Of a stretch of DNA of 64,000 nucleotides, positions 1-64,000 are shown piece by piece. The DNA is taken from IMG/VR virus record IMGVR_UViG_3300045988_123588. One strand, written 5' to 3'. Numbering within the stretch: the first letter of the stretch is position 1; every line of letters starts with the position of its first letter. The notes below the pieces were generated by a model. It was not told the origin of the DNA. It saw only the letters and a list, made by a program, of their open reading frames with translations, and searched no databases. The stretch comes from a virus. The translations under genes were made by a program, and so were the position numbers.

Positions 1-129
1 ACCGACGGTACACTGGATGACAGTGGCATATATCCCAACTATAGCCCGTCGGCATCAAATGCCGAGACTCCTTTCCTGGCCATCAATACGGCAGAGGTTG
101 GTGAACTGGTACGAATCCTCGTAAAATAA
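1..129 (+). CDS. C-terminal fragment of an upstream gene cut by the window edge; function unknown
   Basis: The frame is open from base 1 to TAA at 127-129 (...GELVRILVK*). Its G/C3-rich codon style matches the next gene. Confidence 0.4.
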   Translation, partial: TDGTLDDSGIYPNYSPSASNAETPFLAINTAEVGELVRILVK

Positions 130-150
130 CAAAAAAAAAACATTTATAAC

Positions 151-1260
151 ATGGCAGAAAAAACTCTCACTCGGGACCAGTACTTAAAGGAGCTTCCCGA
201 AATCGTAAAGAACATGGACGGCTTCCGACAGGGAGGCAACAAGAATCTCCCGGTAGACATTCATCTGGGTGATATGCTCCAGGAGAAATATGGCATTACC
301 AAGGAGGATTACTTCAAAGCCGTTGGATTCAATCCCAAAGTCGACACGATGGAGAACATCTACTCGATGCCGAATCCCGAACTGCGCTGGCTCGTGCCGG
401 AGATCGTCCGTGAGGCAATCTACCTGGGTATGCGAGAAGCCCCGTTCTATCCCAACATCATCGCTTCTGACCAGCCTATCAACGGGCTGACCGCAATCAT
501 GCCGCTCGTCAACATGTCCGACGCCAACCCTGCTCGGGTGAACGAGGCCGAGACCATTCCTCTGGGTACCGTATCCTTCGGCCAGAAGTCGGTCAACCTC
601 TTCAAAATCGGCAAAGGTTTCAAGGTTACCGACGAGGTACGAAGCTACGTATCGATGGACGTAATGGCAATCTTCCTCCGTGACTTCGGCGTTCAGCTGG
701 GTTATGCAATGGATGCTCTGGCCATGGATGTCCTCGTAAAGGGCAACAAGCTGGACGGTTCCGAGTCGGCTCCGGTTATCGGCGTAGGCGACACCACAAA
801 GGGAATCCAGTATCGTGACCTCCTCCGGGTATGGATTCGAGCATCACGCCTCGGTCGTCAGTTCCGTACCATCATCGGTGGTGAAGAGCAGGCACTCGAC
901 CTTCTCGACCTCCCCGAGTTCAAACTGCGTTCGTCGGGTACTACCGATGCCCGTCTGAACCTGAAGACTCCGGTTCCCAACTCGGCAGACTTCTACATCC
1001 ATGGTGGTACTCCGGCAGACGAGGTAATGCTCGTAGACCCGGCAGCAGCCATGATAAAGCTGACTGCAAAACAGCTGATGCTGGAGTCGGAACGTATCGT
1101 TTCGAATCAGACCGAGGCTATCTATGCTTCGCTGACGACGGGCTTCTCGAAGATGTACCAGGATGCTTCAATCCTCATCGATGCGACGAAGGATTTCGCT
1201 ACCAACGGATTCCCCGACTACATGGACGTCGACAAGTACCTGACCGGTATAATCGAGTAA
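151..1260 (+). CDS. Major capsid protein candidate
   Basis: 369 aa with an ATGGCA start. Third-position G/C codon bias is shared with the sheath and other presumably abundant proteins. A GC-rich hairpin follows at 1280-1302, and this is the first gene of a head-neck-tail order. The call is positional; I cannot verify a diagnostic motif by eye. Confidence 0.55.
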   Translation: MAEKTLTRDQYLKELPEIVKNMDGFRQGGNKNLPVDIHLGDMLQEKYGITKEDYFKAVGFNPKVDTMENIYSMPNPELRWLVPEIVREAIYLGMREAPFYPNIIASDQPINGLTAIMPLVNMSDANPARVNEAETIPLGTVSFGQKSVNLFKIGKGFKVTDEVRSYVSMDVMAIFLRDFGVQLGYAMDALAMDVLVKGNKLDGSESAPVIGVGDTTKGIQYRDLLRVWIRASRLGRQFRTIIGGEEQALDLLDLPEFKLRSSGTTDARLNLKTPVPNSADFYIHGGTPADEVMLVDPAAAMIKLTAKQLMLESERIVSNQTEAIYASLTTGFSKMYQDASILIDATKDFATNGFPDYMDVDKYLTGIIE

Positions 1261-1279
1261 CACCCAACAACTCAAATCT

Positions 1280-1310
1280 GGGGGCGGCTTAATACCGCCC
1301 CCTTAACTAA
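1280..1310 (+). terminator. GC-rich hairpin after the capsid gene (intrinsic terminator or attenuator)
   Basis: Stem gggggcgg (1280-1287) pairs with ccgccccc (1295-1302) around a 7-nt loop. The downstream T tract is weak. Confidence 0.55.
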
Positions 1311-1317
1311 TTTAACT

Positions 1318-1743
1318 ATGGCAAGTAAACGATATGTAAAACTGAGTCCTAAGGCAAGTATATTCTATGACCAGGCCTCAAAGATTAAGGTTCTCCGCAA
1401 AGAAGTTGTGGAATTAACCGACAAGCAGTTTAATCTGCGAGTTATCAAAGCAGCTCTGGCAAACGGATATCTTATCGAGGCAAAGGCCGAGGAATTTAAG
1501 GCACCAGGCCCGAAAGAAAGCTCACCTGCTCCAAAGAAGGAGGTTGACCTGGAAGTAGTTCGGAAGAAGTTCGATGAACTCATGGAAGCTGAGGAAGCTC
1601 CAGAGAAAATCAAAGAACAGTTCAATACCGAAGAACTGAAGGCTTTAGCTATCTCTTTGGAGATTGAGCCGGAGGATGGTGACACCAAGCTTGACTTGGT
1701 AAATGCTATCCTCGATGAGCTGAAGGACGAAGACGACGAGTAA
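1318..1743 (+). CDS. Charged head-associated protein with a C-terminal HeH/Rho_N-like motif (scaffold or decoration candidate)
   Basis: 141 aa with an ATGGCA start and an acidic tail. The motif is EELKALAISLEIEPEDGDTKLDLVNAILDEL. It lies immediately after the capsid gene. Confidence 0.4.
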   Translation: MASKRYVKLSPKASIFYDQASKIKVLRKEVVELTDKQFNLRVIKAALANGYLIEAKAEEFKAPGPKESSPAPKKEVDLEVVRKKFDELMEAEEAPEKIKEQFNTEELKALAISLEIEPEDGDTKLDLVNAILDELKDEDDE

Positions 1744-1746
1744 ACT

Positions 1747-2610
1747 ATGAAAGAGGTAGATTTTTTATCTACCGTAGTTGGACTCAATGCAAGGTTTAGG
1801 GGATTCGCTGATGAACTACCCCACGACTTCACAGTAACATGGGTATTTGGTGATGGGAAGACAGAATCACACGTTGGTGTGGTAACTGCTTCCCATCTTT
1901 ATGAAGCTTCTGGTGACTACGTGGTCAAGATGACCATAACTAACAATGTCGGAGGAGTTGCATTATCTAAGACTCAGGTTATTGGGGTTAGTGAAGAGGT
2001 AAAGACCCAGTTGCCTGGCAGTATCTATGAGCTGATAGACACTTATATCCCAGAGGATATCTTCGGTAAGCTTACGCTTAAAGAGAAGCAACAGTTTATT
2101 GAAAAATGGCAGCTGTATATTCAGCCGCTAGTAAATCACGAAGTACCCATAGAGGAATTTAATAATGAGTTGTATTACGAAGCTCTAGAAAACCAGCTAA
2201 TTATGGAATTGGCAGCCTATGATTACATGGTAGTGCAGATTTCATTGATGGTTGGTGCCACTGCAGAATCAGTTAAAGAGAGTAACTCATCCTCTACATC
2301 CGAATCCGAGTCTTCAGAGTCAAGCCGAGGTTCAGGTGAGGTTAAGCGAATCCAAACAGGTCCAACTGAGGTAGAATTCTTCAACGATACAGACTCTGAA
2401 TCTAAAACCTCATCTAACGTCATAAAGGCAATGCAACCAGGTGGAATCATTGATATTCTAAAACAAAACCTGTGTATGCTTGCTGAAAGACTTTCCATCT
2501 ACCTACCTATTTGCCGAACAGTGAAGAAGGTAGTAGTTCCTAAAGTAGTCAACCACCGGAGGCCAGGACCATTAGATGGCCCAGACCCAGGCTTCCCTGT
2601 AAAGAAATAG
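1747..2610 (+). CDS. PKD (Ig-like) domain structural protein
   Basis: The N-terminal segment FTVTWVFGDGKTESHVGVVTASHLYEASGDYVVKMTITNNVGG fits the PKD signature W.FGDG...H.Y...G.Y.V. The protein also has a Ser/Glu-rich linker. Confidence 0.6.
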   Translation: MKEVDFLSTVVGLNARFRGFADELPHDFTVTWVFGDGKTESHVGVVTASHLYEASGDYVVKMTITNNVGGVALSKTQVIGVSEEVKTQLPGSIYELIDTYIPEDIFGKLTLKEKQQFIEKWQLYIQPLVNHEVPIEEFNNELYYEALENQLIMELAAYDYMVVQISLMVGATAESVKESNSSSTSESESSESSRGSGEVKRIQTGPTEVEFFNDTDSESKTSSNVIKAMQPGGIIDILKQNLCMLAERLSIYLPICRTVKKVVVPKVVNHRRPGPLDGPDPGFPVKK

Positions 2611-2613
2611 GGT

Positions 2614-3210
2614 ATGGCACGGAGGAAAAGAATTACAAAAGGAGTATGGGACAGATACAAGGCCATTGTAAATGACTTTGTTGAAGTAGATGCAGGTAAA
2701 CAACCTCTAATCTGGTTAAAGAGATTTGACCAGATTCTGTCTTACGGTGAAGATACTGGTAATAACTATGAACCGTACTTCCTGGACGGATTGATTCAGT
2801 ACAACTTCATAAGAACTTGGCCTTCATTAAAAGAAACCGTTTCAGGTGAACTAGACGGTATCAATATTGTGTTATATGTAACTAAGAGGTCACTTGAAGA
2901 GAATGGACATTTAACCAAAGAAGGTTATTGGAACTTTGACTGGGCACAGGACAAGTTCGTAATCAATGGTAAGGTATATTCTCCTACGGGTGATACTCAA
3001 GTTGCTCAGGCACATGATGAAGCTTTGTTATTTTTTGTAGTACTGAAGAGAGAGACTCCAGAAGAAACCAAAAAGATACTCTCCTATATGGAGAACATCG
3101 ATAAGTACGTGGAGTTAACTAAGTACATCCTTGAGTTAAGCGAAATGAATAACTATGAGGATGAAACTACCGTTAAGACTAACACTACCTTCAAGGTTAA
3201 ACCCCAATAA
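2614..3210 (+). CDS. Hypothetical head/neck module protein
   Basis: 198 aa with an ATGGCA start, tightly packed in the structural operon. Confidence 0.5.
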   Translation: MARRKRITKGVWDRYKAIVNDFVEVDAGKQPLIWLKRFDQILSYGEDTGNNYEPYFLDGLIQYNFIRTWPSLKETVSGELDGINIVLYVTKRSLEENGHLTKEGYWNFDWAQDKFVINGKVYSPTGDTQVAQAHDEALLFFVVLKRETPEETKKILSYMENIDKYVELTKYILELSEMNNYEDETTVKTNTTFKVKPQ

Positions 3211-3215
3211 AAAAA

Positions 3216-3848
3216 ATGGCCGAAGTAAAACAGAACGGTGTAGTTGTCAACCCATCAACAGGTTCGGGTGATACCACTCTTCAGGTAAAAGCTGAAGTTG
3301 CCAATCGTGGTAACCGTGTAGCCCAGTCTGCTACTTTCGAAGTAGAGGCAGCTGGTGTGGCAGAAAAGAAACAGTTTGTGGCAAATCACGTACCCGCAGC
3401 TGAGTTTATCGAGTTCGATAACAGTAGTCCCGCAGTGGACAAAGGAGGAGGTGCAATAACCCTTACCGGTAAGTCGAACACATCGAAGATAACCTTTAGC
3501 AAGGGTGCTGGTGATATCATTGCTGCCGATATTTCTGCAATCCAGTTCCAGGCAAACGGTTCTAATGCCACTTCAGGTACAGCTATCACTGGTGACCCTG
3601 GTGCAAAGGCAAAGTATGTATTTAGTCTTACTTTGACTGCAACAGCGAACGAAACCATCGAAGCTCGTACACAGCAGATTATTGCAACGGCAAACGGTGG
3701 TCAGAAGGCAACGGCAACACTGAACCAGACGGCTGGTGACCCATTCATCGAAGTTACACCGACCACAATCGATGTACCTCAGGATGGTTCGGCAGTACAG
3801 GTTACGGTGGACACCAATACGACATTTACGGTTACTCCCAAAGCATAG
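3216..3848 (+). CDS. Repeated Ig-like/BACON-like surface (decoration) protein candidate
   Basis: All-beta low-complexity repeats: GSGDTTLQVKAEVANRGNRVAQSATFEV and TIDVPQDGSAVQVTVDTNTTFTVTP. Codon usage is G/C3-rich and a hairpin follows at 3865-3892. Confidence 0.5.
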   Translation: MAEVKQNGVVVNPSTGSGDTTLQVKAEVANRGNRVAQSATFEVEAAGVAEKKQFVANHVPAAEFIEFDNSSPAVDKGGGAITLTGKSNTSKITFSKGAGDIIAADISAIQFQANGSNATSGTAITGDPGAKAKYVFSLTLTATANETIEARTQQIIATANGGQKATATLNQTAGDPFIEVTPTTIDVPQDGSAVQVTVDTNTTFTVTPKA

Positions 3849-3864
3849 GACTGAGGGATTTTGG

Positions 3865-3892
3865 TATAGAGGGGTGGGATATCCCCTCTATA
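3865..3892 (+). terminator. Perfect 10-bp hairpin after the Ig-like gene (terminator or RNA stabiliser)
   Basis: tatagagggg (3865-3874) pairs with cccctctata (3883-3892). There is no clear T tract. Confidence 0.4.
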
Positions 3893-3915
3893 TCACTAAA
3901 TTTAATACTTAATGT

Positions 3916-4284
3916 ATGGCAAAAGTTACTATACCCTGGGATGACGGTTCTGGTGACAACTTTTACATTGATTACACTGGGATAGGAGGAAGTTCTGAAT
4001 CCCTGATAACTTCAGACACTAATCTTACTGGAGTAGAGAGAAGGAAGACTTTGGTATTCAGGACTACAACCGCTGCAGTAACAACTGCCCAACAAGCCGA
4101 GGCTTATCTTACCGTAGTTCAGATGACTGATAGTTTAATTGTAGCTACTTTCTCCAACATAGTATCTATATATGATGACCAGAAAGCTGGATATAAACAG
4201 CAAGAGGTATCATACCTTAGACATCAATTAGAGGGCTACGTAAAAACTTCAGAAGACGAGAAAATACAATTAAAAGAGGAATAA
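3916..4284 (+). CDS. Small BACON-like/Ig-like structural protein
   Basis: 122 aa. VTIPWDDGSGDNFYIDYTG...NLTGVERRKTLVFRTT has the same G.G....N.tg.eR...l.f pattern as 3216..3848. Confidence 0.4.
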   Translation: MAKVTIPWDDGSGDNFYIDYTGIGGSSESLITSDTNLTGVERRKTLVFRTTTAAVTTAQQAEAYLTVVQMTDSLIVATFSNIVSIYDDQKAGYKQQEVSYLRHQLEGYVKTSEDEKIQLKEE

Positions 4285-4287
4285 GAT

Positions 4288-5412
4288 ATGGCAGAATTTC
4301 ATGAGATTGGTAGTTCTCAGTTTACTGAGGTAACTCCCACCGGTAACGAACAGATTCAGATATCAGCCACACAGAAAACTACCTTGCAGAAGATAGCCGA
4401 CCTCTTCAAAGGCCAGGCTGACCCAAACAGTTTAGCAATAAAGGATTTTAACGATTCTACCCCTTTTTCTGACGGTACTCAAAATACTAAGGTAAAGTTC
4501 TTTGTGGCTAATGCTGCTACTGTATTAAATGGACCATCCAATACAGGCATAACTTCCGGTAGTTATTATGGTATAGCCATAGCCACGGGTTTAATGCCTA
4601 CTATTGGACGAGTAGAATATTTACTATGGGTTCAGGGTAAGAAAACCTTATTCCGTGGATATAAGGTATATTTATCTGGTAATATAGTGGCCGATAGTTC
4701 TGGTTGGGAAGAGGTAAGCGGCAGTGGAAGCCTATCAGACTTTATCCCTATAACATCGATGCCAAACACTGGTTTTGGTGGTTTAGAGATAACAACATCT
4801 GATACAATATCCACAGCTATATCAAAAATATCATACTTATTAGGGAATAATAGGGTAAAAGTACTCGGCAACGGTATTGACTACCCATACAATATTGGTA
4901 TGATAGTAGCCACCGATAACGGTAATTTCAATGGATTCGTGTTAGATACAGGAGATACTAACAATCTCTACATGTGTTATGCCATATCACCGTCAAATAT
5001 ACAGGGCCTGTCAGATGAGTCAATAGTTGACTGGATTAGTGAAAACTACGATAGTTCGTATAATCTAACCATGTTGAACAACTCATATGGTAGAGCAGCT
5101 AATTTTATGAATATACAGTCTGCTGCTATATCTATGGGAGGAGCTTACTGTGTATACTACACTGGCACAAACAAATCTCCAACGGTGACTTTATTATCCA
5201 GTATTTGGTCCAAAGAAGCTTACTTCGCAACACTTGTAGTGGATTATGATGTAAACCCCACATTCAGTAAACAATCATCTTCAGATGTGATACACATGCA
5301 TCAGAATGCCAGCGAGGTAGCTCCTACATCGGGTAAAAAAGTATACTCTATATTTTGCCAGATAGTAAGTAATGTAAGACACTTCTTCATTAACGTAGCT
5401 CCATATAACTAA
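4288..5412 (+). CDS. Hypothetical structural protein
   Basis: 374 aa with an ATGGCA start, in the structural operon. No motif recognised. Confidence 0.5.
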   Translation: MAEFHEIGSSQFTEVTPTGNEQIQISATQKTTLQKIADLFKGQADPNSLAIKDFNDSTPFSDGTQNTKVKFFVANAATVLNGPSNTGITSGSYYGIAIATGLMPTIGRVEYLLWVQGKKTLFRGYKVYLSGNIVADSSGWEEVSGSGSLSDFIPITSMPNTGFGGLEITTSDTISTAISKISYLLGNNRVKVLGNGIDYPYNIGMIVATDNGNFNGFVLDTGDTNNLYMCYAISPSNIQGLSDESIVDWISENYDSSYNLTMLNNSYGRAANFMNIQSAAISMGGAYCVYYTGTNKSPTVTLLSSIWSKEAYFATLVVDYDVNPTFSKQSSSDVIHMHQNASEVAPTSGKKVYSIFCQIVSNVRHFFINVAPYN

Positions 5413-5424
5413 ACTACATAATAT

Positions 5425-5622
5425 ATGAAAATCTCAAAACTTGGCTGGTTGTATATAGGCCTGCTTATCGCATCGGTAATCATTTTCTCTTGTATATGGA
5501 GATGGCTGGATAATGGGTTGGTAGCATTCCTGCTCATCATATACCCGATAGTGTATTTCATTGCCGGGTATTTTGCACACTATCTCAAGATAAAAGCAAA
5601 GGCTGACGCAAAAGAGAAATAG
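5425..5622 (+). CDS. Small membrane protein with two predicted TM helices
   Basis: Hydrophobic segments are LGWLYIGLLIASVIIFSCIW and LVAFLLIIYPIVYFIAGYF. Codon usage is AT-rich, unlike the flanking structural genes. Confidence 0.55.
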   Translation: MKISKLGWLYIGLLIASVIIFSCIWRWLDNGLVAFLLIIYPIVYFIAGYFAHYLKIKAKADAKEK

Positions 5623-5625
5623 GCA

Positions 5626-6138
5626 ATGTCCAGTATCTTAAAAGAACATTCCCATAAAACTAAGTTGGGTAAGTTCTTGCATACTCTGGTACATATCCTT
5701 TTGTACATTTGGCAATTACCTCAAAACCTTGCCGGACTTATATACCGGATAATTTTGAAAGGTGAGAAAAGAATCCTTAAACAAAGAAGCACTGCTTTCT
5801 ATGTGGCTCCTACAATGAATGGTGGTGTAAGTTTAGGGAACTATATATTCCTTTCAAAGAGGACCGGATTAAAAGAGCCGGTATATGACCACGAGTTTGG
5901 TCATTGTATACAATCCCGAATCTTGGGTCCGTTATATCTACCAACAGTTGGCCTATGTAGTGGCTTACACTGCTTATTCCATAACAGTGCTAATAACTAC
6001 TACGACTTCTGGACAGAGAAATGGGCAAACAAACTCGGTGGAGTAAAGGGATATGCTGGTGAGTTCCATTATCATAGGGATGGTGTAATCAGAACTGCAT
6101 ATACAGAACTGAAAGCTTTTTACGATAAACATTTTTAA
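5626..6138 (+). CDS. HExxH zinc-metallopeptidase-like protein
   Basis: The motif is YDHEFGHCIQS. There is a hydrophobic N-terminal segment (LVHILLYIWQLPQNLAGLIY) and codon usage is AT-rich. Confidence 0.5.
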   Translation: MSSILKEHSHKTKLGKFLHTLVHILLYIWQLPQNLAGLIYRIILKGEKRILKQRSTAFYVAPTMNGGVSLGNYIFLSKRTGLKEPVYDHEFGHCIQSRILGPLYLPTVGLCSGLHCLFHNSANNYYDFWTEKWANKLGGVKGYAGEFHYHRDGVIRTAYTELKAFYDKHF

Positions 6139-6141
6139 CCA

Positions 6142-6708
6142 ATGGCAAGGAAGGTTAATATCACACTTCCCAAAGTATCTGACCTTGTTCTTCAGGTAAA
6201 GCTTAACGGTGAATGGCAAAGGGTAGAATCTTTAGTCAGTAACCTCGGGCCAAGTATGCAAAGGGGATATGATAAAGCCGTGAGTAAATTCTCTCAAAAC
6301 CTCCTTGCAATCGTAAAGAAGTCATTAACTTTGGGCATACCCCCTATGGGTGGTGGAGTAACTTGGCAACCTTTATCTCCAGCTACCATTGAAAGGTGGG
6401 GACAACATCCTATTTATAACCTGACTGGTCTCTATTCGAGGTCAGTTGGGTTATATAGGTATAAATCGAGGGTTCTAATTGGGTTACCTATTGGAACCAG
6501 ACGCTCTTCTCAGAAGAAGCTAACACTAAACCAACTAGCCATGATGTTGGAATTTGGTTCCAGCGATGGTAGGATTCCACCCCGTCCAGTTTGGGCACCG
6601 TCTCTAAAGGCCGCTGGTGGTAAGAATAAGCTTAAGCAACTTATCCTAACGGAGATACGTAAAGAACTTCAAAAGTATGGTGTAAGACCCAATCAAGTAA
6701 AATGGTAA
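6142..6708 (+). CDS. HK97 gp10-like head-tail connector / tail completion protein
   Basis: LAMMLEFGSSDGRIPPRPVWAPS resembles the gp10-family signature (leyGt....ppRPf). The gene lies between the head and tail modules. Confidence 0.45.
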   Translation: MARKVNITLPKVSDLVLQVKLNGEWQRVESLVSNLGPSMQRGYDKAVSKFSQNLLAIVKKSLTLGIPPMGGGVTWQPLSPATIERWGQHPIYNLTGLYSRSVGLYRYKSRVLIGLPIGTRRSSQKKLTLNQLAMMLEFGSSDGRIPPRPVWAPSLKAAGGKNKLKQLILTEIRKELQKYGVRPNQVKW

Positions 6709-7487
6709 ATTCTCAGGAAATTATAGAGAGGTCCATATATGTGGCTCTATTAAACATAGCCATCAAGTTGGGCTACACTATAAACCCAGAAGACTATCTT
6801 CCAACCAGTGCAGTAAATGCTGAACGGTTTAAGGAAGACCTAAAAAGAATTACTGACGAAAAGGGTTTCTACGTCAGTATATTCGGAGTAGGTAATAACC
6901 ACTCTAAGGGTATAAAAGAAACCCCTCGTATAGTAGTTGATTCCGAAGGATTTTATCCTGGAGATATTGGACTACCGAGACAAATCATCGAGAAAGAAGA
7001 GGGCATAGGTTATACAGCAACAGAAGTACCCTATGAAACCCTATCACAATACATGAACATAAGACTGTGTGCTCACTCTGCAGAACACATGAGATTGTTG
7101 CATCAAATTATGTTCTGGGCAATTCCTCAAATAGGGTACTTAAAACCTTACGATGAACCCAAGTTCTTATTTACTGGAAACATATTCCTCCGGATAGTTA
7201 ATTTTTATAACATGCCGGATTTGGATAATGGGTTGATGGAAAAGGTATACCAATTTGAAGTACAGGATTGCCTCTTAGAGGGTAACACTCCTCCAGAGGT
7301 AATTACTCCTATAAAAGATATTTCTGTACTTCTAGAGAATGCCGATTACACTCTGAAGGTTCCCAAGGAGCCTGACCCACCGATACCTCCCATCGACCAT
7401 GGTTCTTACTTGAGGGTACGTGGAGGTGGCTTCTTTAGAACCAAAGACAACCAAAGAATAAAGTTATCAGAAGATGGCAGAACTTGA
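6702..7487 (+). CDS. Hypothetical neck/tail-terminator region protein
   Basis: 261 aa, with overlapping starts and stops with its neighbours. Confidence 0.45.
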   Translation: MVNSQEIIERSIYVALLNIAIKLGYTINPEDYLPTSAVNAERFKEDLKRITDEKGFYVSIFGVGNNHSKGIKETPRIVVDSEGFYPGDIGLPRQIIEKEEGIGYTATEVPYETLSQYMNIRLCAHSAEHMRLLHQIMFWAIPQIGYLKPYDEPKFLFTGNIFLRIVNFYNMPDLDNGLMEKVYQFEVQDCLLEGNTPPEVITPIKDISVLLENADYTLKVPKEPDPPIPPIDHGSYLRVRGGGFFRTKDNQRIKLSEDGRT

Positions 7488-8247
7488 TTTCATCTCCAAA
7501 TATACAGGTTTACAAATCGAAGAAATACTTGACTACGCATACAGGAATCAATACAAAGTAAGTTTGGACATTGTAGCAGAACCTAAAACTACTGCTACCG
7601 GCCCTATTCACTATGATGGTGGAACACCTTATGTAAAGATATCTGGATTACCGTCAGATATACCTGTTGAACAGATAAAAATAAAACTATTCCGAAGAGG
7701 AGTATTCCACAGAGGATATAGAAGAGAAGGTCCCAGTGGACATGTAATCGAGAATTTCAAAAGCAGTGGATGGATTCATCCCAGACATGGAGATACATTA
7801 GTTAAACAGGCTGGAAGTTTCATACCTCCATACCGGGCTGGAGAAAACAAAGAACGGAGGATTATCCTATCAGAATTTATTCCGGCTAGCCCAACATGTG
7901 GTATGATAAAGCCATACCCTCATACTAATATATTAGACAATAACTTCTTGAACTATTGGTCATATATCCTTGGAGGATATGGAGAGGTAGATTTTACTCT
8001 TGATGGTAGTCAAATAGGCTTAATATACCATATAGGAAAGTACAGATGGTCAAAGGGAGTAACTTTTCTAAAGGGTCGTGATAAATGTGTTTTTAGTAAA
8101 CCTTTAAGAGGCAGGTTTGCAATGGCGGTATTTTATCAAGAGACTCAAATATCCCCAATGATTCCGTTTGACGTATCCATAGGTATAAATAGTAGAGAGA
8201 ACGACAAGGATTTAGTTAACACTAAAATCTCCATAAACTTGATATAA
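7474..8247 (+). CDS. Hypothetical neck/tail-terminator region protein
   Basis: 257 aa with an ATGGCA start. This is the last gene before the sheath leader region. Confidence 0.45.
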   Translation: MAELDFISKYTGLQIEEILDYAYRNQYKVSLDIVAEPKTTATGPIHYDGGTPYVKISGLPSDIPVEQIKIKLFRRGVFHRGYRREGPSGHVIENFKSSGWIHPRHGDTLVKQAGSFIPPYRAGENKERRIILSEFIPASPTCGMIKPYPHTNILDNNFLNYWSYILGGYGEVDFTLDGSQIGLIYHIGKYRWSKGVTFLKGRDKCVFSKPLRGRFAMAVFYQETQISPMIPFDVSIGINSRENDKDLVNTKISINLI

Positions 8248-8255
8248 GTACTATA

Positions 8256-8263
8256 TAAATTTG
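8256..8263 (+). promoter_or_regulatory. Bacteroidota-type -7 box (TAAATTTG) facing the repeat leader
   Basis: Exact match to TAnnTTTG, 9 nt after the stop of 7474..8247. There is no clean -33 TTTG at a 19-21 nt spacing. Confidence 0.35.
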
Positions 8264-8359
8264 GGCACTAAGTTATAGTTAGGACATAAGTCATAGCTTA
8301 ATCTCTCGGACATAAGTCATAGCTTAATCTCTCGGACATAAGTCAGGGAGTAATCTTAA
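8264..8359 (+). repeat. Tandem 26-bp direct repeat: two perfect copies flanked by two degenerate copies
   Basis: ggacataagtcatagcttaatctctc occurs at 8282-8307 and again at 8308-8333. The degenerate copies are ggcactaagttatagtta (8264-8281) and ggacataagtcagggagtaatcttaag (8334-8360). Confidence 0.9.
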
Positions 8360-8371
8360 GGCCCACACATA

Positions 8372-8407
8372 CCACCTTCACTATTACGTGGAGGTGGCTT
8401 CTTTTTT
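8372..8407 (+). terminator. Intrinsic terminator immediately upstream of the sheath gene
   Basis: A 10-bp stem ccaccttcac/gtggaggtgg (one G-U pair) closes a 6-nt loop and is followed by cttctttttt. Confidence 0.75.
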
Positions 8408-8434
8408 ACTATCATAACCTTAATCAATAATTAT

Positions 8435-10312
8435 ATGCCACAGACTCCAAGAGTAAGGTTCAATTTTAAGAACCTGAATGTACAATCGAGTGTACCTCTG
8501 CTGGGTGTAATCAATGTAGTAGCTCGTACTACTAAGGGCCCGTTTGAGGACCCTCAGGAATTGATTGCAACTCCATCACAGTTCACTCGAATCTTTGGTT
8601 CGGAAATAGTTCCGGACGGTTCGGTATCAAACATCATGAAAGCCCTTGAAATGGGTGCAAAAGTCCGGGTATCCCGAGTAGCTGGAGCTGGGGCTACCTA
8701 TGGTTGGGCAAAGCCTATGTCGGTAACACCAACTGGCCGGGCAGTACCATCTATATCAGTACCAGATGAGTCTTCTGTAATCTCGATAGTAATATCTGAC
8801 CCGAGTGGTGCAGAGAATAGCCTGGCAATGCACATGGCTATACGTACCAAAGAAGCAGGCTCACCAGTACTGGATGATACGGGAGTAAATCTTAATCGTC
8901 CTTTCTATCTGAAACTGAATATGTCTACGGAACCAACTCTCCGTGCAAGCATCATTCAGTATGGAGCAAGGGATGAAGCTTCCAATGTACCCACGTATGA
9001 CAGCATACTCAATGAAATGCTGTTTTTCTCGGCTGTATCAGCAAACACTACTGAGGGAGTAACTAACCCCTCTATCAACGTGAACACTCTTCAGAACTTC
9101 CTGGACAATGCTCCTAACATTACCTTCGAAGCTATACAGGGTAAAGAGGGAGATGGTCAGGGTACTATGAAGAGCCTGGCAACGGGTATACAGACCATGG
9201 AAGATATCATATCTATCCTTCATCAGTTCTCTAATTGGAACTCGATGATTGCTATAGGTAAGATTACTTCCGGAACTGTAGATGCCGAAGAACCCAGCGA
9301 TTCCAATGTATACATGGAATGCTCCGAGGGTAGTGCAGGTACAACTCCAACGGCGGACGAGTGGCTATCGGCTTATCAGGCCAGCAAAGCTTACTACGAA
9401 GCATACTCGGTAATACTCTCTCACATTCATCAGCACTTGCCAACGGATTATACAAAAGTATACATCTCAGTAGCAGCCGATGTGCATAACACATTCGAGA
9501 ACATGCTGTATGTGGAAGTACCCAAGTATGCTCCCGATACCCGTATTCCGGCAACTCCAGAAGAGACCCTTTCGGCACTGAAGAGTCTGGTACAGACCAT
9601 AGGTGCAAAGAAAGAAGTAGCATATTTCGGCGGTGGTATCAAATACTACAACGAAAACGGTTCTCTCCAGAAATGTGATGTGCTCGGGTCTGTAATCGGA
9701 CTCGATGCTATCTGTGCTTCTACCTACGGACCCTGGTATTCATTCTCCGGCATGAATCGCGGTGTAATTACTTCAGCACTCGGTCCGGTGATGAAGAATC
9801 TGGGTGGACCAGCTGAAGTAGACACTCTCAACCAGTTTGCTCAGTGGTACATGAACCTGTTCGTAATCAAGAACACTCGTACTCAGGGTCAGCGTACTAT
9901 GCTATGGCATGGTTTCACTTCGAACCCCATAGACGATTCAGAGAAATTCATCTCCATAGTTCGTCTCAATCTCTATCTGAAGAAAAACCTCCGGCCGATT
10001 CTGGAGAGCTACATCGAAGAGCCAAATACCTTCGAGACGTGGAAACTCATTTACCACGAAGCAAAAGAAATTCTGGATGACCTGCAGACCCGTAATGCCA
10101 TCACTTCCTATGAATGGATAGGTGACCAGGATGCTCAGAGTTACGAAGAGCTTCAGATAAACAATGAGGCCGACGTTCGACAGGGTAAATATCGGGCTCA
10201 GCTGAAGTACAAGGAGGTTGTTCCAATGCAGGATATCGAAATGGATGTTATCATCGACATTGCCATAAACAAGAGCACTGGTGAAGTATCCATCTCTGCC
10301 CAGAATAACTAA
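8435..10312 (+). CDS. Contractile tail sheath protein
   Basis: 625 aa, lying directly upstream of a 155-aa tube-sized gene. The C-terminal segment GSVIGLDAICASTYGPWYSFSGMNRGVI resembles the conserved sheath motif (vaG..a..d...g.w.apag). Codon usage is G/C3-rich. Confidence 0.75.
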   Translation: MPQTPRVRFNFKNLNVQSSVPLLGVINVVARTTKGPFEDPQELIATPSQFTRIFGSEIVPDGSVSNIMKALEMGAKVRVSRVAGAGATYGWAKPMSVTPTGRAVPSISVPDESSVISIVISDPSGAENSLAMHMAIRTKEAGSPVLDDTGVNLNRPFYLKLNMSTEPTLRASIIQYGARDEASNVPTYDSILNEMLFFSAVSANTTEGVTNPSINVNTLQNFLDNAPNITFEAIQGKEGDGQGTMKSLATGIQTMEDIISILHQFSNWNSMIAIGKITSGTVDAEEPSDSNVYMECSEGSAGTTPTADEWLSAYQASKAYYEAYSVILSHIHQHLPTDYTKVYISVAADVHNTFENMLYVEVPKYAPDTRIPATPEETLSALKSLVQTIGAKKEVAYFGGGIKYYNENGSLQKCDVLGSVIGLDAICASTYGPWYSFSGMNRGVITSALGPVMKNLGGPAEVDTLNQFAQWYMNLFVIKNTRTQGQRTMLWHGFTSNPIDDSEKFISIVRLNLYLKKNLRPILESYIEEPNTFETWKLIYHEAKEILDDLQTRNAITSYEWIGDQDAQSYEELQINNEADVRQGKYRAQLKYKEVVPMQDIEMDVIIDIAINKSTGEVSISAQNN

Positions 10313-10333
10313 CAAATAAATCCGATAAATACT

Positions 10334-10801
10334 ATGGCAGGAGCTAAAGTAAAAAACCCGAGGAAGAAGTTTTTATGGCAAATAATATTTGTCAAGCATC
10401 CCATCAACCCACTCCTCTTTCAGAAGGTAACTATACCTGAGATAAGCATAGAACAGGTTGCACATGGGGATGTAAACTACGACGTAAAGACCGGTGGCAG
10501 GGTATCAGTTGGTAACTTAACTGCATCTAAGCTGGAGACAACTTCTGGCTCAGATACCTGGTTATGGGACTGGCTGATGTCAGTACAGGATATGCTGCTC
10601 GGGGGAGGTTTAACCCCAAGTCAGTACAAGGAAACCGTACTCATCAATGAGCTGGCCGAGGATGGAGTATCTATCCTTAATTCCTGGACTTGCACCGGAG
10701 TATGGCCTTGCAAGGTAAACGGACAGGACTTAGACCGAATGAGTTCGGACAACACTCTGGAGGATTTGGAGTTCTCAGTAGACACCTGCGAGAAGCTGTA
10801 A
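10334..10801 (+). CDS. Tail tube protein
   Basis: 155 aa with an ATGGCA start, immediately after the sheath gene and followed by a strong terminator. Confidence 0.65.
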   Translation: MAGAKVKNPRKKFLWQIIFVKHPINPLLFQKVTIPEISIEQVAHGDVNYDVKTGGRVSVGNLTASKLETTSGSDTWLWDWLMSVQDMLLGGGLTPSQYKETVLINELAEDGVSILNSWTCTGVWPCKVNGQDLDRMSSDNTLEDLEFSVDTCEKL

Positions 10802-10815
10802 TAGTGAATCACCAA

Positions 10816-10846
10816 GGGAGAGCTCAGCAATGAACTCTCCCTTTTT
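10816..10846 (+). terminator. Intrinsic terminator after the tube gene
   Basis: Stem gggagag/ctctccc closes a 12-nt loop and is followed by ttttt. Confidence 0.75.
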
Positions 10847-10894
10847 CGTTATCTAAGACTATATTCAGAAGAATACACTTAACAACTCAACAAC

Positions 10895-11683
10895 ATGGAA
10901 GACCAAACACTTTATGGTAAGAAACTTACCTTCAAACTCCCCAGTGGTTACGAGGTAACTATAAGGGAACAGAATGGAGAGGATGATGATATCCTTTCTA
11001 ATCCGGTAGATGCCAAAACCTTTATGAACATATCAAAGTTCATTGCAGGCATTGTAACCGATACCGATATAACAGCAACTCGATTGCTTACTCCCGATGA
11101 TGTGCAGAAAATGCCTTCACTCGATAGGTATGCCATCATGGTAAATTCCAGGGTGTTCTCTCTCGGGGAAATACTTGACTTCAGGTATACTTGGGATGGT
11201 CCCGCAGAAGGTCAGGTTCGGGAGGTGGATTACGAAATAGACCTTCGTGAAGAGTTCCTTTTCGACTACGGTGTAGTTCCAACTATGGAACAGATGGAAG
11301 CAAAACCCCATGCTATCCCATTCTACCCGGTACCTAAACAAAGCTCGGGAATACAATTCACTACTAAAAGTGGGAAAGAGATGTGCTTCGACCTTCTCAA
11401 TGCTCAAGGGGAAGCATATGTCTTAAATCTACCCGCCAGTGAACGTACCAAAAATCAGGAATTAGTTGCTCGTAACCTCAAACTGAAAGTTGGTGACAAC
11501 TATGAACCTGTAAAGAACTTCAGGATGTTCAGCCCAAAAGATATGATGGACATAAGGTCTGCTATCAAAGGGCTTGACCCCATATTCCACGGTAATACTC
11601 AAATCGAAGACCCTGAAACGGGACAGAAGATTATGGTACCGGTGATGGCGGTAGATAATTTTTTCTACCCACGGGAGAACTAG
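10895..11683 (+). CDS. Tail assembly chaperone, short (G-like) form
   Basis: 262 aa, lying between the tube and tape-measure genes. A slippery heptamer sits near its 3' end (see next feature). Confidence 0.6.
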   Translation: MEDQTLYGKKLTFKLPSGYEVTIREQNGEDDDILSNPVDAKTFMNISKFIAGIVTDTDITATRLLTPDDVQKMPSLDRYAIMVNSRVFSLGEILDFRYTWDGPAEGQVREVDYEIDLREEFLFDYGVVPTMEQMEAKPHAIPFYPVPKQSSGIQFTTKSGKEMCFDLLNAQGEAYVLNLPASERTKNQELVARNLKLKVGDNYEPVKNFRMFSPKDMMDIRSAIKGLDPIFHGNTQIEDPETGQKIMVPVMAVDNFFYPREN

Positions 11684-11832
11684 AAGATGTATATCTATAC
11701 ATTGTTAAAGCTAATATTAGTATTGACTTTAACACTCTAGCAAAGCTCCCCTGGCGGCGAAGGAAGAAATTTATAGAAGCCGCCGAAGCATATTACGATG
11801 CACTTAAGAAAGAGCTGCCCCAAGGAAAGTAG
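11659..11832 (+). CDS. -1 frameshift extension giving the long (GT-like) chaperone form
   Basis: T_TTT_TTC at 11659-11665 is in the correct zero-frame phase. The -1 frame is closed by TAA at 11656-11658 and opens exactly at the heptamer. It then runs 55 codons (LPTGELEDVYLY...AYYDALKKELPQGK*) to TAG at 11830-11832. Confidence 0.6.
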   Translation, partial: FFLPTGELEDVYLYIVKANISIDFNTLAKLPWRRRKKFIEAAEAYYDALKKELPQGK

Positions 11833-11850
11833 GGCAGCTCTCTTTTGTTC
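11812..11850 (+). terminator. Hairpin plus T tract between the chaperone and the tape measure
   Basis: gagctgccc (11812-11820) pairs with gggcagctc (11832-11840) around an 11-nt loop, followed by tcttttgttc. Confidence 0.65.
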
Positions 11851-11867
11851 GATAAATCTGAAACTAT

Positions 11868-13958
11868 ATGGCTTTTACAAGTGGTAGTCCTTCTGCAGGA
11901 CAACTCGAGATAGGTGTGGCTCTTGTCCTTCAAGATAGGTTTTCAAACCAAGCAAGGGAAGCTAGCTCAGTTATCAGAGGTTTACATAGGGATGCTAAAA
12001 ATGCCGTACAGGCTAACTTAACTGCAGTTCAGTCGTACGCTAACATGGCAAGTGGGGTGGCCAACTCGATAGTATCGACATTAACCACTACCATTCAAAC
12101 TGGAGCTGACTTCATCGATATGATGACTTCAGTAGGAGCTATCTCTGGAGCTACCGAAAATCAGATGTATGGGTTATCTGAAACTGCTCAGACATTAGGT
12201 TTAAGGACCATGTTCATGTCGAGGGATATAGCTTCAGGTATGAAATATTTGGCAATGGCCGGTAATGATGCAAATCAGATTCAGCAAATGATATCTGGTG
12301 CTGCTATGATGGCCAATGCCACAGGCATGGAATTGGGAGGTAAAGGTGGTACTGCTGACTTACTGACCAATATTATGAGGACCTTCAAACTTGAGGGTCA
12401 ACAGGCTGCAAATATTGTTGGTGACCAGCTTACTAAAGCTACCATGTCATCCAACGTATCAATGGCCGACTTAGCTGAGTCTATCAAATACTCAGCTGCA
12501 TCCATGGTAACTCTGAAACAACAGTTACCACAAGTAGCTGCTATGATTGGTACTCTGGGTAATGCAGGTATTCAGGGTTCTATGGCAGGTACTTCTATCC
12601 GAAACATGGCTGACTACCTGACTCAGTCATTGACCAATCCTAATTTCAAGGGAGCTAAGGCCTTAGCTAAGTTAGGACTGGGAAAACAGGATTTTGTAGA
12701 TGCTAACGGAGACCTTCAGGATTTTGCAGTAATTCTGGAGAAGATTGGTGAAGCTACTCAAGGTTTATCAACTATAGACCAGAATGCCGTATTCAAGAGT
12801 ATCTTCGGTGTACGTGGTATGCGTGCTGCAGTTGCAATCATGCGTGATACTGAAGGTTACTTTGACCTGTTAAATAAGATACAAAACAATTCTGCGGGAT
12901 TTGCTGAAGAGGTAGTAGGAAAGCGAATGGAAACTCTTGCCGGTAAGATTGATATAGTTCAGTCTGCTGCTGAGAACCTTATGACTACTTTCAGTGAAGC
13001 CCTCGGTAAGAATCCTATTATAATGGGATTCCTCGATATGGTTGGTTGGGCAATATCCCAGCTTCGTGACCTAATGGCAACTCCATTTGGTCCATGGATA
13101 GCTGGATTTGCTGCTATAGCCGCAGTGGGGTTAAAAATAGGCTCTATATGGATGGGGCTGAGAGCACGTTGGTTATTATTAAACGGTGACTCTCAAGTTT
13201 CATTCAGAACCATGATAAGGTTAATGATGGGCGGATGGTCTCAGGCCACTATGTCTGCTCAAGGTTACTTAAACATGGAGAGAGCTATCATTGCTCAGAG
13301 AAAAGCCGGTATAGGGGCAAGTGCTTCTACGGTTGCTGGTATGGCTGGGTTACCTGGTTATTTCTATAACGGTAATGTTGCAGCAAAGATGGGAGCTAAT
13401 GGCAGATACTATGCTCAAACCGGTAGAGGAGCTTCTGGATGGACTCCAGTGCCAGCTGCAATGGTAACTACTACCAATGCTGGTAATATGACTCGAGGTT
13501 TAATGGGTACTGCTGCTGGAGCAGCCGCCGGAGCTGCATCTCGTGGAGCCTTGGCTTCTGTAGGTAGAGGTATATTGGGATTCGGTTCCCGATTACTCGG
13601 ATTATTCGGAGGTCCACTTGGATTAGCCATTACTGGTATATCCATATTCGGACCCATGATATACAGTGCTATCAAGGGTAATAAATCCTCTCAAGACGAA
13701 AACACAAGAGCTACTAATGACTTAGCATCTGCCATCAAAGCTAGCCGAGAAGGTTATAAACAGAAAGATAATCTACAAGCATTAACTCTCCAAGAGATAA
13801 GGTGGTTGGTACAGATGTTAGGAGTATATACTGATAAGCTTAATAATCAGGGTAATAGAGGAACTCACTTGACTATCAATATGGATGGTAAGAAGTTCCT
13901 GGAAGAGTACCTTGGTGAAAGAGATTCAGAGATAAACGTAGCTGCTGGAGTAAACTAA
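11868..13958 (+). CDS. Tail tape measure protein
   Basis: 696 aa. The core resembles the TP901/PhageMin_Tail type (MFMSRDIASGMKYLAMAGNDANQIQQMISGAAMMANATGMELGG). There are Gly/Ala-rich TM-like segments near the C terminus, and the gene lies after the chaperone. Confidence 0.85.
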   Translation: MAFTSGSPSAGQLEIGVALVLQDRFSNQAREASSVIRGLHRDAKNAVQANLTAVQSYANMASGVANSIVSTLTTTIQTGADFIDMMTSVGAISGATENQMYGLSETAQTLGLRTMFMSRDIASGMKYLAMAGNDANQIQQMISGAAMMANATGMELGGKGGTADLLTNIMRTFKLEGQQAANIVGDQLTKATMSSNVSMADLAESIKYSAASMVTLKQQLPQVAAMIGTLGNAGIQGSMAGTSIRNMADYLTQSLTNPNFKGAKALAKLGLGKQDFVDANGDLQDFAVILEKIGEATQGLSTIDQNAVFKSIFGVRGMRAAVAIMRDTEGYFDLLNKIQNNSAGFAEEVVGKRMETLAGKIDIVQSAAENLMTTFSEALGKNPIIMGFLDMVGWAISQLRDLMATPFGPWIAGFAAIAAVGLKIGSIWMGLRARWLLLNGDSQVSFRTMIRLMMGGWSQATMSAQGYLNMERAIIAQRKAGIGASASTVAGMAGLPGYFYNGNVAAKMGANGRYYAQTGRGASGWTPVPAAMVTTTNAGNMTRGLMGTAAGAAAGAASRGALASVGRGILGFGSRLLGLFGGPLGLAITGISIFGPMIYSAIKGNKSSQDENTRATNDLASAIKASREGYKQKDNLQALTLQEIRWLVQMLGVYTDKLNNQGNRGTHLTINMDGKKFLEEYLGERDSEINVAAGVN

Positions 13959-13964
13959 TAAATC

Positions 13965-14954
13965 ATGGCATCACTCATAGGAAAACCATTAGGAAAAGTA
14001 GCTCAAGAAGTAGCTGACCTTGAGCAGGGGAGAATATTCCAATCCCCTCTAAATAAAGTATGGAGAGCCCTGATACTCATAAACAGGGCTACTTCTCCAA
14101 TGGCTAAGGCAGAGCCTCATAAAATTGGTAAAGCCTATGACGCAAAGAATCTACATGTAGCCCGAAAAGGCTCATTCTCTTTAGCCCAGGCTCAGGACCC
14201 ATGGACTCAAAATCGTATAGCTGCTGAAACAGCTGGAGTTTCTCCTGAACAGATTCTTAAGGCTAAGTCTATAGATTATACTGTAGCTAACAAGTTGACT
14301 TCTGAACTGATAAAGAATGACATTGTTATCGCTAACCTGAATGTATCACCAGCTGTAAGTTTAGTGATTCAAAACAGGCCTGACAGATTACGAGTAGAAC
14401 CTACTGCTACTTGGGCTTCAGTTAAATCCATGGGACGTAATAACCCCTTTTATTTCTACACTGGAGGAGAAGATACAATAACCTTCGACATCTCTTGGTA
14501 TTCAATAGATGCTGAACACAGAGATGATGTGGTGAATAAATGTAGACTGCTTGAGTCTTGGGCAAGAGCTGATGGTTATTCTGCATCACCACCTACCCTA
14601 AGAATTCAGTGGGGTAACTCTGGATTATTCGAAGACGACCTTTTCATACTGGCTTCAGCTCCATACGAATTAACTCATTTCCAAAATGCAGCTCGTATGA
14701 GGAGAAGGTATGATAATGACCCAGATACTGGTCAGAGGATTGTAAGTACTGTAAGTCAACCATTTGACCTTAAGCTACTACCCAACTGTGCAACCCAAAC
14801 ACTCACCTTCAAAAGGGTAACTAAAAACAACCGAACTTGGGAAGAAATAATCCCTGCTAGTAAGTTGCAGTATACGCCTGGAGTAATATATGATGGTGGG
14901 GAAGTAAATTCTCTAGAAAACTCTGATACAGAGAGAATAGGCACACAAAATTAA
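13965..14954 (+). CDS. Post-tape-measure tail protein (tube-initiator / CIS-tube-like candidate)
   Basis: 329 aa. NNPFYFYTGGEDTITFDISW...PPTLRIQWGNSGLFEDDLFIL resembles the tube-fold proteins that precede LysM and hub genes in contractile systems. Confidence 0.4.
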   Translation: MASLIGKPLGKVAQEVADLEQGRIFQSPLNKVWRALILINRATSPMAKAEPHKIGKAYDAKNLHVARKGSFSLAQAQDPWTQNRIAAETAGVSPEQILKAKSIDYTVANKLTSELIKNDIVIANLNVSPAVSLVIQNRPDRLRVEPTATWASVKSMGRNNPFYFYTGGEDTITFDISWYSIDAEHRDDVVNKCRLLESWARADGYSASPPTLRIQWGNSGLFEDDLFILASAPYELTHFQNAARMRRRYDNDPDTGQRIVSTVSQPFDLKLLPNCATQTLTFKRVTKNNRTWEEIIPASKLQYTPGVIYDGGEVNSLENSDTERIGTQN

Positions 14955-14960
14955 ATAATT

Positions 14961-15233
14961 ATGGTTACTATCCCAGGAACAAGTCCCTATGGGGACAGTT
15001 ATGTAATAAAGTTCCCAGACGGGGATGTATCTTTGGAAAGGAATATATCTGCAATATCTTCAGACCATATAGTCCATTCAGTACTGGAAGGAGAAACAAT
15101 CCAAAACATTGCCTTCAAATACTATGGAGATTCTGGGATGTGGGGAGTAATTGCAGATGCAAACGATATTCTCAATCCTTTCGAGGATGTTCATGAGGAT
15201 ATGGAGTTAATCATACCGAATTATGGAGGATAG
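14961..15233 (+). CDS. LysM-domain tail protein (P2 gpX-like)
   Basis: 90 aa. HSVLEGETIQNIAFKYYGDSGMWGVIADANDILNPFEDVHEDMELIIP fits the LysM / tail-X pattern. Confidence 0.7.
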   Translation: MVTIPGTSPYGDSYVIKFPDGDVSLERNISAISSDHIVHSVLEGETIQNIAFKYYGDSGMWGVIADANDILNPFEDVHEDMELIIPNYGG

Positions 15234-15777
15234 TAAACCTATTCTCGTAAATGGTAATGGTACTCCATACCTTGCCATATTCGATGGAGCTGGCTCTCCT
15301 ATTATGGACGAGTTCAATGGCATTCCAATCGGTATGGAAGTCGAGAACTTCAACTATAAGTACACAGAAGGTAAAGGAGACAAAGGTAAGTTTACTATAG
15401 TAACTGACTTTGTAGGAATAGTGGACCATCCCTCTTTACAATTCAAGATGCCTTTGAAGATACAGTGGGGATGGATATTCAGTGACGGCTCTTTCAAATC
15501 TGGTCCTGTAAGATTGGTCAACATAAAGAGTCATCAGATAGAGTTTACACCAGAGGGAGTAAAGTTTACCATAGAATTTGCTGATGCAAAGATGTTCTTA
15601 GAAGCCGAACCTTCAAAATTTGTGGGTAATAAAACCGAGTACTTGGAGGTATTCAAGGAATTAGCCTTGGGTAAGATGCCTTTAATTGTAACGGATTACT
15701 CTCAGAAAGCTGGTACAGCTCTGGTAATAACCGATAATCAACCATGTGATGGCAAAACAGAGCAAAGAGAAAAGTAA
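15223..15777 (+). CDS. Baseplate hub protein, N-terminal gpD/Mu gp44-like part
   Basis: 184 aa, lying after the LysM gene. It overlaps the next gene by 29 nt. Confidence 0.4.
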   Translation: MEDSKPILVNGNGTPYLAIFDGAGSPIMDEFNGIPIGMEVENFNYKYTEGKGDKGKFTIVTDFVGIVDHPSLQFKMPLKIQWGWIFSDGSFKSGPVRLVNIKSHQIEFTPEGVKFTIEFADAKMFLEAEPSKFVGNKTEYLEVFKELALGKMPLIVTDYSQKAGTALVITDNQPCDGKTEQREK

Positions 15778-17392
15778 GCCTTGCTTACCTTGTTACACAA
15801 AAATACAAAACTCTGAGGAGATAGACGATGGGTTAGTAGGAGTAAAGATACTTGAATTGACTCCAGAGAACCTTTCTAAACCTGCTCAGGACTCTGATAG
15901 GTATAAGTTACAGATGATACCAGCTACTTTTGCAGAAGGTACTGCAATAGTTGGCTCAGCTACATTCTTAAACAAATACTCTCAGTTAGTTGGTATAGCT
16001 AAGGCTATGTCAGGGGGTCCAAACTTTGTAGATACTCGTGATAACAAGATAGAGATACACAATGGAAAGCAGTCCGGTAAAACCGTATTTGCATATACTT
16101 ATGCTGGTGGAACTGGAGAATTGCTAGAGTTCAGGGTTCAAACTAAATACGTACAAAGTATAGAAGCTGGTAAAGCTTCAAGTATAGACCCTGATACTAA
16201 AACTGTGGAAACAGAGGTAGTTCAATGTATACCTACCAATGATGACCCATGTAAGCCAGATGCCTATGTAAGAAGGAATAAGCCTGAGATACTTATGGAG
16301 CCAAGAGATGTTACTCGAATGGCAAAGTTTGAAAGGGCTATAGTACCAAGTACCTCTACGTGTCGTCAGGTAAATAACCCATCTAAAAAACCTCCTGTAT
16401 ATAGTTCTATAACGGATGCGAAACAGAAGATAGCTTCAAACCCATCTCTAACTGAAGCTGAAGTTAAAGCTTACAACTCTCAAATAGAGGCCGAGTGGAA
16501 AAAGTATCAAGATGGACTTAAGGAGTTTGAAGATGCAATACGTTCGGGTAAAACTGATGTAAGTCTTCCACAACCTCCAGATGAAGTATCTAACTTTGTT
16601 ATTCGGAGAAAAGTACTGGTAAAACTGAATCCCATAGATTATGCCCCTAACAGTAGTACAGCTTATTGGCAAAATAGGTGGAGACAAGGTTATAATGCTT
16701 TGAAAAAGAGAACTGACGTAAGCCTTGTTATTCAGAATCCCTCTCAAGAGAAACCATACGGAGACTATCCATATGACCATCCCGGTTCAGATCGTTCCAA
16801 GGTATTGGCCGAAATGGAAGTAGAGATACAAGTGCCCGGTGTACGAGTAGTAGCTGACCCTTTATTCATGACCATGGGAAGCTTTATGTCTAATGATATC
16901 ATCGAATCGGTGAATAGTCAAATAAAGGCAAAAGCTAAGTTTGTAGGTAACCCTAACATGAAGTCTTCTCAAATCATCGAGATAAAGAATGTTGGTAAAA
17001 AATACTCTGACGAATGGTATGCCAAAGAGGTTGAACATAGCTTTGATACTGGGGGATATTTTACTGAAGTTACTTTCGAGAAGAAGTCACGTAATGCTAT
17101 ATTAAACCGTATATCTACTTCGGTAAACACTCAGGAAGTATTCCAAAAGGCTCACGACATAGCCGAGGAATCTTATACAACAGGTGCTTGGAAAATACCA
17201 AGTAAGATTAAGTCTGAGGTAGCTAGATATCGAGCTTCAACTTGGAAAGAGGAAGACAAAGAGAATCCTCAAAGAGCTGGTCGTCAAATTGTGGTACGTC
17301 AGAATCCAGATAACCCCGCTGATTACAAGGTAGAGGTAGATTCAAGGACTGACTTTCAGGTTGGTAGGAACATAAGTCCAAGAGAACAATGA
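15749..17392 (+). CDS. Baseplate hub protein (gpD/gp27-like), large part
   Basis: I moved the start to ATGGCA at 15749 because the track start at 15746 is GTG. The C-terminal segment IEIKNVGKKYSDEWYAKEVEHSFDTGGYFTEVTFEKK resembles the gpD C terminus. Confidence 0.45.
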   Translation: MAKQSKEKSKPCLPCYTKIQNSEEIDDGLVGVKILELTPENLSKPAQDSDRYKLQMIPATFAEGTAIVGSATFLNKYSQLVGIAKAMSGGPNFVDTRDNKIEIHNGKQSGKTVFAYTYAGGTGELLEFRVQTKYVQSIEAGKASSIDPDTKTVETEVVQCIPTNDDPCKPDAYVRRNKPEILMEPRDVTRMAKFERAIVPSTSTCRQVNNPSKKPPVYSSITDAKQKIASNPSLTEAEVKAYNSQIEAEWKKYQDGLKEFEDAIRSGKTDVSLPQPPDEVSNFVIRRKVLVKLNPIDYAPNSSTAYWQNRWRQGYNALKKRTDVSLVIQNPSQEKPYGDYPYDHPGSDRSKVLAEMEVEIQVPGVRVVADPLFMTMGSFMSNDIIESVNSQIKAKAKFVGNPNMKSSQIIEIKNVGKKYSDEWYAKEVEHSFDTGGYFTEVTFEKKSRNAILNRISTSVNTQEVFQKAHDIAEESYTTGAWKIPSKIKSEVARYRASTWKEEDKENPQRAGRQIVVRQNPDNPADYKVEVDSRTDFQVGRNISPREQ

Positions 17393-18084
17393 CCTTATAT
17401 GAACTGATTCAACAGAGGGGTATAGAGGCTATTGGAAGGTTTTACTCTACTTACAGAGGTATAGTAATAACCTCAAATGACCCAGACTCTCAAAACAAGG
17501 TATGTGTACACCTTCCAAGTATCTTAAGAGGTGTAGAAGTATGGGCTTACCCAAAACACCAACAGGGAGGCCCAGGTTCTGGATTCAAATGGTTGTCTCC
17601 CCGTGAGGGTTCTATAGTATACGTAGAATTTGAAAACGGAGACCCAAGACACCCTCTCTGGTCTTATCATGGATGGGCAATCGGAGAAATGCCCCCAGAA
17701 TTGGATAAGCCTAATGTATTGGGATTTATTACTCCTAAGGGTAATAAGATTATACTGGATGAAAGTGAATCGGGAATATTAACTGCAATAATCCAACAAG
17801 ATATAATTGTTAAGTCTCTAGACGGTAATATAAACGTCGATGCGAATAACATTATAATGCAAGGGGGAGAAGTTGGTATTCCTGAATCCAATTCAGTAGT
17901 GGAAAGATTAAACAAAATCGAGCAAGACCTAAATAAAATAAAGCAGACATTCACTAATTGGACACCTAAACCTCAAGACGGGGGTGCTGCTTTGAAAACT
18001 GCTGCTGCATCTTGGGCTGGTTCTAAACTGGAAGAGACTAAGGTGGAGGATATTGAAAGTGAAACAATTAAACAACCTAACTAA
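17389..18084 (+). CDS. Baseplate spike / assembly protein V (gp5 OB-fold) like
   Basis: VCVHLPSILRGVEVWAYPKHQQGGPGSGFKWLSPREGSIVYVEFENGDPRHPLW fits the Phage_base_V signature. Confidence 0.7.
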   Translation: MTLYELIQQRGIEAIGRFYSTYRGIVITSNDPDSQNKVCVHLPSILRGVEVWAYPKHQQGGPGSGFKWLSPREGSIVYVEFENGDPRHPLWSYHGWAIGEMPPELDKPNVLGFITPKGNKIILDESESGILTAIIQQDIIVKSLDGNINVDANNIIMQGGEVGIPESNSVVERLNKIEQDLNKIKQTFTNWTPKPQDGGAALKTAAASWAGSKLEETKVEDIESETIKQPN

Positions 18085-18560
18085 TGGCAAACTATAATCA
18101 ACTCAACACTATTGGTAGTGGTGCCTATTTCCCTATAAAGCTTGAACAAGCAGTCGGGAGCGATGGGAAACCAGAATCAATACAGCTGCCAGACGGAAGA
18201 GTAGTACCAAAGATAGGATGGTATATACTCCGAGGAGATGTTGCTTTAATAAAGCAGAACCTCACAGCTATCCTAACCTATCAAATAGGCCAAAGGTTCA
18301 GACAAGAGGACTTTGGTTCTCGAACTTGGGAATGTTTGGAAGAACCTAATACAAGTGCTCTCAACCTCATGATTAAAAATTTCGTGAAGGATGGCATAGC
18401 AGCCTGGGAACCAAGGATAACGGCATTAAAGGTATTTGCTCTGAAACCCACTAAGGAATCTATAAGACTCCTGATATATTTCAAGGTGCAGAACTCTCAG
18501 AGGGTAGAAGAGTTAAACTTCCAGTATAACTTAAATAATTCCACAACAAATGTCTACTAG
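18084..18560 (+). CDS. Baseplate wedge protein, gp25/GPW-like
   Basis: IGQRFRQEDFGSRTWECLEEPNTSALNLMIKNFVKDGIAAWEPRI fits the GPW_gp25 pattern. Confidence 0.75.
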   Translation: MANYNQLNTIGSGAYFPIKLEQAVGSDGKPESIQLPDGRVVPKIGWYILRGDVALIKQNLTAILTYQIGQRFRQEDFGSRTWECLEEPNTSALNLMIKNFVKDGIAAWEPRITALKVFALKPTKESIRLLIYFKVQNSQRVEELNFQYNLNNSTTNVY

Positions 18561-20325
18561 CAACCCATGGCTAACTCCCTTTCAGAGGTCATACAATGAC
18601 ATAAAAGCCAAACTGATTCAATCTCTGAATGAAAGGGTTCCAGAGATAACGGATATGAGTGAAGGTAATATATTCATACTTACACTCTCAATCTTTGCAG
18701 GTATTGCTGAGGTGATACACTACTACATTGATGGCATGGCAAGAGAAGCTTTCCTTCCAACTTGCAGAAGGTATTCATCATTGTACAAACATGCTAAGCT
18801 GGTAGATTACCACATAAAATCAGCTATCCCATCTTCAGTAGACTTAACGGTATATATGCAAGACGGGAGTCCTTTCCCGGTAGATATACAAGTACCACAG
18901 AACACGATATTCAATTCAAAGGATGGTAAGCAGTGGATAACTACTCGCAATGTAACTATCGAAAGAGGTACATATACTTATAAAGTACCGGTAGCTCAGA
19001 AAGAAGCTGTGGAAGAAGTGGAACTGGGTACTTATACATCTCATGACATTATCATAACCTTGGGAGACTTGCCTACGGATAAGAAATATGTAGAGGGTTC
19101 TATGGTACTCACTGTTGGTGGAGAGGCATGGACTTTGGTAGATACTTTTGCTTATTCAGGTCCAGGTGATAAGGTATACAAGGTGGAACTTGATACTACT
19201 CTCATTCCGTATCTGGTATTTGGTGATGGTCAGTTCGGTAGGAAACCGACTATAGGTTCACTCATTAAGGGGCAGTATTATCTAACCTACGGTGCAAATG
19301 GTAATATACCAGCAAACCAGTTTGATAAAGTTCCTGAGGTAATGGCTGATGTAACTTCTGGTCTTACTCTTACCAATACCATAGCTGCTACAGGAGGTTC
19401 AGACTATGAGGACTTCGATACACTTAAAGAACACATCCCATTGAGTATAAAAACTCTTGGAGTAGCTATCACTAAGGAAGATTATGAAGCCATAGCTATG
19501 TTGATAGACGGGGTAGATAAGGCTTACTGCAATTACATTTGCGGAAAGTATGTAGAAGTATATATCACTCCAGACGGTGGTTCAGAGGCAAGTACTGAAC
19601 TTATCAATAATGTAAGGCAAAGGATGGAATCATCCAAGGTATTAACTACTCGAGTAAGTGTATACTCTACACATGCAGCTAAGATTTATTTATCAGCTGA
19701 AATAACCGGTAGGAAGTCTTTCAAATCTATAGATATAAGCAATCAGGTAAAGAAGGCCTTACTGGATGCTTATAACTATCAGAACTCTGATATCAATAAA
19801 CCGGTAAGACAATCAGATTTGTACGCTCTTATGGATAATCAACCAATGGTTGACTTCCTTACCATAACTGAACTGTACTTACTGCCATATCCGATAGCCA
19901 TAAATATTAACTCTCAGAATACGGAAGAGATAGTATCAGTGCCAGCACTGAATATCACCTATTTCAAGATGATATCCTTTACAACTTCTACTCCGGAATC
20001 TGACTTCGAGAATTGTTACATACAGACCGTAATAGAAAACGGTAATGCCTTCTATAAGGTGTATGCTAACAAGGACTTATCGGGTAATGCTCTATACTCT
20101 GGTAAGTACGGTAAACCTCTTGAGGTAACTCTGACTAAGTCAAAGTTCAGCCTTACTATTAACTTACCGGTTGAAAACGCAAACTACGAAAACGGAACTG
20201 TATATCAATTAACTACCCAACCCATGGGAAGTAATGGTAGATTGGTAGACCTGATTCCACACAACTACAATATCCCTACTATCAGTTCGGATAACATAAC
20301 ACTCATAATCAATGAAGTGGTTTAA
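18550..20325 (+). CDS. Baseplate J-like protein
   Basis: 591 aa, lying directly after the gp25-like gene as in P2/Mu. The size is typical of the family. Confidence 0.65.
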   Translation: MSTSNPWLTPFQRSYNDIKAKLIQSLNERVPEITDMSEGNIFILTLSIFAGIAEVIHYYIDGMAREAFLPTCRRYSSLYKHAKLVDYHIKSAIPSSVDLTVYMQDGSPFPVDIQVPQNTIFNSKDGKQWITTRNVTIERGTYTYKVPVAQKEAVEEVELGTYTSHDIIITLGDLPTDKKYVEGSMVLTVGGEAWTLVDTFAYSGPGDKVYKVELDTTLIPYLVFGDGQFGRKPTIGSLIKGQYYLTYGANGNIPANQFDKVPEVMADVTSGLTLTNTIAATGGSDYEDFDTLKEHIPLSIKTLGVAITKEDYEAIAMLIDGVDKAYCNYICGKYVEVYITPDGGSEASTELINNVRQRMESSKVLTTRVSVYSTHAAKIYLSAEITGRKSFKSIDISNQVKKALLDAYNYQNSDINKPVRQSDLYALMDNQPMVDFLTITELYLLPYPIAININSQNTEEIVSVPALNITYFKMISFTTSTPESDFENCYIQTVIENGNAFYKVYANKDLSGNALYSGKYGKPLEVTLTKSKFSLTINLPVENANYENGTVYQLTTQPMGSNGRLVDLIPHNYNIPTISSDNITLIINEVV

Positions 20326-21208
20326 TCCAGCGAAGACATTCTTCAGGGATTACATCTTCAGTAACCTTTTTGACCATTACTACAAAGCCAATGATACTTA
20401 TCAAGATTCAGAAGGCAAGGGTATATTCGAAAGGTTCATAGATGTATGTTCTGGCTATTTCGATACTGAGGTAATGCCCGATATAGATAACTTCATGGAA
20501 TGTTTGGATGTGGATAAAGCCAATCCTATATTCCTGAACTATCTATGGGAATACTTTGGGTTCATTCCTTATGCTTATGGCGTATTAACTAAGGGAGAGC
20601 CCTATACAGAGGAGAATCTAGAGAATTGGATAAAAGAGGACAGGGGTTTTCCCACTGCGGATTACCGGTTAGTTCTAAGATACGCCATATCTTTGTACAA
20701 GATAAGAGGTACTCGACGGTTTTATGAAATATTGGGCCGTTTTTACGGAGTGACCTTTACACTAACTGAAGTAGATGAAAGTACCAAAGCTTCGGTAGCT
20801 AAAGCTATAGGTGATGGTTCTGTAAACTATGACACTATCTCTCATTTCGATACTCCTTCAGCTACTTATGATACCGAGACAGATTGTTGGGAATGTGTCC
20901 CAATGATTCTTACTATTGGTATACCAAAGGGTCAGTGGGACTTTATGGTAAGGAAAGACCAAGAGATTCAAGAACAATTATTGGAAGAGTGGAAGTTGAT
21001 GAATCCCGACGCAACCGAAGAAGAGATAGAGGCTGAAAGGGAATCGATACAATCAGAACATCCCTCTGACTATAGTGATAAAGTAAGGGAAACTCTGGTA
21101 AACATTGTCAATAAGTACCTACCCGTAAATGTAAAATATTTTGAACCAAAAGACAGTTCTGTAGTATTTGAACAAACTACTGCCGTAATTTATATTGTAT
21201 ATGCTTAA
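20312..21208 (+). CDS. Baseplate-distal protein in the P2 gpI position
   Basis: 298 aa. The call rests on position only. Confidence 0.35.
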   Translation: MKWFNPAKTFFRDYIFSNLFDHYYKANDTYQDSEGKGIFERFIDVCSGYFDTEVMPDIDNFMECLDVDKANPIFLNYLWEYFGFIPYAYGVLTKGEPYTEENLENWIKEDRGFPTADYRLVLRYAISLYKIRGTRRFYEILGRFYGVTFTLTEVDESTKASVAKAIGDGSVNYDTISHFDTPSATYDTETDCWECVPMILTIGIPKGQWDFMVRKDQEIQEQLLEEWKLMNPDATEEEIEAERESIQSEHPSDYSDKVRETLVNIVNKYLPVNVKYFEPKDSSVVFEQTTAVIYIVYA

Positions 21209-21845
21209 CACACCTCTAATAGCTCTACTACTTTCTCTTGCTCAAGAAGACCCCAAACTAGACAATGCCGTTCAATCTTTAACCAAATCTTCGATTGAAT
21301 TGGCTGAAGCTGCCTCAAATTATGGGGCACTTAAAGTGATATTCGGTATATTCATGGTATTGGTTCTTGTAATGGTAGTAATGTTTATATATACCATCTG
21401 GAACTTAAATAAAAAGGTATCGGTAGTCTCTGAATCCTCTCAACAAGTGAAGGAGTTCTTCGATGGGGCCGCTGACTCTACCATTGGGATAACTGAAGCT
21501 CAGATACTGATACGCAGAGAATTTAATTGCTTAGGACATATCCTTAAATATGCGATACTGCGTATACGATTTGAAAATCATATCGACAACAAAGAGTCAG
21601 TCGTAAAGAAAGTAGATAGTTTGGTAAATAATGAGTATTCCGAACTATGTGGGATGCTATCAAACTTCACCTGTAATGGTAAATCTCTGGCAAATATCTT
21701 TGAGCCTCAAGATAATGAAGCAATAAAAGATATGGTAATTGAACAGATATATATACCAAAGGACCAATTTACAATTTCTAGTATGGACCAATCGGTTGGT
21801 ATGTATCTAAACGGGTTAAAACTAATGTACCTTAAAAAATTATAG
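21195..21845 (+). CDS. Membrane-anchored protein (holin or lysis-accessory candidate)
   Basis: It has one strong TM helix (VIFGIFMVLVLVMVVMFIYTIW) and lies immediately upstream of the amidase. Confidence 0.4.
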   Translation: MYMLNTPLIALLLSLAQEDPKLDNAVQSLTKSSIELAEAASNYGALKVIFGIFMVLVLVMVVMFIYTIWNLNKKVSVVSESSQQVKEFFDGAADSTIGITEAQILIRREFNCLGHILKYAILRIRFENHIDNKESVVKKVDSLVNNEYSELCGMLSNFTCNGKSLANIFEPQDNEAIKDMVIEQIYIPKDQFTISSMDQSVGMYLNGLKLMYLKKL

Positions 21846-21847
21846 CT

Positions 21848-22474
21848 ATGGCACGAAGATTATTGCCTATCATTGACTTTGCGCACGGGTCAGATGTAGC
21901 GGGGAAACAATCTCCCGACGGTAGACATAAGGAATACCTGTGGAGTAGAAAAGTAGGTAAGATGTTGGCAGAACGTCTTAAACAAGAAGGATTTGAAGTA
22001 GCGTTCACCAATACTAAGGACACCGAAATTGGGCTGTCTAGAAGAAAAGAAATTGCAAATAATTTAGATACTCCCCGAGGGGGTGCAAAGTTTCTGCTTT
22101 CACTCCATAACAATGCTGCAGGTATGGGGAATGAATGGTGCGCTGCAAGGGGTTTTGAAATATATACCACCAAAGGACAAACTCGTTCGGATTTATTTGC
22201 CACGGTAATATTCGAACAATTACAGGAAGACTTTCCTACTACAGACGGTTATAAACATCGTATGGACCCATCAGATGGTGACCCTGATAAGGAAGCTAAC
22301 TTCACAGTACTGATGGGCAACAACTACTGGGGAGTACTTCTCGAGTGGTTATTCCAGGATAACCCAGATGATGTGGCTTTACTTGAGGATGACTCAGTAA
22401 ATCACAAACTGGTGGAGTCATTAACCAAGGCTTTAATCTTCATAGATGAAAATCTTGATAAGTTAAAAATCTAA
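21848..22474 (+). CDS. N-acetylmuramoyl-L-alanine amidase (Amidase_3-type endolysin)
   Basis: HGSDVAGKQSPDGR...EYLWSRKVGKMLAERLKQEGFEVAFTNTKDTEIGLSRRKEIAN...FLLSLHNNAAG fits the Amidase_3 signature. Confidence 0.8.
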   Translation: MARRLLPIIDFAHGSDVAGKQSPDGRHKEYLWSRKVGKMLAERLKQEGFEVAFTNTKDTEIGLSRRKEIANNLDTPRGGAKFLLSLHNNAAGMGNEWCAARGFEIYTTKGQTRSDLFATVIFEQLQEDFPTTDGYKHRMDPSDGDPDKEANFTVLMGNNYWGVLLEWLFQDNPDDVALLEDDSVNHKLVESLTKALIFIDENLDKLKI

Positions 22475-22476
22475 CT

Positions 22477-24306
22477 ATGGCACAGAATAATGTAACTGAA
22501 GTAGTAAATGGGATAGTACAACCAAGATTCTATCAAGTCTATGGAGACTTAATAGAATCTAAAGAGGTTATGGAACCTCTTGCTATAATGGCTGGTACAG
22601 GTCCTATTTGCGGCTTCGATTGGGTAGATACTACCCAACAGAACGTAACCATAACCAGTGTATTCAAAAGACCGGGTACATTACCTTCGGGAATGAGTAA
22701 TATACTGGGCCGGGCTCGTAGAGTATTCCTTTCTAATAAGGATAATACTGCAGGCCAGGTGTTCAATGCTTACACTACTCCCGACGGATTATGTCACATT
22801 GCCCCTGACGTACTAACCTTTAATGGAGTACAACCATCTGGAGGGTGGCCAAATCTGAGCAATCCTCAGAAGTTGGTAGCATTTGCTGTAAAAGCTACCC
22901 ATACATATCGTCCAGATGGAAGTGAGAATCCTCCAAGTGTAACCAACTTCACCTGTGGTTGGTTAACATTTGACGATATATATGGTATCGAGGAAATTCT
23001 CTCTTGGGGATACGAGAGGATGTTAGAACTCCTGGCTGATTCAGGAATGCCTTTCAACAAGAATGTAGATTCTCTCATAGGAGTATACTTAGTTGGATGG
23101 AGACCCGAATGGAATAGTGACCCAAACAGTCAAAGATATAAGTCTATCATGGCTTCACTGAATTACACTTTGTGTTTGGTACCAACACAGGGTCAGTTCC
23201 CGGTGAAACCGTATGGGCTTAACCCTTTGGATATACTTGACCTCAAGAATAGGGTAAAGGTATTGGAACAGAGTACTATCCCTGTAGAAGTAGGTGATTT
23301 GACCGCTCAGGTATCAAACCTTATGAAATCCCTTGGTCAAGTAGTGGAAGTAGAAGTAACTAAAACTGGGTCCGATGGTGAAGACGATGTATATACATTT
23401 ACTAAACTGAATGTTAACGGTTCAAAATTTGTCACGGACTCACCCATAGAAAAGAAACTTCACTGGCAATGGATTGAAGGTGCTGATGCCGCTGGTATAT
23501 TTATATCTCCCGATATAGATATATCAAAACCAACTACAGTTCCTTCTAACAAGTGGGAGTTAGGTACAGTATTGTTTGGGATAAATGAGCAAGGGGCGAT
23601 GATATATGAAAATATCAGTACTCCTTATCAACATGACGATTGGAAATTTGCTGGGTGTATCATGCTACAATTAAGCCCAAATGAAAACGATTCTTCGTGT
23701 ATCCCGACCGGATTTTATCATCCCACTAATCCCGATGCTGCTATGGGTTGGAGAATGGCTATTGCCATGAAGAGATTGATGGGTAGTAAGTCTATGTACT
23801 ATGAGACTGCCGATAGTGGTCTGTTGAATTTCAACCCGAGTTCTGCAACTGACCATTATGCTTATGTAAAAGCTATAATGGGTGTAAATACTTTAACCTT
23901 GAGAGTAGTAGTATGCCTCTTGAATCAGGGTACAGCTAACGCATCTTTGAATTACAATTTGGCTATGTTATTCCAAAAAAATTCCAAGATGAGTAGAATG
24001 ATGGGCGAGATACTTAGGTTGAAGAATAATTCCGAGAGTATTACTCGCATATTCATGTCAATGCCAACTACTTTCAAAGCCAAAGATATTGAACTAGAGT
24101 TGGCTGAGAATATGGATTGTGAGTTCCAAAAGTATTCTGCATATTTATCCATAGCTAACAACACAGCTAATATAGTGGTAAGTCTAAGGGGTATGACTAA
24201 GGCAACCGGAGCTCAAGAATATATCGAATTAGGTCATGAGATAACTATACCTATCCATGACATAACCGAGGATTTATATAATCGGACATTATCTGGTGAA
24301 ATGTAA
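22477..24306 (+). CDS. Large distal structural protein (tail fibre or receptor-binding candidate)
   Basis: 609 aa with an ATGGCA start. It is the last gene of the late operon before a strong terminator. No motif recognised. Confidence 0.35.
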   Translation: MAQNNVTEVVNGIVQPRFYQVYGDLIESKEVMEPLAIMAGTGPICGFDWVDTTQQNVTITSVFKRPGTLPSGMSNILGRARRVFLSNKDNTAGQVFNAYTTPDGLCHIAPDVLTFNGVQPSGGWPNLSNPQKLVAFAVKATHTYRPDGSENPPSVTNFTCGWLTFDDIYGIEEILSWGYERMLELLADSGMPFNKNVDSLIGVYLVGWRPEWNSDPNSQRYKSIMASLNYTLCLVPTQGQFPVKPYGLNPLDILDLKNRVKVLEQSTIPVEVGDLTAQVSNLMKSLGQVVEVEVTKTGSDGEDDVYTFTKLNVNGSKFVTDSPIEKKLHWQWIEGADAAGIFISPDIDISKPTTVPSNKWELGTVLFGINEQGAMIYENISTPYQHDDWKFAGCIMLQLSPNENDSSCIPTGFYHPTNPDAAMGWRMAIAMKRLMGSKSMYYETADSGLLNFNPSSATDHYAYVKAIMGVNTLTLRVVVCLLNQGTANASLNYNLAMLFQKNSKMSRMMGEILRLKNNSESITRIFMSMPTTFKAKDIELELAENMDCEFQKYSAYLSIANNTANIVVSLRGMTKATGAQEYIELGHEITIPIHDITEDLYNRTLSGEM

Positions 24307-24335
24307 ACTGAACCATAGTTGAGTTGGTTAAGTGG

Positions 24336-24377
24336 GGCCGGGGTGAGGTTAGCAATAACCTTGCTCTGGCCTTTTTT
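24336..24377 (+). terminator. Strong terminator between convergent genes
   Basis: A 16-bp stem (ggccggggtgaggtta / taaccttgctctggcc, with G-U pairs) closes a gcaa tetraloop and is followed by tttttt. Confidence 0.8.
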
Positions 24378-25024
24378 CATTGTTTAAGGTCTAAGGCAGC
24401 TTGTTCTAAAGTTTTCTGTATGGTCTTTCTCATTCTGGAGAACATGTTAACTGCAAACTTATCTCGAGGCAACTCAAAGTAATCTATCAAGTGAAGGATA
24501 GATAACTTACCATGAGAATCTTTGATACGGGACTCAAACCATTTAGGAGGCTCAAGCTGTATCTGCATTACTAAGTATTCATCAGGAGTGAGATGCTCCT
24601 TCATGTACTGATGAAATCTTTGAGATTGTTCCTCTTTAATCCGAGTCTCATCAGAATCATCAAGTAGCTCTTTATTATTGTCAAATAAGACTTCAAATGA
24701 AGTTAACTCTTGATTGAACTCTGCTTGCTTGGTATAAGCATTCCTCAGTAACTTACTTTTATAAGTTTGCAGGGAAGATAGGAGAGTTGCTTTTAACCTT
24801 TCCTCATCATATTCGTCTTGGTATTTATTAAATACATACAAGAACTTATCCCAGAAGAAGGAGTTAATAATATCTGGCGTGAGATTGAATCTTCTAGAAT
24901 CAACTCCCCTTGTCAGTCTACGGATTAATGGTTTGCAGGTTTTATATAACCTATTAAACAAATCCTCATCATAAGGTTTTAATTCTGTTAAACGATGTAG
25001 TTCACTTCCGTTGTTGCCTTTCAT
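24377..25024 (-). CDS. Sigma-70/ECF-like transcription factor candidate
   Basis: This is the only minus-strand gene. I trimmed the start to MKGNN at 25024 because a TATATTTG box lies 23 nt upstream. The region-2-like segment is LFNRLYKTCKPLIRRL...DIINSFFWDKF. The region-4-like HTH is LSILHLIDYFELPRDKFAVNMFSRMRKTIQKTLEQA. Confidence 0.5.
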   Translation of the reverse strand: MKGNNGSELHRLTELKPYDEDLFNRLYKTCKPLIRRLTRGVDSRRFNLTPDIINSFFWDKFLYVFNKYQDEYDEERLKATLLSSLQTYKSKLLRNAYTKQAEFNQELTSFEVLFDNNKELLDDSDETRIKEEQSQRFHQYMKEHLTPDEYLVMQIQLEPPKWFESRIKDSHGKLSILHLIDYFELPRDKFAVNMFSRMRKTIQKTLEQAALDLKQ

Positions 25025-25047
25025 AGTAGTAAAGATTTTTAACAATG

Positions 25048-25055
25048 CAAATATA
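25048..25055 (-). promoter_or_regulatory. -7 box TATATTTG for the sigma-like gene
   Basis: The + strand caaatata at 25048-25055 reads tatatttg(ca) on the minus strand. The 23-nt distance to the ATG matches the other promoters of this family. Confidence 0.55.
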
Positions 25056-25194
25056 AATAATAAAGTAACAACTTGTATGAATTTTATCAAAATTATTTCA
25101 CCGTCTGTGTTCAAGTATGTTCAAAGATGAGCTTGGAGAACTATATTATCTAGCAGATACTATTGATTATACACTCATGAATATTATATAATAT

Positions 25195-26661
25195 ATGAAA
25201 CAAAATAGGGTAAAGAAGAGGTTAAACTCCTGTGACAAGTTTACGTTCTCTATTGAGTTTCAATTAGAAGTACTTAGGTTCTTGGTACAAGGGAAGGAAG
25301 CTTTTCTATATGTTCCAAAGATAAAACCTGGGTACTTTACTTTAATTGAACACTCCATAGTAGTAGAGGCCTTGGTAAAATTCGTAAAGAAATATCAACG
25401 AATACCAAGTGAGGTCTTAATGGTTGAGCAGGTTAAAACTTTATTAGAAGGTAAGGATTATGTAGACTTGGTTACTAAGGATGATATCCCTAATATTCAT
25501 AGTTTAATATCCGAACTTTATAACAAACCTCTAAAGGATGTGGATATTGTCTTGGAGAACATACATAAGTTTATTGCTTACATTGAATTGAAAGCTCTGA
25601 ACGAGGGTATGGACTTCTCTGATTACAATTCCTACGAAACTTATCAAGCTAAACTAACCAAGATTCTACAGAGTTCAAAACCTCAAAAGAAGGATGAACC
25701 TTTACTCATGGTTAGTGGAACTGCAATGCGACAACTTATGAGAAAGGTTGACCCAGATGTAGTTCCTACTCCATTCTGGCAGTTAAATAGATTGGGTAAT
25801 GGAGATGGATATCCCAAGAATTCTCTTTTCGTTTTAATTGACCGTCCCAAACGAAGAAAGACTTTTGCACTTATCAATGTTGCTCGGGGATATCTTGCTA
25901 TGAAAAAGAATGTCCTCTACATAGATACTGAAAATGGTAAAAACCAGTTAATGGACCGTATGATTCAGTCCACCCTAAATAAAACTAAGAGGGAGATGTT
26001 AACTGGTGATTATGATAAGATGGAGCAAAGGCACATGCGTAAATATAAACGACTTGGGGTTGAGTTTATTGTGGAGCGTGTACCTGCAACCATTGCAGAT
26101 TGTAACACCATTATGAACTTGGTTAGGAAATTAGAAACCGAGAAAGGTATCAAAGTCCATGTCATAATTATTGACTATGCTGCAAAGTTGGCTTCTATTG
26201 CTCGAGATAGGGATGATGTAGAACGTATCAACAATGTATATATAGATATAGATAATATGGGAGATGAGTTGGGGCTTGATGCTGTATGGACTGCCCAGCA
26301 TGTTACCAGAGAGGGAGCTAAGCATCAAGAAACTCGATATGAGGATAATGATATTGCTTCTGCTATATCTATCATAAGGAATGCAAAATGCGTCATGGGA
26401 TTAAATTCTACTCAAGACGAGGAGGAACATAATATCATGAGAATGGAGGTTGTAGTTCAACGTGATGGAGTTCCAAATGGTCGGGTAATGTTTAATATGG
26501 ACCCCGAAAGACAACGTATGAAAGAGTTCTCAAAAGAAGCCAGAGCTAAGTATGATGAATCAATAGGTAAACAGGTAGATGACTTGCTTAAGAAAAAGAG
26601 GAGAGTAAGTAATCCCAATGCAGACCCCGAAAAGAGGAGTAAGACTTCAGGAGATATATAA
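25195..26661 (+). CDS. DnaB/gp4-type replicative helicase-like ATPase
   Basis: It has a RecA-fold core. Walker A is degenerate (DRPKRRKT) and Walker B is VHVIIIDYAAKL. H3 is VWTAQHVTREG and H4 is NAKCVMGLNS. Confidence 0.55.
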   Translation: MKQNRVKKRLNSCDKFTFSIEFQLEVLRFLVQGKEAFLYVPKIKPGYFTLIEHSIVVEALVKFVKKYQRIPSEVLMVEQVKTLLEGKDYVDLVTKDDIPNIHSLISELYNKPLKDVDIVLENIHKFIAYIELKALNEGMDFSDYNSYETYQAKLTKILQSSKPQKKDEPLLMVSGTAMRQLMRKVDPDVVPTPFWQLNRLGNGDGYPKNSLFVLIDRPKRRKTFALINVARGYLAMKKNVLYIDTENGKNQLMDRMIQSTLNKTKREMLTGDYDKMEQRHMRKYKRLGVEFIVERVPATIADCNTIMNLVRKLETEKGIKVHVIIIDYAAKLASIARDRDDVERINNVYIDIDNMGDELGLDAVWTAQHVTREGAKHQETRYEDNDIASAISIIRNAKCVMGLNSTQDEEEHNIMRMEVVVQRDGVPNGRVMFNMDPERQRMKEFSKEARAKYDESIGKQVDDLLKKKRRVSNPNADPEKRSKTSGDI

Positions 26662-26690
26662 AAAGTTAAACCTTAAATAATTAAAATTGT

Positions 26691-26903
26691 ATGGCACGAA
26701 TTATCGATTCTATGGAATTAGCTAAGTTTGGAGAAGGTGTTACATCTTGTAACAAGTGTAAAAAGGTAATAGCCTTCAATAAGAAAGAAATATTCTTAGA
26801 CTTAAGCTATGGTCCAGGACATGATGGGGAAGAAAGCGTTAGATGTCCTAAATGCAATTCAGTATTACATATAGGAGAGTTTCACGCCACTGAACACATG
26901 TAA
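26691..26903 (+). CDS. Small zinc-ribbon protein
   Basis: 70 aa with CNKCKK...CPKCNS (two CxxC pairs). Confidence 0.6.
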   Translation: MARIIDSMELAKFGEGVTSCNKCKKVIAFNKKEIFLDLSYGPGHDGEESVRCPKCNSVLHIGEFHATEHM

Positions 26904-26905
26904 TC

Positions 26906-27274
26906 ATGAACATTAGATTGCTAAAAATGTTTCGGAGGAGAGCTTCCAAAGAAATATGTTTAAGAAGACAAGCTGGTAACCGATACGAGATAGTATGCCC
27001 AATAGATGAAACCCATACTCTCGGGTATTTCACTAGACCTTGGGTACATATAAATGAACCCAGAGCTTCTGTAACTTTTAATATGTGTGTTCCAAATGGT
27101 AGCACACTTGTAAGGAAAGTAGGCTATAATCAAATGTACGATGAATGCTGCATTCCATTCCCCAGTAATCTACTCAAATTAGAGGAAGCTCAAAAAGAGT
27201 TAGTAAAGATTCGGAGGGGTTACATAATGTATCACTTAATACCAGAATTCTGTAAGAAGTTGCCTATTAAGTAA
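26906..27274 (+). CDS. Hypothetical protein
   Basis: 122 aa, tightly packed. Confidence 0.5.
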   Translation: MNIRLLKMFRRRASKEICLRRQAGNRYEIVCPIDETHTLGYFTRPWVHINEPRASVTFNMCVPNGSTLVRKVGYNQMYDECCIPFPSNLLKLEEAQKELVKIRRGYIMYHLIPEFCKKLPIK

Positions 27275-27278
27275 TAAC

Positions 27279-27316
27279 TACCCGGCTATGTTATTCATGG
27301 TCGGGTATTTTCGTTT
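27279..27316 (+). terminator. Hairpin plus T tract
   Basis: tacccgg pairs with tcgggta around a 15-nt loop, followed by ttttcgttt. Confidence 0.55.
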
Positions 27317-27321
27317 AAGAT

Positions 27322-28275
27322 ATGAGACTTAACAGCAATATAAAAGGTAAGATGCACCAATATTTTATCAGAAAGATAGGGGCATTTGATTACCGTAAGG
27401 GGTGGATGAAATCAGACTGTCCATACTGTGGGGGAGAGAAGAAGTTTGGTATCAACCTTTCAAATAATAGGTGCAATTGTTTTAAGTGTGGTGAGCATCC
27501 TTCTCCCCTAAGTCTGATAATGTATCTGGAGAGCACAGATAGTTTTCAGGAGGTATTATCTATACTCGAATCTGATGATTATACTGGATATGTATTCAAA
27601 GAGGAGAAGGTTGAGTTAAAAGGTAAGAAGGAGTTCTTCCTTCCCGAGGGATTTAAGAACATATCCATGGGTACTTCTCTGTTGGCAAGGTCTGCCAGGA
27701 ATTATCTTAAGAAACGAGGATTTAAGATAGAGGAGTTAGCTCGTAAAGGATGGGGATATTGTAACACAGGTAAGTATCTTGGATATATCATTATTCCATT
27801 TACAGAGCATGGGCAATTAACTTATTTCAATGCTCGATTATATATGGGCGCTGGTCCCAAATATAACAACCCAGAAGTAGATATAACAGGTTTGGGAAAG
27901 AGTTTTATTATATATAATGCAGATGCTCTAGAAATATATCGAACCGTTTATATTTGTGAGGGTGCAATCAACGCTGAAACCTTGGGAGAGAATGGGATTG
28001 CAACCGGAGGTAAGTCAGTCAGTAGATATCAGGTAAACAAGTTCATCAAAAGTCCAGTAGAGAAGTTCATTATACTGATTGACCCTGATGCTAAAGATAA
28101 GGCATTAGACCTGGCATTTAAGTTAGTACCTTTCAAAAAGGTAAAGGTAGTATTCTTACCAGATAATGAGGATGTCAATTCATTAGGTAAGCGAAGGACT
28201 TTAGAATATGTACGAAAGACGACATATCAGACTTATCAAGAACTTTTATCTATAAAATCACAATTGAAATTATAA
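27322..28275 (+). CDS. DNA primase (zinc finger plus TOPRIM)
   Basis: The zinc finger is CPYCGGEKKF...CNCFKCGEH. The TOPRIM motifs are VYICEGAINAETL and ILIDPDAKDKA. Confidence 0.8.
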   Translation: MRLNSNIKGKMHQYFIRKIGAFDYRKGWMKSDCPYCGGEKKFGINLSNNRCNCFKCGEHPSPLSLIMYLESTDSFQEVLSILESDDYTGYVFKEEKVELKGKKEFFLPEGFKNISMGTSLLARSARNYLKKRGFKIEELARKGWGYCNTGKYLGYIIIPFTEHGQLTYFNARLYMGAGPKYNNPEVDITGLGKSFIIYNADALEIYRTVYICEGAINAETLGENGIATGGKSVSRYQVNKFIKSPVEKFIILIDPDAKDKALDLAFKLVPFKKVKVVFLPDNEDVNSLGKRRTLEYVRKTTYQTYQELLSIKSQLKL

Positions 28276-29114
28276 TGGCAAAACGAGAACCTTCCATACA
28301 TATCTCCAAAACCTTATTCTATAAACTCTGGAATGAGATGGGAGGTATGATATCAGAAGAATTTGTTGATAAGTTTTTCACTAAAGCCAGACAATATTCT
28401 TTAGACCACCGTTCAGTGGTTGGAGAAAATAAAAAGGTACAAACTCAGGCTATTCGTAGAGCTTCTGGAAGTATAGGGGATGCAAACTTATTAGCAGATA
28501 TCATCTATTCCACTAGAGTTAAGCTCAAACATATAGGAGTAACCAAAATAAAACAAACTGATTTACAATGGGCTTCAGTAAAAGAATTAGTACCCGTTGT
28601 AAATGAATTTTGTCAAAAGTTTGGGTTCGAACCTCGTCAGGGATATATTGAGTTTGTAACTACAGGTATAAAACTAATGTCTCAGGCAAAGAGAGTAAAC
28701 TATAACTTCTGTGCTAATTGGTTACATCAGAGGGTGAATTGGATTATGGATGTATATGAGGCTGAGAAAGAAGTCAAGGAGGATGAATATCCCAAGTTCA
28801 CTCGAGAAGTATATGAACATTATACCAAAGAGATTCTTGATAGAATAGGTATCAATAATACTTATGACAAGAATCCTCAGGAGTATGTATGGTTTGTAAG
28901 GGCAAGAAAATTAGCCGATGAAATTGGCGTTGATTATGAGACTTTTGTACTTGGTCAGTTTTATGCACTTGAATTTTGTAACGGTATACCCAAGATAGAA
29001 GACTTATCCAACGATAAAGCTCGCCAAAGAGTTATCAATTACATGGCAAAGTTTAATATAGTGTCCCGACCTAGAACAGAACAGGTGGATTGGGACGCCT
29101 TCAAAAATCGATAA
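28275..29114 (+). CDS. Hypothetical replication-module protein
   Basis: 279 aa with an ATGGCA start overlapping the primase stop. Confidence 0.5.
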   Translation: MAKREPSIHISKTLFYKLWNEMGGMISEEFVDKFFTKARQYSLDHRSVVGENKKVQTQAIRRASGSIGDANLLADIIYSTRVKLKHIGVTKIKQTDLQWASVKELVPVVNEFCQKFGFEPRQGYIEFVTTGIKLMSQAKRVNYNFCANWLHQRVNWIMDVYEAEKEVKEDEYPKFTREVYEHYTKEILDRIGINNTYDKNPQEYVWFVRARKLADEIGVDYETFVLGQFYALEFCNGIPKIEDLSNDKARQRVINYMAKFNIVSRPRTEQVDWDAFKNR

Positions 29115-29118
29115 TTAT

Positions 29119-29244
29119 ATGAAAAGGGATTGGGAAGACTTTTGGGGCATTGTATTGCAGGTATACTTGGGAATATGTATACTTGGATGGGTATCGGTAA
29201 TTATCCTGAACATAATAGAAATGCTTAATAAACAAGGAATATGA
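29119..29244 (+). CDS. Unlisted 41-aa single-TM ORF
   Basis: MKRDWEDFWGIVLQVYLGICILGWVSVIILNIIEMLNKQGI*. It is below the ORF-track length cut-off. Confidence 0.35.
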   Translation: MKRDWEDFWGIVLQVYLGICILGWVSVIILNIIEMLNKQGI

Positions 29245-29323
29245 GAATAGACTAGGATGATATTATAGCAACTTCTATTCAGATAGTGTGTATAATAATA
29301 CTATTCAGGTTTTTCATGTGTGG

Positions 29324-29331
29324 TATTTTTG
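29324..29331 (+). promoter_or_regulatory. -7 box TATTTTTG upstream of the SF2 helicase
   Basis: It matches TAnnTTTG and lies 25 nt before ATG 29357. No clear -33 box. Confidence 0.4.
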
Positions 29332-29356
29332 GTATAATAGATATGGCAACAAGATT

Positions 29357-30784
29357 ATGATAACTATAACCATAAAGAATTGCAATGTTTGTGAATTGTC
29401 TGGCCCTGCTAAGTTCACAAACAAGTTATATGAAATGTTCCGGATTAAGCATCCGGACGCTTGGCATATAATGATGTATAGTAGGGCAAAGAACTGGGAT
29501 GGTTATGTGAAATATATTTCTGATTATGGTCAATTCAAAATAGGCCTTTTGAATAAGGTTTATAATGAATGCCGTAAAATGGGACAGAAAGTTAAAATTA
29601 TAGATAATAGACCCTCATTAGGAGTTAAACCAGTAATTCCAACAGTAATGGGGGATAAAGAATTACGGGAAGTACAGAAAGAAGCTCTAGAAAAGATACT
29701 GTATAATAAGGTTGGAGACACTCCTTTCCTTATTTGTGCATCTGATTTGGCAGTTAACTTTGGAAAGACATTGGTGTTCTGTGGATTGCATCAAGCATTC
29801 AAAAGAAAATTGAAGACTGTCTTGTTGTTGAACAGTGCAGACCTATTCAAGCAGTTCAAGAAAGAGATTCCAGAACTATTACCCGGTGAGAAAGTTGCAT
29901 TTATACAAGGAAGTAAATGTAGTGAGTGGGGTAACTTTAATGTGTGTATGGTTCAATCTCTAGCAGGCAACATAAATAAGTATCAGAAGTTCCTTTCGGA
30001 AATAGATATGGTACTTATAGATGAAGCTGATGTGATTGATAATAAGACCTATAAGACGGTAATACAACACCTATATAATTCAAGAGTACGAGTAGGATTA
30101 AGTGGTACTCTTTACATGAGTGAACTCAAGAAAAAGTTGGTTCACAACATGAATATTATGTCATTTATTGGTGATAGAGTAAACCAGGTAAAACTGGCCG
30201 AGATGATTGATAAGGGGTACTCTACTCCCATTATCTGTAAGTTGGTATATGCTCATTACAAGTATACCAAAGATGAGGATTACCCTACAGAATATCAAGA
30301 AGTAATATCTAACAATGTCAAAGCATGGAGACTCTCTTTGTCTCGAACTAAGTATAACATTCGACGCAAAAGATTGCCGGCACTCATTGTATGTAAGTTC
30401 ATAGGACACTGTGAAAACCTTTATCGGTACTACGTTAAACATCTTGGGAATCAATACAACATACAATATGTCCATCACAAGACAAAAGGGCGAGATGAAA
30501 TTCTACAAGCTTTCAGAGAGGGGAAAATAGATATACTAATCGCTACCACGATTATTTCTAGAGGTCAAAACTTCCCTGAATTAAAGTATCTGCAGAATAC
30601 TGCATCAATGGATTCTAATGAGAAGTCTTTGCAAATCTTGGGACGTCTTGCAAGAACTCACATGAATAAAAAGAAAGCCTATCTGGACGATCTTCAATTC
30701 CCGGGTAATTATCTAAAGAGACATGGGAACCATCGTAAGAACTACTACATGAAGGAGAAGTTGAAGGTGATTAAGATAGAATGA
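29357..30784 (+). CDS. SF2 (DEAD/UvsW-like) DNA helicase
   Basis: I moved the start to ATG 29357 because the track start is GTG. The motifs are NFGKT (I), LIDEAD (II), LSGTL (III), ILIATTIISRGQNF (V) and LQILGRLARTH (VI). Confidence 0.8.
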   Translation: MITITIKNCNVCELSGPAKFTNKLYEMFRIKHPDAWHIMMYSRAKNWDGYVKYISDYGQFKIGLLNKVYNECRKMGQKVKIIDNRPSLGVKPVIPTVMGDKELREVQKEALEKILYNKVGDTPFLICASDLAVNFGKTLVFCGLHQAFKRKLKTVLLLNSADLFKQFKKEIPELLPGEKVAFIQGSKCSEWGNFNVCMVQSLAGNINKYQKFLSEIDMVLIDEADVIDNKTYKTVIQHLYNSRVRVGLSGTLYMSELKKKLVHNMNIMSFIGDRVNQVKLAEMIDKGYSTPIICKLVYAHYKYTKDEDYPTEYQEVISNNVKAWRLSLSRTKYNIRRKRLPALIVCKFIGHCENLYRYYVKHLGNQYNIQYVHHKTKGRDEILQAFREGKIDILIATTIISRGQNFPELKYLQNTASMDSNEKSLQILGRLARTHMNKKKAYLDDLQFPGNYLKRHGNHRKNYYMKEKLKVIKIE

Positions 30785-30792
30785 ACCTTAAT

Positions 30793-30867
30793 TACCCGTG
30801 TATACATATATACCCGTATACAAGCACATAGGGATAATATCCCCGATACACGGGTATACGGTATATA
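30793..30867. repeat. Cluster of four ~12-nt boxes (TACCCGTGTATAC), two direct and two inverted, around a perfect 13-nt palindrome
   Basis: The direct boxes are tacccgtgtatac (30793-30805) and tacccgtatac (30811-30821). The palindrome gggataatatccc is at 30831-30843. The inverted boxes are gatacacgggtatac (30845-30859) and gtatacggtatata (30854-30867). GTATAC occurs three times. Confidence 0.85.
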
Positions 30868-30871
30868 GTTA

Positions 30872-30914
30872 CCTCTAAAATCGGTAACATATATACTTAC
30901 GGAAATTTTAGAGG
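30872..30914. repeat. 10-bp perfect inverted repeat in the leader of 30946..31377
   Basis: cctctaaaat (30872-30881) pairs with attttagagg (30905-30914) across a 23-nt spacer. Confidence 0.8.
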
Positions 30915-30945
30915 AGGTATGAAAATAAAATGACACTATTTTGAA

Positions 30946-31377
30946 ATGAAAAAGATAAATCACATAAAGGTATTAGATGAGTTATTAAACGGATTTGAAT
31001 TCAAATATGGTAGTAGGGTTCAAAATAAAATGTTTGTGAACCAGTTATTCAGACATCTGGTTAATCAAGGGGTAGATGTTGATAAGTACATAGGGTTTGG
31101 TAAAGGTGCAAAAAGAGATTCTCAAAAGATACACTTAGTGTTTGAGTATGAAGGTTTTACTTATGCCGTAGACCTTAGCCGAAAATACCCAAGAAGGTAT
31201 TCTTTAGAAAAACTATCAGGAGTTCCAGATTCGTTTGTAAAGGTTCTCTTCATAATCGATGGGGAATACAGATGGAGAGTAAAGTCAGAAGATAACTCAG
31301 TAAATCTTGTATACTCTTCCAAATTAACTAAAGAAAATACCAGCCGTAAGCCAAGTAGAAAGTCTATTAGATACTAA
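30946..31377 (+). CDS. Hypothetical protein (possible PD-(D/E)xK-like motif)
   Basis: 143 aa. VFEYEGFTYAVDLSRK is only weakly suggestive of a nuclease core. The gene lies directly downstream of the box cluster. Confidence 0.3.
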   Translation: MKKINHIKVLDELLNGFEFKYGSRVQNKMFVNQLFRHLVNQGVDVDKYIGFGKGAKRDSQKIHLVFEYEGFTYAVDLSRKYPRRYSLEKLSGVPDSFVKVLFIIDGEYRWRVKSEDNSVNLVYSSKLTKENTSRKPSRKSIRY

Positions 31378-31399
31378 CGATAATCAAACTCTCAAATAT

Positions 31400-31801
31400 A
31401 TGGCAAAGAAAAAGAAAGACAAGTTAAAAGAAGTAAGGAAGGAGTTAGAGACTGGAGATATTTTTGAGCCCATGGATATCACCAAACTTGGTTCAGGTAA
31501 CGACCCTTGTTTCGGTAAGAATTACGACTTATCGACCAAGGAATGTAAGATGTGCGGGGATTCTGAACTCTGTTGCATTAAGTTCACAGCTCTCATGGGT
31601 AAGACTCGTAAAGAGTTAGAAGCAGAAACTAAATTCAAGGATTTGGAACCTTTGGTAGATATAGAGGGTTGTAAAAAGTACTACCGCAAACTGGTAAGGG
31701 AGAAACTCGGTAAGAAGGAAATACTCGATAAGCTTCAGAGTAAGTTCGAGTTATCAAGAAAGGAAGCAAGAGACATTTATCGTAAATTCAACAGTAAATA
31801 A
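31400..31801 (+). CDS. Lys-rich Cys-cluster protein
   Basis: 133 aa with the N terminus MAKKKKDKLKE. The Cys cluster is CFGKNYDLSTKECKMCGDSELCC. Confidence 0.5.
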   Translation: MAKKKKDKLKEVRKELETGDIFEPMDITKLGSGNDPCFGKNYDLSTKECKMCGDSELCCIKFTALMGKTRKELEAETKFKDLEPLVDIEGCKKYYRKLVREKLGKKEILDKLQSKFELSRKEARDIYRKFNSK

Positions 31802-31802
31802 C

Positions 31803-32378
31803 ATGGTACAATTAGAGTTCACAAAGATTAGAGATGTTAAATCTCCAAACCGAGCTAATGAGGGAGATGCAGGTTTGGATTTTTACATACCTAAATTAAC
31901 TATTGATGACATCTTAAAGGTAGGTGAGAAACATGAGAAAGATTTCACCGGTATCAATAGAAAGATGTTTGGTTGTGGTAACATAAAATTCAAAGGCATA
32001 GATACTAATGGGTTATGTATAGCCCTTAATCCAGGAGGACGAATACTTATACCCTCTGGAATAAAGGTTCTTATCAATCCCAGGGAATCCATGCTCATGG
32101 CAGCAAACAAATCGGGAGTTGCTACTAAAGATGGATTAACATTTACAGCCGAGATAGTTGACAGTCCGTACACGGGAGAGATGCACATCGGGATTCAAAA
32201 CGCTTCTACTGAACCAGTATATATACCCCTCAGAGAAGATAAGAAGATAATGCAATTCATACATGTTCCTATCATACTCTCAACACCGGTAGAGATTACC
32301 AACGAGGAGTATGAAGAGAAAGCAAAAAACTGGGGAACAAGAGGAGATAAGGGATTTGGTGCACACGATAATAAGTAA
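31803..32378 (+). CDS. dut: Trimeric dUTPase
   Basis: All five motifs are present: GDAGLDFY, ANKSGVA, EIVDSPYTGEMH, KIMQFI and RGDKGFGAHD. Confidence 0.85.
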   Translation: MVQLEFTKIRDVKSPNRANEGDAGLDFYIPKLTIDDILKVGEKHEKDFTGINRKMFGCGNIKFKGIDTNGLCIALNPGGRILIPSGIKVLINPRESMLMAANKSGVATKDGLTFTAEIVDSPYTGEMHIGIQNASTEPVYIPLREDKKIMQFIHVPIILSTPVEITNEEYEEKAKNWGTRGDKGFGAHDNK

Positions 32379-32382
32379 GACA

Positions 32383-33288
32383 ATGGATAGTCGCGATATA
32401 AAGGAAGAACCGAAAAATATAGAGGGTAATAGATATCTTGAGGAGATATACTTTATGCAAAAGAACCTCCTATCTGGTTATATCGGTATAGAGGGGCTCC
32501 CACAGTATCCTATAGATATCAATACAAAAGCTTCTCAAACTTTACTCAAGGACTTCACTGCACGTGTAATAGAGGAGTTATCTGAGGGGTACGAATCTTT
32601 TCAGGCAGTGGATAGTATCATGCAGAACAGTCACTACAAGATTATATCTGGTGATGACCTGATATACATTGAACTACTTAATAACCTTCAAAATGCCAAT
32701 GAGGAAAATGCAGATGCAGTACACTTCTTTGTTGAGTTGCTGATATATGCTAACATTCAGCCTGATGATATCATGGCATACATGGAGAAGTGGGTAAAGG
32801 ATAACAAATGCGAACAGAGTACAGTAGATTACTTTAACTCTATACGTAATGATATCCTGTATACTGCTCAATCTATGGGAGTGAAGTGGTTGATGGATGA
32901 GAGAGATATAGAAGTAATCTTTGATAGTAACTCAACAAACCTGTTGAAGTGGTACGAAGAGAAAGACTCCGAAACTTTCCCTGAGTACAATGAGAAACTG
33001 TTGAAAGGCGGTTATAAGTATAATCACGAAAACTATGCTCTTCAATATCCGTATATACTATGGAAGATAACTCACCATTTGAACATAGCTCGTAATTTCC
33101 TGAAGAATAAACCATGGAAGCAATCTCAGGTGATGACTCAGGAGTTAAAGTATCAGGCTGAGTTGGTGAAAGCTTTCATATACTTCTGTGGTTACCTCGG
33201 ATGGATAGGTATGGATTCTAAGGAAGTGTTCTATATATACTTCAAAAAGAACCATATCAATATGTTCCGTCAAAAATCTAAGTATTAG
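32383..33288 (+). CDS. All-alpha (dimeric dUTPase / MazG-like) dNTP pyrophosphatase
   Basis: I moved the start to ATG 32383. The motifs are IEELSEGYE, EENADAVHFFVELLIYANI, NKPWKQSQV and the C-terminal YFKKNHINMFRQKSKY, which together fit the dUTPase_2-type pattern. Confidence 0.6.
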   Translation: MDSRDIKEEPKNIEGNRYLEEIYFMQKNLLSGYIGIEGLPQYPIDINTKASQTLLKDFTARVIEELSEGYESFQAVDSIMQNSHYKIISGDDLIYIELLNNLQNANEENADAVHFFVELLIYANIQPDDIMAYMEKWVKDNKCEQSTVDYFNSIRNDILYTAQSMGVKWLMDERDIEVIFDSNSTNLLKWYEEKDSETFPEYNEKLLKGGYKYNHENYALQYPYILWKITHHLNIARNFLKNKPWKQSQVMTQELKYQAELVKAFIYFCGYLGWIGMDSKEVFYIYFKKNHINMFRQKSKY

Positions 33289-33289
33289 T

Positions 33290-34282
33290 ATGAACATAGT
33301 TAGGGCAAAGAATCCTATTAAGGCCTGGGAATATTTAGTAGAGGGATTCCTACTGAAAAAACCCGAATGGTTTGGAGAAGGAGTTGGTTACAATATAACC
33401 AACTCTCTTTTCACGTACGATATGTGCATAGAGATAGAAGAAGCCAAGTTTAATCCCAAGTTTGACTTTGGTAAGTTGTTCTGTTATACCATGACTAAGT
33501 GGACTGGTTTAATAACCAACTACTTCGATTTAGATGTGCTTGATGAAGCTAAGATTATGATAAGAAAGTTGGAAGAAAATAAGGTAGTGAATAGAAACTA
33601 CCATATAGGCTTTCACTTTGCAGACAATCATAATAGTGGAAAGGGATGTCTGGTGGGTGGAATATTCTCTCGTAAAATAGGTGTAGAAAAACCAGAGATA
33701 ACTATCATTCTACGTTCATCAGATGTAGTAACCAGATTGCCTATGGATATGCTGTTATTCTGTAGACTCGGTGAATATGTATACGGACATACTGATTTCA
33801 AACTGGTACTGATTCTGAAAGCAGCTTTTGCAGATGATACAGCTATACTTATGTACAACAATCATAAGGAAATAAAGAAGGTAATGAAAGGCTGTGAAGA
33901 TGTAGAACGTAAGAGAAAGATACGCAAATCATTCAAGAGGTTGATGACCAGTGATGAGAAGGTATATAAGACTTATGGTCACAGTTTCAGAGCTTTCAAA
34001 GCTTTGAGGAAAGATCTCTCTTATAAACGTAAGTCAATGACTGCAGGTGAATTAGAGATTGGTAACTGGGATGGTATTCCTCTTCCATATCCATGTTCTT
34101 CAATACTCAAACGAAATGAGATAAAGAAGACCTACTTAAAGTTCACTAGTAAGTATGGGCTTAAATTAAAGCTGGAAAGTGAAGGTAATGAAGGCAAAAG
34201 AAAGAAGCTACTATCATTCGGAGCATCAGAAGGAGAGCCAGAAGAAGTTGGATATCAAATACCAGGACAAGAAGATGAGTAA
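33290..34282 (+). CDS. Divergent thymidylate-synthase-fold protein, paralogue 1
   Basis: TS-type motifs occur in order: YTMTKW, NRNYHIGFHF, GKGCLVG (Cys), ILRSSDVVTRLPMD and DDTAILMYNNH. The protein carries a ~90-aa basic/acidic C-terminal extension. Confidence 0.55.
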   Translation: MNIVRAKNPIKAWEYLVEGFLLKKPEWFGEGVGYNITNSLFTYDMCIEIEEAKFNPKFDFGKLFCYTMTKWTGLITNYFDLDVLDEAKIMIRKLEENKVVNRNYHIGFHFADNHNSGKGCLVGGIFSRKIGVEKPEITIILRSSDVVTRLPMDMLLFCRLGEYVYGHTDFKLVLILKAAFADDTAILMYNNHKEIKKVMKGCEDVERKRKIRKSFKRLMTSDEKVYKTYGHSFRAFKALRKDLSYKRKSMTAGELEIGNWDGIPLPYPCSSILKRNEIKKTYLKFTSKYGLKLKLESEGNEGKRKKLLSFGASEGEPEEVGYQIPGQEDE

Positions 34283-35063
34283 GCTTAAAATAAAGGGTAA
34301 CCTGTTGCAGTTCAAAACCAGCATGAAAGCTTGGGAAGGACTTAACAGGTTATTTCTGTTCAATACCCTTGGTTTGGACATAGAAAGAATTGGTAAAGCT
34401 CAATATATAAATGATTTAGTCATTAGTATTAATGAGCCTCTAGTAGACCCAGAATTTGATTTTGGTAGGCACTTCAACTACACCATGTCAAAATGGAAGT
34501 CATTAGTAGCTAATTACATTGATGAGAATAGTTTGATTGACTTAAGACAGGAAGTCAACACAGCTATGAACTCAAGGAAGATATTCAATATAGGTTATCA
34601 GTTTAATAATAAACATGCTCATGGGAAGAACTGCCTATTATCTATGACAGTGTCTAAAAAGGCTGGTATGGATAAACCCATGATAACCGTGTTCATGAGG
34701 GCATCAGAAGTTACTAAAAGATTAATATGTGATTTACTCCTCATTCAACGTATGGGAGAGTATATATTTTGCAATGGTCAGAAGTTTCAAGTATCAATAC
34801 ATTTCAGTCAGATATTTAATGATGATACTGTATTACTAATGTACCATGCTCATGAAGATTTACTAAAGCTAAGTGATAAACTTGGTATATACGACGGGAA
34901 TTGGTATGAGCGATTAGAATACCTACTAAAAGTAGACCCTGACAAGATAAAGTATAAGGTACATAAAAGAGCTTTGAAAGTACTAAGGCCAGAATTATTC
35001 AAGTACCCAAAAACTCTGGCAAAAGATTGTACACTTGGTAATGAAGACTGGCTACCATTCTAA
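34275..35063 (+). CDS. Divergent thymidylate-synthase-fold protein, paralogue 2
   Basis: I set the start to ATG 34275, giving an ATGAGTAA overlap with the previous stop. It is collinear with paralogue 1: YTMSKW, SRKIFNIGYQF, GKNCLLS, FMRASEVTKRLICD and NDDTVLLMYHAH. Confidence 0.55.
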   Translation: MSKLKIKGNLLQFKTSMKAWEGLNRLFLFNTLGLDIERIGKAQYINDLVISINEPLVDPEFDFGRHFNYTMSKWKSLVANYIDENSLIDLRQEVNTAMNSRKIFNIGYQFNNKHAHGKNCLLSMTVSKKAGMDKPMITVFMRASEVTKRLICDLLLIQRMGEYIFCNGQKFQVSIHFSQIFNDDTVLLMYHAHEDLLKLSDKLGIYDGNWYERLEYLLKVDPDKIKYKVHKRALKVLRPELFKYPKTLAKDCTLGNEDWLPF

Positions 35064-35099
35064 GATAGGGAAGTCTATTGAATTGCAAATACCAATGCA

Positions 35100-35279
35100 A
35101 TGAAAATAGAAGTAAAGAAATCTCCTTATACCAGTAAACTCGGAGGAGATATAGATATAACTTTCTCCACTGATGATGGATGGTTATTTAATACCGTGGC
35201 CAACATAAGTGTAAAAGATTTAAGGCAGCTTAAAAGAAAGGTAAGGAGGTATCTAAGTGAAGTACGAGAGGAAAGGTAA
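35100..35279 (+). CDS. Unlisted 59-aa ORF, paralogue of 35257..35457
   Basis: MKIEVKKSPYTSKLGGDIDITFSTDDGWLFNTVANISVKDLRQLKRKVRRYLSEVREER*. Its C-terminal KDLrqLkrKvRrYl matches QDLKELRKSIRKYI of the next ORF. Confidence 0.45.
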   Translation: MKIEVKKSPYTSKLGGDIDITFSTDDGWLFNTVANISVKDLRQLKRKVRRYLSEVREER

Positions 35280-35457
35280 ACCATATTTTGGAGTGGAGAT
35301 ATCCAAGGGTAAATATCCCGATAGGAATAGCAGGGATATAGAGTTATCTATATGTATCAATGCTCATCATTGGGTAGGTCTTCCCAATATGAATATTCAG
35401 GACCTAAAAGAACTACGAAAATCTATAAGAAAATATATTAAAAATAACGAACAATGA
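35257..35457 (+). CDS. Small protein, paralogue of 35100..35279
   Basis: 66 aa with a GTG start preceded by aggagg. It overlaps the previous ORF by 23 nt. Confidence 0.45.
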   Translation: MKYERKGKPYFGVEISKGKYPDRNSRDIELSICINAHHWVGLPNMNIQDLKELRKSIRKYIKNNEQ

Positions 35458-36224
35458 GAATATATTCGAACCCTTACGAGTTAATGTCAGAAACTGCTCG
35501 TAATCTTTGGGAGATGGGTAATGAGGTAAAACCACGTACCTATCAGAATAAAGTTATCGAAGGCAAAGATGACTTTATTACAAAGGAACTTATATGTGAG
35601 CAGTACTGTTTAACTCACATGGAAGACCCAGCTGCACTTTTCGTATTTACCAAGTCCAAGGACTGGGCAGATGCAGAACTAGAAGAGAGAGTAAGCGGTA
35701 GAATGGAAAATCCTGGCAAAGCTTGGGAACTTCGTAAGAATATTTGGGAAGAGTTTTTGGTCGATGGATTTTTTGACTATACCTATGCAGAACGTATGAA
35801 CGAGACAGTTTCATACAAAGGTAAAGCATTCTCTAAACTCGAGGCAGTGATAGAACTGTTAAAAACAGATAACGATACAAGAAAAGCCATATTAAATATA
35901 TATGGTGAGGACGGTTTCAATGAAGATTGCGACTCAAACTACCTTGGGGGTGAACATAGAATACCATGTTCAATGTACTACGACTTCCTCATACGGGAAA
36001 ATGCCCGAGGAGAGAAGCAGTTAAATATTTGTTATCACCAAAGGTCATCAGACTTTGTAACCCACTTCGGGAATGATGTATACCTGGCATGGAGACTCAT
36101 GGAATACGTAGCTAGAGAAGTGGGCATCAAACCTGGTTATCTCTATCATACTATTGATAGTTTGCATAGTTATAAAAAGGACTGGGTAAAGCTTAAAACT
36201 TCTATCCAGACCGAATTAAGGTAA
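35454..36224 (+). CDS. Thymidylate-synthase-family dNMP methylase/hydroxymethylase; substrate not assignable by eye
   Basis: The motifs are FDYTYAERM, DTRKAILNIYG (TS SRRIIVSAWN), RIPCSMYYDF (TS PPCH), CYHQRSSDFVTHFGND (TS YQRSxDxxLGxPFN) and IDSLHSY (TS GDxHxY). Confidence 0.75.
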   Translation: MRIYSNPYELMSETARNLWEMGNEVKPRTYQNKVIEGKDDFITKELICEQYCLTHMEDPAALFVFTKSKDWADAELEERVSGRMENPGKAWELRKNIWEEFLVDGFFDYTYAERMNETVSYKGKAFSKLEAVIELLKTDNDTRKAILNIYGEDGFNEDCDSNYLGGEHRIPCSMYYDFLIRENARGEKQLNICYHQRSSDFVTHFGNDVYLAWRLMEYVAREVGIKPGYLYHTIDSLHSYKKDWVKLKTSIQTELR

Positions 36225-36302
36225 CAAAAGAGGGTAACGGTGGTTGAACTTAGTTTCTTTTCTGTCAAGCCGAGATTAGTAGTAAAACCGTTACCTTCTT
36301 TC

Positions 36303-36376
<74 letters not shown>

Positions 36377-36465
36377 CTTATGAATCTTTACTTTGCGCTG
36401 TGGACAACGAGTCCTGATTCATTCCCAGGTACTGGACGGTAGTGATATAGACTGGTACCTAATTT

Positions 36466-36540
36466 ACGGAAGTAGCACAGTCCGGTCAGTGTACTTGCTT
36501 TGGGAGCAAGGGGTCGCAGGTTCGAATCCTGTCTTCCGTA
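36466..36540 (+). tRNA. tRNA-Pro (UGG)
   Basis: The cloverleaf is acggaag/cttccgt acceptor, gcac/gtgt D stem, cttgc-ttTGGga-gcaag anticodon arm and gcagg-ttcgaat-cctgt T arm. Confidence 0.85.
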
Positions 36541-36651
36541 CAAGGGCTATATGCTGGGTCATAACAGGAGATACGACCTCCAGCTAGCAATGGGCAATAA
36601 CCTGGTACGAGATACCAAAACCCATAATTAAAGTCGAAGGCTATAGCTTTA

Positions 36652-36690
36652 GGAGATGAGCGAAGAACAGTACCTCATCTCCCCTTTTGT
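36652..36690 (+). terminator. Hairpin plus T tract between tRNA-Pro and tRNA-Leu
   Basis: ggagatgag (36652-36660) pairs with ctcatctcc (36674-36682) around a 13-nt loop, followed by ccttttgt. It ends 5 nt before tRNA-Leu. Confidence 0.65.
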
Positions 36691-36694
36691 AAAG

Positions 36695-36780
36695 GCTCGG
36701 ATGGTGAAATAGGTAGACACGCCGGACTTAAAATCCTGTGACCAGCAATGGTCGTGCGGGTTCGATTCCCGCTCCGAGTA
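36695..36780 (+). tRNA. tRNA-Leu (UAA), type II with a long variable arm
   Basis: The sequence begins gctcggatggtgaaataggtagacac, as E. coli Leu tRNAs do. The anticodon loop is ctTAAaa, the variable arm is gtgaccagcaatggtcgt, and the T arm is gcggg-ttcgatt-cccgc. Confidence 0.85.
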
Positions 36781-36795
36781 CAAAATACCCTGAAC

Positions 36796-37131
36796 ATGAC
36801 AATCACATTCAAAGATTATCCTTGCGGTACAATTTCATTAGGTACTTCAGTAACAAGAATACCTAACTCATATCGGATTAAATCTATCCGAGATATGGAA
36901 TATATAATCAACCGTTCTAGAGAAGAAGTAAATAAAAGTCCAGCATTCCATACGTTTGCAATAAATAAAAGAACTACAGCTGGTATGATTATTGAATGGC
37001 GAGCCCATAATATGCTATATGCACTGCATATAAAAAGGAATCGGACTCGAACGGTTGACCTGGATATAAATGAACCATGGTACCGTAAAGTAGGATATGT
37101 AATATTATCAACACTATACTTAAGATGGTAG
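36796..37131 (+). CDS. Hypothetical protein
   Basis: I moved the start to ATG 36796 because the track ORF start at 36748 lies inside tRNA-Leu. 111 aa. Confidence 0.45.
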   Translation: MTITFKDYPCGTISLGTSVTRIPNSYRIKSIRDMEYIINRSREEVNKSPAFHTFAINKRTTAGMIIEWRAHNMLYALHIKRNRTRTVDLDINEPWYRKVGYVILSTLYLRW

Positions 37132-37733
37132 AAATCACAAACGTAGACGTTTATGACTTAGAGAAGTCAATTATAGCATGTAGGAATGCTATGCGTACAG
37201 AACCTGTATTTCCAATAGGCGTAGATGCTTGGGGACATCCAATTTACGAACAGAAGGAGTGGGATGATTCTTTCAAGAGGGCAAAATCACTTGCCAAATC
37301 TCCCTCAAACAGTGGTCACCCTAATTTTCTAACCGGTATAAGGGTATCATTTGATATTCTGTACCCAAACTACTTTTCACCCGAGTTACAACGATATCAT
37401 TGGATAGACATTGTAACCTCATCTTCAAAGATGCACCGACTTGGTGAAATTGTAAAGAAGGAATCTTTTAACAAGTATGTAACTCCAGAGGTCATAGCTA
37501 TAGTTCAGGACTTGGCCAATAAGTTCATTGAGGACCCCAGCTATGAGAATCGCATCAAGCTGTTAAGTAACTGCCCTCTCGGAATAGAGTTATTCATGAG
37601 GGTAAGTACAAACTATATGCAACTACGGAATATATACTACCAGAGGAAAGACCATCGCTTGAGAGAGGATTGGGGGTCATTTTGTAAGATGATTCAGGAA
37701 TTACCATTCTTTGATGAATTTATCAATCAGTAG
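37125..37733 (+). CDS. ThyX-fold protein with degenerate catalytic motifs
   Basis: It is collinear with ThyX. SGHPNFLTGIRVSFDILYPNYFSPELQRYHWIDIVTSSSKMHRL aligns with HGHETPFEH..F.F.V.aPifvarQwfRHRiaSyNElSgRY. STNYMQLRNIYYQRKDHR aligns with TvNaRsLmnFlnLRadshA. Confidence 0.55.
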   Translation: MVEITNVDVYDLEKSIIACRNAMRTEPVFPIGVDAWGHPIYEQKEWDDSFKRAKSLAKSPSNSGHPNFLTGIRVSFDILYPNYFSPELQRYHWIDIVTSSSKMHRLGEIVKKESFNKYVTPEVIAIVQDLANKFIEDPSYENRIKLLSNCPLGIELFMRVSTNYMQLRNIYYQRKDHRLREDWGSFCKMIQELPFFDEFINQ

Positions 37734-37735
37734 TT

Positions 37736-37981
37736 ATGGCCGATAGATATGAACATGTAAATCACCCAAAACACTACAATAATTATAGTGTGGAAGTGAT
37801 AGATATGATGGAAGCAATTTATGGAACGGAAGCAACAATAACCTTCTGTGAAATGACAGCTTTCAAATATCGCATGAGGGTTGGTACTAAACCAGATAAC
37901 TCAATAGAACAGGATTTACAAAAGGAACGTTGGTATCTTAACAAGGCTAAAGAATTAAGGGCTAAAATTAAGGTAGAATAA
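37736..37981 (+). CDS. DUF3310-family small protein
   Basis: HPKHYNNYSVEVIDMME...FCEMTAFKYRMRVGTKP...EQDLQKERWYLNKAKEL fits the DUF3310 pattern. Confidence 0.65.
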   Translation: MADRYEHVNHPKHYNNYSVEVIDMMEAIYGTEATITFCEMTAFKYRMRVGTKPDNSIEQDLQKERWYLNKAKELRAKIKVE

Positions 37982-37985
37982 AATG

Positions 37986-38026
37986 GAAGACAGTACATTG
38001 TGAAAAGTGTACTGTCTTTCTTGTAG
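37986..38026 (+). terminator. Intrinsic terminator before the DNA polymerase gene
   Basis: gaagacagtaca pairs with tgtactgtcttt around a 10-nt loop, followed by tcttgt. Confidence 0.6.
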
Positions 38027-38110
38027 AACAAGATGAAGAGATAACTAAGAGATATGGTCTACTAAAGAACTATTGCATACTACAAGTAATATAATAAATT
38101 CTATTAACAC

Positions 38111-40399
38111 ATGGAGTCAAGATATGCTATAATAAAGAGTTTCTCACAAGTCAAGCGGCTTGTGAAAGCCTGTTTGAAAACAGGTATAGCTTCCGTCGAC
38201 TTCGAGACAAACGCAGAGGGTATTTATAATAAAACCTTCAAACCAACCATCTTATCCATAACCTTTCAAGTTGGTTCTGGTGTATCAATTCCACTATGTC
38301 ATCATGAATATAAAAACCCTCGTTGGAAACGTTGGTTAAAGTATTTTGGTAGGAAAGTGGTTGAGAATCCTAATATAACTAAAGTAGGATGGAATCTGAA
38401 GTTTGACCTTCAGATATTTGAGTTGTTTGGAATATATGTTAGGGGTACAGTTCTAGACGGTATGCTTATGAAGTACCTTCTGAACGAAGAGAAACCTAAT
38501 GACTTGAAGTCCATGGTTAGAAGGTATCTACCAGAACATGGGGATTACGAGAAGTCAGATAAATTCGACAAGATACCATGGGATAAGAAACCTTTAGAAC
38601 CATTATGCAAGTATGGTTGTCAGGATACCGATTACACTCTTAGGTTAGCTATGTTCTTTGAAAGCAAGCTGATAGAGGTTGGTATGTATCCATTATTCAG
38701 GCATTTGATTATGCCTGCTTCACGGGTATTGCAACATGCCGAGAAAACAGGATTATATCTCGATAGGAAGTTCAATCAGGAATTACTTGAATCTTATAAA
38801 CCAAAGATTGACCAAGCAACTTCTAATTGCTTGAATCTTCCTCGAGTGAAAAAATTCTCTAGATGGCTTGTCCAAGAAAGAATAAGCAAATATCTTGCAT
38901 CTATTGAAAGTGAACTTGAGGATTTAGATTACAATGATCCGAAGGATGCCCGTAAAATAGCAAGCAGGGAACAAAAAATATCTAACATCCGAGCAGGTGT
39001 ATTCACTACTAAAAAGGAATTGGAATTAACCCGAGAAGTAAACTTAGGGAGTCCTATTGACTTACCTTTGTTATTATATTCTAAAAAGGGATTTAACTTT
39101 CCGATAATAAAATACACAAAGGATAAGAAAACAAATCGTGATACTGATAAGCCAAGTACTGATGAGGATACGTTGGTAGAACTTAGGTTAACGGTTAAAG
39201 ACCCAGAAAGTCCAAAGGCAATATTCCTGGATAACCTTCTTGAGTTGAGAGGGTTAAAGAAAATGTATACAACATATATAGAGGGGTGGCATGATAAGGT
39301 ACAGGATGATGATAGGATTCATGGTCAATTCAAAATCATTGGTACTACATCAGGACGACTGAGTAGTTCTGAACCCAATCTACAGCAGATACCAAAGACT
39401 TCAGTAGATGCTAATATTAAGAAACAGTTAGTAGCTCCAAAGGGGAAACTATACATGGCACTAGACTACTCTCAGGCAGAGTTAAGAATCATGGCACACC
39501 TTTCAGGAGATGAGACTTATCTTGAGGCATTTGCCAAGGGTCAGGACCCTCACCTTGCTATTGCAGCAAACAAATATGGGGTATCATACGAGGAAGCAAA
39601 CAAAGCTTATAGCGATGAACAACATCCCGATTATAAGCTTTGGAAAAATCGAAGGAAGCAGGCAAAGCAGATATGTTTCGGTATTATATATGGTATTCAG
39701 AAGAAACTGCTTGCAGTTAAACTATCTGACCCAAAAGCTGGTATTATCGTAACTCCAGATGAAGCTCAACAACAGCTGAACGAGTTTTTCCAAGAGCACC
39801 CAAAGATTAAGAAGTTCATGATTAACCAAGAGAAAGTATTGGTAAGACATGGATATATTAAATCTCTGTTTGGTAGGAAAAGAAGATTACCTCAAGTATA
39901 TTCTGATAATGAGCAAGAAGCTGCATACGCAGTACGATTATCAGTTAATATGCCATGTCAATCAGCTGCATCCGATATGACTTTGTTTGCATCTATACTT
40001 AATTACTGGAAGATTAGGCAGGGCATATTACCACCTCTATTGGAAACATGTACTGTACATGATGCTGTTTATTACCTGACAGACCCAGAATATATAAACA
40101 TATTCACAGTGTATAATATATGGGAAACATGCCGTAACCCGAGTACAAAAGAATATTTCAAGTTTGAAATCAATGATGTCGATATGTCTATGGACTTTAC
40201 TATAGGACGTTCGATGGCTGAGGAGTTACCGTATATACCGGGATATGACTATAGAAAAATGCTTCAACCAGATTTCAATGTGGAGAAGTATTTGGAAGAA
40301 CATCGGAAATGGAAAGAGCTATCCATTAAAGAGTTCCCAAAGAAGTTTCCGGAATACTTTAAGAAGGATTACTCATGGCGAAAGGAAAAGGTGGCATAG
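38111..40399 (+). CDS. Family A DNA polymerase with 3'-5' exonuclease domain
   Basis: The Exo motifs are ASVDFETNA (I), GWNLKFDLQIF (II) and YGCQDTDYTLRL (III). The Pol motifs are LDYSQAELRIMAHLSGD (A), RRKQAKQICFGIIYG (B) and CTVHDAV (C). Confidence 0.95.
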   Translation: MESRYAIIKSFSQVKRLVKACLKTGIASVDFETNAEGIYNKTFKPTILSITFQVGSGVSIPLCHHEYKNPRWKRWLKYFGRKVVENPNITKVGWNLKFDLQIFELFGIYVRGTVLDGMLMKYLLNEEKPNDLKSMVRRYLPEHGDYEKSDKFDKIPWDKKPLEPLCKYGCQDTDYTLRLAMFFESKLIEVGMYPLFRHLIMPASRVLQHAEKTGLYLDRKFNQELLESYKPKIDQATSNCLNLPRVKKFSRWLVQERISKYLASIESELEDLDYNDPKDARKIASREQKISNIRAGVFTTKKELELTREVNLGSPIDLPLLLYSKKGFNFPIIKYTKDKKTNRDTDKPSTDEDTLVELRLTVKDPESPKAIFLDNLLELRGLKKMYTTYIEGWHDKVQDDDRIHGQFKIIGTTSGRLSSSEPNLQQIPKTSVDANIKKQLVAPKGKLYMALDYSQAELRIMAHLSGDETYLEAFAKGQDPHLAIAANKYGVSYEEANKAYSDEQHPDYKLWKNRRKQAKQICFGIIYGIQKKLLAVKLSDPKAGIIVTPDEAQQQLNEFFQEHPKIKKFMINQEKVLVRHGYIKSLFGRKRRLPQVYSDNEQEAAYAVRLSVNMPCQSAASDMTLFASILNYWKIRQGILPPLLETCTVHDAVYYLTDPEYINIFTVYNIWETCRNPSTKEYFKFEINDVDMSMDFTIGRSMAEELPYIPGYDYRKMLQPDFNVEKYLEEHRKWKELSIKEFPKKFPEYFKKDYSWRKEKVA

Positions 40400-40824
40400 T
40401 ACGTCTATCCCAGATTAAGAAAAACACACTAAAGATTCTCTTTCAAGGTAAAACTTACGAGATTGATTTAGACCAGGAACTCATGATTGATGAGAACCTG
40501 GTCAATCAGTCTTTACGTAAAAGTCCATCCAATTACGCTCTATTGGTGATGGTAAGGGATAGGCTTATATACAAAAGGGATAAACTTGAAAAGGCAAAAG
40601 ACCAGGCCTATAGTAAGGCATGGCTTTACTACAAAGAATCTGGAAACATCAATAATGATGCTGCAGCACATAAAGCAGAGAATAATCAAGCTTATCAAGG
40701 AGCCTTAAAAAGGTACATGAAGGCTGAATACAATGCAAGTAAATTCATAAGTATATGTAAAGCATACGAATCACGAGAGAATATATTAAGAACAATATCA
40801 GCAAACTTACGTAAACAACAGTAA
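40375..40824 (+). CDS. Hypothetical coiled-coil protein
   Basis: 149 aa with an ATGGCG start overlapping the polymerase 3' end. Confidence 0.5.
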   Translation: MAKGKGGIVRLSQIKKNTLKILFQGKTYEIDLDQELMIDENLVNQSLRKSPSNYALLVMVRDRLIYKRDKLEKAKDQAYSKAWLYYKESGNINNDAAAHKAENNQAYQGALKRYMKAEYNASKFISICKAYESRENILRTISANLRKQQ

Positions 40825-40826
40825 CT

Positions 40827-41201
40827 ATGTCAAAAATTGAATTAGACCTTATTTCGGTCAAAGAAGCAAATGAGTTGAACGATAAACTGAAAGGTTTAGG
40901 AACTCCAACAGGAAGCCGGGTACTTATAGTATCTCCAATAGTAACTGCAGATACAAAAACAAAGGGTGGATTATATATCCCTCAGGAACACGACAAAGAT
41001 ACAGTACCACGCAAAGGAGTGGTCATTCAAGTAGGACCAATAACTGACGAACAGCAGGAAGAATATCCTGGTCTTCAAGTAGGAGCTGTAGTTACGTATG
41101 GTCTGTATGCCGGTAAAGAGCTGGATATTGTAGACCTTCCCAATCAAGTAACTACTATATTATCTCTGAACGAGATACTTTACATTGAAACCAATAAATA
41201 A
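40827..41201 (+). CDS. GroES/Cpn10-like co-chaperonin
   Basis: GSRVLIVSPIVTADTKTKGGLYIPQEHDKDTVPRKGVVIQVGPI...GAVVTYGLYAGKELDI...ILSLNEILYI is collinear with the GroES signature. Confidence 0.65.
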   Translation: MSKIELDLISVKEANELNDKLKGLGTPTGSRVLIVSPIVTADTKTKGGLYIPQEHDKDTVPRKGVVIQVGPITDEQQEEYPGLQVGAVVTYGLYAGKELDIVDLPNQVTTILSLNEILYIETNK

Positions 41202-41205
41202 AGCC

Positions 41206-41994
41206 ATGAAAAAGGAAAAAACCGTTAAGAAAAAAGGTAGTGTAATGACTACCCGAGAAAAAATGCTTGCCCGGAAGAAAGACCTGGAAAAGCGTAGTGG
41301 AGGTGGTGGAATAATCTACCCGAAAGAAGGAACTACAAGAGTACGTATCAAATCACGAGGAGCAGACGAAGAACTGGGAATCGAGATTGTTCAATTCTAT
41401 CTCGGACCTAAAGAGGGAGGTATTATATCTCCGGCTACTTTCGATGAGCCATGTCCTTTCATGGAGAAGTTTCAGGAGCTTAAGAACTCCGATGACCCAG
41501 ATGATAAGGCATTGGCCTCGAAATTGGTGCCCAAGAGAAAGTATCTCGTAGGGGTACTTGGGTACAAAGATACCAAGGGTAAGGAAATTGACCCTGACAG
41601 GGTTGATAAGCCTATGATGGTACCACGCTCGGTATATCAAGATATTATCGACCTTTACCTCGACGAGGAGGATTGGGGTGACATGACTGACCCCGTAGAT
41701 GGATATGATATCAAGATAACCCGCACCGGTACTGGCAAGAATGACACCAGTTATTCAGTATCCCCTTGCCAGAAAACCAAGCTGGACAAGAAGTATCGGG
41801 GAGAGGTGGACTTGGAGAAAGCAATACGAGCAAATATCCTTTCCTACGAGGAGCTCGAGGAGAAGCTGGCATCATTCCTAAATGAGGGAGATGATGACGA
41901 TGAAGATGAAAGACCTCGTAAGAAATCTTCTTCCAAAACCAAGCTAGCGGATAAAAAGAAAAAGGGGAAGAAGAAATATAAGGGTGATATCTAA
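41206..41994 (+). CDS. ssDNA-binding protein candidate
   Basis: I prefer the ATG 41206 start over TTG 41185. The N terminus is Lys-rich, the C-terminal tail is acidic then basic (GDDDDEDERPRKKSSSK), and codon usage is G/C3-rich. The gene lies between the polymerase and the recombinase. No motif is verifiable by eye. Confidence 0.45.
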   Translation: MKKEKTVKKKGSVMTTREKMLARKKDLEKRSGGGGIIYPKEGTTRVRIKSRGADEELGIEIVQFYLGPKEGGIISPATFDEPCPFMEKFQELKNSDDPDDKALASKLVPKRKYLVGVLGYKDTKGKEIDPDRVDKPMMVPRSVYQDIIDLYLDEEDWGDMTDPVDGYDIKITRTGTGKNDTSYSVSPCQKTKLDKKYRGEVDLEKAIRANILSYEELEEKLASFLNEGDDDDEDERPRKKSSSKTKLADKKKKGKKKYKGDI

Positions 41995-42022
41995 AGATTC
42001 TCTGGATATATACCTAAAGCAG

Positions 42023-42055
42023 GAGTGGGGTATATTTAATATCCCACTCTTTTCA
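42023..42055 (+). terminator. Intrinsic terminator after the SSB-like gene
   Basis: gagtggg... pairs with ...cccactc and is followed by tcttttc. Confidence 0.65.
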
Positions 42056-42073
42056 TATTATAAATAACCAAGT

Positions 42074-43264
42074 ATGGCAAGGAAAACAAAAGCTGCTAGA
42101 AAATCAGGCAGTAAAAAGTTCAAGATACCAACACAAAATGAGATACTCAAGAAATATGGGTCATCTCTCCAGTTAAAGGCCAGTACTATAAACCATCATG
42201 GTTTGTGGATTCCATCCACATTCTTTGCTCTCAACTATCAGATGGGTGGTGGTGTACCATTTGGTAAGATAATCGAGATAATGGGAGAAGAATCTTCAGG
42301 TAAATCCCTGATAGCTTACAACTTTGCTTATGCTGCACAACAACTCGGAGGTCATGTAATATGGGTGGATGCAGAACAGGCATGGATGAACTCATGGGCA
42401 GAAGAAAATGGTTTGGACCCTGAACGAGTAACAGTACTAAATGACACCCGAATAGAAACTATATCGGATGCTATTGCTGATTTAGCAATATATTGGAGGT
42501 CTAAGTTAACCAACAATGAACCTATCATAGTTGTGATAGATTCAATAGCGGCCTTGGATTCTATTGAAGCCATTGATGCAAAAATGGCTGATAGCAAAGC
42601 CGAAATGGGAAACCGGGCAAAACAAATCTACAAGATGTTCCGAATAAGGAACGAATTGTTCTACCGGCTTGGAGTAACCATGGTATGTATCAACCAGTTG
42701 CGCAGTAAACTGGGAGCAGGCTTTGGTCAAGATACCAGTACAACTCCGGGTGGGGCAGCACTCAAGTTTTATGCTTCAATACGATTAGCATTCTACTCAG
42801 GTAAAACTCTTAAGATTAAGTATAAGGGTAAGGAAAGACGAGCAGGTAAATATGTAACTGTTCAGATGAAAAAGAATAAGGTATCTCCTCCTCGGGAAAC
42901 CATATCCAAAGCCCCTATATACTTTAATCCAAAGTATCATGAAGTCGGCTTTGACAGATACTTCTGGTTAGAAGAGTCTTTGGAAGATGCCGGAGTAATA
43001 GAAAAGCTCGGTGGTGGAACCTATATGTTCGAAGGAAAGAAACTGTGTAGAGGAGAAGAGGCTTTCCATAGATTAATCGAGGAAGATGGTGAATTGAGGA
43101 AAAAGCTGTTAAAGGCTGCCGGAATAAACACCATAGGAACAACTAAGCGAAAGCTCAAGAAGATTACACGAAACATGTTCCCTGTTGATGCAGACTTAGA
43201 CTATGAATCTCAAATAGAATCTGAAGATGCAGAAGAAGAAGAATATATCCCGGATGAGGGGTAG
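42074..43264 (+). CDS. RecA/UvsX-family recombinase
   Basis: Walker A is IMGEESSGKSLIA and Walker B is IIVVIDSIAAL. There is a Lys-rich N-terminal extension (MARKTKAARKSGSKKFK) and an acidic C terminus. Confidence 0.9.
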   Translation: MARKTKAARKSGSKKFKIPTQNEILKKYGSSLQLKASTINHHGLWIPSTFFALNYQMGGGVPFGKIIEIMGEESSGKSLIAYNFAYAAQQLGGHVIWVDAEQAWMNSWAEENGLDPERVTVLNDTRIETISDAIADLAIYWRSKLTNNEPIIVVIDSIAALDSIEAIDAKMADSKAEMGNRAKQIYKMFRIRNELFYRLGVTMVCINQLRSKLGAGFGQDTSTTPGGAALKFYASIRLAFYSGKTLKIKYKGKERRAGKYVTVQMKKNKVSPPRETISKAPIYFNPKYHEVGFDRYFWLEESLEDAGVIEKLGGGTYMFEGKKLCRGEEAFHRLIEEDGELRKKLLKAAGINTIGTTKRKLKKITRNMFPVDADLDYESQIESEDAEEEEYIPDEG

Positions 43265-44174
43265 AAAACCGAGGATGCTTATGGTAGTGGACGGGAGTAA
43301 TCTTGCTCACCGTTCATACCATAAGTTTAAGAATCTAAAAGCCAACAACGGAGTTGGTACAGGGTTGGTATATGGATTCTTAAGAATCTTAGGTTCATAC
43401 CTAACAAGGTTTAAGCCCAGTCATGTAGTAATTACTTTCGATACTCAACAGAGCAAAGAGTCAAATTTCCGTAATGGTCTACTCGAAGGTTACAAAGCAC
43501 ATAGGAGTAAGATAAGTATGGATTATGAAGACTTCAATAAACAATTATCATTGTTGAGAAGGATTCTAAGATTACTCGGAGTTCAGATGATTATTGATAG
43601 GAAGGGCCTGGGATATGAATCTGATGACTACATTGCTTGGTTGGCAATAAACCACCCAGGTAAATCTCTGATAATATCCTCTGATAAAGACTTCTGTCAA
43701 TTGCTTGATAAAAGAGTCAAGATATTCAATCCTAACAAAGATACCATAATCCTAAACCAAACCTGCAAGGATATCATGGGTTACTCTGCTGAGGAATGCG
43801 TTGACTACCTAATACTTAATGGAGATAAGTCAGATGATATCCCAGGTTATTACGGTATGGGAGAAGTGAAGACAAAAGCTTTCTTAAAACAGTATGGGAG
43901 TATATCAGACTTCATAGATGCAGTCGGAGCAGAGTTCAAGGGTATTGAAAGGGACCAGCTAGAAGAGTTATACAAGAAGAACAAGCCTCTGATAGACTTG
44001 AGAACAGCATTAACTCTGCACCCAATCAAGAAAGTCCCTTGGGTAAAAGGATGTACTAATAATAAAAGGAAGGATAGGTTATTCATGGTATTAGACAAGT
44101 TTAACCTTAGGTCTTTCAAGATACCCGATTTTTTGGAACCTTTCAAAAAACTACAACATTATGTACAACGGTAG
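43227..44174 (+). CDS. 5'-3' exonuclease / flap endonuclease (T4 RNase H-like)
   Basis: The motifs are MLMVVDGSNLAHRSYH, GYESDDYIAW, IISSDKDFCQLL and LNGDKSDDIPGYYGMGEVKTKAFL. The start is uncertain; ATG 43254 or 43275 would remove the overlap with the recombinase. Confidence 0.9.
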   Translation: MQKKKNISRMRGRKPRMLMVVDGSNLAHRSYHKFKNLKANNGVGTGLVYGFLRILGSYLTRFKPSHVVITFDTQQSKESNFRNGLLEGYKAHRSKISMDYEDFNKQLSLLRRILRLLGVQMIIDRKGLGYESDDYIAWLAINHPGKSLIISSDKDFCQLLDKRVKIFNPNKDTIILNQTCKDIMGYSAEECVDYLILNGDKSDDIPGYYGMGEVKTKAFLKQYGSISDFIDAVGAEFKGIERDQLEELYKKNKPLIDLRTALTLHPIKKVPWVKGCTNNKRKDRLFMVLDKFNLRSFKIPDFLEPFKKLQHYVQR

Positions 44175-44823
44175 GAAATACCAAATCATGTTCACCGGAG
44201 TTTCGGGAGTTGGAAAAACAACTATTGCCAAGGAAGTGGCAGATATGTTAAAGATACCTTTCATATCTGGGTCATATTCTGACTTGGTACCTGAAACTAA
44301 AAACATGCCACATGCTGATATGATTCAGCAGGATGCCGAAACGGTATTCACACAGGATATGCAGGTACTTAATCTGCGTAACAAAGCTTTCAGGGGAGAA
44401 GATAGCTTTGTAACAGACAGGTCATACTTTGACTCAGCAGCATACTTTATCAATAAGCTATCACATAGGTTAGCTGAATGCGATTTAGAACATGCTGTAG
44501 ACTTATGTCGTATGTTACTTGGTCAACAATGTACTCATTTAATCTTCATACCTTTCTCAGCAAGATTTTTCAATGAGTGGGTAACAGAAGATAACGGTAA
44601 ACGAGTACTATCAAAGTACTACCAATTCCAGGTATCACAGGTAATGTACGGACTACTTGACCTGTGGGGTTTCAAACTAGATTCAAATATATTCCAGTAT
44701 GTAAATGGTATTCCCAATACTGGTACATTGGATATCATGGGTTACAAGATTAAAGTCATGATATTGGATGAGATGAACTACGAAAAAAGGAAAAACCTTA
44801 TCAACAAATTTCTTCAGTTATGA
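44161..44823 (+). CDS. P-loop deoxynucleoside/deoxynucleotide kinase-like protein
   Basis: The P-loop is MFTGVSGVGKTTIAKEVA and VTDRSYFDSAAYF is a dNK-like DRS motif. Confidence 0.55.
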   Translation: MYNGRKYQIMFTGVSGVGKTTIAKEVADMLKIPFISGSYSDLVPETKNMPHADMIQQDAETVFTQDMQVLNLRNKAFRGEDSFVTDRSYFDSAAYFINKLSHRLAECDLEHAVDLCRMLLGQQCTHLIFIPFSARFFNEWVTEDNGKRVLSKYYQFQVSQVMYGLLDLWGFKLDSNIFQYVNGIPNTGTLDIMGYKIKVMILDEMNYEKRKNLINKFLQL

Positions 44824-45782
44824 AGGTGATAGGTATAGCATTCTCTGATTTGCACTTAGGAGAGTATTCTAAGTTCAATGAGGATAACAAGAGGACCCTA
44901 AGTATTTTCAGGGTCCTCTCTTTGATTAAAGACTTATGTATTAAGTATAAATGCCCGGCATTCTTTTGCGGGGATTTTATGCACCGTCCAGAATATATAA
45001 GTACTTCACTTGATGAAATTATAATTGAACAGTTCGAAGAGTTAAATAGGTGTAACGAATTTAACATATATGGTATATCCGGAAACCATGACCTACAGAA
45101 AAGTAACTCTATAACTAATCAATCACCTTCTCATTGGGCAAACTTATGTCGCAGATATTCATTCTTACATAATCTGGATTTCTCTTACCATGAGTTTGAT
45201 AAGTTCAGAGTAGTAGGTATTCCCTACTTAGACCACAACAAAGGGTTGGATGGGCTGATAAAAGCAGAGTTGAAAGAAGCTATGTTAAAGCCTACAATCC
45301 TATTATTACATACTGATTATCCTGGGGCTAAAGATACCGACAATACTGAAGTTGGAACAGTAGAGAATTTGAATGTGAATTTACTATCTAAATTCAAATT
45401 GGTATTGATAGGTCATATACATAAACCTCAAAGACTTGGGAAAAAGATATACATGGTAGGAGCTCCCCTACAACAGAGGAGAACAGACCGTAATTGTAAA
45501 CTTGGATATTGGAAGATATATGAGGACTTCTCAATGGAATTCAAGCCATTCAAAGGCTTTCCTAAATTTGTGGATGTATCATCAGAGGATGAAATTAGGG
45601 ATGATGGTAATTATTATACTGTCATTGCTAGCAAGTCTCGGATTGTGGCGGTGGAAGATACCCCGCAAATAACTCGGGAACTTACTAAGAAAACAATGGT
45701 AAGGAGATATATGAGAGCAAAAGGTATAAAAGACCAAAATAAAAAGGCCACATTGTTAAAAGTAATCAAGGAAGCAGAATGA
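44820..45782 (+). CDS. Mre11/SbcD-like nuclease (T4 gp47-like)
   Basis: The phosphoesterase motifs are FSDLHLG, FFCGDFMH, GISGNHD, LLLHTD and LIGHIHKP. Confidence 0.9.
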   Translation: MKVIGIAFSDLHLGEYSKFNEDNKRTLSIFRVLSLIKDLCIKYKCPAFFCGDFMHRPEYISTSLDEIIIEQFEELNRCNEFNIYGISGNHDLQKSNSITNQSPSHWANLCRRYSFLHNLDFSYHEFDKFRVVGIPYLDHNKGLDGLIKAELKEAMLKPTILLLHTDYPGAKDTDNTEVGTVENLNVNLLSKFKLVLIGHIHKPQRLGKKIYMVGAPLQQRRTDRNCKLGYWKIYEDFSMEFKPFKGFPKFVDVSSEDEIRDDGNYYTVIASKSRIVAVEDTPQITRELTKKTMVRRYMRAKGIKDQNKKATLLKVIKEAE

Positions 45783-47494
45783 TACAGTTTGGTAATATTA
45801 TAATCGAGGGCTTCTGTTCTATATCTCACTTGGAACTAAATCTAAGCTCAAAGGGGATAACTGTAATTAGAGGGGCAACAGGAGAGGGTAAGACTACAAT
45901 CTTATCAGCTTTAGTTTGGGGTGCTTATGGTAAGAATCTAAAGGGTAAATCAGATGTAAATACTTGGGAGAAGTATCGACCCAAATCCTATCAGGGAACC
46001 AAGGTAGAAATATACTTTGGTAAGAATGGTAAAACTCATAAGATAACCCGATGCCTTAAGTATAAAGGTGAAGTGAATGGAGCCAAAGGTAAAGATAGAC
46101 TTATATATGAGATAGATGCTGTTGAAGTACAAGAGAAAAGTAAGGGGGAGATACAGGCGCTTATAATCGCTGATTTAGGTATGTCGTATAGCCTTTTTAT
46201 GAATTCAGTACTATTCGGTCAGGGTATGAAAAGACTGATACAAGAATCTTCTTCAGACAAGAAAGAATTGTTTGAGGAAATTTTTGAGTTGGAATACATA
46301 TCTAAAGCCAGAGATATTGCTAAGGGTTACTATACTGAAGCTCTGAAAGAGTATCAGAATATCTCTCAAAGATATAGAACCTTAGAGGATAAGAAACAGT
46401 CAGTTCAAAGGATGGTTGATGACCTAAAGAAACAGGCCAATACCGTGAAAGATGACATATCTTCAAAGGTTAAAGTTCTTGAGAAGAAATTATCACTGCT
46501 AGCTAAGGCAAAAAAATCAAATGAGCTTAAGGAGACAGTAACTCAGAAAAACCGAATAGAACAAAAGTTATCAGATGCAAAAGATAGTCAAAGGGATATT
46601 ATCAATAAGATAAATGATGCCAAGAAGAAAACTAAGGTATCTCTAGAAGAGTTCATTGAAGGAATAATAAAGTTATTGAAGAGGGGTGATATTAAGAACT
46701 CTTTGAAACGCCTAATAGAAGTAAAGAAAGCCTTCGGAGACATTGAAAGGTTACAGGGTAAATATTCCAAGATATCCGACAGGATATCTGGTTATCGAGA
46801 TGAACTGGAAGAACTTAGAGATAAGGAATACGAAGTAAAGAAGATACAAAGAGAGATAGAACAAGTAGAATCAGAAATCAAAAGGTTATCTTCAGAAAGG
46901 CGGGTAGGAGTGAATAAGGGGTTAATAACCAAATATAAAGCCCAGCTTTCAACCTTAACCAAGAAATTATCAACCATAGGAGAGAAAATGGAAAGCCAGA
47001 AAGAAAAGGTTGATAATTACAAATGGGTAATGGATGACCCTCTTGGGAATAGAGGTATAAAAGCATTCCTATTCGAGAGCTCCATGGATATTCTGAATGA
47101 AACACTTGAATCATACTCTGATGTACTTGGGTTCAATATCTTATTCTATGTAGATATACAAGGAGTAAAGAAGGATTTTAATACCCAGATAATTATGGAT
47201 GGTATAGAAGTATCATATGAGGAGTTATCTGGTGGTCAGAAGCAATTAGTAAACTTAGCTATGGCCTTTGCAATGAATGAAGTGATGACCAAAGCTAAGG
47301 GATTAAATATAGCTTTCTTGGATGAGGTATTTGAAAACCTTAGTTCAGAATACGTAGAATTAGTTATAGGGTTAATTCGCAAGATATATAAGGATAAAAC
47401 CCTATATCTCATATCCCACCAGGAATCATTGCCAATTCCTAATGCCAGGGTGCTTACTGTGACCAGAGAAAGAGGCCTTTCACAATACCACTAA
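45779..47494 (+). CDS. Rad50/SbcC-like ATPase (T4 gp46-like)
   Basis: Walker A is RGATGEGKTTIL, followed by a long coiled coil. The signature motif is LSGGQKQLVNLAMAFA and Walker B is IAFLDEVFENL. Confidence 0.9.
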   Translation: MIQFGNIIIEGFCSISHLELNLSSKGITVIRGATGEGKTTILSALVWGAYGKNLKGKSDVNTWEKYRPKSYQGTKVEIYFGKNGKTHKITRCLKYKGEVNGAKGKDRLIYEIDAVEVQEKSKGEIQALIIADLGMSYSLFMNSVLFGQGMKRLIQESSSDKKELFEEIFELEYISKARDIAKGYYTEALKEYQNISQRYRTLEDKKQSVQRMVDDLKKQANTVKDDISSKVKVLEKKLSLLAKAKKSNELKETVTQKNRIEQKLSDAKDSQRDIINKINDAKKKTKVSLEEFIEGIIKLLKRGDIKNSLKRLIEVKKAFGDIERLQGKYSKISDRISGYRDELEELRDKEYEVKKIQREIEQVESEIKRLSSERRVGVNKGLITKYKAQLSTLTKKLSTIGEKMESQKEKVDNYKWVMDDPLGNRGIKAFLFESSMDILNETLESYSDVLGFNILFYVDIQGVKKDFNTQIIMDGIEVSYEELSGGQKQLVNLAMAFAMNEVMTKAKGLNIAFLDEVFENLSSEYVELVIGLIRKIYKDKTLYLISHQESLPIPNARVLTVTRERGLSQYH

Positions 47495-48048
47495 TGACTA
47501 TTGGTATTAAACACTATCAAAACATGAGAAAGAACAGTCGAAACAAAGGAAGCAGGTTCGAGCGTACTATAGCAAAGGCCTGGGAATCCTGGACAGGATA
47601 TAAATTCTCTAGAACTCCAGGTTCAGGAGGATGGGCAAAGGCTAAGGATGCTATGGGAGATTTGGTATGTACTGATGAGAAACACTCACGTCGCTTCCCA
47701 TTCTCAATCGAATGCAAAAACTATCAGGATATTAAGTTCGAACATATACTACTGGGACTTAAGAGCTGTAAAATTATATCTTTTTGGGAACAGGCTACAA
47801 AGGATGCTAAACGTGCAGGAAAAATACCCATACTTATCATGCGGTATAATTCTATGCCAAAAGGTGAAGCTTTCTTTATTGTGGAAGCTGGGAAAATAGA
47901 TTCGTTCCTTATGAACAATTGTTCAGAACTTTCCCGAATGGAGATAAAAACCCCGAAAGTACATTTAGCCGTGTATATGTTCAAAGAAATTCAACGATTG
48001 GTAACATATTCAGACGTATTCAAATACGCTCGTAAATTGAACAAGTAA
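47494..48048 (+). CDS. PD-(D/E)xK Holliday-junction-resolvase-like nuclease
   Basis: GSRFERTIAKAWESWTGYKFSRTPGSGGW...MGDLVC...FSIECKNY gives a D...ExK core. Confidence 0.6.
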   Translation: MTIGIKHYQNMRKNSRNKGSRFERTIAKAWESWTGYKFSRTPGSGGWAKAKDAMGDLVCTDEKHSRRFPFSIECKNYQDIKFEHILLGLKSCKIISFWEQATKDAKRAGKIPILIMRYNSMPKGEAFFIVEAGKIDSFLMNNCSELSRMEIKTPKVHLAVYMFKEIQRLVTYSDVFKYARKLNK

Positions 48049-48049
48049 T

Positions 48050-48760
48050 ATGAAGACCCCCTATATATACTGTATATTCAGACTTGACAGGAAATTCTAC
48101 AAAAGAATCAACTCGGATTTGAAATGTAGGGGGTACAAACATGTGAAGGCCATAGTACCAACTATAAGTGTACTCAAGAAGTCACGAAAAGGTAATAATG
48201 AGTACGAGGATGTACCATTACTGTTCAACTATGGATTCATAAAGATGAAGCCTGAAAAAGCCTTTGACAGATATTACCTAAACAAATTAAAGAAAGATAT
48301 CCCAGGTATAATATCATTCATGAAGTCTTTGGATTACAGACCTAAGAGAAAGAGGTTGAGAGTAGATAATGCCGAAGACTTTGATGATTATTCGGTAGTA
48401 GCCACTATAACTAAGGAAGAGGTAAAGAAATATCGTAGAATGTCTCGAGCAAATAAGATATTCTCGGTAAGTGATATTACCAGAGTTGCTATTGGAGATT
48501 ATGTTGTATTAAGGGGATATCCATTCGAGGGGATACCAGCCATTATACTTGAAAGTAATCTTACTACAAAGATGATGCTGGTAAAGCTATACCCCGAAAT
48601 GAACGGTAGTTTAGAGATAGAAGTACCAATGGAGAATGTACTTTACTCAGCCTACCACGAATCGGATGAATATAAAATGTACTCAGCCGATTATGAGGTA
48701 GATTTATCTCAAATTCCCGATGGTAGTACTGAAGAGATTCTAATGAACAAACAATACTAA
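48050..48760 (+). CDS. NusG/UpxY-like transcription elongation (antitermination) factor
   Basis: The NGN-like N terminus is YIYCIFRLDRKFYKRINSDLKCRGYKHVKAIVPTISVLKKSRKGNNEYEDVPLLFNYGFIKM. The KOW-like segment is VAIGDYVVLRGYPFEGIPAIILE. Confidence 0.55.
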   Translation: MKTPYIYCIFRLDRKFYKRINSDLKCRGYKHVKAIVPTISVLKKSRKGNNEYEDVPLLFNYGFIKMKPEKAFDRYYLNKLKKDIPGIISFMKSLDYRPKRKRLRVDNAEDFDDYSVVATITKEEVKKYRRMSRANKIFSVSDITRVAIGDYVVLRGYPFEGIPAIILESNLTTKMMLVKLYPEMNGSLEIEVPMENVLYSAYHESDEYKMYSADYEVDLSQIPDGSTEEILMNKQY

Positions 48761-48761
48761 C

Positions 48762-49691
48762 ATGGAACGACATCAAGAATTGGCTTGGGATTGTTTGACC
48801 GAGCAAGAGAGGGCCAGCCTTATGTTTATACAAGGCAAGGGTCTATCAACTTGGGAAGCTGGAGAAATTCTCAAGATGTCTCATTACAAGTACTTAGAAT
48901 TAAAGGCAAGAGCTGAGAAATTCTTCAAACTATTCTCCGATTACTTTGAATTACATCCTTCACTGGTAAATCCTCAATCTCCCATAGAACCTCGATTTAG
49001 GGATTACCTATTTGGGGCTATGGTTAAAAGACTGCCCAAAGAGGAAGCTAAAATACATTCAGGAGATTCTTCTTGGTTATTGACTTCTATAACTAATCCC
49101 CGTATCATAAAGAATATGAAAAGGCTGAAAGAATCAGAGAATAAATGGGACAAAGACCTTTATGCTCTGATTCTTGAGTTTGATAGGTGGAATAACTATC
49201 GAATAATGCCCCGGGTATTGCAAGCTCCAACTGCATATAAGAGGAGGTCTACAAAAAAAGATAAGGTATATCTGTCTTACTTACATCGAATACCCGACTT
49301 CAAGATAAGGCAGTTAATAACTGAGTATTGGAAAAACGGTCCCTCAAGTAGAAGATACTTTACAGCTATTGTATCAGAAGAACTCTTTCCTGAAGAAGGT
49401 TATGGAGTAATGCCCATTAAGCGAGAGGATGATATAGTTAAGGCAATAACAGATCTAAGAATATACATATTCGAGAGTCAAACCATTGCAGACACATTTG
49501 GATTATTGGCAACCCAATACTTTGAAAAAACCGTGGATAGTAAAGGGGGCTTGAAGTTCTGGAAAGAGTACAGGGAGGTCATACAGAAAGCTATTAACTA
49601 CAAATCAATAAATAATATGGATTTTACTTGTGAGACTCTAGATACAGCCTATAAGTTACGCAGAAAAAGAACCTTGAAATCGAACTCTTAG
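48762..49691 (+). CDS. HTH (sigma region 4 / LuxR-like) transcription regulator
   Basis: The N-terminal segment is LTEQERASLMFIQGKGLSTWEAGEILKMSHYKYLELKARAEKFFK. 309 aa. Confidence 0.5.
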   Translation: MERHQELAWDCLTEQERASLMFIQGKGLSTWEAGEILKMSHYKYLELKARAEKFFKLFSDYFELHPSLVNPQSPIEPRFRDYLFGAMVKRLPKEEAKIHSGDSSWLLTSITNPRIIKNMKRLKESENKWDKDLYALILEFDRWNNYRIMPRVLQAPTAYKRRSTKKDKVYLSYLHRIPDFKIRQLITEYWKNGPSSRRYFTAIVSEELFPEEGYGVMPIKREDDIVKAITDLRIYIFESQTIADTFGLLATQYFEKTVDSKGGLKFWKEYREVIQKAINYKSINNMDFTCETLDTAYKLRRKRTLKSNS

Positions 49692-49707
49692 AATTTTTAT
49701 ACAAATA

Positions 49708-49738
49708 TTTTGCAACTTCAAGAAATTTGATTATATTT
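49708..49738 (+). promoter_or_regulatory. Bacteroidota-type promoter TTTG-N19-TATATTTG
   Basis: TTTG is at 49708-49711 and TATATTTG at 49731-49738. The -7 box and leader form a 28-mer identical to 57387-57414. Confidence 0.7.
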
Positions 49739-49779
49739 GCAATAGGAAATAAGAAATAAAATTTTATACCTATATAAAT

Positions 49780-50346
49780 ATGCGCAAAAGTAAGAAAAAA
49801 GACAAAAGACCGTTAAAGCTTAACAAGGAAAAGCTAAAGGTCATGGGAAGTGGGTTAGAAAATATGACCTACAAGGACATGAAGAGAAGAGCAGTTTCTC
49901 TCGGCATGCCATTCCCCGATGCTTGTTCAGCTGATTACAATGGACTATCATCATGGATTCACCATTCGGATAATAAGCCGGACAATGCTCTTATCGATGA
50001 ATATGATAAGTGGATGGACCAGCAATTAGAACTTGCTGGATATCCCAAGGATGACCCAATGAGGAATTATCAACTCAATCTTGGGTTCATCGGTGAAGAT
50101 GCAGTCACTAAGCAGAAAAAGACCAAACGGGTAAAGGGGTTGGAAAAACCCAAAAAGCCGAAGAAAGAGAAGGATGACAATGGTCTTTGGAAAGGAACTA
50201 AGAAATCCTACGTATTCGAATTAACCTATAAAGGGTTGTCAATCGATAGAATCACCCGGAGAGTGCAAAAGAGATTCCCAGACGCCAAGGAAAAATCCAT
50301 TCAGCAATGGTATCGGGCAGCACTCCGTAAACAAAAGAAAGAGTAA
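49780..50346 (+). CDS. Basic DNA-binding-like early protein
   Basis: 188 aa, K/R-rich, with a HeH-like segment (MTYKDMKRRAVSLGMPF). It is the first gene after a consensus promoter. Confidence 0.5.
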   Translation: MRKSKKKDKRPLKLNKEKLKVMGSGLENMTYKDMKRRAVSLGMPFPDACSADYNGLSSWIHHSDNKPDNALIDEYDKWMDQQLELAGYPKDDPMRNYQLNLGFIGEDAVTKQKKTKRVKGLEKPKKPKKEKDDNGLWKGTKKSYVFELTYKGLSIDRITRRVQKRFPDAKEKSIQQWYRAALRKQKKE

Positions 50347-50351
50347 ATACC

Positions 50352-51179
50352 ATGCCACGAGTTTATAGGTTTAAGAATGATGATGACTTCGAGGAATCCT
50401 GTTACAGATTAGGAATACCGTGGGTACCTCCTCAGATTATAAAGTTAAGCCGAAGAAGAAAACAAGAGTGGCAAAGGAAAGTACTCTGTGGAAAAATCAA
50501 GGTTCATAAATATAGGGAAAGGAATAAACGCTTTCTAGATAGATACCGGGAATGCTTAAAAGAAGCTACCAGGATTAACGGAGTAGTAGACCCTGATTCT
50601 CTACCTCCAGATGTAAGAGCATACTTCTTGGAAAAGAAGAGGAGGAGAGAATACCATAGGAGATTCGGAAAAGTTATCAAAGAAAGGGACTTAAAGATCT
50701 ACCTTCATAAATGGTATCCATGGTCTTATAATTACAAAGGAGAACCAGCAGTAGTATTACAAGGATTCTACTCTTTGAAGGCAGCCAGAAAAAGGTTTTT
50801 AACTTATTATGGCAGGGAGAATCTGAAAGCAGTGCATTGGATAAAAGGGAAAACAGCATTAGAGAAGAAGTTTGTTATAGGTCAATCTCTACTAATTGCT
50901 GGGAGAAGAAAAAAGCCAATATCTAAGATACTGTTAACCGAGGTATACAGGAACTCAAAATCTTCAGCCCAAAGGGAGTTAGGGAAAAGAATTGCTCGGA
51001 AAAAGAGACTCGGCTCTCAACAGAAAGAAAAGTACTTTTTGAACTTGGTAGATAAGTTTAATTATGGAACAAAAGAATATAGAACTGTTCTCAAGCCTAT
51101 TCCAGAAAAGCTTATTAAGCTATCGAAGGCTAAAGAGATTGAGTCCAAAAGAAAGAAGGCTCTTTACGAAGAAGAGTGA
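50352..51179 (+). CDS. Basic hypothetical protein
   Basis: 275 aa, Arg/Lys-rich. Confidence 0.5.
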   Translation: MPRVYRFKNDDDFEESCYRLGIPWVPPQIIKLSRRRKQEWQRKVLCGKIKVHKYRERNKRFLDRYRECLKEATRINGVVDPDSLPPDVRAYFLEKKRRREYHRRFGKVIKERDLKIYLHKWYPWSYNYKGEPAVVLQGFYSLKAARKRFLTYYGRENLKAVHWIKGKTALEKKFVIGQSLLIAGRRKKPISKILLTEVYRNSKSSAQRELGKRIARKKRLGSQQKEKYFLNLVDKFNYGTKEYRTVLKPIPEKLIKLSKAKEIESKRKKALYEEE

Positions 51180-51606
51180 TTTAACTTGGGACCAATTGAA
51201 AGTGGCATTAGCATATAGGGCTATAACCAAACGTTCTGCTATTAGTTCCATAAGATGGACTAAAAGACATTGGTCAGAATATCAAGAGGCAGTACTAAGA
51301 AGGTTAGGTGGAATGCCTATGGTGAGAAGAAGACTCGAACCGAAGTTTATTCTCAAAGAACTATTAACCCAGGGATTTGTACCAATATCCCAGTTCAAGA
51401 TGAAAACTAAAACTGGATGGTATGCCTATATAATAACTAACCAAAAGGTATGCGGAGAACACTATATTTATCCTGAACACTTTGCTCATGATTATCGAGC
51501 AAATAAAAAAGGTCACCGATATATAAGCGAAGCTTTTTCAGGGATAGGACAAGAAGGATATACGAGAATCTATTATACAGCATATAAAAACGGTTATGCA
51601 AAATGA
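51064..51606 (+). CDS. Hypothetical protein, start uncertain
   Basis: The track ORF overlaps the previous gene by 116 nt. More plausible starts are TTG 51196, GTG 51202 or ATG 51313. Confidence 0.4.
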   Translation: MEQKNIELFSSLFQKSLLSYRRLKRLSPKERRLFTKKSDLTWDQLKVALAYRAITKRSAISSIRWTKRHWSEYQEAVLRRLGGMPMVRRRLEPKFILKELLTQGFVPISQFKMKTKTGWYAYIITNQKVCGEHYIYPEHFAHDYRANKKGHRYISEAFSGIGQEGYTRIYYTAYKNGYAK

Positions 51607-51863
51607 CAGTAGTAAATAAAAGGGAGCCCGAAAACCCCTGGGACGGAGTAAAACTCATAGTGGGAGTCAAAAGGTATTATACCGAAAATGATAATGCGGT
51701 GGATGATACCTACACTCAGGAAGGTGAACCTTTTGAAGTAAAAAATCAGAATGAGTTCACTCAGAAAGTAGAAGCTATCAGGGATAAAAACGTATTCTTG
51801 AAAGCTATGGCAGTCCAAGAAAATAGAGAGATATACACTCAAAAGTTTATCACGAAACTATAA
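51603..51863 (+). CDS. Hypothetical protein
   Basis: 86 aa with an ATGA overlap with the previous gene. Confidence 0.5.
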   Translation: MTVVNKREPENPWDGVKLIVGVKRYYTENDNAVDDTYTQEGEPFEVKNQNEFTQKVEAIRDKNVFLKAMAVQENREIYTQKFITKL

Positions 51864-51903
51864 TCAATCAAACATTTTTTAAACACCTTTAATCAATTTA
51901 ATT

Positions 51904-52413
51904 ATGGCAAAGAAAAAAGCTGCAGCAAAAGAGGTAGAACGCAAGGTTCTCTCTAACGGGGTAATTCTCATCAAATACGATGACGATTCCTATGCACTCC
52001 TGACTCCCATCTCGGCAGAAGACGCCGAAGAAATTTTCGGTGGGGAATCCGAGGATTCGGACGACGAGGACGAAGAAGACGAGGATGAAGATGAGTCGGA
52101 TGACGAAGATTCCGATGAAGACGAAGACGAGGAGGATTCTGACGAAGAAGAAGACGAGGACGAGGACGGCGATGAGGATGAAGAGGACGAAGATGAAGAG
52201 GATGACGACGAGGTAACCCCCGAGGACCTGGCCGGCATGGACTTCGAAGCTCTCGAAGACCTCTGCGACGACAAAGAACTCGAAACTGACCCCGACGAAT
52301 TCGACGAGGAAGACGTCGAGAAACTCCGCAAAGCGGTGGCCAAGGAACTGAACATCACCCTGCCCAAGGCAAAGGCCGCTTCCAAGAAGGACACCAAGAA
52401 AAAGAAAAAGTAA
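51904..52413 (+). CDS. Poly-acidic protein with a ~65-residue D/E tract (DNA-mimic or chaperone candidate)
   Basis: 169 aa. The N terminus is MAKKKAAAKE and is followed by a short beta-like segment. ESEDSDDEDEEDEDEDESDDEDSDEDEDEEDSDEEEDEDEDGDEDEEDEDEEDDDE comes next, then a HeH-like segment (LAGMDFEALEDLCDDKELE) and a KKKKK tail. Codon usage is G/C3-rich. Confidence 0.7.
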   Translation: MAKKKAAAKEVERKVLSNGVILIKYDDDSYALLTPISAEDAEEIFGGESEDSDDEDEEDEDEDESDDEDSDEDEDEEDSDEEEDEDEDGDEDEEDEDEEDDDEVTPEDLAGMDFEALEDLCDDKELETDPDEFDEEDVEKLRKAVAKELNITLPKAKAASKKDTKKKKK

Positions 52414-52442
52414 GGGTCCTTCTGACTATAACCAAATCCAAG

Positions 52443-52508
52443 GGTCCCCCGGGAATCGCTAAATGCTTAAACTCCATAGGCTATGGCCAAACGTTCGGGG
52501 GACCTTTT
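52443..52508 (+). terminator. GC-rich long-loop hairpin plus T tract
   Basis: ggtcccccg (52443-52451) pairs with cgggggacc (52496-52504). The 44-nt loop contains an inner palindrome ccatag-g-ctatgg. It is followed by tttt. Confidence 0.5.
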
Positions 52509-52536
52509 ATAACAAAACCATTTAATCAAATATAAC

Positions 52537-52962
52537 ATGGCAACGAAGAAAAAGGCAGCAGAAGCAAAAGCTGCAAAGAAAGAGGAATCGAAAAAGGGCG
52601 GTAAGAAAGAACTGACCGCTGAAGAGAAGAAGGCTAAGCGAGAAGCGATGAAAGAACGACTCAAGAACCGGGCACCGGGTCAGCGACCGAACAGCAAACA
52701 GTGCGACATCATCGACCTGGGCGGCGGCAACGTTGCAAAGACCTTCGCCATGAACGTCCGGAAGTACGGAGTTCTCATCACCTCGGTCGTAACCGACAAG
52801 GATGGCAAAGTGATTGCCGTCTCGAATGCCACCATTCCGGGGGTATCGGTTAAATCCAAGAAAGAGCACGGCACTCTGGTCCCCAAGGTACCCGGCATGG
52901 GCAAGAAAGGGAAAGCCGCCGAAGCTGAGGATGACGAGGAGGATGAAGACGATGAGGAATAG
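52537..52962 (+). CDS. Lys-rich N-terminus / acidic C-terminus small protein
   Basis: 141 aa: MATKKKAAEAKAAKKEESKKGGKK... with the tail ...AEAEDDEEDEDDEE. Codon usage is G/C3-rich. Confidence 0.65.
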   Translation: MATKKKAAEAKAAKKEESKKGGKKELTAEEKKAKREAMKERLKNRAPGQRPNSKQCDIIDLGGGNVAKTFAMNVRKYGVLITSVVTDKDGKVIAVSNATIPGVSVKSKKEHGTLVPKVPGMGKKGKAAEAEDDEEDEDDEE

Positions 52963-53007
52963 GTCCTGAGCACCCAATCCTACGTACATCAACACTTGAG
53001 TCATACA

Positions 53008-53044
53008 GGGGAGGCCATCCGAAGGTTTAAGGGTGGGCCTCCCC
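53008..53044 (+). terminator. GC-rich hairpin
   Basis: ggggaggcc pairs with ggcctcccc around a 19-nt loop. The T tract is weak. Confidence 0.5.
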
Positions 53045-53059
53045 ACTTTGTATAGATAT

Positions 53060-53287
53060 ATGCAAGACGACGACAGCATCATATATCTGGCATTATGCAA
53101 TCAGCTACAATCATACCAGCTGTTGCTAGAGGAAGAAAAAGATATCTCTGAAGAAAATAGAATGATGACAGAGTATATTATCTCTAGAACAGAGGAATTG
53201 ATTGATAAGTATGCCCAGAAAATAGGAAGTGACACCACTATTCAAAGACCTCAATGGGACAATTTAACACCTCAGTCAAAGGGTTGA
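53060..53287 (+). CDS. Hypothetical protein
   Basis: I moved the start to ATG 53060 because the track GTG start at 53033 lies inside the hairpin. 75 aa. Confidence 0.45.
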   Translation: MQDDDSIIYLALCNQLQSYQLLLEEEKDISEENRMMTEYIISRTEELIDKYAQKIGSDTTIQRPQWDNLTPQSKG

Positions 53288-53313
53288 TATATCGGATTAA
53301 AGAACTAACCAAA

Positions 53314-53634
53314 ATGGTTCAAGATATAGATACAAGGTTATCTATGCCTGGACTGTCTCCTGGTAAAAGGCAAGCTTTAATCAAAGATAAGACCCTAAAA
53401 ATAGGTAAGGTAAAATCTCTGGCAAAGCGCATAGAAGATTTAACAAATGGAAACATCTTAACCATAACTTTTGAAAACAAGGGCTCTGGTGAAAGGTTTA
53501 GGATTACATACACCAACATATCTCAGGATGATGCTGTTGCTCATCTTAAGTTGATGGCAAATCTTCAGGGAATGGAAATAATCATCTCAGAGATAAAGGA
53601 AGTACAGACCAAAAACTCCTTAACCAAACTATAA
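53314..53634 (+). CDS. Hypothetical protein
   Basis: ATG 53314 avoids overlap with the previous gene; ATG 53254 is the alternative. Confidence 0.45.
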   Translation: MVQDIDTRLSMPGLSPGKRQALIKDKTLKIGKVKSLAKRIEDLTNGNILTITFENKGSGERFRITYTNISQDDAVAHLKLMANLQGMEIIISEIKEVQTKNSLTKL

Positions 53635-53683
53635 ACATGCAAAGGTAATTCAAACTAATTTTCATTTAATCAACTCAACAACA

Positions 53684-54247
53684 ATGGCAAAAGACATCAG
53701 CAAAAAAGACCTGGCTGCAAAGAAAGCCCGCCGGGCTCAGAAGGAAATGCTGGCCTACATGGAAGAGAACGACCTCGACCCCAAGAAAGATTGGACAGGC
53801 CACAAGAAGCATGGAAAGAAAATCCAGGCCTGGGTAGACATCATCAATCTCGGGAACAAAAAGGCCAGAGCAGCTACGGAAGAGAAGGCCGTAGAAAAGG
53901 CCAAGAAAAACCAGAAGCCCGAAGCCCATCCTAAGAAGGAAAAGGTCACAAGTACACCCAATGCTTATGACTACCCAACAGTGGACGGCAAGGAGATGAC
54001 CTCTGACCAGAAGAAAAAGTACCGTCAGAAGATGCGTACTCTTCTGAAGACCATGTCCAAAGAGAAAGCAGAGGCCGAGGGCAAGAAGTATGCTGCAGAG
54101 TTGGCATCAGGTGCTCCGGCAGCTGCTCCCAAGAAAGAGAAGAAGGCAAAGAAGGAAGAGCCGGCCAAGGAAAAGAAGGCCGAGAAACCTTCGAAAGAAG
54201 GCAAGGACAAGAAGAAGAAAAAGAAGTCTAAGAAAGAGGAGGATTAA
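53684..54247 (+). CDS. Histone-H1-like lysine-rich protein
   Basis: 187 aa with the tail AAPKKEKKAKKEEPAKEKKAEKPSKEGKDKKKKKKSKKEED. Codon usage is G/C3-rich. Confidence 0.65.
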   Translation: MAKDISKKDLAAKKARRAQKEMLAYMEENDLDPKKDWTGHKKHGKKIQAWVDIINLGNKKARAATEEKAVEKAKKNQKPEAHPKKEKVTSTPNAYDYPTVDGKEMTSDQKKKYRQKMRTLLKTMSKEKAEAEGKKYAAELASGAPAAAPKKEKKAKKEEPAKEKKAEKPSKEGKDKKKKKKSKKEED

Positions 54248-54278
54248 CCCGATAGGCAATCAGTGAAACTTCTCATGC

Positions 54279-54312
54279 CCCCGAATCTATACAAGGTTCG
54301 GGGTTCTTTGTT
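54279..54312 (+). terminator. Intrinsic terminator
   Basis: ccccgaa pairs with ttcgggg around an 11-nt loop, followed by ttctttgtt. Confidence 0.7.
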
Positions 54313-54343
54313 GAACTAACCTATACAACACCACTGAATTTAA

Positions 54344-54375
54344 TTTGCATATTATTATAATAAGTATTATATTTG
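54344..54375 (+). promoter_or_regulatory. Promoter TTTG-N20-TATATTTG
   Basis: TTTG is at 54344-54347 and TATATTTG at 54368-54375. The ATG lies 22 nt downstream. Confidence 0.7.
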
Positions 54376-54397
54376 CATAACGAATAATTATAGAGGA

Positions 54398-54691
54398 ATG
54401 AAAACTTATTTGATAGCTTATTATGATAATTACGATGGAGTATATCAGGGTAGAAGTAGGACTCTGGAGTCATATCTAAAACAGAGTGTCCAATGGGCCA
54501 AATTATTTTCAACCGTTTGGATAGTGAATTCAGACCTGACCAAAGAGAAAATACTTCAGAACATAAATGATGTTTTAGGAGACTCATCTCCTTACTTCAA
54601 GATATTTATTACCGAGATATCCAGTAGTAGTTATACTACAAGCGGATTTTACAATGATATAAATAAATGGTTAGAAATTAATATAAAATAA
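54398..54691 (+). CDS. Hypothetical early protein
   Basis: 97 aa, directly after a consensus promoter. Confidence 0.55.
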   Translation: MKTYLIAYYDNYDGVYQGRSRTLESYLKQSVQWAKLFSTVWIVNSDLTKEKILQNINDVLGDSSPYFKIFITEISSSSYTTSGFYNDINKWLEINIK

Positions 54692-54692
54692 C

Positions 54693-54869
54693 ATGAAACC
54701 CTCAAAATTTACTACTGTAAAGGATATGAAGGATTACCTGGACTCATTACCCAAAGAGATGGATGATTATAGGGTCAATATCCATGTAGACCATAATACT
54801 GCTAAGGAGTATTTTGAAGCGGGGATAGACCAAAACCATCAGATTCTATATATCTATAACGAGAATTAA
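54693..54869 (+). CDS. Unlisted 58-aa ORF; member of a small paralogue family with 62596..62820 and 63436..63687
   Basis: MKPSKFTTVKDMKDYLDSLPKEMDDYRVNIHVDHN...QILYIYNEN*. It exactly fills the gap between two listed ORFs. Confidence 0.45.
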   Translation: MKPSKFTTVKDMKDYLDSLPKEMDDYRVNIHVDHNTAKEYFEAGIDQNHQILYIYNEN

Positions 54870-54870
54870 A

Positions 54871-55329
54871 ATGAAAATCAACCGAGGCTGTATTAAACTG
54901 AAATTGCAAAGGCATCTATCCGCCCAGGAAATCTGGAATCAGATTATGGATGTGCATATTCAGGCGCTGGAATCCCTTTTAGAGGATAAGAGCTTAGATA
55001 AATGGAAAATTATATTCCCTTGCTATGGAACTTCTCTAGAAGCGGTGGAATCCATGGCAAAAGAATACATAGATGCCTTCAAAAGAGTTCAGGGTAATAC
55101 GTTCAACGAAAGATATGAGGATGTTGAAACAATGTTGGTGAAAGGTTTAAACCAAAGATGGTTCAACACTATCATGAGTACACTATATATGATGGAAGAG
55201 GACTTAATGGAAATGAGTTCTGATTCTGTCTTCACTCTCTGGGATATTTTCTTCACCTGCCAGGCATTGCGTAAAGAAAATAATGTGGTAGCTATGGGAC
55301 TTAACACTTTTGAGCTTAAAAGACAGTAA
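54871..55329 (+). CDS. Hypothetical protein
   Basis: 152 aa. Confidence 0.5.
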   Translation: MKINRGCIKLKLQRHLSAQEIWNQIMDVHIQALESLLEDKSLDKWKIIFPCYGTSLEAVESMAKEYIDAFKRVQGNTFNERYEDVETMLVKGLNQRWFNTIMSTLYMMEEDLMEMSSDSVFTLWDIFFTCQALRKENNVVAMGLNTFELKRQ

Positions 55330-55331
55330 AG

Positions 55332-55559
55332 ATGAAAGACACAATTAAAATCACGGGTTCATCAAGAATCGAGAAGGTTATTTTTGATGATGAGACCAGG
55401 GATATCGAGATAACCTTCAAAGGAGAAAAGGTATATCTGTATAATTCGGTATCAGAGTTTGACTTCAGGATGTTCAAAGAAGATATACAAAACGGGGAAT
55501 CCGTTGGGAAGTCCTTCGAGAAGAGAATCAGGAATAAGTACTCAGGTAAAAGATTATGA
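55332..55559 (+). CDS. KTSC-domain protein
   Basis: VIFDDETRDIEITFKGEKVYLYNSVSEFDFRMFKEDIQNGESVGKSFEKRIRNKY fits the KTSC pattern. Confidence 0.55.
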   Translation: MKDTIKITGSSRIEKVIFDDETRDIEITFKGEKVYLYNSVSEFDFRMFKEDIQNGESVGKSFEKRIRNKYSGKRL

Positions 55560-55975
55560 AAAGGTATTACACATCAGACGGAGAACCCGATGAGGCTAAA
55601 ACCCTTTGGGAAGCTGCAAAGAGAGTGATAATAGGAGTATCGGCATTCTGCGTAGTTTGCATGTTGTGGGATGCTAAAACAGTTCCACCAACACCAGATG
55701 CAACTCCTCACTGGAAAAACTGGGATGAATCAAGGCATTTATCCGAGGTGAAAAGCTATGACTACAAAAACGGTATAATTCACTACAGAGATGAATATAC
55801 TGGAGATAGGCCCAAGGAGTTAAATCTTCATGGGTCTTCTAGTAGTTACAGTTCGGGAATAACTTTACAAGTATCAGGGGCATCAGTTCACTTGGATATG
55901 GATGTAGAAGAACTCATGGACCAGTTAACTGAGGATGTAGATTTTTACGAATACTTCGAACGAAACATGGATTGA
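55556..55975 (+). CDS. Single-TM hypothetical protein
   Basis: The TM segment is VIIGVSAFCVVCMLW. Confidence 0.5.
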   Translation: MKRYYTSDGEPDEAKTLWEAAKRVIIGVSAFCVVCMLWDAKTVPPTPDATPHWKNWDESRHLSEVKSYDYKNGIIHYRDEYTGDRPKELNLHGSSSSYSSGITLQVSGASVHLDMDVEELMDQLTEDVDFYEYFERNMD

Positions 55976-55976
55976 T

Positions 55977-56297
55977 ATGGCAGGTCTGATTAAATTCAAA
56001 GTAAACAAGTACGTTCACGGCACCAGGAGTAAGGATGTATTTGAATTCAAACCAAAGGCCCAGATTATATTCGAGGGTAAGAGAATTGGTCACATCATTG
56101 ATACAGAGGTATACTTTTACATAAGTGTAAAGGACACTACTCTGAACTACATACCTGAATTGTGGGAAAAATTCTCTACTCATCAGGAAGCAAAGGAAGC
56201 AGTAATAACCCAGGCAGAATATATCTGGAAAACACTAAACATTTATCATCCACTTAAAACATTAGCACCAAACTACGGATTATGGGAAAAGAAGTAA
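55977..56297 (+). CDS. Hypothetical protein
   Basis: 106 aa with an ATGGCA start. Confidence 0.5.
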   Translation: MAGLIKFKVNKYVHGTRSKDVFEFKPKAQIIFEGKRIGHIIDTEVYFYISVKDTTLNYIPELWEKFSTHQEAKEAVITQAEYIWKTLNIYHPLKTLAPNYGLWEKK

Positions 56298-56608
56298 AGA
56301 AACCGACAAACAGCTGGGTATGGAAAAAGATATTCGGTATAACTCTATTAGGATGGATGAATATCCTGATATTTCAATGGCTATTCCTCCGAATATCTTA
56401 CCATTGGGTATATGTAGACCCTGATAGAGATGAAGATGCTAGAGTAGATACTTTTTGGGATGATGAGAAACAGCAGTTTGTTGCAAAAACTTTCTACTAC
56501 TATGCCTTTATCGGGTGTATTTTACCTCTAACTGGATGGTGGGGAGATTATGTAATGCCTTTCAAATTCAAATATCGTTTAACTAAAGTAAGGGAGTATT
56601 ATGAATAA
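56282..56608 (+). CDS. Membrane protein with two TM helices
   Basis: The TM segments are IFGITLLGWMNILIFQWLFL and YYYAFIGCILPLTGWW. Confidence 0.5.
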   Translation: MGKEVKKPTNSWVWKKIFGITLLGWMNILIFQWLFLRISYHWVYVDPDRDEDARVDTFWDDEKQQFVAKTFYYYAFIGCILPLTGWWGDYVMPFKFKYRLTKVREYYE

Positions 56609-56879
56609 ACTGTACAAAACCATTTTGAAGATAGTCATCGTATCTTTTATTACACTAGCTATATTCACTATGGGTTTCACATTAGCTGGTATACATGAAG
56701 CAAAAGGAGCAGACGTTAAGACGTTCAAAATTCAGAGACTAAAACCAAATATGTGGTTTGAGGGGACGAATAGTATTGGCGATATAAAAGGATATGGTTA
56801 TTATTTAACTAAATCCGATGGTACAGTTGTACTATTGGTAATAAATCCCCAAGGAGGTATAATAGAAATACAATTATGA
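56601..56879 (+). CDS. Signal-anchor/TM small protein
   Basis: The hydrophobic segment is ILKIVIVSFITLAIFTMGFTLAGI. Confidence 0.5.
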   Translation: MNKLYKTILKIVIVSFITLAIFTMGFTLAGIHEAKGADVKTFKIQRLKPNMWFEGTNSIGDIKGYGYYLTKSDGTVVLLVINPQGGIIEIQL

Positions 56880-57058
56880 GTACCGTAGAATTTAAGGCTG
56901 CATGTGCAGCACATCGTAAGTGTTGTCCTTACAAAGCAACGGGCATGACTAAGTGTGGTGCCAATGAAAACATTACACCTGACGGTAAATGCCCTACCAA
57001 AGACTGTTATTACATGGCTAAATTCAAGAAGGCTCTCAAAAAATTATCCGATAAATGA
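56876..57058 (+). CDS. Cys-rich 60-aa protein
   Basis: It has seven Cys residues (CAAHRKCCPYKATGMTKCGANENITPDGKCPTKDC). Confidence 0.45.
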   Translation: MSTVEFKAACAAHRKCCPYKATGMTKCGANENITPDGKCPTKDCYYMAKFKKALKKLSDK

Positions 57059-57240
57059 AGCCATCAATCGTAGCTGAAACCTATAATGAGCTTATGGGAC
57101 CAGAGTCTCAAGTTAAATCTGTAGAGATTCAGGACGATGGTTTCAGACAAATTGTCTATGTTAACATGTATAGAAAACAGGTCCAATGCTTAGAACACAC
57201 TGAAACTACCTATACCGTGAACGAACCCATAAAGAATTAG
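57055..57240 (+). CDS. Hypothetical protein
   Basis: 61 aa. Confidence 0.45.
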   Translation: MKPSIVAETYNELMGPESQVKSVEIQDDGFRQIVYVNMYRKQVQCLEHTETTYTVNEPIKN

Positions 57241-57248
57241 TGAAATAA

Positions 57249-57280
57249 TTTGCAGGGGTTGATATTTATATCTATATTTG
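57249..57280 (+). promoter_or_regulatory. Promoter TTTG-N20-TATATTTG (distal of a tandem pair)
   Basis: TTTG is at 57249-57252 and TATATTTG at 57273-57280. Confidence 0.65.
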
Positions 57281-57362
57281 CATAAACAATAAAAGGGAAA
57301 AGCCACAAGAAGTTAACACACAAGAAGCCAAGAACACCACCTCAAAGAAAATGATAAAAATA

Positions 57363-57394
57363 TTTGCATATATAGAAAAGTTCCCCTATATTTG
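57363..57394 (+). promoter_or_regulatory. Promoter TTTG-N20-TATATTTG (proximal of a tandem pair)
   Basis: TTTG is at 57363-57366 and TATATTTG at 57387-57394. The 28-mer tatatttgcaataggaaataagaaataa is identical to 49731-49758. Confidence 0.7.
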
Positions 57395-57460
57395 CAATAG
57401 GAAATAAGAAATAATAAAAACACTTTTTAATTTATTGTAAAACCTTTAACATTGTAAGCC

Positions 57461-57916
57461 ATGAAAAAGAACAAGAAAAATCAGGCTCAGAAAACTGAAA
57501 AGACCAACCTGGTAGAGGGAATCAACAACCTCATCGAAGAGAAGACCCAGAAGGTCGAGAAATCCAAGAAGGCTCTGAAGGCAGAGGTCAAAAAGGAGGA
57601 AACTCCTGAAGCGGCCAAGGAGAAGAAGGTCAAGAAGACCAAGAAGGAGAAACTGGTCGATAAGACCAAGAAAAAAGTCGAAGCCAATCTCGTAGAAGAG
57701 GTGGTAACGAAACGGGAGGTTAAATACATCTACCCCGCCGACTGCGAAGACACCCTTTCCAGGAAAAAGTTCCGGCAGCAGGTCCGAAACAAGATTCACC
57801 AGCTGGAGCTGGCCATGCTCCGAATCGAGAACCAGGATTCGAAGGAGTTCAAGAAGGCCAAGAAGGAATACCTGGAGTACAAGAACCAATTCGTCAAGGA
57901 ATCCGTTGCAATCTAA
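57461..57916 (+). CDS. Lysine-rich protein
   Basis: 151 aa (KKNKKNQAQKTEK...KEKKVKKTKKEKLVDKTKKKVE). Codon usage is G/C3-rich. Confidence 0.65.
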   Translation: MKKNKKNQAQKTEKTNLVEGINNLIEEKTQKVEKSKKALKAEVKKEETPEAAKEKKVKKTKKEKLVDKTKKKVEANLVEEVVTKREVKYIYPADCEDTLSRKKFRQQVRNKIHQLELAMLRIENQDSKEFKKAKKEYLEYKNQFVKESVAI

Positions 57917-57934
57917 TCTTTCATAGTAGGAGAG

Positions 57935-57961
57935 GGGGCACAGGGCTAAGGCTCTGGCCCC
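57935..57961 (+). terminator. GC-rich hairpin without a T tract
   Basis: ggggc(a)cagggc pairs with gctctggcccc around a taag loop. Confidence 0.4.
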
Positions 57962-57995
57962 TCAGTATAATCACCTTTTAACGATATGAAAGATT

Positions 57996-58295
57996 ATGAT
58001 TGTTGGCTTACCAGAGAAAGCAATTCAGAAGGTAGATAAGGAATTGCTAGAATTACACAAAGAAGTCCTTAGGTCATACCTAACACAACGGAACCTTAAA
58101 CATAGGCATCAGAAAAAATTCTTTAAGATATACGACCATTACATTTCGGAGAGGAATATAAGGAGATTCTTCTTCCGTCCTGCTAAGCTATTCGTATATG
58201 CTTTAGTGACTGACCGATTGGATGACATCGAAGACTATGTACCATTAAAAGATAAGCACCATGTTTCCCGAAAGAGTAAAAAGCGTAACGCTTGA
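57996..58295 (+). CDS. Hypothetical protein
   Basis: 99 aa. Confidence 0.45.
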   Translation: MIVGLPEKAIQKVDKELLELHKEVLRSYLTQRNLKHRHQKKFFKIYDHYISERNIRRFFFRPAKLFVYALVTDRLDDIEDYVPLKDKHHVSRKSKKRNA

Positions 58296-58659
58296 TAAAT
58301 CCAAAATCACCTACTACCTTCAAACTCAAGGGGGATACCCTATAAATCCCGAATTATATCAGGTAGAGGATTTGGCATTCGATTGCGGAATAAGGTCAAA
58401 TCAATATATCCCTGACTATGCCATTAAGGGGTACTTTAAGGTGGATGAGAATATGTTACATCCAGTATTTATCGAGAATATTGATGGGCCTCATTTATTA
58501 TATATTTCGGGTATACCAAGAAATATTTCGGTACAAGAAAAGAATAGGTTCAGGTTTCCTGACCCGGTCTGGTTATCATATTGGGAAGATAAGTATATAG
58601 GCTACCTTTTTCAAGTGGTAACTAGAGAATCAGCATTAAATCACTTAATAAATCAATAA
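58261..58659 (+). CDS. Hypothetical protein
   Basis: 132 aa. Confidence 0.45.
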   Translation: MFPERVKSVTLDKSKITYYLQTQGGYPINPELYQVEDLAFDCGIRSNQYIPDYAIKGYFKVDENMLHPVFIENIDGPHLLYISGIPRNISVQEKNRFRFPDPVWLSYWEDKYIGYLFQVVTRESALNHLINQ

Positions 58660-58679
58660 CTTATAAACAACAAGACACT

Positions 58680-59189
58680 ATGAAAACTGCAGAGTATGTA
58701 AAACAGTTTAAGTTGGACACCCCGAATTACAACTTTAACCGGGAGAAATTCATGGAGGCCTTCGGCCAAGAATTTAAGGACCGAATTGAGGCAATGATGA
58801 CAGCCTGCAAAAAGATGCAGGTGCAGTTTACCTATGAAAAATTCCTTCATGCCATCAAGGAACAGCAGGACAAGTTTTGGCAAATTTCCAAGAAAAAACT
58901 TGGAGAGCCATTATCCGATGGCTTATTCTCAGCTTTCTTTGCCCTGCATGTAATACCTCTCCGGGCAAATCTCTTTCCCAACGTCCATGCGGAAATAGAA
59001 GAAAGACGTCAAAAGGCCATTGAAAGAGAGGCCAAGTTTAGGGCCGAAGAAGAGGAACGGCAAAGAGAAGCCAAAGAGAAAGCGGAGAAAATGAAACCTT
59101 TATTAGATGCCGTAATTGCCTATGGAGCTGCCCAAAATTTGGCAAAGCAGGGCAAGGTAAAGGCTACTAAAACCAAGGGGAAACGGTAA
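58680..59189 (+). CDS. Hypothetical protein with a charged helical C terminus
   Basis: 169 aa. The C-terminal segment is EERRQKAIEREAKFRAEEEERQREAKEKAEK. Confidence 0.5.
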   Translation: MKTAEYVKQFKLDTPNYNFNREKFMEAFGQEFKDRIEAMMTACKKMQVQFTYEKFLHAIKEQQDKFWQISKKKLGEPLSDGLFSAFFALHVIPLRANLFPNVHAEIEERRQKAIEREAKFRAEEEERQREAKEKAEKMKPLLDAVIAYGAAQNLAKQGKVKATKTKGKR

Positions 59190-59227
59190 ATCCTAATAAT
59201 ACAAGACTCTAAAGTTACTAAGATTTT

Positions 59228-59488
59228 ATGAGGTCATTTTTAACCTTGGCTGTTATGATAACGGATAATATCCTGACATCATATAAGACAGCCGGAGAGG
59301 AAGGAGTAAGTTTGAGCTACGAGTATAAATTAAACTCGGTTGATATAGAGGTAGTTTACCCAAAGCACGTAGACCAGCTATGTTCAGGGCTTTTAGCACT
59401 GAGTAACCAGCTAAAGTTCGAAAATCAGATATCTGATTTTAATCTATCCATAAGCTCATCTAAATTGAAGGTAAGCCTATTCAGGTGA
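59228..59488 (+). CDS. Hypothetical protein
   Basis: 86 aa. Confidence 0.4.
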   Translation: MRSFLTLAVMITDNILTSYKTAGEEGVSLSYEYKLNSVDIEVVYPKHVDQLCSGLLALSNQLKFENQISDFNLSISSSKLKVSLFR

Positions 59489-59516
59489 TCCAGCAACCTG
59501 ACTATCAAAGAGTTAA

Positions 59517-59555
59517 TTCAAAAAGGCCCTTGCCACAACAGGGCCTTTTTATATA
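59517..59555. terminator. Bidirectional-type intrinsic terminator
   Basis: aaaaggccc pairs with gggcctttt around an 11-nt loop, with A and T tracts on either side. Confidence 0.8.
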
Positions 59556-59596
59556 TTTTTATTGGGATTAACTATTAGATACCAAAATCAAACATC

Positions 59597-60445
59597 ATGA
59601 AAGAACAAAAGATAGTTCCACGATTCCCAAGGGGGTTAGGTATAACCCAATTAGCCTTACAAGCTAATGCTGGAGATGATGAAGCTCTTAAGAATCTGAC
59701 CAAGTTTATTGTTCACACTTGGATAGTAAACAATGGGAAATTATGGTCAAGGGTTTATTCCGTAAATGAGCTAGCAGACTTCCTGAAATGTGAGCCAGCA
59801 ATTATTCAGATGCAGATGAAACAAACGTTTCTAGACAACGGCCTATTTGACCGTAACAAGATGGATGAAATTGCTGATTCTCTTATGGGGGCTTGCATAG
59901 GCTGGGCACTTGAAGACCGTATGGAAATAAGTCAACAGCTACAAATACTCAGGGATTCTCAGGGGGGAAGGTATGCTCCTTTCATAACCTCTGAAGTCAA
60001 TAAAGCCATTGGATTAAAACAACAGTCTACAACATCTCTTCAGAGTTTGGTACGTGCAGTATCTGGTGGCGGTACAGTAAATATCTTTAACCAACAGAAC
60101 AATCAATTCAACAATGCAGGTGAGTCTGAACCAGTGATGACACGGGATATAGCCATGGCTATGATTCAAAAAGAGATTGCTGACAAGGGTGGTGTAAAAG
60201 AGATAGAATATGTAGAAAACCAGTATGACTTCAAAGAATTACCCATCGTAGTTGCAACAAAACAAGAAGGCAATAGAGGGGAAAAAGAAGGTTTAACCCT
60301 CAAGAAGGCCGAATTGGATAGCGTAACAGGAGACTACCATGGTGCCTTAAAAGCTTTTGAAGAAGACCATCACCAAATCAGACGAGAAATCGAAGAGGGG
60401 ATAGACTACGAAGAGGTAGACCCAGAACTCGAAGATAACTTTTGA
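59597..60445 (+). CDS. Hypothetical protein with a possible HTH
   Basis: 282 aa. The possible HTH is YSVNELADFLKCEPAIIQ and the C terminus is acidic. There is no firm assignment. Confidence 0.45.
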   Translation: MKEQKIVPRFPRGLGITQLALQANAGDDEALKNLTKFIVHTWIVNNGKLWSRVYSVNELADFLKCEPAIIQMQMKQTFLDNGLFDRNKMDEIADSLMGACIGWALEDRMEISQQLQILRDSQGGRYAPFITSEVNKAIGLKQQSTTSLQSLVRAVSGGGTVNIFNQQNNQFNNAGESEPVMTRDIAMAMIQKEIADKGGVKEIEYVENQYDFKELPIVVATKQEGNRGEKEGLTLKKAELDSVTGDYHGALKAFEEDHHQIRREIEEGIDYEEVDPELEDNF

Positions 60446-60451
60446 TTTTTA

Positions 60452-60483
60452 TTTGCAAAATTAAATTTAATTTCTTATATTTG
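60452..60483 (+). promoter_or_regulatory. Promoter TTTG-N20-TATATTTG
   Basis: TTTG is at 60452-60455 and TATATTTG at 60476-60483. The ATG lies 22 nt downstream. Confidence 0.7.
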
Positions 60484-60505
60484 TATAAAGATAAAAATAA
60501 AGGTT

Positions 60506-60742
60506 ATGGACTTAATAATTAAAACCGAAACCCAGACTATAGCCATAGTTATTAAGGATAATCTGAGAGGATTTAGACTTAATCAAGCTGGTATAGTATT
60601 TCACTTATCTGATGAAGACCTTCAGAATATATCAGAAGTGTTAGAAATACACAAACAAGAAGTAGAGTTCTTGATATCTTTGAGAGAAAGACATCTGACA
60701 ATACTTCACAGACCAGGACAGGAAATCCAATTCAATCTATAA
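60506..60742 (+). CDS. Hypothetical early protein
   Basis: 78 aa. Confidence 0.5.
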   Translation: MDLIIKTETQTIAIVIKDNLRGFRLNQAGIVFHLSDEDLQNISEVLEIHKQEVEFLISLRERHLTILHRPGQEIQFNL

Positions 60743-60756
60743 CACAAATACCTACT

Positions 60757-61269
60757 ATGAAAGAAGTTTTAACTGCAACTAAAGTGGTAACCAGAATCAA
60801 TCAGCTTATCAATGAAGGTAAGAAGATTAAAGTATTCGGATTACCTTATCCCCCTTATAAGGAAGATATTGTTTTCACGGATGAAAAAGTAAATCGTCAG
60901 GGCTGGTTATGTACTAACAGTAAAGTAACTCTATCGGCACAAGCCTGTGCAACTAAGGTAAAGATACATACCATCACTGGTTGGTGCAATCTATTCCAGT
61001 ACGTAGAGAATGGTAAATATGTAGATACCATATCTGAAGATGGACAGTATATCGGTATGCAAGCTATGGATGATATCTGTCCCGGAATGCTACTGGGGGT
61101 AGCCCATGACGATACTCATACAAATCTCGGCATGATTCTCAATGTAGAGGATGACGAGACAAATAATGTGAGGGCTATAACTATAGCCGGGCCAGACTTT
61201 ATGGAGAAGACTCATTATCTTCCCATGAACGAAGCTACTAATTACTTCGTATTCGACAAAATCATGTAA
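60757..61269 (+). CDS. Hypothetical early protein
   Basis: 170 aa. Confidence 0.5.
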   Translation: MKEVLTATKVVTRINQLINEGKKIKVFGLPYPPYKEDIVFTDEKVNRQGWLCTNSKVTLSAQACATKVKIHTITGWCNLFQYVENGKYVDTISEDGQYIGMQAMDDICPGMLLGVAHDDTHTNLGMILNVEDDETNNVRAITIAGPDFMEKTHYLPMNEATNYFVFDKIM

Positions 61270-61286
61270 CGTTAACCTTTATAACT

Positions 61287-61637
61287 ATGCACATTAATCA
61301 GAAAATAGACCTTTTAATAAGGGCAAGCAGACTTTACTGCCACGGTATGTACCAAAAGTACGACCCTAAGTATCACCCAGCTATCAAAGGTGTAGTACTC
61401 AACTTTACTAATAAGTTGTTCGGTACAAAACCCGTAGAGAACAAAGTAAAGATAGATATCCGAAGCCTCTTCGAGGATGAAATCGAAAATAGACCGGGGT
61501 GGAAAGTATATTCTGGTATACGTATCTACATAGAGTTTCCTGATAATTCGGCCCTGGAATACGAGCTGTTCAAACATCCACTTATACCCGAAGGAGATAT
61601 CTGCTACAAACCTGTACCTATACCAGCTAAGGCCTAA
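61287..61637 (+). CDS. Hypothetical early protein
   Basis: 116 aa. Confidence 0.5.
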   Translation: MHINQKIDLLIRASRLYCHGMYQKYDPKYHPAIKGVVLNFTNKLFGTKPVENKVKIDIRSLFEDEIENRPGWKVYSGIRIYIEFPDNSALEYELFKHPLIPEGDICYKPVPIPAKA

Positions 61638-61654
61638 TAAATAAAGGACCATTA

Positions 61655-61685
61655 AGACCTCTTTTCTAGAGGTCTTTTCTGTGTT
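61655..61685 (+). terminator. Intrinsic terminator
   Basis: agacctct pairs with agaggtct around a 5-nt loop, followed by tttct. Confidence 0.8.
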
Positions 61686-61760
61686 ACTAAACTAACTTTG
61701 CCTTTATAGGAATTAAAATCTCTAGAATCTCTGCTTACTCCCCGATGCCGAGAAGTTTTA

Positions 61761-61792
61761 TTTGCATATTAAAAATATTATTCTTATATTTG
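61761..61792 (+). promoter_or_regulatory. Promoter TTTG-N20-TATATTTG
   Basis: TTTG is at 61761-61764 and TATATTTG at 61785-61792. The ATG lies 25 nt downstream. Confidence 0.7.
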
Positions 61793-61817
61793 TATAAAGA
61801 AATAAAATTAATGCAAT

Positions 61818-62156
61818 ATGAAAAACCAGGATTATAGAAAATTAGGAGAAGAGGCCATAAACGGGAAGTTTGCTGAATTGGAAAACAACCTGTGGGAAGA
61901 AGGATGGGCAGATAATCCCATGTCATATAGGCCGTTAGAACATGAGATTTACATAGAGATTATGTTAAGAGCCATGGGAACAATATCCATTATGTATAAA
62001 GATTACGATGACTTCTGGGCAAAGAATCCAACTGAAGAAGAAGCTTATAAGGTAGCACAGCCTATATTTAATAAATGGGCTAACCAACTTTATCCCGAAG
62101 TAAAATTGATAAACGGTCTTAATCAAGAACTAAACTATGGAAAAGAAGCTAATTAA
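61818..62156 (+). CDS. Hypothetical early protein
   Basis: 112 aa. Confidence 0.5.
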   Translation: MKNQDYRKLGEEAINGKFAELENNLWEEGWADNPMSYRPLEHEIYIEIMLRAMGTISIMYKDYDDFWAKNPTEEEAYKVAQPIFNKWANQLYPEVKLINGLNQELNYGKEAN

Positions 62157-62340
62157 GGACCTGAAAAGGGGGGAGTACTTTATCCTTAATCCAGTAGAAG
62201 AACCTCAGGAATACCAGGTATGGGTCAGAGGAGAATACATACCTCAAGCCAAAGCTTACAGTACTCATAAATGGTCTGATACCAATCATGAAGTACTAAG
62301 AAAAGGTAATAAGGAAGTCTACATAGGTTTCACCTTTTAA
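62137..62340 (+). CDS. Hypothetical early protein
   Basis: 67 aa. Confidence 0.45.
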   Translation: MEKKLIKDLKRGEYFILNPVEEPQEYQVWVRGEYIPQAKAYSTHKWSDTNHEVLRKGNKEVYIGFTF

Positions 62341-62352
62341 CACTTATAGATT

Positions 62353-62583
62353 ATGGCACAGAAAAGATACAAATTACTCATTTGGTTCTACCTGAAGAAT
62401 CATACTTATCATAAGACCATACATGCAGCTCATGATATGGAGGTAGAACTTACCAGAAAGGTAGAAGTAGCCAAATGGGTAGATGAAAATGATGAGAGTA
62501 TTGCTAAAGCATATCTCATCGACCGAGTAAAAGATACCCGAGAAACAGTAATTAAAAGAACCATAGAAATGACCATATACTAA
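62353..62583 (+). CDS. Hypothetical early protein
   Basis: 76 aa with an ATGGCA start. Confidence 0.45.
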   Translation: MAQKRYKLLIWFYLKNHTYHKTIHAAHDMEVELTRKVEVAKWVDENDESIAKAYLIDRVKDTRETVIKRTIEMTIY

Positions 62584-62595
62584 AAACTAAGAATT

Positions 62596-62820
62596 ATGAC
62601 TTACACTGTAGAAGATTTGATTGGAGCATTGGAAGAAATGGACCCTCAGGCACCAGTAATGGTAGCAGTTCAGCCAACTTGGCCATTTGAACATACCATT
62701 ACCGGAATAGTAAGTGACTGCAATGGGATTGTATACCTTGCATCCCAACAGCGTGGATATTTACCCCAAGATGCCAAAGATGCTTTTGAGAATGCCGGTA
62801 TATCATTCTCAGACCGATGA
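62596..62820 (+). CDS. Small protein of the L..L..(L/M)DP.A.V family
   Basis: The segment is TVEDLIGALEEMDPQAPVMVAV. Confidence 0.5.
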   Translation: MTYTVEDLIGALEEMDPQAPVMVAVQPTWPFEHTITGIVSDCNGIVYLASQQRGYLPQDAKDAFENAGISFSDR

Positions 62821-62826
62821 TTTTAA

Positions 62827-62858
62827 TTTGCAAATATGGATTTAATATATTATATTTG
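62827..62858 (+). promoter_or_regulatory. Promoter TTTG-N20-TATATTTG
   Basis: TTTG is at 62827-62830 and TATATTTG at 62851-62858. The ATG lies 27 nt downstream. Confidence 0.7.
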
Positions 62859-62885
62859 CAATAAGAAAAGATAAAACCTATAATT

Positions 62886-63254
62886 ATGGAAGATTATAAA
62901 AAGGTTATGCTCTCAGGTCTCAAGGAATCATTTAACTTGGGAAAGATTTATGAAGAGGAAGTAGATTGCATCAAGGAAGCAATCGAAGACACATATGCTG
63001 AAATGATAGAAGAATTAGATTCCAGACTGGGATTGGAACTCTACGATTATAAAGTAGAGATTAAATATGACCAGGACCGGATTCCTCAGTCATATAAGCA
63101 TACTCTTCTGGTCAAGTTCAATGAGTCAGAAGGAGCAATCAAAATGAATTTCCGAGGAGTATTAACACAACTGAAGGAAATTCTCTCTACCGGAGATGAT
63201 GAAGTACTGGTAGGGAGCTGCAATCTGGGTTTGGTAATAACCATTAAAGCATGA
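62886..63254 (+). CDS. Hypothetical early protein
   Basis: 122 aa. Confidence 0.5.
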   Translation: MEDYKKVMLSGLKESFNLGKIYEEEVDCIKEAIEDTYAEMIEELDSRLGLELYDYKVEIKYDQDRIPQSYKHTLLVKFNESEGAIKMNFRGVLTQLKEILSTGDDEVLVGSCNLGLVITIKA

Positions 63255-63439
63255 GTTCAATCAACAAAATATGTAGAGAATACAACTGGGTATGTAAGCA
63301 TATCAAAGGGCCTCTCTACAGGATAAAGATGCAGGAGTTATACATTGAAGTCAACAAAGCAATGAAGGACCCAAATTTAACTCCTGAACAGAGATTAAAA
63401 TTAATCGGTATTAGAGATACCTTAAAATTAAAGCTATGA
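63251..63439 (+). CDS. Hypothetical early protein
   Basis: 62 aa. Confidence 0.45.
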   Translation: MSSINKICREYNWVCKHIKGPLYRIKMQELYIEVNKAMKDPNLTPEQRLKLIGIRDTLKLKL

Positions 63440-63687
63440 AGATGTTTGAATTAATTCCGTACATACTGGAGTTAGACCCAGAAGCGGAAGTAATGTTAAT
63501 AGAAGACTTAGAACCCGGTAGTAATGGATTACCCAAGATGTCTAAGGTACTCCCAACCATGATGGTAAATATCAATACTGGGGAGAAGGTACTCACTCTC
63601 ATTAGAGAGAATCACATGAAGGAGTTTGAGTTAAAAGCTAAACTCATGTCAGCTCACAATATTCAACTAAAAGATAAAATCTCATGA
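63436..63687 (+). CDS. Small protein of the L..L..(L/M)DP.A.V family
   Basis: The segment is MFELIPYILELDPEAEVMLIED. Confidence 0.5.
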   Translation: MKMFELIPYILELDPEAEVMLIEDLEPGSNGLPKMSKVLPTMMVNINTGEKVLTLIRENHMKEFELKAKLMSAHNIQLKDKIS

Positions 63688-63971
63688 AAAACCAAGAAGA
63701 AAGTGCTCTGACAAAATTCATACTGGTAGTTATTGCCATTACACTGATTATAGTCATGGTAGCAGTGATCAAAGATAAAAATCAGGTAAAGGAGCCACCT
63801 GCTAAACCCTGGATAAATCCCGATGGAAGCTTACCTTATGAAACAGTTAAGGCTTTAGCTCCAGACTATATCGACAGTCTCAAAAGGGCTGGAGAGATTG
63901 AAAGGTGGTTAAAAGAGCACCCTCAACAAAATCTCAACATTCGCATCACTATCGAAGATGAACACTGGTAA
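63684..63971 (+). CDS. Single-TM small protein
   Basis: The TM segment is LTKFILVVIAITLIIVMVAVI. Confidence 0.5.
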   Translation: MKNQEESALTKFILVVIAITLIIVMVAVIKDKNQVKEPPAKPWINPDGSLPYETVKALAPDYIDSLKRAGEIERWLKEHPQQNLNIRITIEDEHW

Positions 63972-63987
63972 AGGCCTTCAATATTTA

Positions 63988-64000
63988 TTTGCATAATTGC
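63988..64000 (+). promoter_or_regulatory. Probable -33 half (tTTTGcataatt) of a further promoter truncated by the window edge
   Basis: atttgcata has the same context as the -33 boxes at 54343, 57362 and 61760. Confidence 0.4.

Follow-up and report, generated by a model that had tools for sequence, protein, structure and literature searches.

The gene block described here lies on the plus strand of a 64,000-nucleotide stretch of viral DNA (the window) and comes from a gut Bacteroides-type phage. The gene list of the original prediction is real, with every ORF that it names, together with three tRNA genes, located on that strand at the coordinates it gave. Directly upstream of the module is a conserved Cys-rich ORF of 133 aa (31400..31801), which occupies this place in almost every relative examined (55-99% identity) and matched nothing in Pfam or PHROG. 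A trimeric-type dUTPase of 191 aa with an insertion (31803..32378; PF00692, 1.5e-8; phrog_135, 3.6e-18) follows, and contains motif-like stretches in the canonical order (AGLDF, NKSG, EIVDSPYTG, KIMQ, and RGDKGFG), although motifs 2-4 are matched only under relaxed patterns. The next gene (32383..33288) encodes an all-alpha NTP pyrophosphatase of the dUTPase_2/MazG superfamily that scores 28.3 bits against PF08761 (cut-off 22.9 bits), matches the pyrophosphohydrolase family phrog_12184 (1.3e-19), and has the dUTPase_2 or PRA-PH gene as its orthologue at the same cassette position in cultured phages; it is a candidate dCTPase/dUTPase. The predicted identities of these two proteins, like that of the DUF3310 protein further downstream, are thus backed by both Pfam and PHROG.

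Three genes for proteins of the thymidylate synthase (TS) fold come next, as had been proposed: TS1 (33290..34282), its shorter paralogue TS2 (34275..35063), and TS3 (35454..36224), of which TS3 is recognized by Pfam (PF00303, 4e-17), TS1 by AlphaFold and Foldseek, and TS2 through its relationship to TS1. The two tiny ORFs between TS2 and TS3 (59 aa, 35100..35279; 66 aa, 35257..35457) had been called paralogous and are so by BLASTP (E 9e-8); the 59-aa ORF is found in only some of the relatives. A variable hotspot between TS3 and the family A DNA polymerase gene (PolA; 38111..40399; phrog_17, 6.6e-108), which forms the downstream boundary of the cassette, is occupied by tRNA genes (36303..36781), identified by ARAGORN as Met-CAT (36303-36377), Pro-TGG (36466-36541), and Leu-TAA (36695-36781). 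Beyond PolA lies a P-loop protein (44161..44823) that is conserved in the relatives. It had been described as a dNK-like kinase, of which the P-loop kinase part stands, since the protein resembles NMP kinases (AAA_28, 4e-6; Cytidylate_kin2, 9e-5; phrog_2107 'thymidylate kinase', 2.8e-8), but the match to dNK, at E 0.068, falls far short of the threshold. No BLAST similarity is detectable between this protein and the cassette kinase of cultured phages.

TS3 belongs to a distinct, cytosine-type clade of thymidylate synthase homologues. Its best sequence relatives of solved structure in the PDB are the HY126 dCMP hydroxylase AfhB (4.4e-9) and the CMP hydroxymethylase MilA (1.4e-5), both ahead of true TS/ThyA. 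At the positions of the E. coli enzyme, TS3 has Cys at C146, Arg at R166, Asp at D169, Asp at N177, Ser at H147, and Arg at L143, and the equivalent of Tyr94 is kept. Asp replaces Asn177 of E. coli ThyA in all three TS-fold proteins of the window, which argues for cytosine rather than thymine as the target, and the residue at this position suggests that TS3 itself is cytosine-specific. A comparison of metavirome contigs with modified and unmodified cytosine by MetaGPA gave TS positions 177 and 147 the highest differential-conservation scores (PMC8670742).

Three published product signatures are available for enzymes of this kind (5hoC, T4-type 5hmC, and PaMx74-type 5mC), and TS3 fits none of them. 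The 5-hydroxy-dCMP synthases (RB69 gp48, DLP3 gp80, and HY126 AfhB), which are flavin-dependent TS homologues, share with TS3 the Asp at N177 (in AfhB), but their diagnostic D169N change is absent, the segment reading QRSSD in TS3 and the position holding Asp or Glu in TS1 and TS2. The short C-terminus of TS3, with just 18 residues beyond the H207 equivalent, is like that of the cytosine hydroxymethylase and hydroxylase branches; the equivalent of L143, however, is an invariant Arg in the TS3 clade and Asp or Glu in T4-like enzymes (criterion in PMC13326640). PaMx74 ThyA shares only 20% identity with TS3, compared with 32% with E. coli ThyA, and has a C-terminal tail of 63 residues; some 40 C-terminal residues of the methyl-forming ThyA and PaMx74 enzymes are missing from TS3. 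Both this short C-terminus and the nearest relatives of solved structure favor, without deciding the matter, a product of the hydroxymethyl type or another non-reduced one rather than a plain methyl group. The TS set, earlier said to match no textbook set, is not confined to this phage: a TS1/2-like gene paired with an Asp-type TS occurs in ~115 cultured phage records.

The other two proteins, TS1 and TS2, represent a TS-fold family not previously described. Neither matches Pfam, and they are paralogues of one another (33% identity, E 7e-43). Structure prediction, which had been suggested as a check on the assigned folds, was run on TS1 and on the ThyX-like protein discussed below, and recovered TS and ThyX folds rather than unrelated ones. 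For the TS1 model (pLDDT 82.9), the top 50 PDB matches by Foldseek are all TS-family (probability 1.0, E ~3e-5, TM 0.3-0.54), with AfhB among the top structural matches, and the top viral matches are likewise TS-family only. The RSSD...D segment of TS1 aligns in register with TS3, and residues Cys120, Arg142, and Asp153, equivalent to catalytic positions, do not vary among 107 diverse members of the family, even across those sharing only 15-20% identity. A profile-profile comparison of TS1/TS2 with TS was not significant (13%). The Foldseek TM-scores against solved TS structures are likewise modest. Homologues in cultured phages are single-copy, and distant family members are closer to TS2 (which matches phrog_34294, of unknown function, at 8.9e-10) than to TS1; TS2 represents the ancestral form of the family.

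A rival reading is that neither TS1 nor TS2 is a pathway enzyme. The N-terminal ~85 residues of TS3 are absent from TS1 and TS2, the start of TS1 corresponding to TS3 residue ~83; TS1 has a basic C-terminal extension (residues 205-250, helical and rich in Lys and Arg) and an acidic tail; and the Pfam TS match is lacking. TS1 and TS2 might be TS-derived regulatory or scaffold subunits or nucleic acid-binding proteins (e.g., translational regulators, or replisome adaptors using the basic region and acidic tail), leaving TS3 alone to produce the 5-methyl- or 5-hydroxymethyl-dCMP, in the manner of Xp12 or T4, and PaMx74, in which 5mC takes the place of all C according to the NEB preprint, has no such protein. 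This explanation appears improbable, as the strictly invariant Cys, Arg, and Asp would be difficult to account for unless the proteins are catalytic or bind nucleotides specifically, and the one-to-one co-occurrence that ties them strictly to a single TS clade points to a functional dependency.

That co-occurrence extends well beyond the relatives of this phage. Among the relatives, the core order dUTPase, dUTPase_2, TS1, TS2, TS3, and PolA is found in 84/84, with the trimeric dUTPase absent in two (L006 and L007). In ~115 cultured phage records, a TS1/2-like gene lies directly upstream of a TS of the same distinct clade (Asp177, Arg at position 143, and a short C-terminus), and the record counts (114 for the TS clade versus 115 for the TS1/2-like family) and host distributions correspond. 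The pairing is obligatory and recurs in six unrelated lineages of cultured phages (hmmsearch E 4e-11 to 2e-58). Carriers among the cultured phages include Mycobacterium phage Muddy (gp47 matches the TS1/2 family at 97% by hhalign) and Gordonia, Serratia, Pseudomonas, and Clostridium phages, and PolA comes after the pair in every lineage examined. By homology, the CT-cluster Gordonia 'thymine synthesis' operon, Muddy gp44-49, Pseudomonas PMBT14 gp45-50, and the corresponding genes of Serratia Serbin are the same cassette, sharing the all-alpha pyrophosphatase, the TS1/2-like gene (annotated as hypothetical), the Asp177/Arg143 short-tail TS, and PolA. Their TS1/2-like gene is single, and they also carry a Zn dCMP deaminase and an adjacent thymidylate-kinase-like gene, whereas the window has the tandem TS1 and TS2 duplication and an additional dUTPase of the trimeric type, lacks a deaminase, and has another kinase.

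The explanation that we favor, and to which we give roughly an even chance of being correct, is that the core (31803-36224), with the downstream PolA and P-loop kinase, forms a pre-replicative deoxycytidylate-modification module. The all-alpha pyrophosphatase, aided by the trimeric dUTPase, would hydrolyze dCTP and dUTP to monophosphates, removing the canonical triphosphate and feeding dCMP to the pathway by analogy with T4 gp56. The conserved Cys of TS3 would then attack C6 of dCMP, with a one-carbon unit transferred to C5; more speculatively, TS1 and TS2 could work on that cytosine nucleotide or on the one that follows it in the pathway, either by forming heteromers with TS3 or by catalyzing a second step. 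The kinase, a candidate (modified) dNMP kinase, would phosphorylate the product, and PolA would incorporate it. The module resembles the T4 5hmC pathway (gp56 dCTPase/dUTPase, gp42 dCMP hydroxymethylase, and gp1 dNMP kinase) in its all-alpha pyrophosphatase, its Cys-bearing Asp177 TS homologue, its kinase, and its action before replication, but differs in the two extra, obligatory TS-fold proteins and in that no glucosyltransferase was found. With the full 5mC replacement systems of Xp12 and PaMx74 (pyrophosphatase, Asp177 TS, 5mC-selective deaminase, and DHFR) it shares the gene order of pyrophosphatase, Asp177 TS, and (deaminase) near PolA, as well as an association with modified-cytosine contigs; the window, however, has neither deaminase nor DHFR, and PaMx74 lacks a TS1/2-like gene. 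A TS gene located together with those for a PRA-PH-type pyrophosphatase, a deaminase, and PolA is a mark of modified contigs (70% versus 6%; bioRxiv 10.1101/2024.12.05.627091).

The same cassette could instead serve thymidylate or dNTP supply, with the host pool rerouted to dTTP for an AT-rich phage (window GC 39.3%) and the virion DNA free of unusual bases. Modified intermediates would then be consumed rather than incorporated, by way of dCMP, 5-methyl-dCMP, and dTMP or by the ordinary dUMP route. The homologous block in Gordonia phage Azira has been read as thymine synthesis (PMC10353413), the cultured-phage cassettes hold the thymidylate-kinase-like and Zn dCMP deaminase genes, and phage deaminases beside Asp177 TS genes turn 5-methyl-dCTP into dTTP (bioRxiv 10.1101/2024.12.05.627091). 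Moreover, the window ORFs that were scanned yielded neither a glycosyltransferase nor any other enzyme modifying DNA itself, and a relative that is 78% identical (MT121964) encodes a C5 DNA cytosine methyltransferase (PF00145, 6e-18). Such an enzyme would be pointless if every C were already C5-substituted, which argues against complete cytosine replacement. GATC is nearly absent (9 observed versus 237 expected), and avoidance extends to some hexamers that contain C; the DNA thus lacks broad protection from restriction, which counts against the modification module. A literature search for odd DNA in heavily used carriers such as Muddy found no report, which is absence of evidence only. Against a supply operon, the window has no Zn deaminase or orthologue of the cassette kinase, TS3 lacks the C-terminal residues of the methyl-forming enzymes, and the NEB study placed phages of such context in the modified-cytosine fraction. 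In addition, a canonical ThyA (Microbacterium phage Huwbert) or ThyX (relative L070) coexists beside the pair, which is therefore not simply a redundant dTMP synthase. Overall, we regard the supply explanation as possible but doubtful.

A thymine analogue as the end product is very unlikely. The 5-substituted dCMP made by TS3 would be deaminated to 5-hydroxymethyl-dUMP or similar and replace T, a route for which deaminases of homologous cassettes would be suited, being able to act on 5hm- and 5m-cytosine nucleotides (bioRxiv 10.1101/2024.12.05.627091). Flandersviridae also join Ackermannviridae by TerL phylogeny (PMC8008677), and the latter are listed among makers of hydroxymethylated pyrimidine nucleotides (PMC13326640). 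However, the window has no deaminase, no matches to 5-hmdU DNA kinase-like or aGPT-Pplase-like proteins were reported among the window ORFs scanned, and this phage family carries ThyX or ThyX-like genes with DUF3310, a combination suggesting that dTMP is used normally.

Returning to deoxycytidylate modification, the pyrophosphatase, TS homologue, and kinase resemble known pre-replicative pyrimidine-replacement pathways and TS3 carries the Asp at N177, so the earlier claim of a modified pyrimidine is retained and narrowed to cytosine, a non-canonical base in the virion DNA being what we infer from the gene set. Phages with the TS1/2-like and cytosine-type TS pair probably alter the cytosine of their DNA.

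The remaining genes upstream of PolA do not belong to this core. The locus had been presented as one island, which is true of the dUTPase, dUTPase_2, TS1, TS2, and TS3 genes kept in the relatives, but a 111-aa ORF (36796..37131), the ThyX-like gene (37125..37733), and the DUF3310 gene (37736..37981; PF11753, 2.5e-13; phrog_236, 1.9e-18, named 'nucleotide kinase' in PHROG) are an accessory insert, since only the same ~11/84 relatives have them; other relatives carry a canonical ThyX and DUF3310 in its stead. The 111-aa ORF has no family match in Pfam or PHROG. The ThyX-like protein, of the uncharacterized family phrog_6721, had been predicted to have a ThyX fold with degenerate motifs, and its AlphaFold model (pLDDT 92.2) agrees, with the top 50 PDB matches all ThyX (TM 0.5-0.63). 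The sequence has RYH in place of the RHR motif, lacks a Thy1 Pfam match, and did not align significantly with a canonical ThyX by hhalign. A search found 2401 homologues; hits in cultured phages are to those of Clostridium, Clostridioides, Fusobacterium, and Desulfovibrio, and the family elsewhere occurs without any TS gene nearby. As in L070, where DUF3310 follows the canonical ThyX, the ThyX-like gene is followed by DUF3310, and the three genes make up a separate, exchangeable unit whose most likely role is the supply of thymidylate.

The region is a run of plus-strand genes, and every gene on which the original prediction of a non-canonical pyrimidine was built was found in its assigned place on the + strand. 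The first, at 31803-32378, encodes a trimeric dUTPase (PF00692; Pfam score of 35 bits versus a cut-off of 22, E 1.5e-8; PHROG dUTPase, 3.6e-18) with five motif-like stretches in the canonical order, as had been claimed, motifs 2-4 being divergent. The gene at 32383-33288 encodes an all-alpha pyrophosphatase of the dUTPase_2 family (PF08761; 28.3 bits versus a cut-off of 22.9) that also matches a PHROG pyrophosphohydrolase family (candidate dCTPase/dUTPase). These are followed by three genes of the thymidylate synthase (TS) fold, TS1 (33290-34282), TS2 (34275-35063), and TS3 (35454-36224), by genes for tRNA-Met, tRNA-Pro, and tRNA-Leu (36303-36781; ARAGORN), by a 111-aa ORF (36796-37131), a ThyX-like gene (37125-37733), and a gene assigned to the DUF3310 family (37736-37981, + strand), and finally by PolA (38111-40399). 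The description of the protein at 44161-44823 as dNK-like was overstated, since it scores 13.4 bits against PF01712 (cut-off 27) and only generic P-loop kinase families pass the Pfam cut-off, so that it is best called NMP-kinase-like, a P-loop protein of generic type. The interval 35100-35457 holds two small ORFs (59 and 66 aa), which are paralogues with a basic helix in common at the C-terminus (..DLRQLKRKVRRYL / ..DLKELRKSIRKYI) and are found in some relatives only; in the related loci L006 and L007, a 59-aa ORF fills the same gap between TS2 and TS3. Directly upstream of the dUTPase, in the window and in nearly all relatives examined, lies a 133-aa ORF (31400-31801) with a Cys-rich segment (CFGKNYDLSTKECKMCGDSELC), for which family searches returned no match.

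TS3 matches Thymidylat_synt (PF00303; E 4e-17), scoring 62.7 bits where the cut-off is 24.3. Its residues were numbered after E. coli ThyA by two routes, namely HMMER alignments to solved TS structures and alignment to E. coli ThyA with MAFFT, in which the landmark residues all fell at their published numbers. The equivalents of Cys146, Arg166, Ser167, Asp169, Tyr94, and Trp80 are kept, and the motifs RIPC and HQRSSD are invariant across 24 TS3 homologues. Asp takes the place of Asn177, Ser that of His147, and an Arg that is invariant across the 24 homologues that of Leu143, and the equivalent of His207 is followed by 18 residues, compared with 57 in E. coli ThyA. Among solved structures, AfhB (4.4e-9) and MilA (1.4e-5) match TS3 best in sequence and outrank every true TS. 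An Asp at TS position 177 shifts the substrate to dCMP, and positions 177 and 147 have the top differential-conservation scores between metavirome contigs with modified and unmodified cytosine (PMC8670742); hydroxymethylases are marked by an acidic residue at position 143 and 5-hydroxy-dCMP synthases by D169N (PMC13326640). Judged by these residues, TS3 is a predicted cytosine-type enzyme that carries neither product signature.

Several known enzyme types were considered for TS3. An ordinary ThyA is ruled out by Asp177, Ser147, and the truncated tail, and also because canonical ThyA or ThyX coexists with the TS pair in relatives. The signature of a T4-type 5hm-dCMP synthase is likewise absent, since Asp177 is present but position 143 holds an invariant Arg rather than an acidic residue, and the retention of Asp169 rules out a 5-hydroxy-dCMP synthase. 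A further candidate is the Xp12/PaMx74-type 5m-dCMP synthase, PaMx74 being named in an NEB preprint as a phage that replaces C fully with 5mC (bioRxiv 10.1101/2024.12.05.627091). However, TS3 is only 20% identical to PaMx74 ThyA, an enzyme that is more ThyA-like than TS3-like and keeps the long C-terminus, and the window contains no deaminase of the kind expected in a PaMx74-type system. The C-terminus of TS shuts the active site for hydride transfer, so the short C-terminus of TS3 tips the balance somewhat towards hydroxymethyl or another product that is not reduced.

TS1 and TS2 are paralogues (33% identity, E 7e-43) that have no match in Pfam. A profile of their family found no thymidylate synthase among PDB sequences, and hhalign comparison with the TS3 family gave a probability of 13%, the match spanning 42 columns about the RSSD motif. 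Since sequence methods failed, the fold was settled by structure prediction alone. AlphaFold models TS1 with confidence (pLDDT 82.9, pTM 0.81), and the best 50 PDB matches of this model in Foldseek are all TS-family proteins (probability 1.0, modest TM of 0.3-0.54), including the dCMP hydroxylase AfhB of phage HY126 and the CMP hydroxymethylase MilA. Among viral models, uncharacterised homologues match best, followed by annotated TS and dCMP hydroxymethylases, and nearly all significant matches are TS-family. TS1 thus has a TS-family fold rather than an unrelated one, and TS2 is assigned the same putative fold through its paralogy with TS1; together with the model of the ThyX-like protein, these results bear out the fold calls of the original prediction.

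An exhaustive profile search places TS1 and TS2 in a family with 174 cluster representatives. Across 107 full-length members, some of them only 15-20% identical to TS1/TS2, Tyr78, Cys120, Arg142, and Asp153 are invariant, and Glu/Asp145, Lys70, and Trp71 are nearly so. The segment R142-S-S-D145...D153 aligns without gaps to R197-S-S-D200...D208 of TS3, which puts the Cys, Arg, Asp/Glu, and Asp of the family at TS positions 146, 166, 169, and 177; the family HMM also weakly matches the RSSD..D segment of gp46, the TS of Muddy. At position 169, 100 of the 107 members have Glu and 3 have Asp, and TS1 and TS2 do not carry the Asn169 signature of 5-hydroxy-dCMP synthases. Both proteins lack the first ~85 residues of TS3 and have a basic C-terminal region that includes a near-invariant Arg234, to which TS1 adds an acidic tail. 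Fusions were sought in ten longer homologues and no informative extra domain was found, ten distant homologues had no Pfam match, and IMG/VR scans for genomic context with three single distant family proteins found nothing, the alignment of diverse members offering no conserved stretch of use for such a scan. A role for TS1 and TS2 that does not involve catalysis, for which the absent N-terminal segment speaks and against which stand the conserved catalytic-type residues of the family, is considered improbable. Two GenBank records name TS1/2-like homologues 'pyrimidine hmase synthase', indicating that some annotators had already noticed the fold relationship. Within the searchable literature, neither the family itself nor its strict pairing with the TS clade of the Asp177/Arg143 short-tail type, which matches none of the published methyl, hydroxymethyl, or hydroxy product rules, appears to have been described, and the same holds for the duplicated TS1/2-type system in an abundant human gut phage family.

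The same cassette occurs in cultured phages. In six cultured lineages (Mycobacterium phage Muddy, Gordonia phage Emalyn, Serratia phage Serbin, Pseudomonas phage PMBT14, Microbacterium phage Huwbert, and Clostridium perfringens phage A2), the 'hypothetical protein' encoded directly upstream of TS was found with tblastn and the family HMM to be TS1/2-like (hmmsearch E 4e-11 to 2e-58; hhalign 97% for Muddy gp47). The TS of all six belongs to the TS3 clade, with R-x-P-C, [ND]-D at positions 176/177, Thr/Ser at position 147, and a short tail. The full cassette starts with a thymidylate-kinase-like P-loop protein and an all-alpha pyrophosphatase (dUTPase_2 or PRA-PH) and continues with the TS1/2-like protein, the Asp-type TS, usually a Zn dCMP deaminase, and then PolA. 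In contrast, the window has a tandem duplication (TS1 and TS2) and an extra trimeric dUTPase, and lacks both the deaminase and an orthologue of the cassette kinase. Within the phage collection, the TS clade (114 records) and the TS1/2-like family (85 + 17 + 13 = 115) have the same host distribution; the pairing is obligatory, and a TS-fold family annotated as 'hypothetical' in ~115 cultured phage records is thereby exposed. Two adjacent genes of Huwbert (L095 3384-5029), both annotated 'thymidylate synthase', are of different kinds, gp67 being of the Asp177/short-tail type and gp68 a canonical ThyA (Leu143, His147, and Asn177).

Comparison of 84 related loci from IMG/VR, ENA, Logan, and GenBank shows a constant gene order of 133-aa ORF (in nearly all), dUTPase, dUTPase_2, TS1, TS2, TS3, and PolA, the trimeric dUTPase being absent from two loci. 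The interval from TS3 to PolA is a hotspot of variation, which in some relatives consists of a short gap alone. The 111-aa ORF and the ThyX-like and DUF3310 genes co-occur in only ~11 of the 84 loci, and the proposal that the 6 kb form one co-inherited island was rejected because the ThyX-like block is accessory. The protein at 37125-37733 shares the predicted fold of canonical ThyX (model pLDDT 92.2; best 50 Foldseek PDB matches all ThyX, TM 0.5-0.63) but neither its profile nor its motif, with no match to Thy1 (PF02511) even at E 1, no link to ThyX in phmmer or profile searches against PDB, no significant hhalign comparison with ThyX, and RYH...SSSK in place of RHR(X)7S. Its family comprises 2401 homologues and is found, too, in other phages that have no TS gene in the vicinity. 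In another lineage (L070), a canonical ThyX (Thy1, 2e-47) and DUF3310 are inserted between TS1 and TS2. The variation of ThyX or ThyX-like plus DUF3310 among relatives marks an exchangeable two-gene unit outside the conserved module, most simply explained as thymidylate supply. Other relatives carry an IspD-family cytidylyltransferase and a LicD-family phosphotransferase between TS3 and PolA (e.g., L050 12967-14587). This insertion is known from 'Flandersviridae', a candidate family of phages of Bacteroides and Parabacteroides (PMC8008677), in which the LicD enzyme was proposed to modify teichoic acids (Benler 2021, PMC8008677). Given that they adjoin a cytosine-type TS, it is possible that IspD and LicD add groups to a hydroxymethylated base, much as a CDP-alcohol donor and a phospho-alcohol transferase would.

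The genes predict modified cytosine with about an even chance of being correct. The pyrophosphatases would deplete dCTP and dUTP and supply dCMP, TS3 would attach a one-carbon group to C5 of dCMP, TS1 and TS2 may act on the cytosine nucleotide alongside or after TS3, and the kinase and PolA would bring the modified product into DNA. Pre-replicative pyrimidine modification based on TS homologues is already well known, and two NEB studies count as independent support for a cytosine-modification mechanism: TS, PRA-PH, deaminase, and PolA co-localise on 70% of modified-cytosine versus 6% of unmodified contigs, most such TS genes encode Asp177, and five of seven tested TS made 5-methyl-dCMP (PMC8670742; bioRxiv 10.1101/2024.12.05.627091). 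A thymine analogue as the final product is very improbable. The obligatory association of TS1/TS2 with an Asp177/Arg143 short-tail TS tentatively raises a cytosine derivative not yet described, a rather doubtful reading; the partners would either form a heterodimer or work in sequence, TS1/TS2 acting on the product of TS3 or on its exocyclic-methylene intermediate.

Other evidence counts against modified cytosine. No gene for a DNA-level modifying enzyme turned up in the window, and a 78%-identical relative with the same TS cassette, MT121964, encodes a C5 cytosine-specific DNA methylase (L096 4682-5677; PF00145, 6e-18), which argues against complete C5 substitution. The window contains no homologue of this gene, which by synteny would lie upstream of its start. 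Under a Markov model, GATC is nearly absent from the window (9 observed versus ~237 expected; GC 39.3%), and CTAG (62 versus 144), TTTAAA (2 versus 33), ATGCAT (1 versus 13), CATATG, and GAATTC are depleted as well; no depletion is seen for CCGG, GGCC, GCGC, TCGA, and AGCT. Taken as an indirect probe of protective modification, the near-absence of GATC and the avoidance of several hexamers may mean that the DNA is still exposed to restriction. In addition, the Gordonia-phage cassette has been interpreted as thymine synthesis (PMC10353413). A cassette that serves nucleotide supply only is the less favoured explanation, with a real but minor share of the probability. Literature searches found nothing tying Flandersviridae-type phages to DNA modification, nothing about the DNA chemistry of Muddy, PMBT14, or the Clostridium phages, and no paper naming phage DP SC_6_H4_2017.

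By gene content and order, the window fits the description of 'Flandersviridae', contractile-tailed human-gut phages of ~75-85 kb with a structural block followed by DnaB, DnaG, and PolA (PMC8008677). It contains blocks for capsid (MCP), sheath, tape measure, and baseplate and then for DnaB, primase, helicase, and PolA, after which come SSB, a UvsX-like recombinase, an exonuclease, SbcCD, and ORFs with no family match; its relatives lie on contigs of ~74-83 kb. In human guts, 'Flandersviridae' are reportedly found with a frequency similar to that of crAss-like phages (PMC8008677), and a modified cytosine in these phages, if true, would have consequences for sequencing bias, for evasion of restriction and CRISPR, for host prediction, and for attempts at isolation. 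If an undescribed derivative is indeed made, an unrecognised DNA base would be present in >100 phages in culture, the therapeutic phage Muddy among them, as well as in the abundant gut 'Flandersviridae'. The routine 'thymine synthesis' label of the cassette genes may be overturned, a matter that is directly testable in cultured carriers (Muddy, PMBT14, Serbin, Gordonia CT-cluster, and Clostridium perfringens phages).

The cassette is also strongly mosaic among relatives. TS1 and TS3 of the related locus L008 are 99-100% identical to those of the window and its dUTPase_2 only 74%, and in L027 the dUTPase_2 is 95% and TS1 74% identical, indicating frequent recombination within the cassette. PolA is ~1080-1092 aa long in L050 (14708-17986) and L070 (14890-18132), versus 762 aa; the large insertion starts with a Cys after 'LIHG', contains an HNH-like stretch, and ends before 'TTSGRLSS', and from these sequence features it looks intein-like. 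Bacteroides phage BF486P2 (L089 2892-6405) carries two Asp177-type TS homologues with a dut gene between them, both annotated as deoxycytidylate 5-hydroxymethyltransferase and both with Asp at the equivalent of Leu143, and multiple cytosine-type TS genes may be common among Bacteroides phages.

Follow-up and report, generated by a model that had tools for sequence, protein, structure and literature searches.

Two adjacent genes in the 64-kb viral window (the whole stretch of DNA that was analysed) encode proteins, P1 and P2, that are best explained as a deeply divergent, uncharacterised branch of the thymidylate synthase (TS)/dCMP hydroxymethylase fold superfamily. On residue conservation and gene context, both are somewhat more probably than otherwise (roughly 0.55) active cysteine-dependent enzymes whose substrate is a cytosine mononucleotide that the neighbouring pyrophosphohydrolase provides. 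The branch, referred to here as family X, recurs in very different phages, including phages of Actinobacteria, Proteobacteria and Firmicutes and those of the human gut, and no characterisation of it was found in the literature.

P1 and P2 are translationally packed behind the gene of an all-alpha NTP pyrophosphohydrolase and ahead of P3, a second TS homologue (Table 1). The pyrophosphohydrolase gene ends 1 nt ahead of the P1 start and probably begins at ATG 32383, just past the stop of the dUTPase gene. P2 most likely begins at ATG 34275, which would give an 8-nt overlap with the P1 stop (ATGAGTAA); GTG 34179, the mechanical start of the open reading frame, is a less likely candidate because P2 orthologues have N-termini that fit 34275. 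P3 begins 390 nt past P2, and the two small ORFs between them, which look paralogous, lie within the same tightly packed operon, the second overlapping the P3 start (ATGA). Farther downstream, a 202-aa ORF (37125-37733) that had been suspected to be ThyX-like found no match in Pfam or the PDB, and no zinc deaminase was recognisable within the window.

Table 1. Features of the P1/P2 region and its nucleotide-metabolism neighbours.
Feature	Position	Strand	Description
dUTPase	31803..32378	+	Trimeric type (PF00692)
Pyrophosphohydrolase	32311..33288	+	All-alpha NTP pyrophosphohydrolase (dimeric-dUTPase/MazG-like)
P1	33290..34282	+	330 aa; divergent TS-fold protein (predicted), family X
P1 key codons	Y66 33485-7; K70 33497-9; Y78 33521-3; C120 33647-9; R142 33713-5; D145 33722-4; D153 33746-8
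P2	34275..35063 (most likely)	+	262 aa; P1 paralogue
P2 key codons	C120 34632-4; R142 34698-700; E145 34707-9; D153 34731-3
Two small ORFs	35100..35457	+	59 and 66 aa; between P2 and P3
P3	35454..36224	+	256 aa; PF00303 TS homologue, cytosine type (predicted)
DNA polymerase	38111..40399	+	Family A; downstream boundary of conserved module
Nucleotide kinase	44161..44823	+	P-loop nucleotide-kinase-like protein, candidate dNMP kinase

The preliminary description of this DNA had proposed two collinear paralogues, and the ORFs are indeed present, with 33% identity over 266 columns and collinearity from the N-terminus (BLASTP, E 7e-43). All the motifs that it quoted occur in the sequence, among them RL(G/M)EY(V/I), which P1 and P2 have in common with P3 (WRLMEYV in the latter); the local BLASTP match between P1 and P3 (E 7e-4) is confined to this segment. 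The C-terminal extension of P1, previously put at ~90 aa, measures ~65 aa beyond P2. It comprises a conserved helix (~residues 269-291) followed by a disordered tail of ~35 aa, in which residues 292-330 hold 10 acidic and 6 basic side chains, with the charged disordered stretch at 296-330.

The AlphaFold2 models of P1 (pLDDT 82.7, pTM 0.81) and P2 (pLDDT 89.7, pTM 0.89) place both proteins in the TS fold, as the preliminary description had claimed. Foldseek searches of the PDB retrieved TS-fold enzymes exclusively for either model, with probabilities of ~1.0, albeit at modest TM-scores to the solved structures (0.35-0.60). The top matches of P1 were 4o1u_B (6.7e-5) and then 9iqu (9.5e-5). P2 was closest to 9iqu (AfhB; E 2.8e-6, TM 0.51/0.60), ahead of MilA and T4 dCMP hydroxymethylase, and nine of its ten best hits were cytosine-directed enzymes (the phage dCMP hydroxylase AfhB, MilA and T4 dCMP hydroxymethylase). 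In BFVD, phage TS proteins rank behind family X's own members. The profile-profile comparison that had been suggested as a check agrees with the models, since hhalign aligned the combined P1 and P2 profile with the TS profile at a probability of 90.8% (E 1.2e-6). Furthermore, P1 matched TIGR03283, the archaeal TS model of NCBIfam, at E 0.003, and a family X profile found 9iqu_A (E 2e-4) as its sole sequence match in the PDB.

It is extremely improbable that this resemblance is a chance or modelling artefact and that P1 and P2 are unrelated to TS. The reasons for caution are the modest TM-scores and the failure of simpler searches: neither protein has an above-threshold match in Pfam or NCBIfam, PF00303 matched none of P1, P2 and 43 divergent relatives even at E 0.1-1, and single-sequence searches of Pfam, PHROGs and the PDB with P1 were empty. 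A first family X profile likewise gave nothing meaningful against the PDB, and AfhB was reached by the deeper profile only. Against an artefact, two separately predicted models, hhalign, the profile search of the PDB, NCBIfam and BLASTP against P3 agree, and the positions that are invariant in the family are exactly the TS catalytic ones.

The active site was mapped onto Escherichia coli ThyA by profile alignments. The ThyA segment quoted in the preliminary description is correct against the real sequence (YQRSCDVFLGLPFN), and C146, R166, D169 and N177 correspond to Cys, Arg, Asp/Glu and Asp in the two proteins. Hhalign pairs R142, D145 and D153 of P1 with R166, D169 and N177, which places Asp at the Asn177 equivalent of P1 and P2; C120 falls two residues off C146 in this alignment because the P1 hairpin loop is longer, and the deeper profile alignment pairs the two cysteines directly. 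Y78, C120, R142 and D153 are each kept in 127 of 128 unique family X sequences, and are invariant even among members that are 15-23% identical. Y66, which is nearly invariant, sits two residues away from the column that pairs with ThyA Tyr94, the residue of C5 proton abstraction. The D169 equivalent is Glu in 102 sequences, Asp in 21, Tyr in three and Phe in one, and never Asn; the Tyr belongs to an actinophage clade (Muddy, Emalyn and Huwbert). Three residues before the Cys, at the position of ThyA L143, 114 of the 128 sequences have Gly (Gly117), so the family follows neither the methylase nor the hydroxymethylase rule.

Other parts of the TS active site have no conserved equivalents in the profile alignments or in the family conservation, namely E58, R21, R126'/R127' and the W80/W83 region. 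The columns of ThyA Glu58 and Trp80/Trp83 align with no conserved acidic residue or Trp in family X, and the RR pair of TS (R126'/R127') was not found across the 128 sequences; at its structural equivalent (P1 R102), Arg occurs in 69, Lys in 34 and a gap or another residue in the rest. The secondary structure of the models contains no obvious helix B or small domain. With E58, R126'/R127' and W80/W83 unconserved, folate-dependent TS-type chemistry is therefore not to be assumed.

These losses of catalytic and folate-binding residues could also mean that P1 and P2 are nucleotide-binding, non-catalytic pseudoenzymes, which would serve as scaffolds or regulators coupling the pyrophosphohydrolase to P3 or to the replisome. 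The acidic tail of P1 would mediate this coupling in a T4-like dNTP-synthesising complex. The disordered, charged nature of that tail is in keeping with such a role, as is the constant association of the family with a complete TS homologue and a pyrophosphohydrolase, and the tight gene packing suggests stoichiometric co-expression. We nevertheless consider a pseudoenzyme unlikely, given that the nucleophilic Cys persists together with the Arg and the Asp down to 15% identity, which is hard to explain without Cys chemistry, and that both paralogues retain all three residues.

The identity of the base is suggested by D153. Asp at the N177 position is a mark of dCMP-directed TS homologues and of phage DNA with modified cytosine (PMC13326640; PMC8670742). 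In the preliminary description the two proteins were taken to be cytosine-directed; the Asp itself stands, and cytosine specificity is plausible in view of this residue and of the closest structural neighbours of P2. A use of uracil nucleotides instead, whereby the upstream 'dimeric dUTPase' would provide dUMP to an alternative thymidylate or 5-substituted-dUMP synthase, is distinctly improbable. The upstream gene does match PF08761 (dUTPase_2), and genome announcements have interpreted the module as thymine synthesis (PMC10353413). However, the invariant residue is Asp, which selects cytosine, and not Asn (cited in PMC13326640), the structures closest to P2 are cytosine-directed, and the window contains a separate trimeric dUTPase. 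In addition, Microbacterium phage Huwbert adds a canonical TS (L143, N177, H147, R127) to family X and a D177-type TS, and family X is therefore unneeded there for dTMP.

Members of family X were confirmed in seven cultured phages, Mycobacterium phage Muddy and Pseudomonas phage PMBT14 among them. The family corresponds to PHROGs 34294 and 13667, both labelled 'function unknown' (P2 matches phrog_34294 at 8.9e-10 and Muddy gp47 matches phrog_13667), and two GenBank records name a member 'pyrimidine hmase synthase'. The 'new TS subfamily' of the preliminary description was thus an overstatement, because the family already exists in PHROGs and in cultured phages. The family HMM recovers P1 at 2e-75 and P2 at 6e-79, both sequences being part of its seed alignment. 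Among the loci examined, which include 80 IMG/VR relatives, 79 carry two family X genes and one TS; the related-locus search with the closer alignment yielded near relatives only. The spread of the family beyond the phage, the linkage to the pyrophosphohydrolase and the Asp in P3 had been missed in the earlier reading.

The pyrophosphohydrolase is the most constant neighbour of family X, lying directly upstream of a member in 14 of the 15 contexts examined (the window; loci L006, L007, L008, L009, L010, L099 and L100; PMBT14, Muddy, Serbin, CPAS-15, Yersinia P744 and Huwbert). In the fifteenth, Emalyn, an 83-aa ORF lies between the two genes. In other phages the kinase gene is found directly upstream of the pyrophosphohydrolase. 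Modules of a D177 TS, a pyrophosphohydrolase, a deaminase and PolA occur in modified contigs (bioRxiv 10.1101/2024.12.05.627091), and our literature search returned no report of DNA modification in PMBT14, P744, CPAS-15, Muddy or the Gordonia phages.

The pyrophosphohydrolase linkage also bears on whether P1 and P2 might modify cytosine in DNA after replication, with the extended C-terminus of P1 binding the DNA. Attack by a Cys at C6 of cytosine in DNA is the chemistry of the unrelated C5-methyltransferases, and the P1 extension contains basic as well as acidic residues. Action on DNA, which the preliminary description had allowed for, is nonetheless very improbable, because the gene most tightly linked to the family encodes an NTP pyrophosphohydrolase and the Arg for phosphate binding is invariant. 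Moreover, the P1 extension is absent from single-copy family members, and all characterised TS-fold enzymes use mononucleotides (PMC13326640, PMC5175136).

P3 matches PF00303 at 4e-17 and has C172, R197, D200 (equivalent to D169), D208 (N177), R169 (L143) and S173 (H147). It had been described as the more canonical TS, but it likewise has Asp at the Asn177 position. From this Asp, P3 is predicted to be dCMP-directed, and is probably a dCMP C5-methylase or hydroxymethylase. The TS partners of family X, a subfamily with about 125 phage records, always have R143, D177, S/T147 and Q/K127. Within the T4 and Xp12 paradigms it is hard to see what a further dCMP-directed enzyme alongside P3 would do, which counts against P1 and P2 being such enzymes. 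A role for family X in supplying the lost R127 of the partner TS was considered and rejected: the TS homologue of SP82G (annotated as thymidylate synthase) also has Gln there, and tblastn searches yielded no family X homologue from SP82G.

Under the preferred reading, that of active enzymes on a cytosine mononucleotide, the pyrophosphohydrolase would convert dCTP, and possibly dUTP too, to the monophosphate. P1 and P2 would hold the cytosine mononucleotide through R142 and D153 while C120 attacks C6, and the resulting covalent 5,6-dihydropyrimidine intermediate would activate C5 for substitution. The reaction would differ from that of P3, which probably makes 5-methyl- or 5-hydroxymethyl-dCMP, and a phage dNMP kinase would phosphorylate the products for use by the phage polymerase. 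The co-substrate may be other than methylene-tetrahydrofolate, since family X conserves no counterpart of E58, of W80/W83 or of the arginines from the partner subunit. TS-fold enzymes are dimers, which is the basis for the speculation that P1 and P2 form a heterodimer. A one-site heterodimer arising from complementary degeneration, with an R21-like Arg in one paralogue and an R126-like Arg in the other, was dropped because the Arg of the R-x-G motif is unconserved in the P2 family and because Cys, Arg and Asp remain in each of the two paralogues.

A bolder proposal, possible though doubtful, is that family X carries out a pyrimidine chemistry new to the TS fold, in the form of a folate-independent, Cys-dependent conversion of dCMP or of a P3-type product (5-methyl- or 5-hydroxymethyl-dCMP). 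An exocyclic-methylene intermediate trapped by a new nucleophile would be one example. If true, this would represent an unrecognised nucleotide-modification or salvage step in many phages, including the therapeutic phage Muddy and a large human-gut group, and the tandem P1/P2 of gut phages would perform it as a heterodimer or in two steps.

To our knowledge, each known pre-replicative route to a modified pyrimidine in phage DNA (5mC, 5hmC, 5hmU or 5hoC) begins with a TS-fold enzyme. Each new branch of the fold has so far led to new chemistry, and it was not until 2025-26 that the 5hoC synthases, which hydroxylate with a flavin cofactor and O2, were reported. Family X is invisible to Pfam-based surveys such as MetaGPA, yet it is conserved beside a dCTPase-like gene. 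If active, it would supply a missing step in models of how such phages build or exclude cytosine nucleotides, with consequences for how phages evade restriction and CRISPR, for artefacts in sequencing and for the enzymes available to epigenetic sequencing. The hosts can be grown in culture (M. smegmatis for Muddy, P. fluorescens for PMBT14 and C. perfringens for CPAS-15), and the question is therefore testable now.

Among known systems, E. coli ThyA resembles P1 and P2 in the core beta-sheet and the helix J segment, which align (RSSDVVTRLPMD against RSCDVFLGLPFN), and in a Cys-to-Arg spacing that is compatible given the longer hairpin loop of P1. P1 and P2 differ from it in having Asp for Asn177, in the absence of conserved E58, R21, R126/R127 and W80/W83, and in the lack of a Pfam match. 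The T4 dCMP hydroxymethylase gp42 shares the TS fold, the Cys nucleophile and an Asp (Asp179) at the N177 position, and its structures 6l18 and 1b5d are among the Foldseek matches of P2. Sequence identity is ~10%, and gp42 carries E60, the RR pair and, in place of L143, an acidic residue; P1 and P2 show Gly at the last of these and conserve no equivalent of the others. In T4, an all-alpha dCTPase (gp56) precedes gp42 in the pathway and the dNMP kinase follows it (cf. PMC13326640). The CMP 5-hydroxymethylase MilA (PDB 5jnh, 5b6d) is a further cytosine-directed TS-fold enzyme that ranks high in Foldseek with both models. Unlike P1 and P2, it is a ribonucleotide-specific enzyme of a bacterial antibiotic pathway, has a folate site and clearly belongs to PF00303 (PMC5175136).

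The AfhB-type phage 5-hydroxy-dCMP synthases (HY126 AfhB, PDB 9iqu/9iqc; RB69 gp48; DLP3 gp80) provide the best structural match of P2 and the second-best of P1. AfhB is a short, dCMP-directed TS-fold protein with Asp at N177 and no folate chemistry, and D169N is diagnostic of the AfhB/RB69 gp48 class (PMC13326640). This substitution is absent from P1 and P2, which have Asp or Glu there (Tyr in the actinophage members); furthermore, AfhB-type proteins match PF00303 whereas P1 and P2 do not, and P1 and P2 are accompanied by a further D177 TS homologue. The same gene neighbourhood is seen in the Xp12-type and MetaGPA 'modified cytosine' modules, which combine a D177 TS homologue, a PRA-PH/MazG pyrophosphohydrolase, a 5mC-selective deaminase and PolA; the studies describing them were Pfam-based and do not mention an extra TS-fold gene (PMC8670742; bioRxiv 10.1101/2024.12.05.627091). 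Neither Xp12 nor PaMx74 was recovered by tblastn with the P3-type TS (R143). In its D177 and its non-His residue at position 147, P3 fits this Xp12/MetaGPA class.

The window is the part of a tailed-phage genome devoted to replication and nucleotide metabolism (helicase, primase, PolA, gp32-like, RecA/UvsX-like, FEN and Mre11/Rad50 genes, three tRNAs), the relatives of which are human-gut metagenomic phages with contigs of up to ~75-84 kb. P1 and P2, tandem divergent paralogues of one family (family X), are placed as in the preliminary description and are confirmed as collinear (BLASTP, 33% identity over 266 collinear columns, E 7e-43); all motifs quoted there are present, and the quoted ThyA segment agrees with the real Escherichia coli sequence. 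The C-terminal extension of P1, put at ~90 aa, is shorter, running ~65 aa past the end of P2 as a conserved helix and then a ~35-aa disordered charged tail. P2 likely starts at 34275, since its orthologues begin at the Met encoded there and this ATG overlaps the P1 stop (GATGAGTAA; overlap of 8 nt). The gene directly upstream, encoding an all-alpha NTP pyrophosphohydrolase, stops 1 nt before the P1 ATG. Counted from its mechanical start (32311), this ORF shares 68 nt with the dUTPase gene; translation more likely begins at the in-frame ATG at 32383, which lies 5 nt past the dUTPase stop. At ~300 aa the protein far exceeds the usual length of dUTPase_2/MazG proteins, and its Pfam match covers only part of it. 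Two small ORFs lie between P2 and P3, a TS homologue (PF00303). They look like paralogues, with a basic motif, DL+xL+K.(V/I)R+Y(L/I), at the C-terminus of each, and the second runs into the start codon of P3 (ATGA).

Features of the window and of other phages and contigs
Feature	Coordinates	Length	Remarks
NTP pyrophosphohydrolase	32311/32383-33288
P1	33290-34282	330 aa	ORF
P2	34179/34275-35063		ORF, two possible starts
Small ORF 1	35100-35279	59 aa
Small ORF 2	35257-35457	66 aa
P3	35454-36224
tRNA cluster	36303-36781		Met-CAT, Pro-TGG, Leu-TAA; just after P3
ORF at tRNA-Leu	36748-37131	127 aa
ORF between TS and PolA	37125-37733	202 aa	phrog_6721, without annotated function
GroES-like co-chaperonin	40827-41201		PF00166 Cpn10, E 9e-13; adjoins gp32-like ssDNA-binding protein gene
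dNMP kinase-like protein	44161-44823
ORF with repeat	51904-52413
GA-rich imperfect tandem repeat	52063-52211		encodes Asp/Glu-rich stretch
X member, Pseudomonas phage PMBT14 gp48
X member, Mycobacterium phage Muddy gp47
X member, Serratia phage Serbin gp051
X member, Clostridium phage CPAS-15 gp21	L015 4208-4957
X member, Yersinia phage P744 ORF027			annotated "pyrimidine hmase synthase"
X member, Gordonia phage Emalyn gp47
X member, Microbacterium phage Huwbert gp65
Huwbert TS pair	L018 3884-5529
Family A DNA polymerase, contig L099	9803-12343		N-terminal uracil-DNA glycosylase domain (PF03167)
Family A DNA polymerase, contig L100	14611-end		as for L099

Elsewhere in the window, the GA-rich repeat explains a local rise in GC and an AT skew, and the 127-aa ORF probably starts later or is spurious because it overlaps tRNA-Leu. 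The 202-aa ORF occupies what is the zinc deaminase slot in other phages. It is homologous to hypothetical proteins from Clostridium, Clostridioides and Fusobacterium phages and matched nothing in Pfam or the PDB, and two of its segments are ThyX-like by eye only.

Neither P1 nor P2 matched Pfam-A, and PDB searches with single sequences and a shallow profile returned nothing relevant. The sole NCBIfam hit, and a weak one, linked P1 with archaeal TS (TIGR03283, E 0.003), and P2 matched only PHROG 34294, a family without annotated function. The proposed TS fold was borne out by models and profile comparisons. An AlphaFold2 model of P1, built on a 21-sequence alignment (pLDDT 82.7, pTM 0.81), matched TS-family structures only in the PDB (human TS, 6.7e-5; AfhB, the dCMP hydroxylase of phage HY126, 9.5e-5; the CMP 5-hydroxymethylase MilA), and in BFVD its own family members came first, followed by phage TS proteins. 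The separately predicted P2 model (pLDDT 89.7, pTM 0.89) matched AfhB best (E 2.8e-6, TM 0.51/0.60), then MilA and T4 dCMP hydroxymethylase, and nine of its ten best structural matches are cytosine-directed TS-fold enzymes. The suggested profile-profile check, run with hhalign between the P1+P2 family profile and a TS profile that took in ThyA, T4 gp42, phage homologues and P3, gave a probability of 90.8% (E 1.2e-6). Furthermore, a deeper family profile found AfhB in the PDB (9iqu_A, E 2e-4), and P1 is locally similar to P3 (BLASTP, E 7e-4). Four kinds of evidence (the P1 model, the P2 model, the profile-profile comparison, and profile-PDB with local similarity) converge on a TS fold for P1 and P2, and an artefactual likeness is scarcely credible. 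TM-scores of 0.35-0.60 indicate that only the fold core is common to P1/P2 and TS-fold structures.

The mapping of residues to ThyA also holds. In both shallower and deeper hhalign comparisons, R142-S143-S144-D145 of P1 pairs with R166-S167-C168-D169 and D153 with N177; C120 falls on C146 in the deeper comparison and two residues away from it in the shallower one, a shift that a longer hairpin loop joining the two central strands (E122-128 and E136-145 of the P1 model) could account for. The only invariant columns among members 15-23% identical to P1 are Y78, C120, R142 and D153, which stayed invariant after cultured-phage members were added and, across 128 unique family sequences pooled from all loci, are kept in 127; Y66, K70, W71, L74 and F110 are nearly invariant. 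This conservation is the strongest support for the mapping, by which the invariant Cys, Arg and Asp are shown at the nucleophile, phosphate and base-specificity positions of TS. The L143 position holds Gly, and the D169 position Glu or Asp in most members and Tyr in an actinophage clade. Family alignments and profile comparisons gave no conserved equivalents of ThyA E58, R21, the R126'/R127' pair or the W80/W83 folate segment. The apparent loss of folate-handling residues, with flavin-dependent AfhB so close a neighbour, means that the co-substrate may be other than folate. Such losses would also fit a non-catalytic partner subunit, an unlikely role for P1/P2 given the invariant Cys.

Every informative context has the gene order (dNMP kinase), all-alpha NTP pyrophosphohydrolase (PF08761 dUTPase_2, MazG or HD), X, TS homologue, (zinc deaminase), PolA. 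X directly follows the pyrophosphohydrolase in 14 of 15 contexts examined, window included (the exception, Emalyn, has an 83-aa ORF between), and does so even on one contig with the TS 5 kb away; this is the tightest link in the module. The partner TS forms a distinct subfamily, always with Asp at N177, Arg at L143, Ser/Thr at H147 and Gln/Lys at R127; it occurs in ~125 phage records and lies beside an X gene in every case examined. P3 (D208 at N177, R169 at L143, Ser at H147) belongs to this subfamily and is thus not a canonical TS, a point missed in the preliminary description, which called it more canonical. These residues make P3 a probable methylase or hydroxymethylase of dCMP, and the window phage therefore probably carries modified cytosine. 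Two X genes accompany one TS in 79 loci of the examined set (80 of the set being IMG/VR relatives of the window phage), and X is likewise duplicated on an unrelated contig, L008. Huwbert provides a natural control, with an X-linked D177/R143 TS adjacent to a fully canonical one (L143, N177, H147, R127), which shows that both types are functionally distinct. In Huwbert, D177-type TS and X are therefore not there for ordinary dTMP synthesis, and a uracil-nucleotide enzyme is an improbable reading of P1/P2. Some X-module phages encode a family A DNA polymerase fused to a uracil-DNA glycosylase domain.

Family X is not private to the window phage. Exhaustive screening of 1.84 billion representative proteins with a family profile returned 255 representatives of X (E ≤ 1e-3), and structure and profile matches led to members in cultured phages, which PHROGs places in 34294 and 13667, both without annotated function. 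The P744 label means that at least one annotation pipeline had noticed the TS fold. CPAS-15 gp21 has apparently been mis-annotated in GenBank as 'colanic acid biosynthesis glycosyltransferase WcaC', since this protein matches phrog_34294 (3e-181) and keeps the family Cys, Arg and Asp. A literature search found no characterisation of the family, which is of real specialist interest because it is widespread, Pfam-invisible and testable in cultured phages.

X genes are shown to be operon-coupled to an NTP pyrophosphohydrolase and a cytosine-type TS. The pyrophosphohydrolase would supply dCMP, like gp56 in T4; R142 and D153 would bind it, and C120 would add to C6 and so activate C5. The product would differ from that of P3 or, alternatively, may derive from it via an exocyclic-methylene intermediate. 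The dNMP kinase-like protein and PolA would complete the route, and a P1:P2 heterodimer is a plausible prediction. Action on DNA, which the preliminary description had entertained, is very improbable.

Metaviromic contigs with modified cytosine are enriched in Asp177, non-His147 TS homologues (PMC8670742) and carry modules of TS(D177), pyrophosphohydrolase, deaminase and PolA, several TS homologues of which make 5-methyl-dCMP (bioRxiv 10.1101/2024.12.05.627091); both analyses were Pfam-based and blind to X. Gordonia phage Azira, four genes of which were taken as "thymine synthesis" in its genome announcement (PMC10353413), carries the partner TS type. Cytosine specificity, as first proposed, is plausible, while "new subfamily" was overstated: the P1/P2 family sits, as a new variant, within the TS-fold pyrimidine-nucleotide enzymes of phage DNA-modification modules, and differs from AfhB in lacking the D169N signature of that enzyme (PMC13326640).

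Follow-up and report, generated by a model that had tools for sequence, protein, structure and literature searches.

Our analysis leads us to conclude that four charged proteins, here called P1 to P4, are encoded by real genes that are vertically inherited and under purifying selection; that their codon usage indicates very high, capsid-grade expression; and that, judged from the database searches described below, they are conserved genes with no family assignment that form a clade-specific set. A further and more tentative conclusion, to which we give somewhat less than an even chance, is that P1–P4 are made early and in abundance and act on nucleic acid, as three putative DNA-coating polycations and a putative polyanionic mimic or buffer.

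Conservation and codon usage of the four genes

The window, a stretch of 64,000 nucleotides of viral DNA, contains the four ORFs exactly where the earlier note had placed them (Table 1). Their order is constant in about 65 related gut-phage genomes (L001, L002 and 63 IMG/VR loci, each gene being counted wherever the locus spans it); P1 was found in all relatives, and dN/dS for P1–P4 lies between 0.03 and 0.19. When P1–P4 were compared by tblastn with 50,697 GenBank phages, MT121964 was the sole match. A megablast match to an Erwinia phage was discarded as GA-rich low-complexity similarity. Scans of P1–P4 against Pfam, PHROGs and NCBIfam, and of 16 P1 and 15 P4 orthologs against Pfam, returned only compositional or sub-threshold matches.

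Table 1. Coordinates of the genes and flanking elements in the window
Feature	Position	Strand	Basis
Host-type (Bacteroidota) promoter TTTGCA-N-TATATTTG, nearest upstream of P1–P3	49709..49739	+	pattern search
TTTAATCAA element, 16 nt upstream of P1 start codon	51888..51896	+	
P1, polyacidic	51904..52413	+	ORF, dN/dS, presence in all relatives
Long GC-rich stem after P1, 14 bp around structured 40-nt interior, then UUUUAU	52440..52507	+	
TTTAATCAA element, 16 nt upstream of P2 start codon	52521..52529	+	
P2	52537..52962	+	family alignment, predicted structure
GC-rich hairpin after P2, GGGGAGGCC...GGCCTCCCC, then ACUUUGUAU	53008..53044	+	
Two small AT-rich ORFs between P2 and P3	53060-53287, 53254-53634	+	conserved in relatives, not codon-optimized
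TTTAATCAA element, 19 nt upstream of P3 start codon	53665..53673	+	
P3, lysine-rich	53684..54247	+	family motifs, AlphaFold2 model
Canonical intrinsic terminator ending unit, 10-bp stem + T tract	54279..54303	+	
Tandem host-type promoters before P4	57249-57280, 57363-57394	+	pattern search
P4, lysine-rich	57461..57916	+	ORF, ortholog comparison, dN/dS
GC-rich hairpin after P4, without U tract	57934..57962	+	

The gene content and order of the window fit Flandersviridae, in which a structural block is followed by a PolA replication module and then by a locus of unknown ORFs (PMC8008677). This candidate family comprises gut myophages of about 75–88 kb with Bacteroidota hosts; the relatives of our phage stem from contigs of 75–88 kb, and the window carries Bacteroidota-type promoters. 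The source phage is probably a Flandersviridae-like myophage of gut Bacteroidota, judged by gene content and order and by promoter type. A host search by genome scan returned just two MAG contigs, which are probably mis-binned. Flandersviridae-like phages are among the human-gut phages detected most often, none has been cultured, and their post-replication locus is wholly unannotated (PMC8008677); our literature search likewise found neither a cultured member nor a proteome.

Codon usage was measured as GC3 at codons other than those for K, D and E across 90 genes (mean 0.35, sd 0.10). The top five genes are P4 (0.76), P1 (0.70), P2 (0.68), the capsid gene (0.64) and P3 (0.56); by our own calculation, the chance that four named genes would all fall among the top five is about 2e-6. 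Relative codon preferences of the four genes follow those of the capsid gene over 59 codons (Pearson 0.86), and GTA and GCA are retained in both. The codons avoided in P1–P4, TTA and CCA, are those served by the phage's own tRNAs. The likeness to capsid codon usage claimed in the earlier note is thus borne out, whereas the likeness to the sheath gene was overstated, the sheath bias being mild (GC3 0.46). The AT-rich neighbors at 53060–53634 are indeed unbiased (GC3 0.36–0.39). The shared top ranks and preferred codons also agree with the very high expression that had been proposed, and P1–P4 appear to be the phage's most strongly expressed non-capsid genes.

A different source for the GC-rich third positions would be foreign origin through recent horizontal acquisition, or a compositional artefact such as the avoidance of poly-A in lysine codons. 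Lysine-rich genes might shun AAA runs, and a local GC peak at 52–53 kb (0.52) looks island-like. However, the bias is equal or stronger at codons other than K, D and E, the K-rich neighbors at 49780 and 50352 show no bias, and the codons used are specifically those of the capsid gene, down to the retained GTA and GCA. The flanking regulatory motifs, moreover, are native to the phage. The earlier note had itself raised recent horizontal acquisition as a threat to its reading; when this was checked, the bias proved to be confined to third positions, and P1–P4 orthologs, syntenic in all relatives, lie above local background in nearly all lineages, shifting in step with the differing background GC of each. 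Because the orthologs shift likewise relative to their own genomes, recent transfer is excluded. The codon, synteny and ortholog-shift results together effectively refute the artefact or recent-transfer explanation, which we regard as scarcely credible.

Promoters, hairpins and timing of expression

The seven canonical TTTGCA..TATATTTG promoters are all found at 49.7–62.9 kb, and the structural and replication modules have none. The P1–P4 region, which the structural module precedes by about 28 kb, is thus the sole part of the window with host-type promoters, which points to early, non-structural expression over virion packaging. The promoter at 49709 opens an operon that runs from 49780 to P1, with no plus-strand terminator-like site before P1; together with its leader it has 28–29 nt in common with the P4 promoter. 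Upstream of P4, a TTTG..TATATTTG promoter is present in 11 of 11 diverse relatives. No recognizable promoter of their own was found for P1–P3. A TTTAATCAA/CTTAATCAA upstream element is common to these three genes and the sheath gene, and a related AACCTTTAAT element upstream of P1 is kept in distant relatives. We infer that P1–P3 are probably expressed early, but late expression is also possible, because they have no promoter of their own and share TTTAATCAA with the sheath gene.

These data bear on whether the basic proteins could be virion-internal, an option that the earlier note had offered. Inside the head they would neutralize or condense the DNA, with the acidic protein as a core- or scaffold-like filler, and the whole set would be expelled together with the genome, in the manner of the T4 internal proteins and acidic internal peptides. 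The capsid gene alone matches P1–P4 in both degree and kind of codon optimization, the upstream element of P1–P3 also stands at the sheath gene, and in T4, too, the internal-protein genes sit apart from the head module. Nevertheless, location in a host-promoter early region some 28 kb from the structural block weakens this option, as do the conserved host-type promoters of P4 and the lack of any PHROG structural match, and we consider it unlikely.

As previously described, GC-rich hairpins follow P1, P2 and P3, and a fourth near 57935, after P4, lacks a T tract. All stay in place in relatives while their sequence diverges; a canonical terminator scan accepts the third alone. The stem after P1 may end transcription or may act in RNA processing or stability, and relatives L001 and L028 have an equivalent 16-bp stem of different sequence. 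The hairpin after P2 is kept in relatives, with U tracts. Each gene had been thought to form its own terminator-bounded unit; this holds for P2, which has two flanking hairpins, but not for P1, which has none upstream, or for P3, whose interval also contains the two small AT-rich ORFs. An Rfam scan of 49–59 kb gave nothing above threshold.

Architecture of the charged proteins

P1 has 169 amino acids, of which 39 are D and 40 are E; its net charge is -58 and its pI 4.05. A K-rich N-terminus leads into a conserved small N domain (residues 10–46). The D/E tract that comes next is variable, the C module behind it (residues 104–155, MDFEALEDLCDDKELETDPDEFDEEDVEKLRKAVAKELNITLPK) is again conserved, and the protein ends in a K tail. 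The uninterrupted acidic run reported earlier is real, although shorter than the 65 or so residues claimed: the longest unbroken [D/E/S/G] run covers residues 46–103 (58 residues), and the protein stays acid-rich on to about residue 137. Profile support for the supposed 'HeH-like' helix was lacking, as HeH, SAP and Rho_N profiles gave no match at E <= 1 in 16 P1 orthologs. Across near-identical and close relatives the acidic tract ranges from 17 to 72 residues, and such a spread among near-identical phages argues against a tight stoichiometric partnership.

In being small, strongly acidic and encoded in an early region, P1 resembles T7 Ocr, ArdA and SPO1 Gp46, the last of which inhibits HU through DNA mimicry (PMC8892312). 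Those proteins are folded, with a fixed charge geometry, whereas the acidity of P1 lies in a low-complexity tract of varying length; neither the window P1 nor its 16 orthologs matched an Ocr or ArdA profile. P1 also recalls nucleoplasmin and other acidic histone chaperones, with its N domain, poly-D/E tract and basic C tail, and with lysine-rich proteins encoded alongside. Yet there is no homology: the Pfam Nucleoplasmin profile, which describes a pentameric beta-sandwich core, did not match P1, whose N domain has just 37 or so residues. The setting is a bacterial virus, and charge covariation with the putative partners was negative (see below).

P2 (141 amino acids, net charge +7) has the Lys/Ala-rich head and acidic tail (AEDDEEDEDDEE) that the earlier note had seen in its translation. 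Its N tail is basic and made of Lys/Ala; then come a helix, the motif NRxxGQRxNSKQ, a six-strand beta domain, the motif KSKKxHG and the acidic C tail; both motifs are invariant in the family, and the beta domain is predicted with confidence (pLDDT 86–91). A P2 profile run against 1.84 billion representatives gave 47 matches, all within the clade or spurious, and by this measure the family does not extend beyond this phage clade. An apparent fusion of a MarR-HTH to P2 (P0380) was discarded as an assembly chimera because it comes from a 1.7-kb contig at 1x coverage with an ABC transporter adjoining. The combination of basic region, folded core and acidic C tail is also that of T4 gp32, T7 gp2.5 and HMGB1; in P2, however, the predicted core is a six-strand beta meander, and the model showed no OB-fold or HMG-box when compared with PDB and BFVD, where its sole significant match was an uncharacterized BFVD homolog. 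A separate SSB homolog is encoded by the phage (41206–41994).

P3 (187 amino acids, 52 K, net charge +25) had been likened to linker histones. Its K-rich tail (residues 144–187), disordered with pLDDT below 50, upholds part of that likeness, and P3 and P4 share KKAKK-type Lys/Ala-rich low-complexity tails with H1 and Hc1/Hc2. Homology is another matter. In P2, P3 and P4, neither Pfam (E <= 1) nor NCBIfam gave a match to linker-histone, Hc1/Hc2 or HU profiles, and where H1 has a winged-helix globular (GH1) domain, AlphaFold2 predicts for P3 only four helices (7–28, 44–75, 107–123 and 126–141). Because P3 is all-helical and the winged helix is absent, we conclude that it is not a linker histone. 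The family motifs LDPxKDW..HGKK and YDYPxVDGxEMT..KKKYRxKMR fall on predicted helices, and a C-terminal KEED is conserved. The P3 model had no fold match in PDB, and PDB sequence searches with the P2 and P3 family profiles returned nothing.

P4 is, as proposed, a fourth Lys-rich protein, with 38 K in 151 amino acids and a net charge of +17. Its N half is K-rich and variable, and its C domain is conserved (NLVEEVVTKREVKYIYPADCxDTLSRKKFRQQVRNK..LELAMLRI..SKEF). P3 and P4 have only a weak motif in common, and neither BLASTP (E = 4e-4) nor hhalign (E = 0.012, probability 3.6%) established homology or paralogy between them.

The K-rich helical motif KK[YF]RQxxR is superficially like the bS21 motif RRFKR, and Bacteroidota phages often encode bS21. 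The lysine-rich proteins might have rRNA or mRNA as their targets, either taking over translation or serving as RNA chaperones like phage bS21, with P1 as an RNA mimic; an unusual conserved element 10–20 nt upstream of the start codon in highly expressed genes of this phage would fit such a role. We rejected bS21 homology for both proteins, since hhalign of the P3 and P4 families against manually entered S21 sequences gave probabilities of only 0.06–0.1% and there was no Pfam Ribosomal_S21 match. An RNA- or ribosome-directed role seems to us very unlikely.

A candidate role on nucleic acid

The explanation that we tentatively favor is that P1–P4 are largely disordered polyelectrolytes that would be made in very large amounts from a region read early by host RNA polymerase. 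In each of P2, P3 and P4, disordered Lys/Ala-rich tails are predicted to adjoin a folded module that is small and conserved. These three proteins may bind nucleic acid nonspecifically and so serve as nucleoid-associated proteins made by the phage, coating or compacting its own DNA or that of the host. The acidic C tail of P2 resembles those through which gp32, gp2.5 and HMGB1 regulate themselves or recruit partners. The P1 polyanion could act as a nucleic-acid mimic, either buffering the polycations on their way to DNA or titrating host DNA-binding proteins, and the hairpins after each gene would end transcripts or stabilize their 3' ends. Nucleic-acid binding by P2–P4, like any interaction of P1 with the polycations or with the host, is putative. 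No DNA-binding or DNA-mimic family was matched, by sequence or by fold, in searches of Pfam, PHROGs, NCBIfam, PDB and fold databases.

There are precedents for abundant early phage proteins that bind or mimic DNA, such as T4 MotB, whose early gene lies in a dispensable region (PMC6070864), and the HU inhibitor Gp46 of SPO1 (PMC8892312). MotB, phi29 p6 and SPO1 TF1 are small, very highly expressed and non-structural, and coat DNA with little specificity. They have no sequence or fold relation to P2–P4, which instead have long Lys/Ala-rich disordered tails and novel small modules and in which DNA coating is putative. Among the observations that sit against the proposed model are that the phage already has an SSB and that the charge of P1 does not covary with that of P2–P4.

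The charges themselves were compared across 50 genomes. The summed mean charge of P2–P4 is +46 against a P1 mean of -52, and the net charges of P2, P3 and P4 are tightly conserved (sd 1.7–3.3), but there was no covariation between P1 and P2–P4 (rho 0.23, p 0.12). This rough balance of means, together with extreme, opposite and mostly disordered charge blocks and a high expression level, would suit proteins that build condensates. On this view the oppositely charged disordered proteins would come together as complex coacervates, either alone or with nucleic acid, and the resulting membraneless compartment would organize transcription or replication of the phage. SPO1 Gp27, a phage-encoded transcription factor that has disordered regions and organizes nucleic-acid transactions, is reported to drive phase separation (PMC13401047); it has no homology to P1–P4, for which condensates are speculative. 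The charges do not covary, the rough balance of means may be a coincidence, and we think condensate building quite improbable. It is a similarly long shot that P1 and P2–P4 form coacervates with nucleic acid as an early, charge-driven 'proto-chromatin' compartment of a Bacteroidota phage. If the coacervate reading were true, the genome could be shielded from host nucleases or replication and transcription could be concentrated, and the hypervariable length of the acidic tract would tune condensate properties.

Overall, what appears to be the highest non-capsid expression, universal presence in the clade and absence of relatives elsewhere make it probable that P1–P4 play a role central to Bacteroidota infection. 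The genes are convenient markers and good candidates for heterologous work in Bacteroides. If the proteins do coat DNA, they would constitute a phage-encoded chromatin-like system of disordered polyelectrolytes, and if P1 proves to be a DNA mimic that is disordered and tunable in length, anti-defence mimicry would reach beyond folded proteins.

Four charged proteins of a gut myophage

The window, which covers the greater part of a myophage genome and includes replication and recombination genes for a DnaB-like helicase, PolA, SSB, a UvsX-like recombinase and SbcC, runs from a structural block through a PolA replication module to a stretch of uncharacterised ORFs. Such an arrangement agrees with the candidate family Flandersviridae, whose members are uncultured but abundant in the gut and infect Bacteroides, Parabacteroides and Prevotella (PMC8008677). 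The sole GenBank phage relative, MT121964, is an unannotated human-faecal record with 80% nucleotide identity; homologs of the genes studied came from 75-88 kb contigs. Two clade contigs (L067, L068) lie inside Firmicutes MAGs labelled Dysosmobacter and Clostridium, which is probably mis-binning and no evidence of host.

All four ORFs described in the earlier note were found. The polyacidic P1 (169 aa, 79 D+E, net charge -58, pI 4.05) does contain an uninterrupted acidic tract, although its D/E/S/G run is 58 residues (46-103) rather than the ~65 claimed; net charges of P2, P3 and P4 are +7, +25 and +17. P1 orthologs retain an N domain of ~37 residues and a C module, MDFEELEDLCDDKELETDPDDFDEEDVEKLRKAVAKELGITLPK, followed by a K tail, and between the two the acidic tract ranges from 17 to 72 residues (ortholog net charge -19 to -71). 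Tract length differs even among phages ~93% identical elsewhere (>90%; e.g. L027:6419-6805 and L024:6245-6796), a hypervariability that slippage at GA-rich triplet repeats could produce, and that would also fit a polyanion whose length is weakly constrained or under diversifying selection.

P2 combines a variable Lys/Ala head, a helix, invariant NRxxGQRxNSKQ and KSKKxHG motifs, a six-strand beta domain that is predicted with confidence, and an acidic tail; its family has just 47 representatives among 1.84 billion. P3 has four predicted helices bearing LDPxKDW..HGKK and YDYPxVDGxEMT..KKKYRxKMR motifs, then a disordered, K-rich tail whose last residues are a conserved KEED. P4 joins a variable, K-rich N half to a conserved C domain with YIYPADC..SRKKFRQQVR, and weakly resembles P3 in a shared YxYP...KK[YF]RQxxR. 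Searches of P1-P4 against Pfam, PHROGs and NCBIfam, of the P2 and P3 families against PDB sequences, and of the P2 and P3 models against folds (PDB for both, BFVD for P2) gave no match to a known family. The HeH-like label proposed for P1 has no profile support, and P3, described as H1-like, has no winged helix and is therefore not a linker histone. On L066 (ENA ERZ504687 NODE_8576, 1705 nt), a contig with 1x coverage, a MarR-type HTH appears fused to a P2-like core (P0380) beside an ABC-transporter gene; we rejected it as a probable assembly chimera.

The order of P1-P4 is identical in MT121964, in L002 (a distant relative, 31% GC) and in 63 IMG/VR loci, wherever the locus reaches, and dN/dS is 0.03-0.19 in comparisons with unsaturated dS. 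The four are a well-defined orphan gene set, universal in the clade.

Codon usage and its origin

Without K, D and E codons, GC3 is 0.76 in P4, 0.70 in P1, 0.68 in P2, 0.64 in the capsid gene and 0.56 in P3, the top five among 90 genes (mean 0.35, sd 0.10). The four genes favour CTC/CTG, ATC, TCG/TCC, ACC, CAG, TTC and AAC, avoid AGA/AGG, TTA and CCA, and keep GTA and GCA; these preferences are specific, and more than mere GC-richness. They match those of the capsid gene (r = 0.86). The codon bias claimed earlier is thus strongly confirmed, as is its likeness to the capsid gene, but the sheath gene, also invoked, is just mildly shifted. The three phage tRNAs serve A-ending codons, and most phage genes prefer TTA and CCA. 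Because these bulk genes favour tRNA-served codons and the capsid gene and P1-P4 avoid them, usage is two-tiered. Such capsid-like optimisation supports the earlier inference of very high expression.

The lysine-rich neighbours at 49780 and 50352 lack this bias, so avoiding AAA runs does not explain it. Recent horizontal acquisition, which the earlier note had named as the competing source, is ruled out by syntenic orthologs: their GC3 exceeds local background in nearly every lineage, and the size of the shift tracks lineage. Because orthologs shifted in step with their lineages, we conclude that the bias evolved in place under selection.

Further lysine-rich proteins, encoded at 49780-50346 and 58680-59189 (K+R 0.25 and 0.21; intermediate GC3, 0.47 and 0.49), may belong to the same functional group; the first has a conserved MTYKDMKRRAVSLGMPF motif, and its gene a host-type promoter. 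Long antisense ORFs on the minus strand, 51990-52397 (135 aa, poly-Ser) over P1 and 52522-53100 (192 aa) over P2, are side effects of GC3 richness in the sense frames; a naive longest-ORF caller takes the latter in place of P2.

Promoters, hairpins and leader elements

Canonical Bacteroidota promoters number seven, all intergenic and all within 49.7-62.9 kb, the window's last 14 kb; the structural and replication modules have none. Judged by these promoters, the last 14 kb would be a host-RNAP (early) region. Two of the seven precede P4, where 11/11 diverse relatives also have one, and 49780 and P4 have ~28 nt (TATATTTGCAATAGGAAATAAGAAATAA) in common across promoter and leader. P1-P3 lie between the promoters at 49709 and 54344, and we found no terminator-like plus-strand site between the former and P1.

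Each gene does have a 3' hairpin, retained with different sequence in relatives; similar ones also follow the capsid gene and further genes with high expression. In place of the separate terminator-bounded units proposed earlier, these features are most simply read as an early operon transcribed by host RNAP, with hairpins inside it that attenuate or stabilise.

P1 and P2 each have an exact copy of TTTAATCAA 16 nt before the start codon, and P3 has one 19 nt before it; the sheath gene has CTTAATCAA at a distance of 16 nt. This element occupies the Shine-Dalgarno position upstream of highly expressed genes, and distant relatives keep variants of it ahead of their P1, P2 and P4 orthologs. Because the P4 copy falls within the 5'UTR, it may be a translation signal and not a promoter. 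Its sharing with the sheath gene means that P1-P3 may yet be expressed late. TTTAATCAA or AACC(T/A)TTTAA also occurs 10-20 nt upstream of 57461, 57996, 62353, 26691 and 21848.

Coordinates of features in the window
Feature	Position	Strand	Remark
Major head protein	151-1260
CTTAATCAA before sheath gene	8419-8427
Tail sheath	8435-10312
Tail tube	10334-10801
tRNA Met(CAT)	36303-36377
tRNA Pro(TGG)	36466-36541
tRNA Leu(TAA)	36695-36781
SSB	41206-41994
Bacteroidota-type promoters	49709, 54344, 57249, 57363, 60452, 61761, 62827	+	TTTGCA-N19-21-TATATTTG
TTTAATCAA before P1, P2, P3	51888-51896, 52521-52529, 53665-53673
P1	51904-52413	+	polyacidic
Hairpin 3' of P1	52440-52507
P2	52537-52962	+	basic head, acidic tail
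Hairpin 3' of P2	53008-53044
P3	53684-54247	+	lysine-rich
Hairpin 3' of P3	54279-54303		sole canonical terminator of the four
P4	57461-57916	+	lysine-rich
Hairpin 3' of P4	about 57934-57962

Possible functions

Taken together, the results support the view that the early region yields four disordered polyelectrolytes in bulk. The functions that we infer for them are nucleic-acid-directed, which analogies would favour: T4 MotB (PMC6070864), SPO1 Gp46, a mimic that inhibits HU (PMC8892312), and the way charge is distributed in gp32, gp2.5 and HMGB1. P2-P4 would be phage nucleoid-associated proteins coating DNA, and P1 a polyanionic mimic or buffer. Mean ortholog charges almost cancel (P1 -52 ± 10 vs P2+P3+P4 +46 ± 4); across 50 genomes they show no covariation (rho 0.23, p 0.12), so a stoichiometric partnership of P1 with P2-P4 is unsupported. 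The capsid-like codon usage would also suit virion-internal proteins, a possible role that the early-region context disfavours. That P1-P4 build a coacervate or condensate seems improbable; it is the most novel option, and SPO1 Gp27 is a recent precedent (PMC13401047). We rejected a ribosome-directed role based on homology to bS21. P1-P4 are an orphan set in a major group of gut phages, and are worth experimental follow-up.
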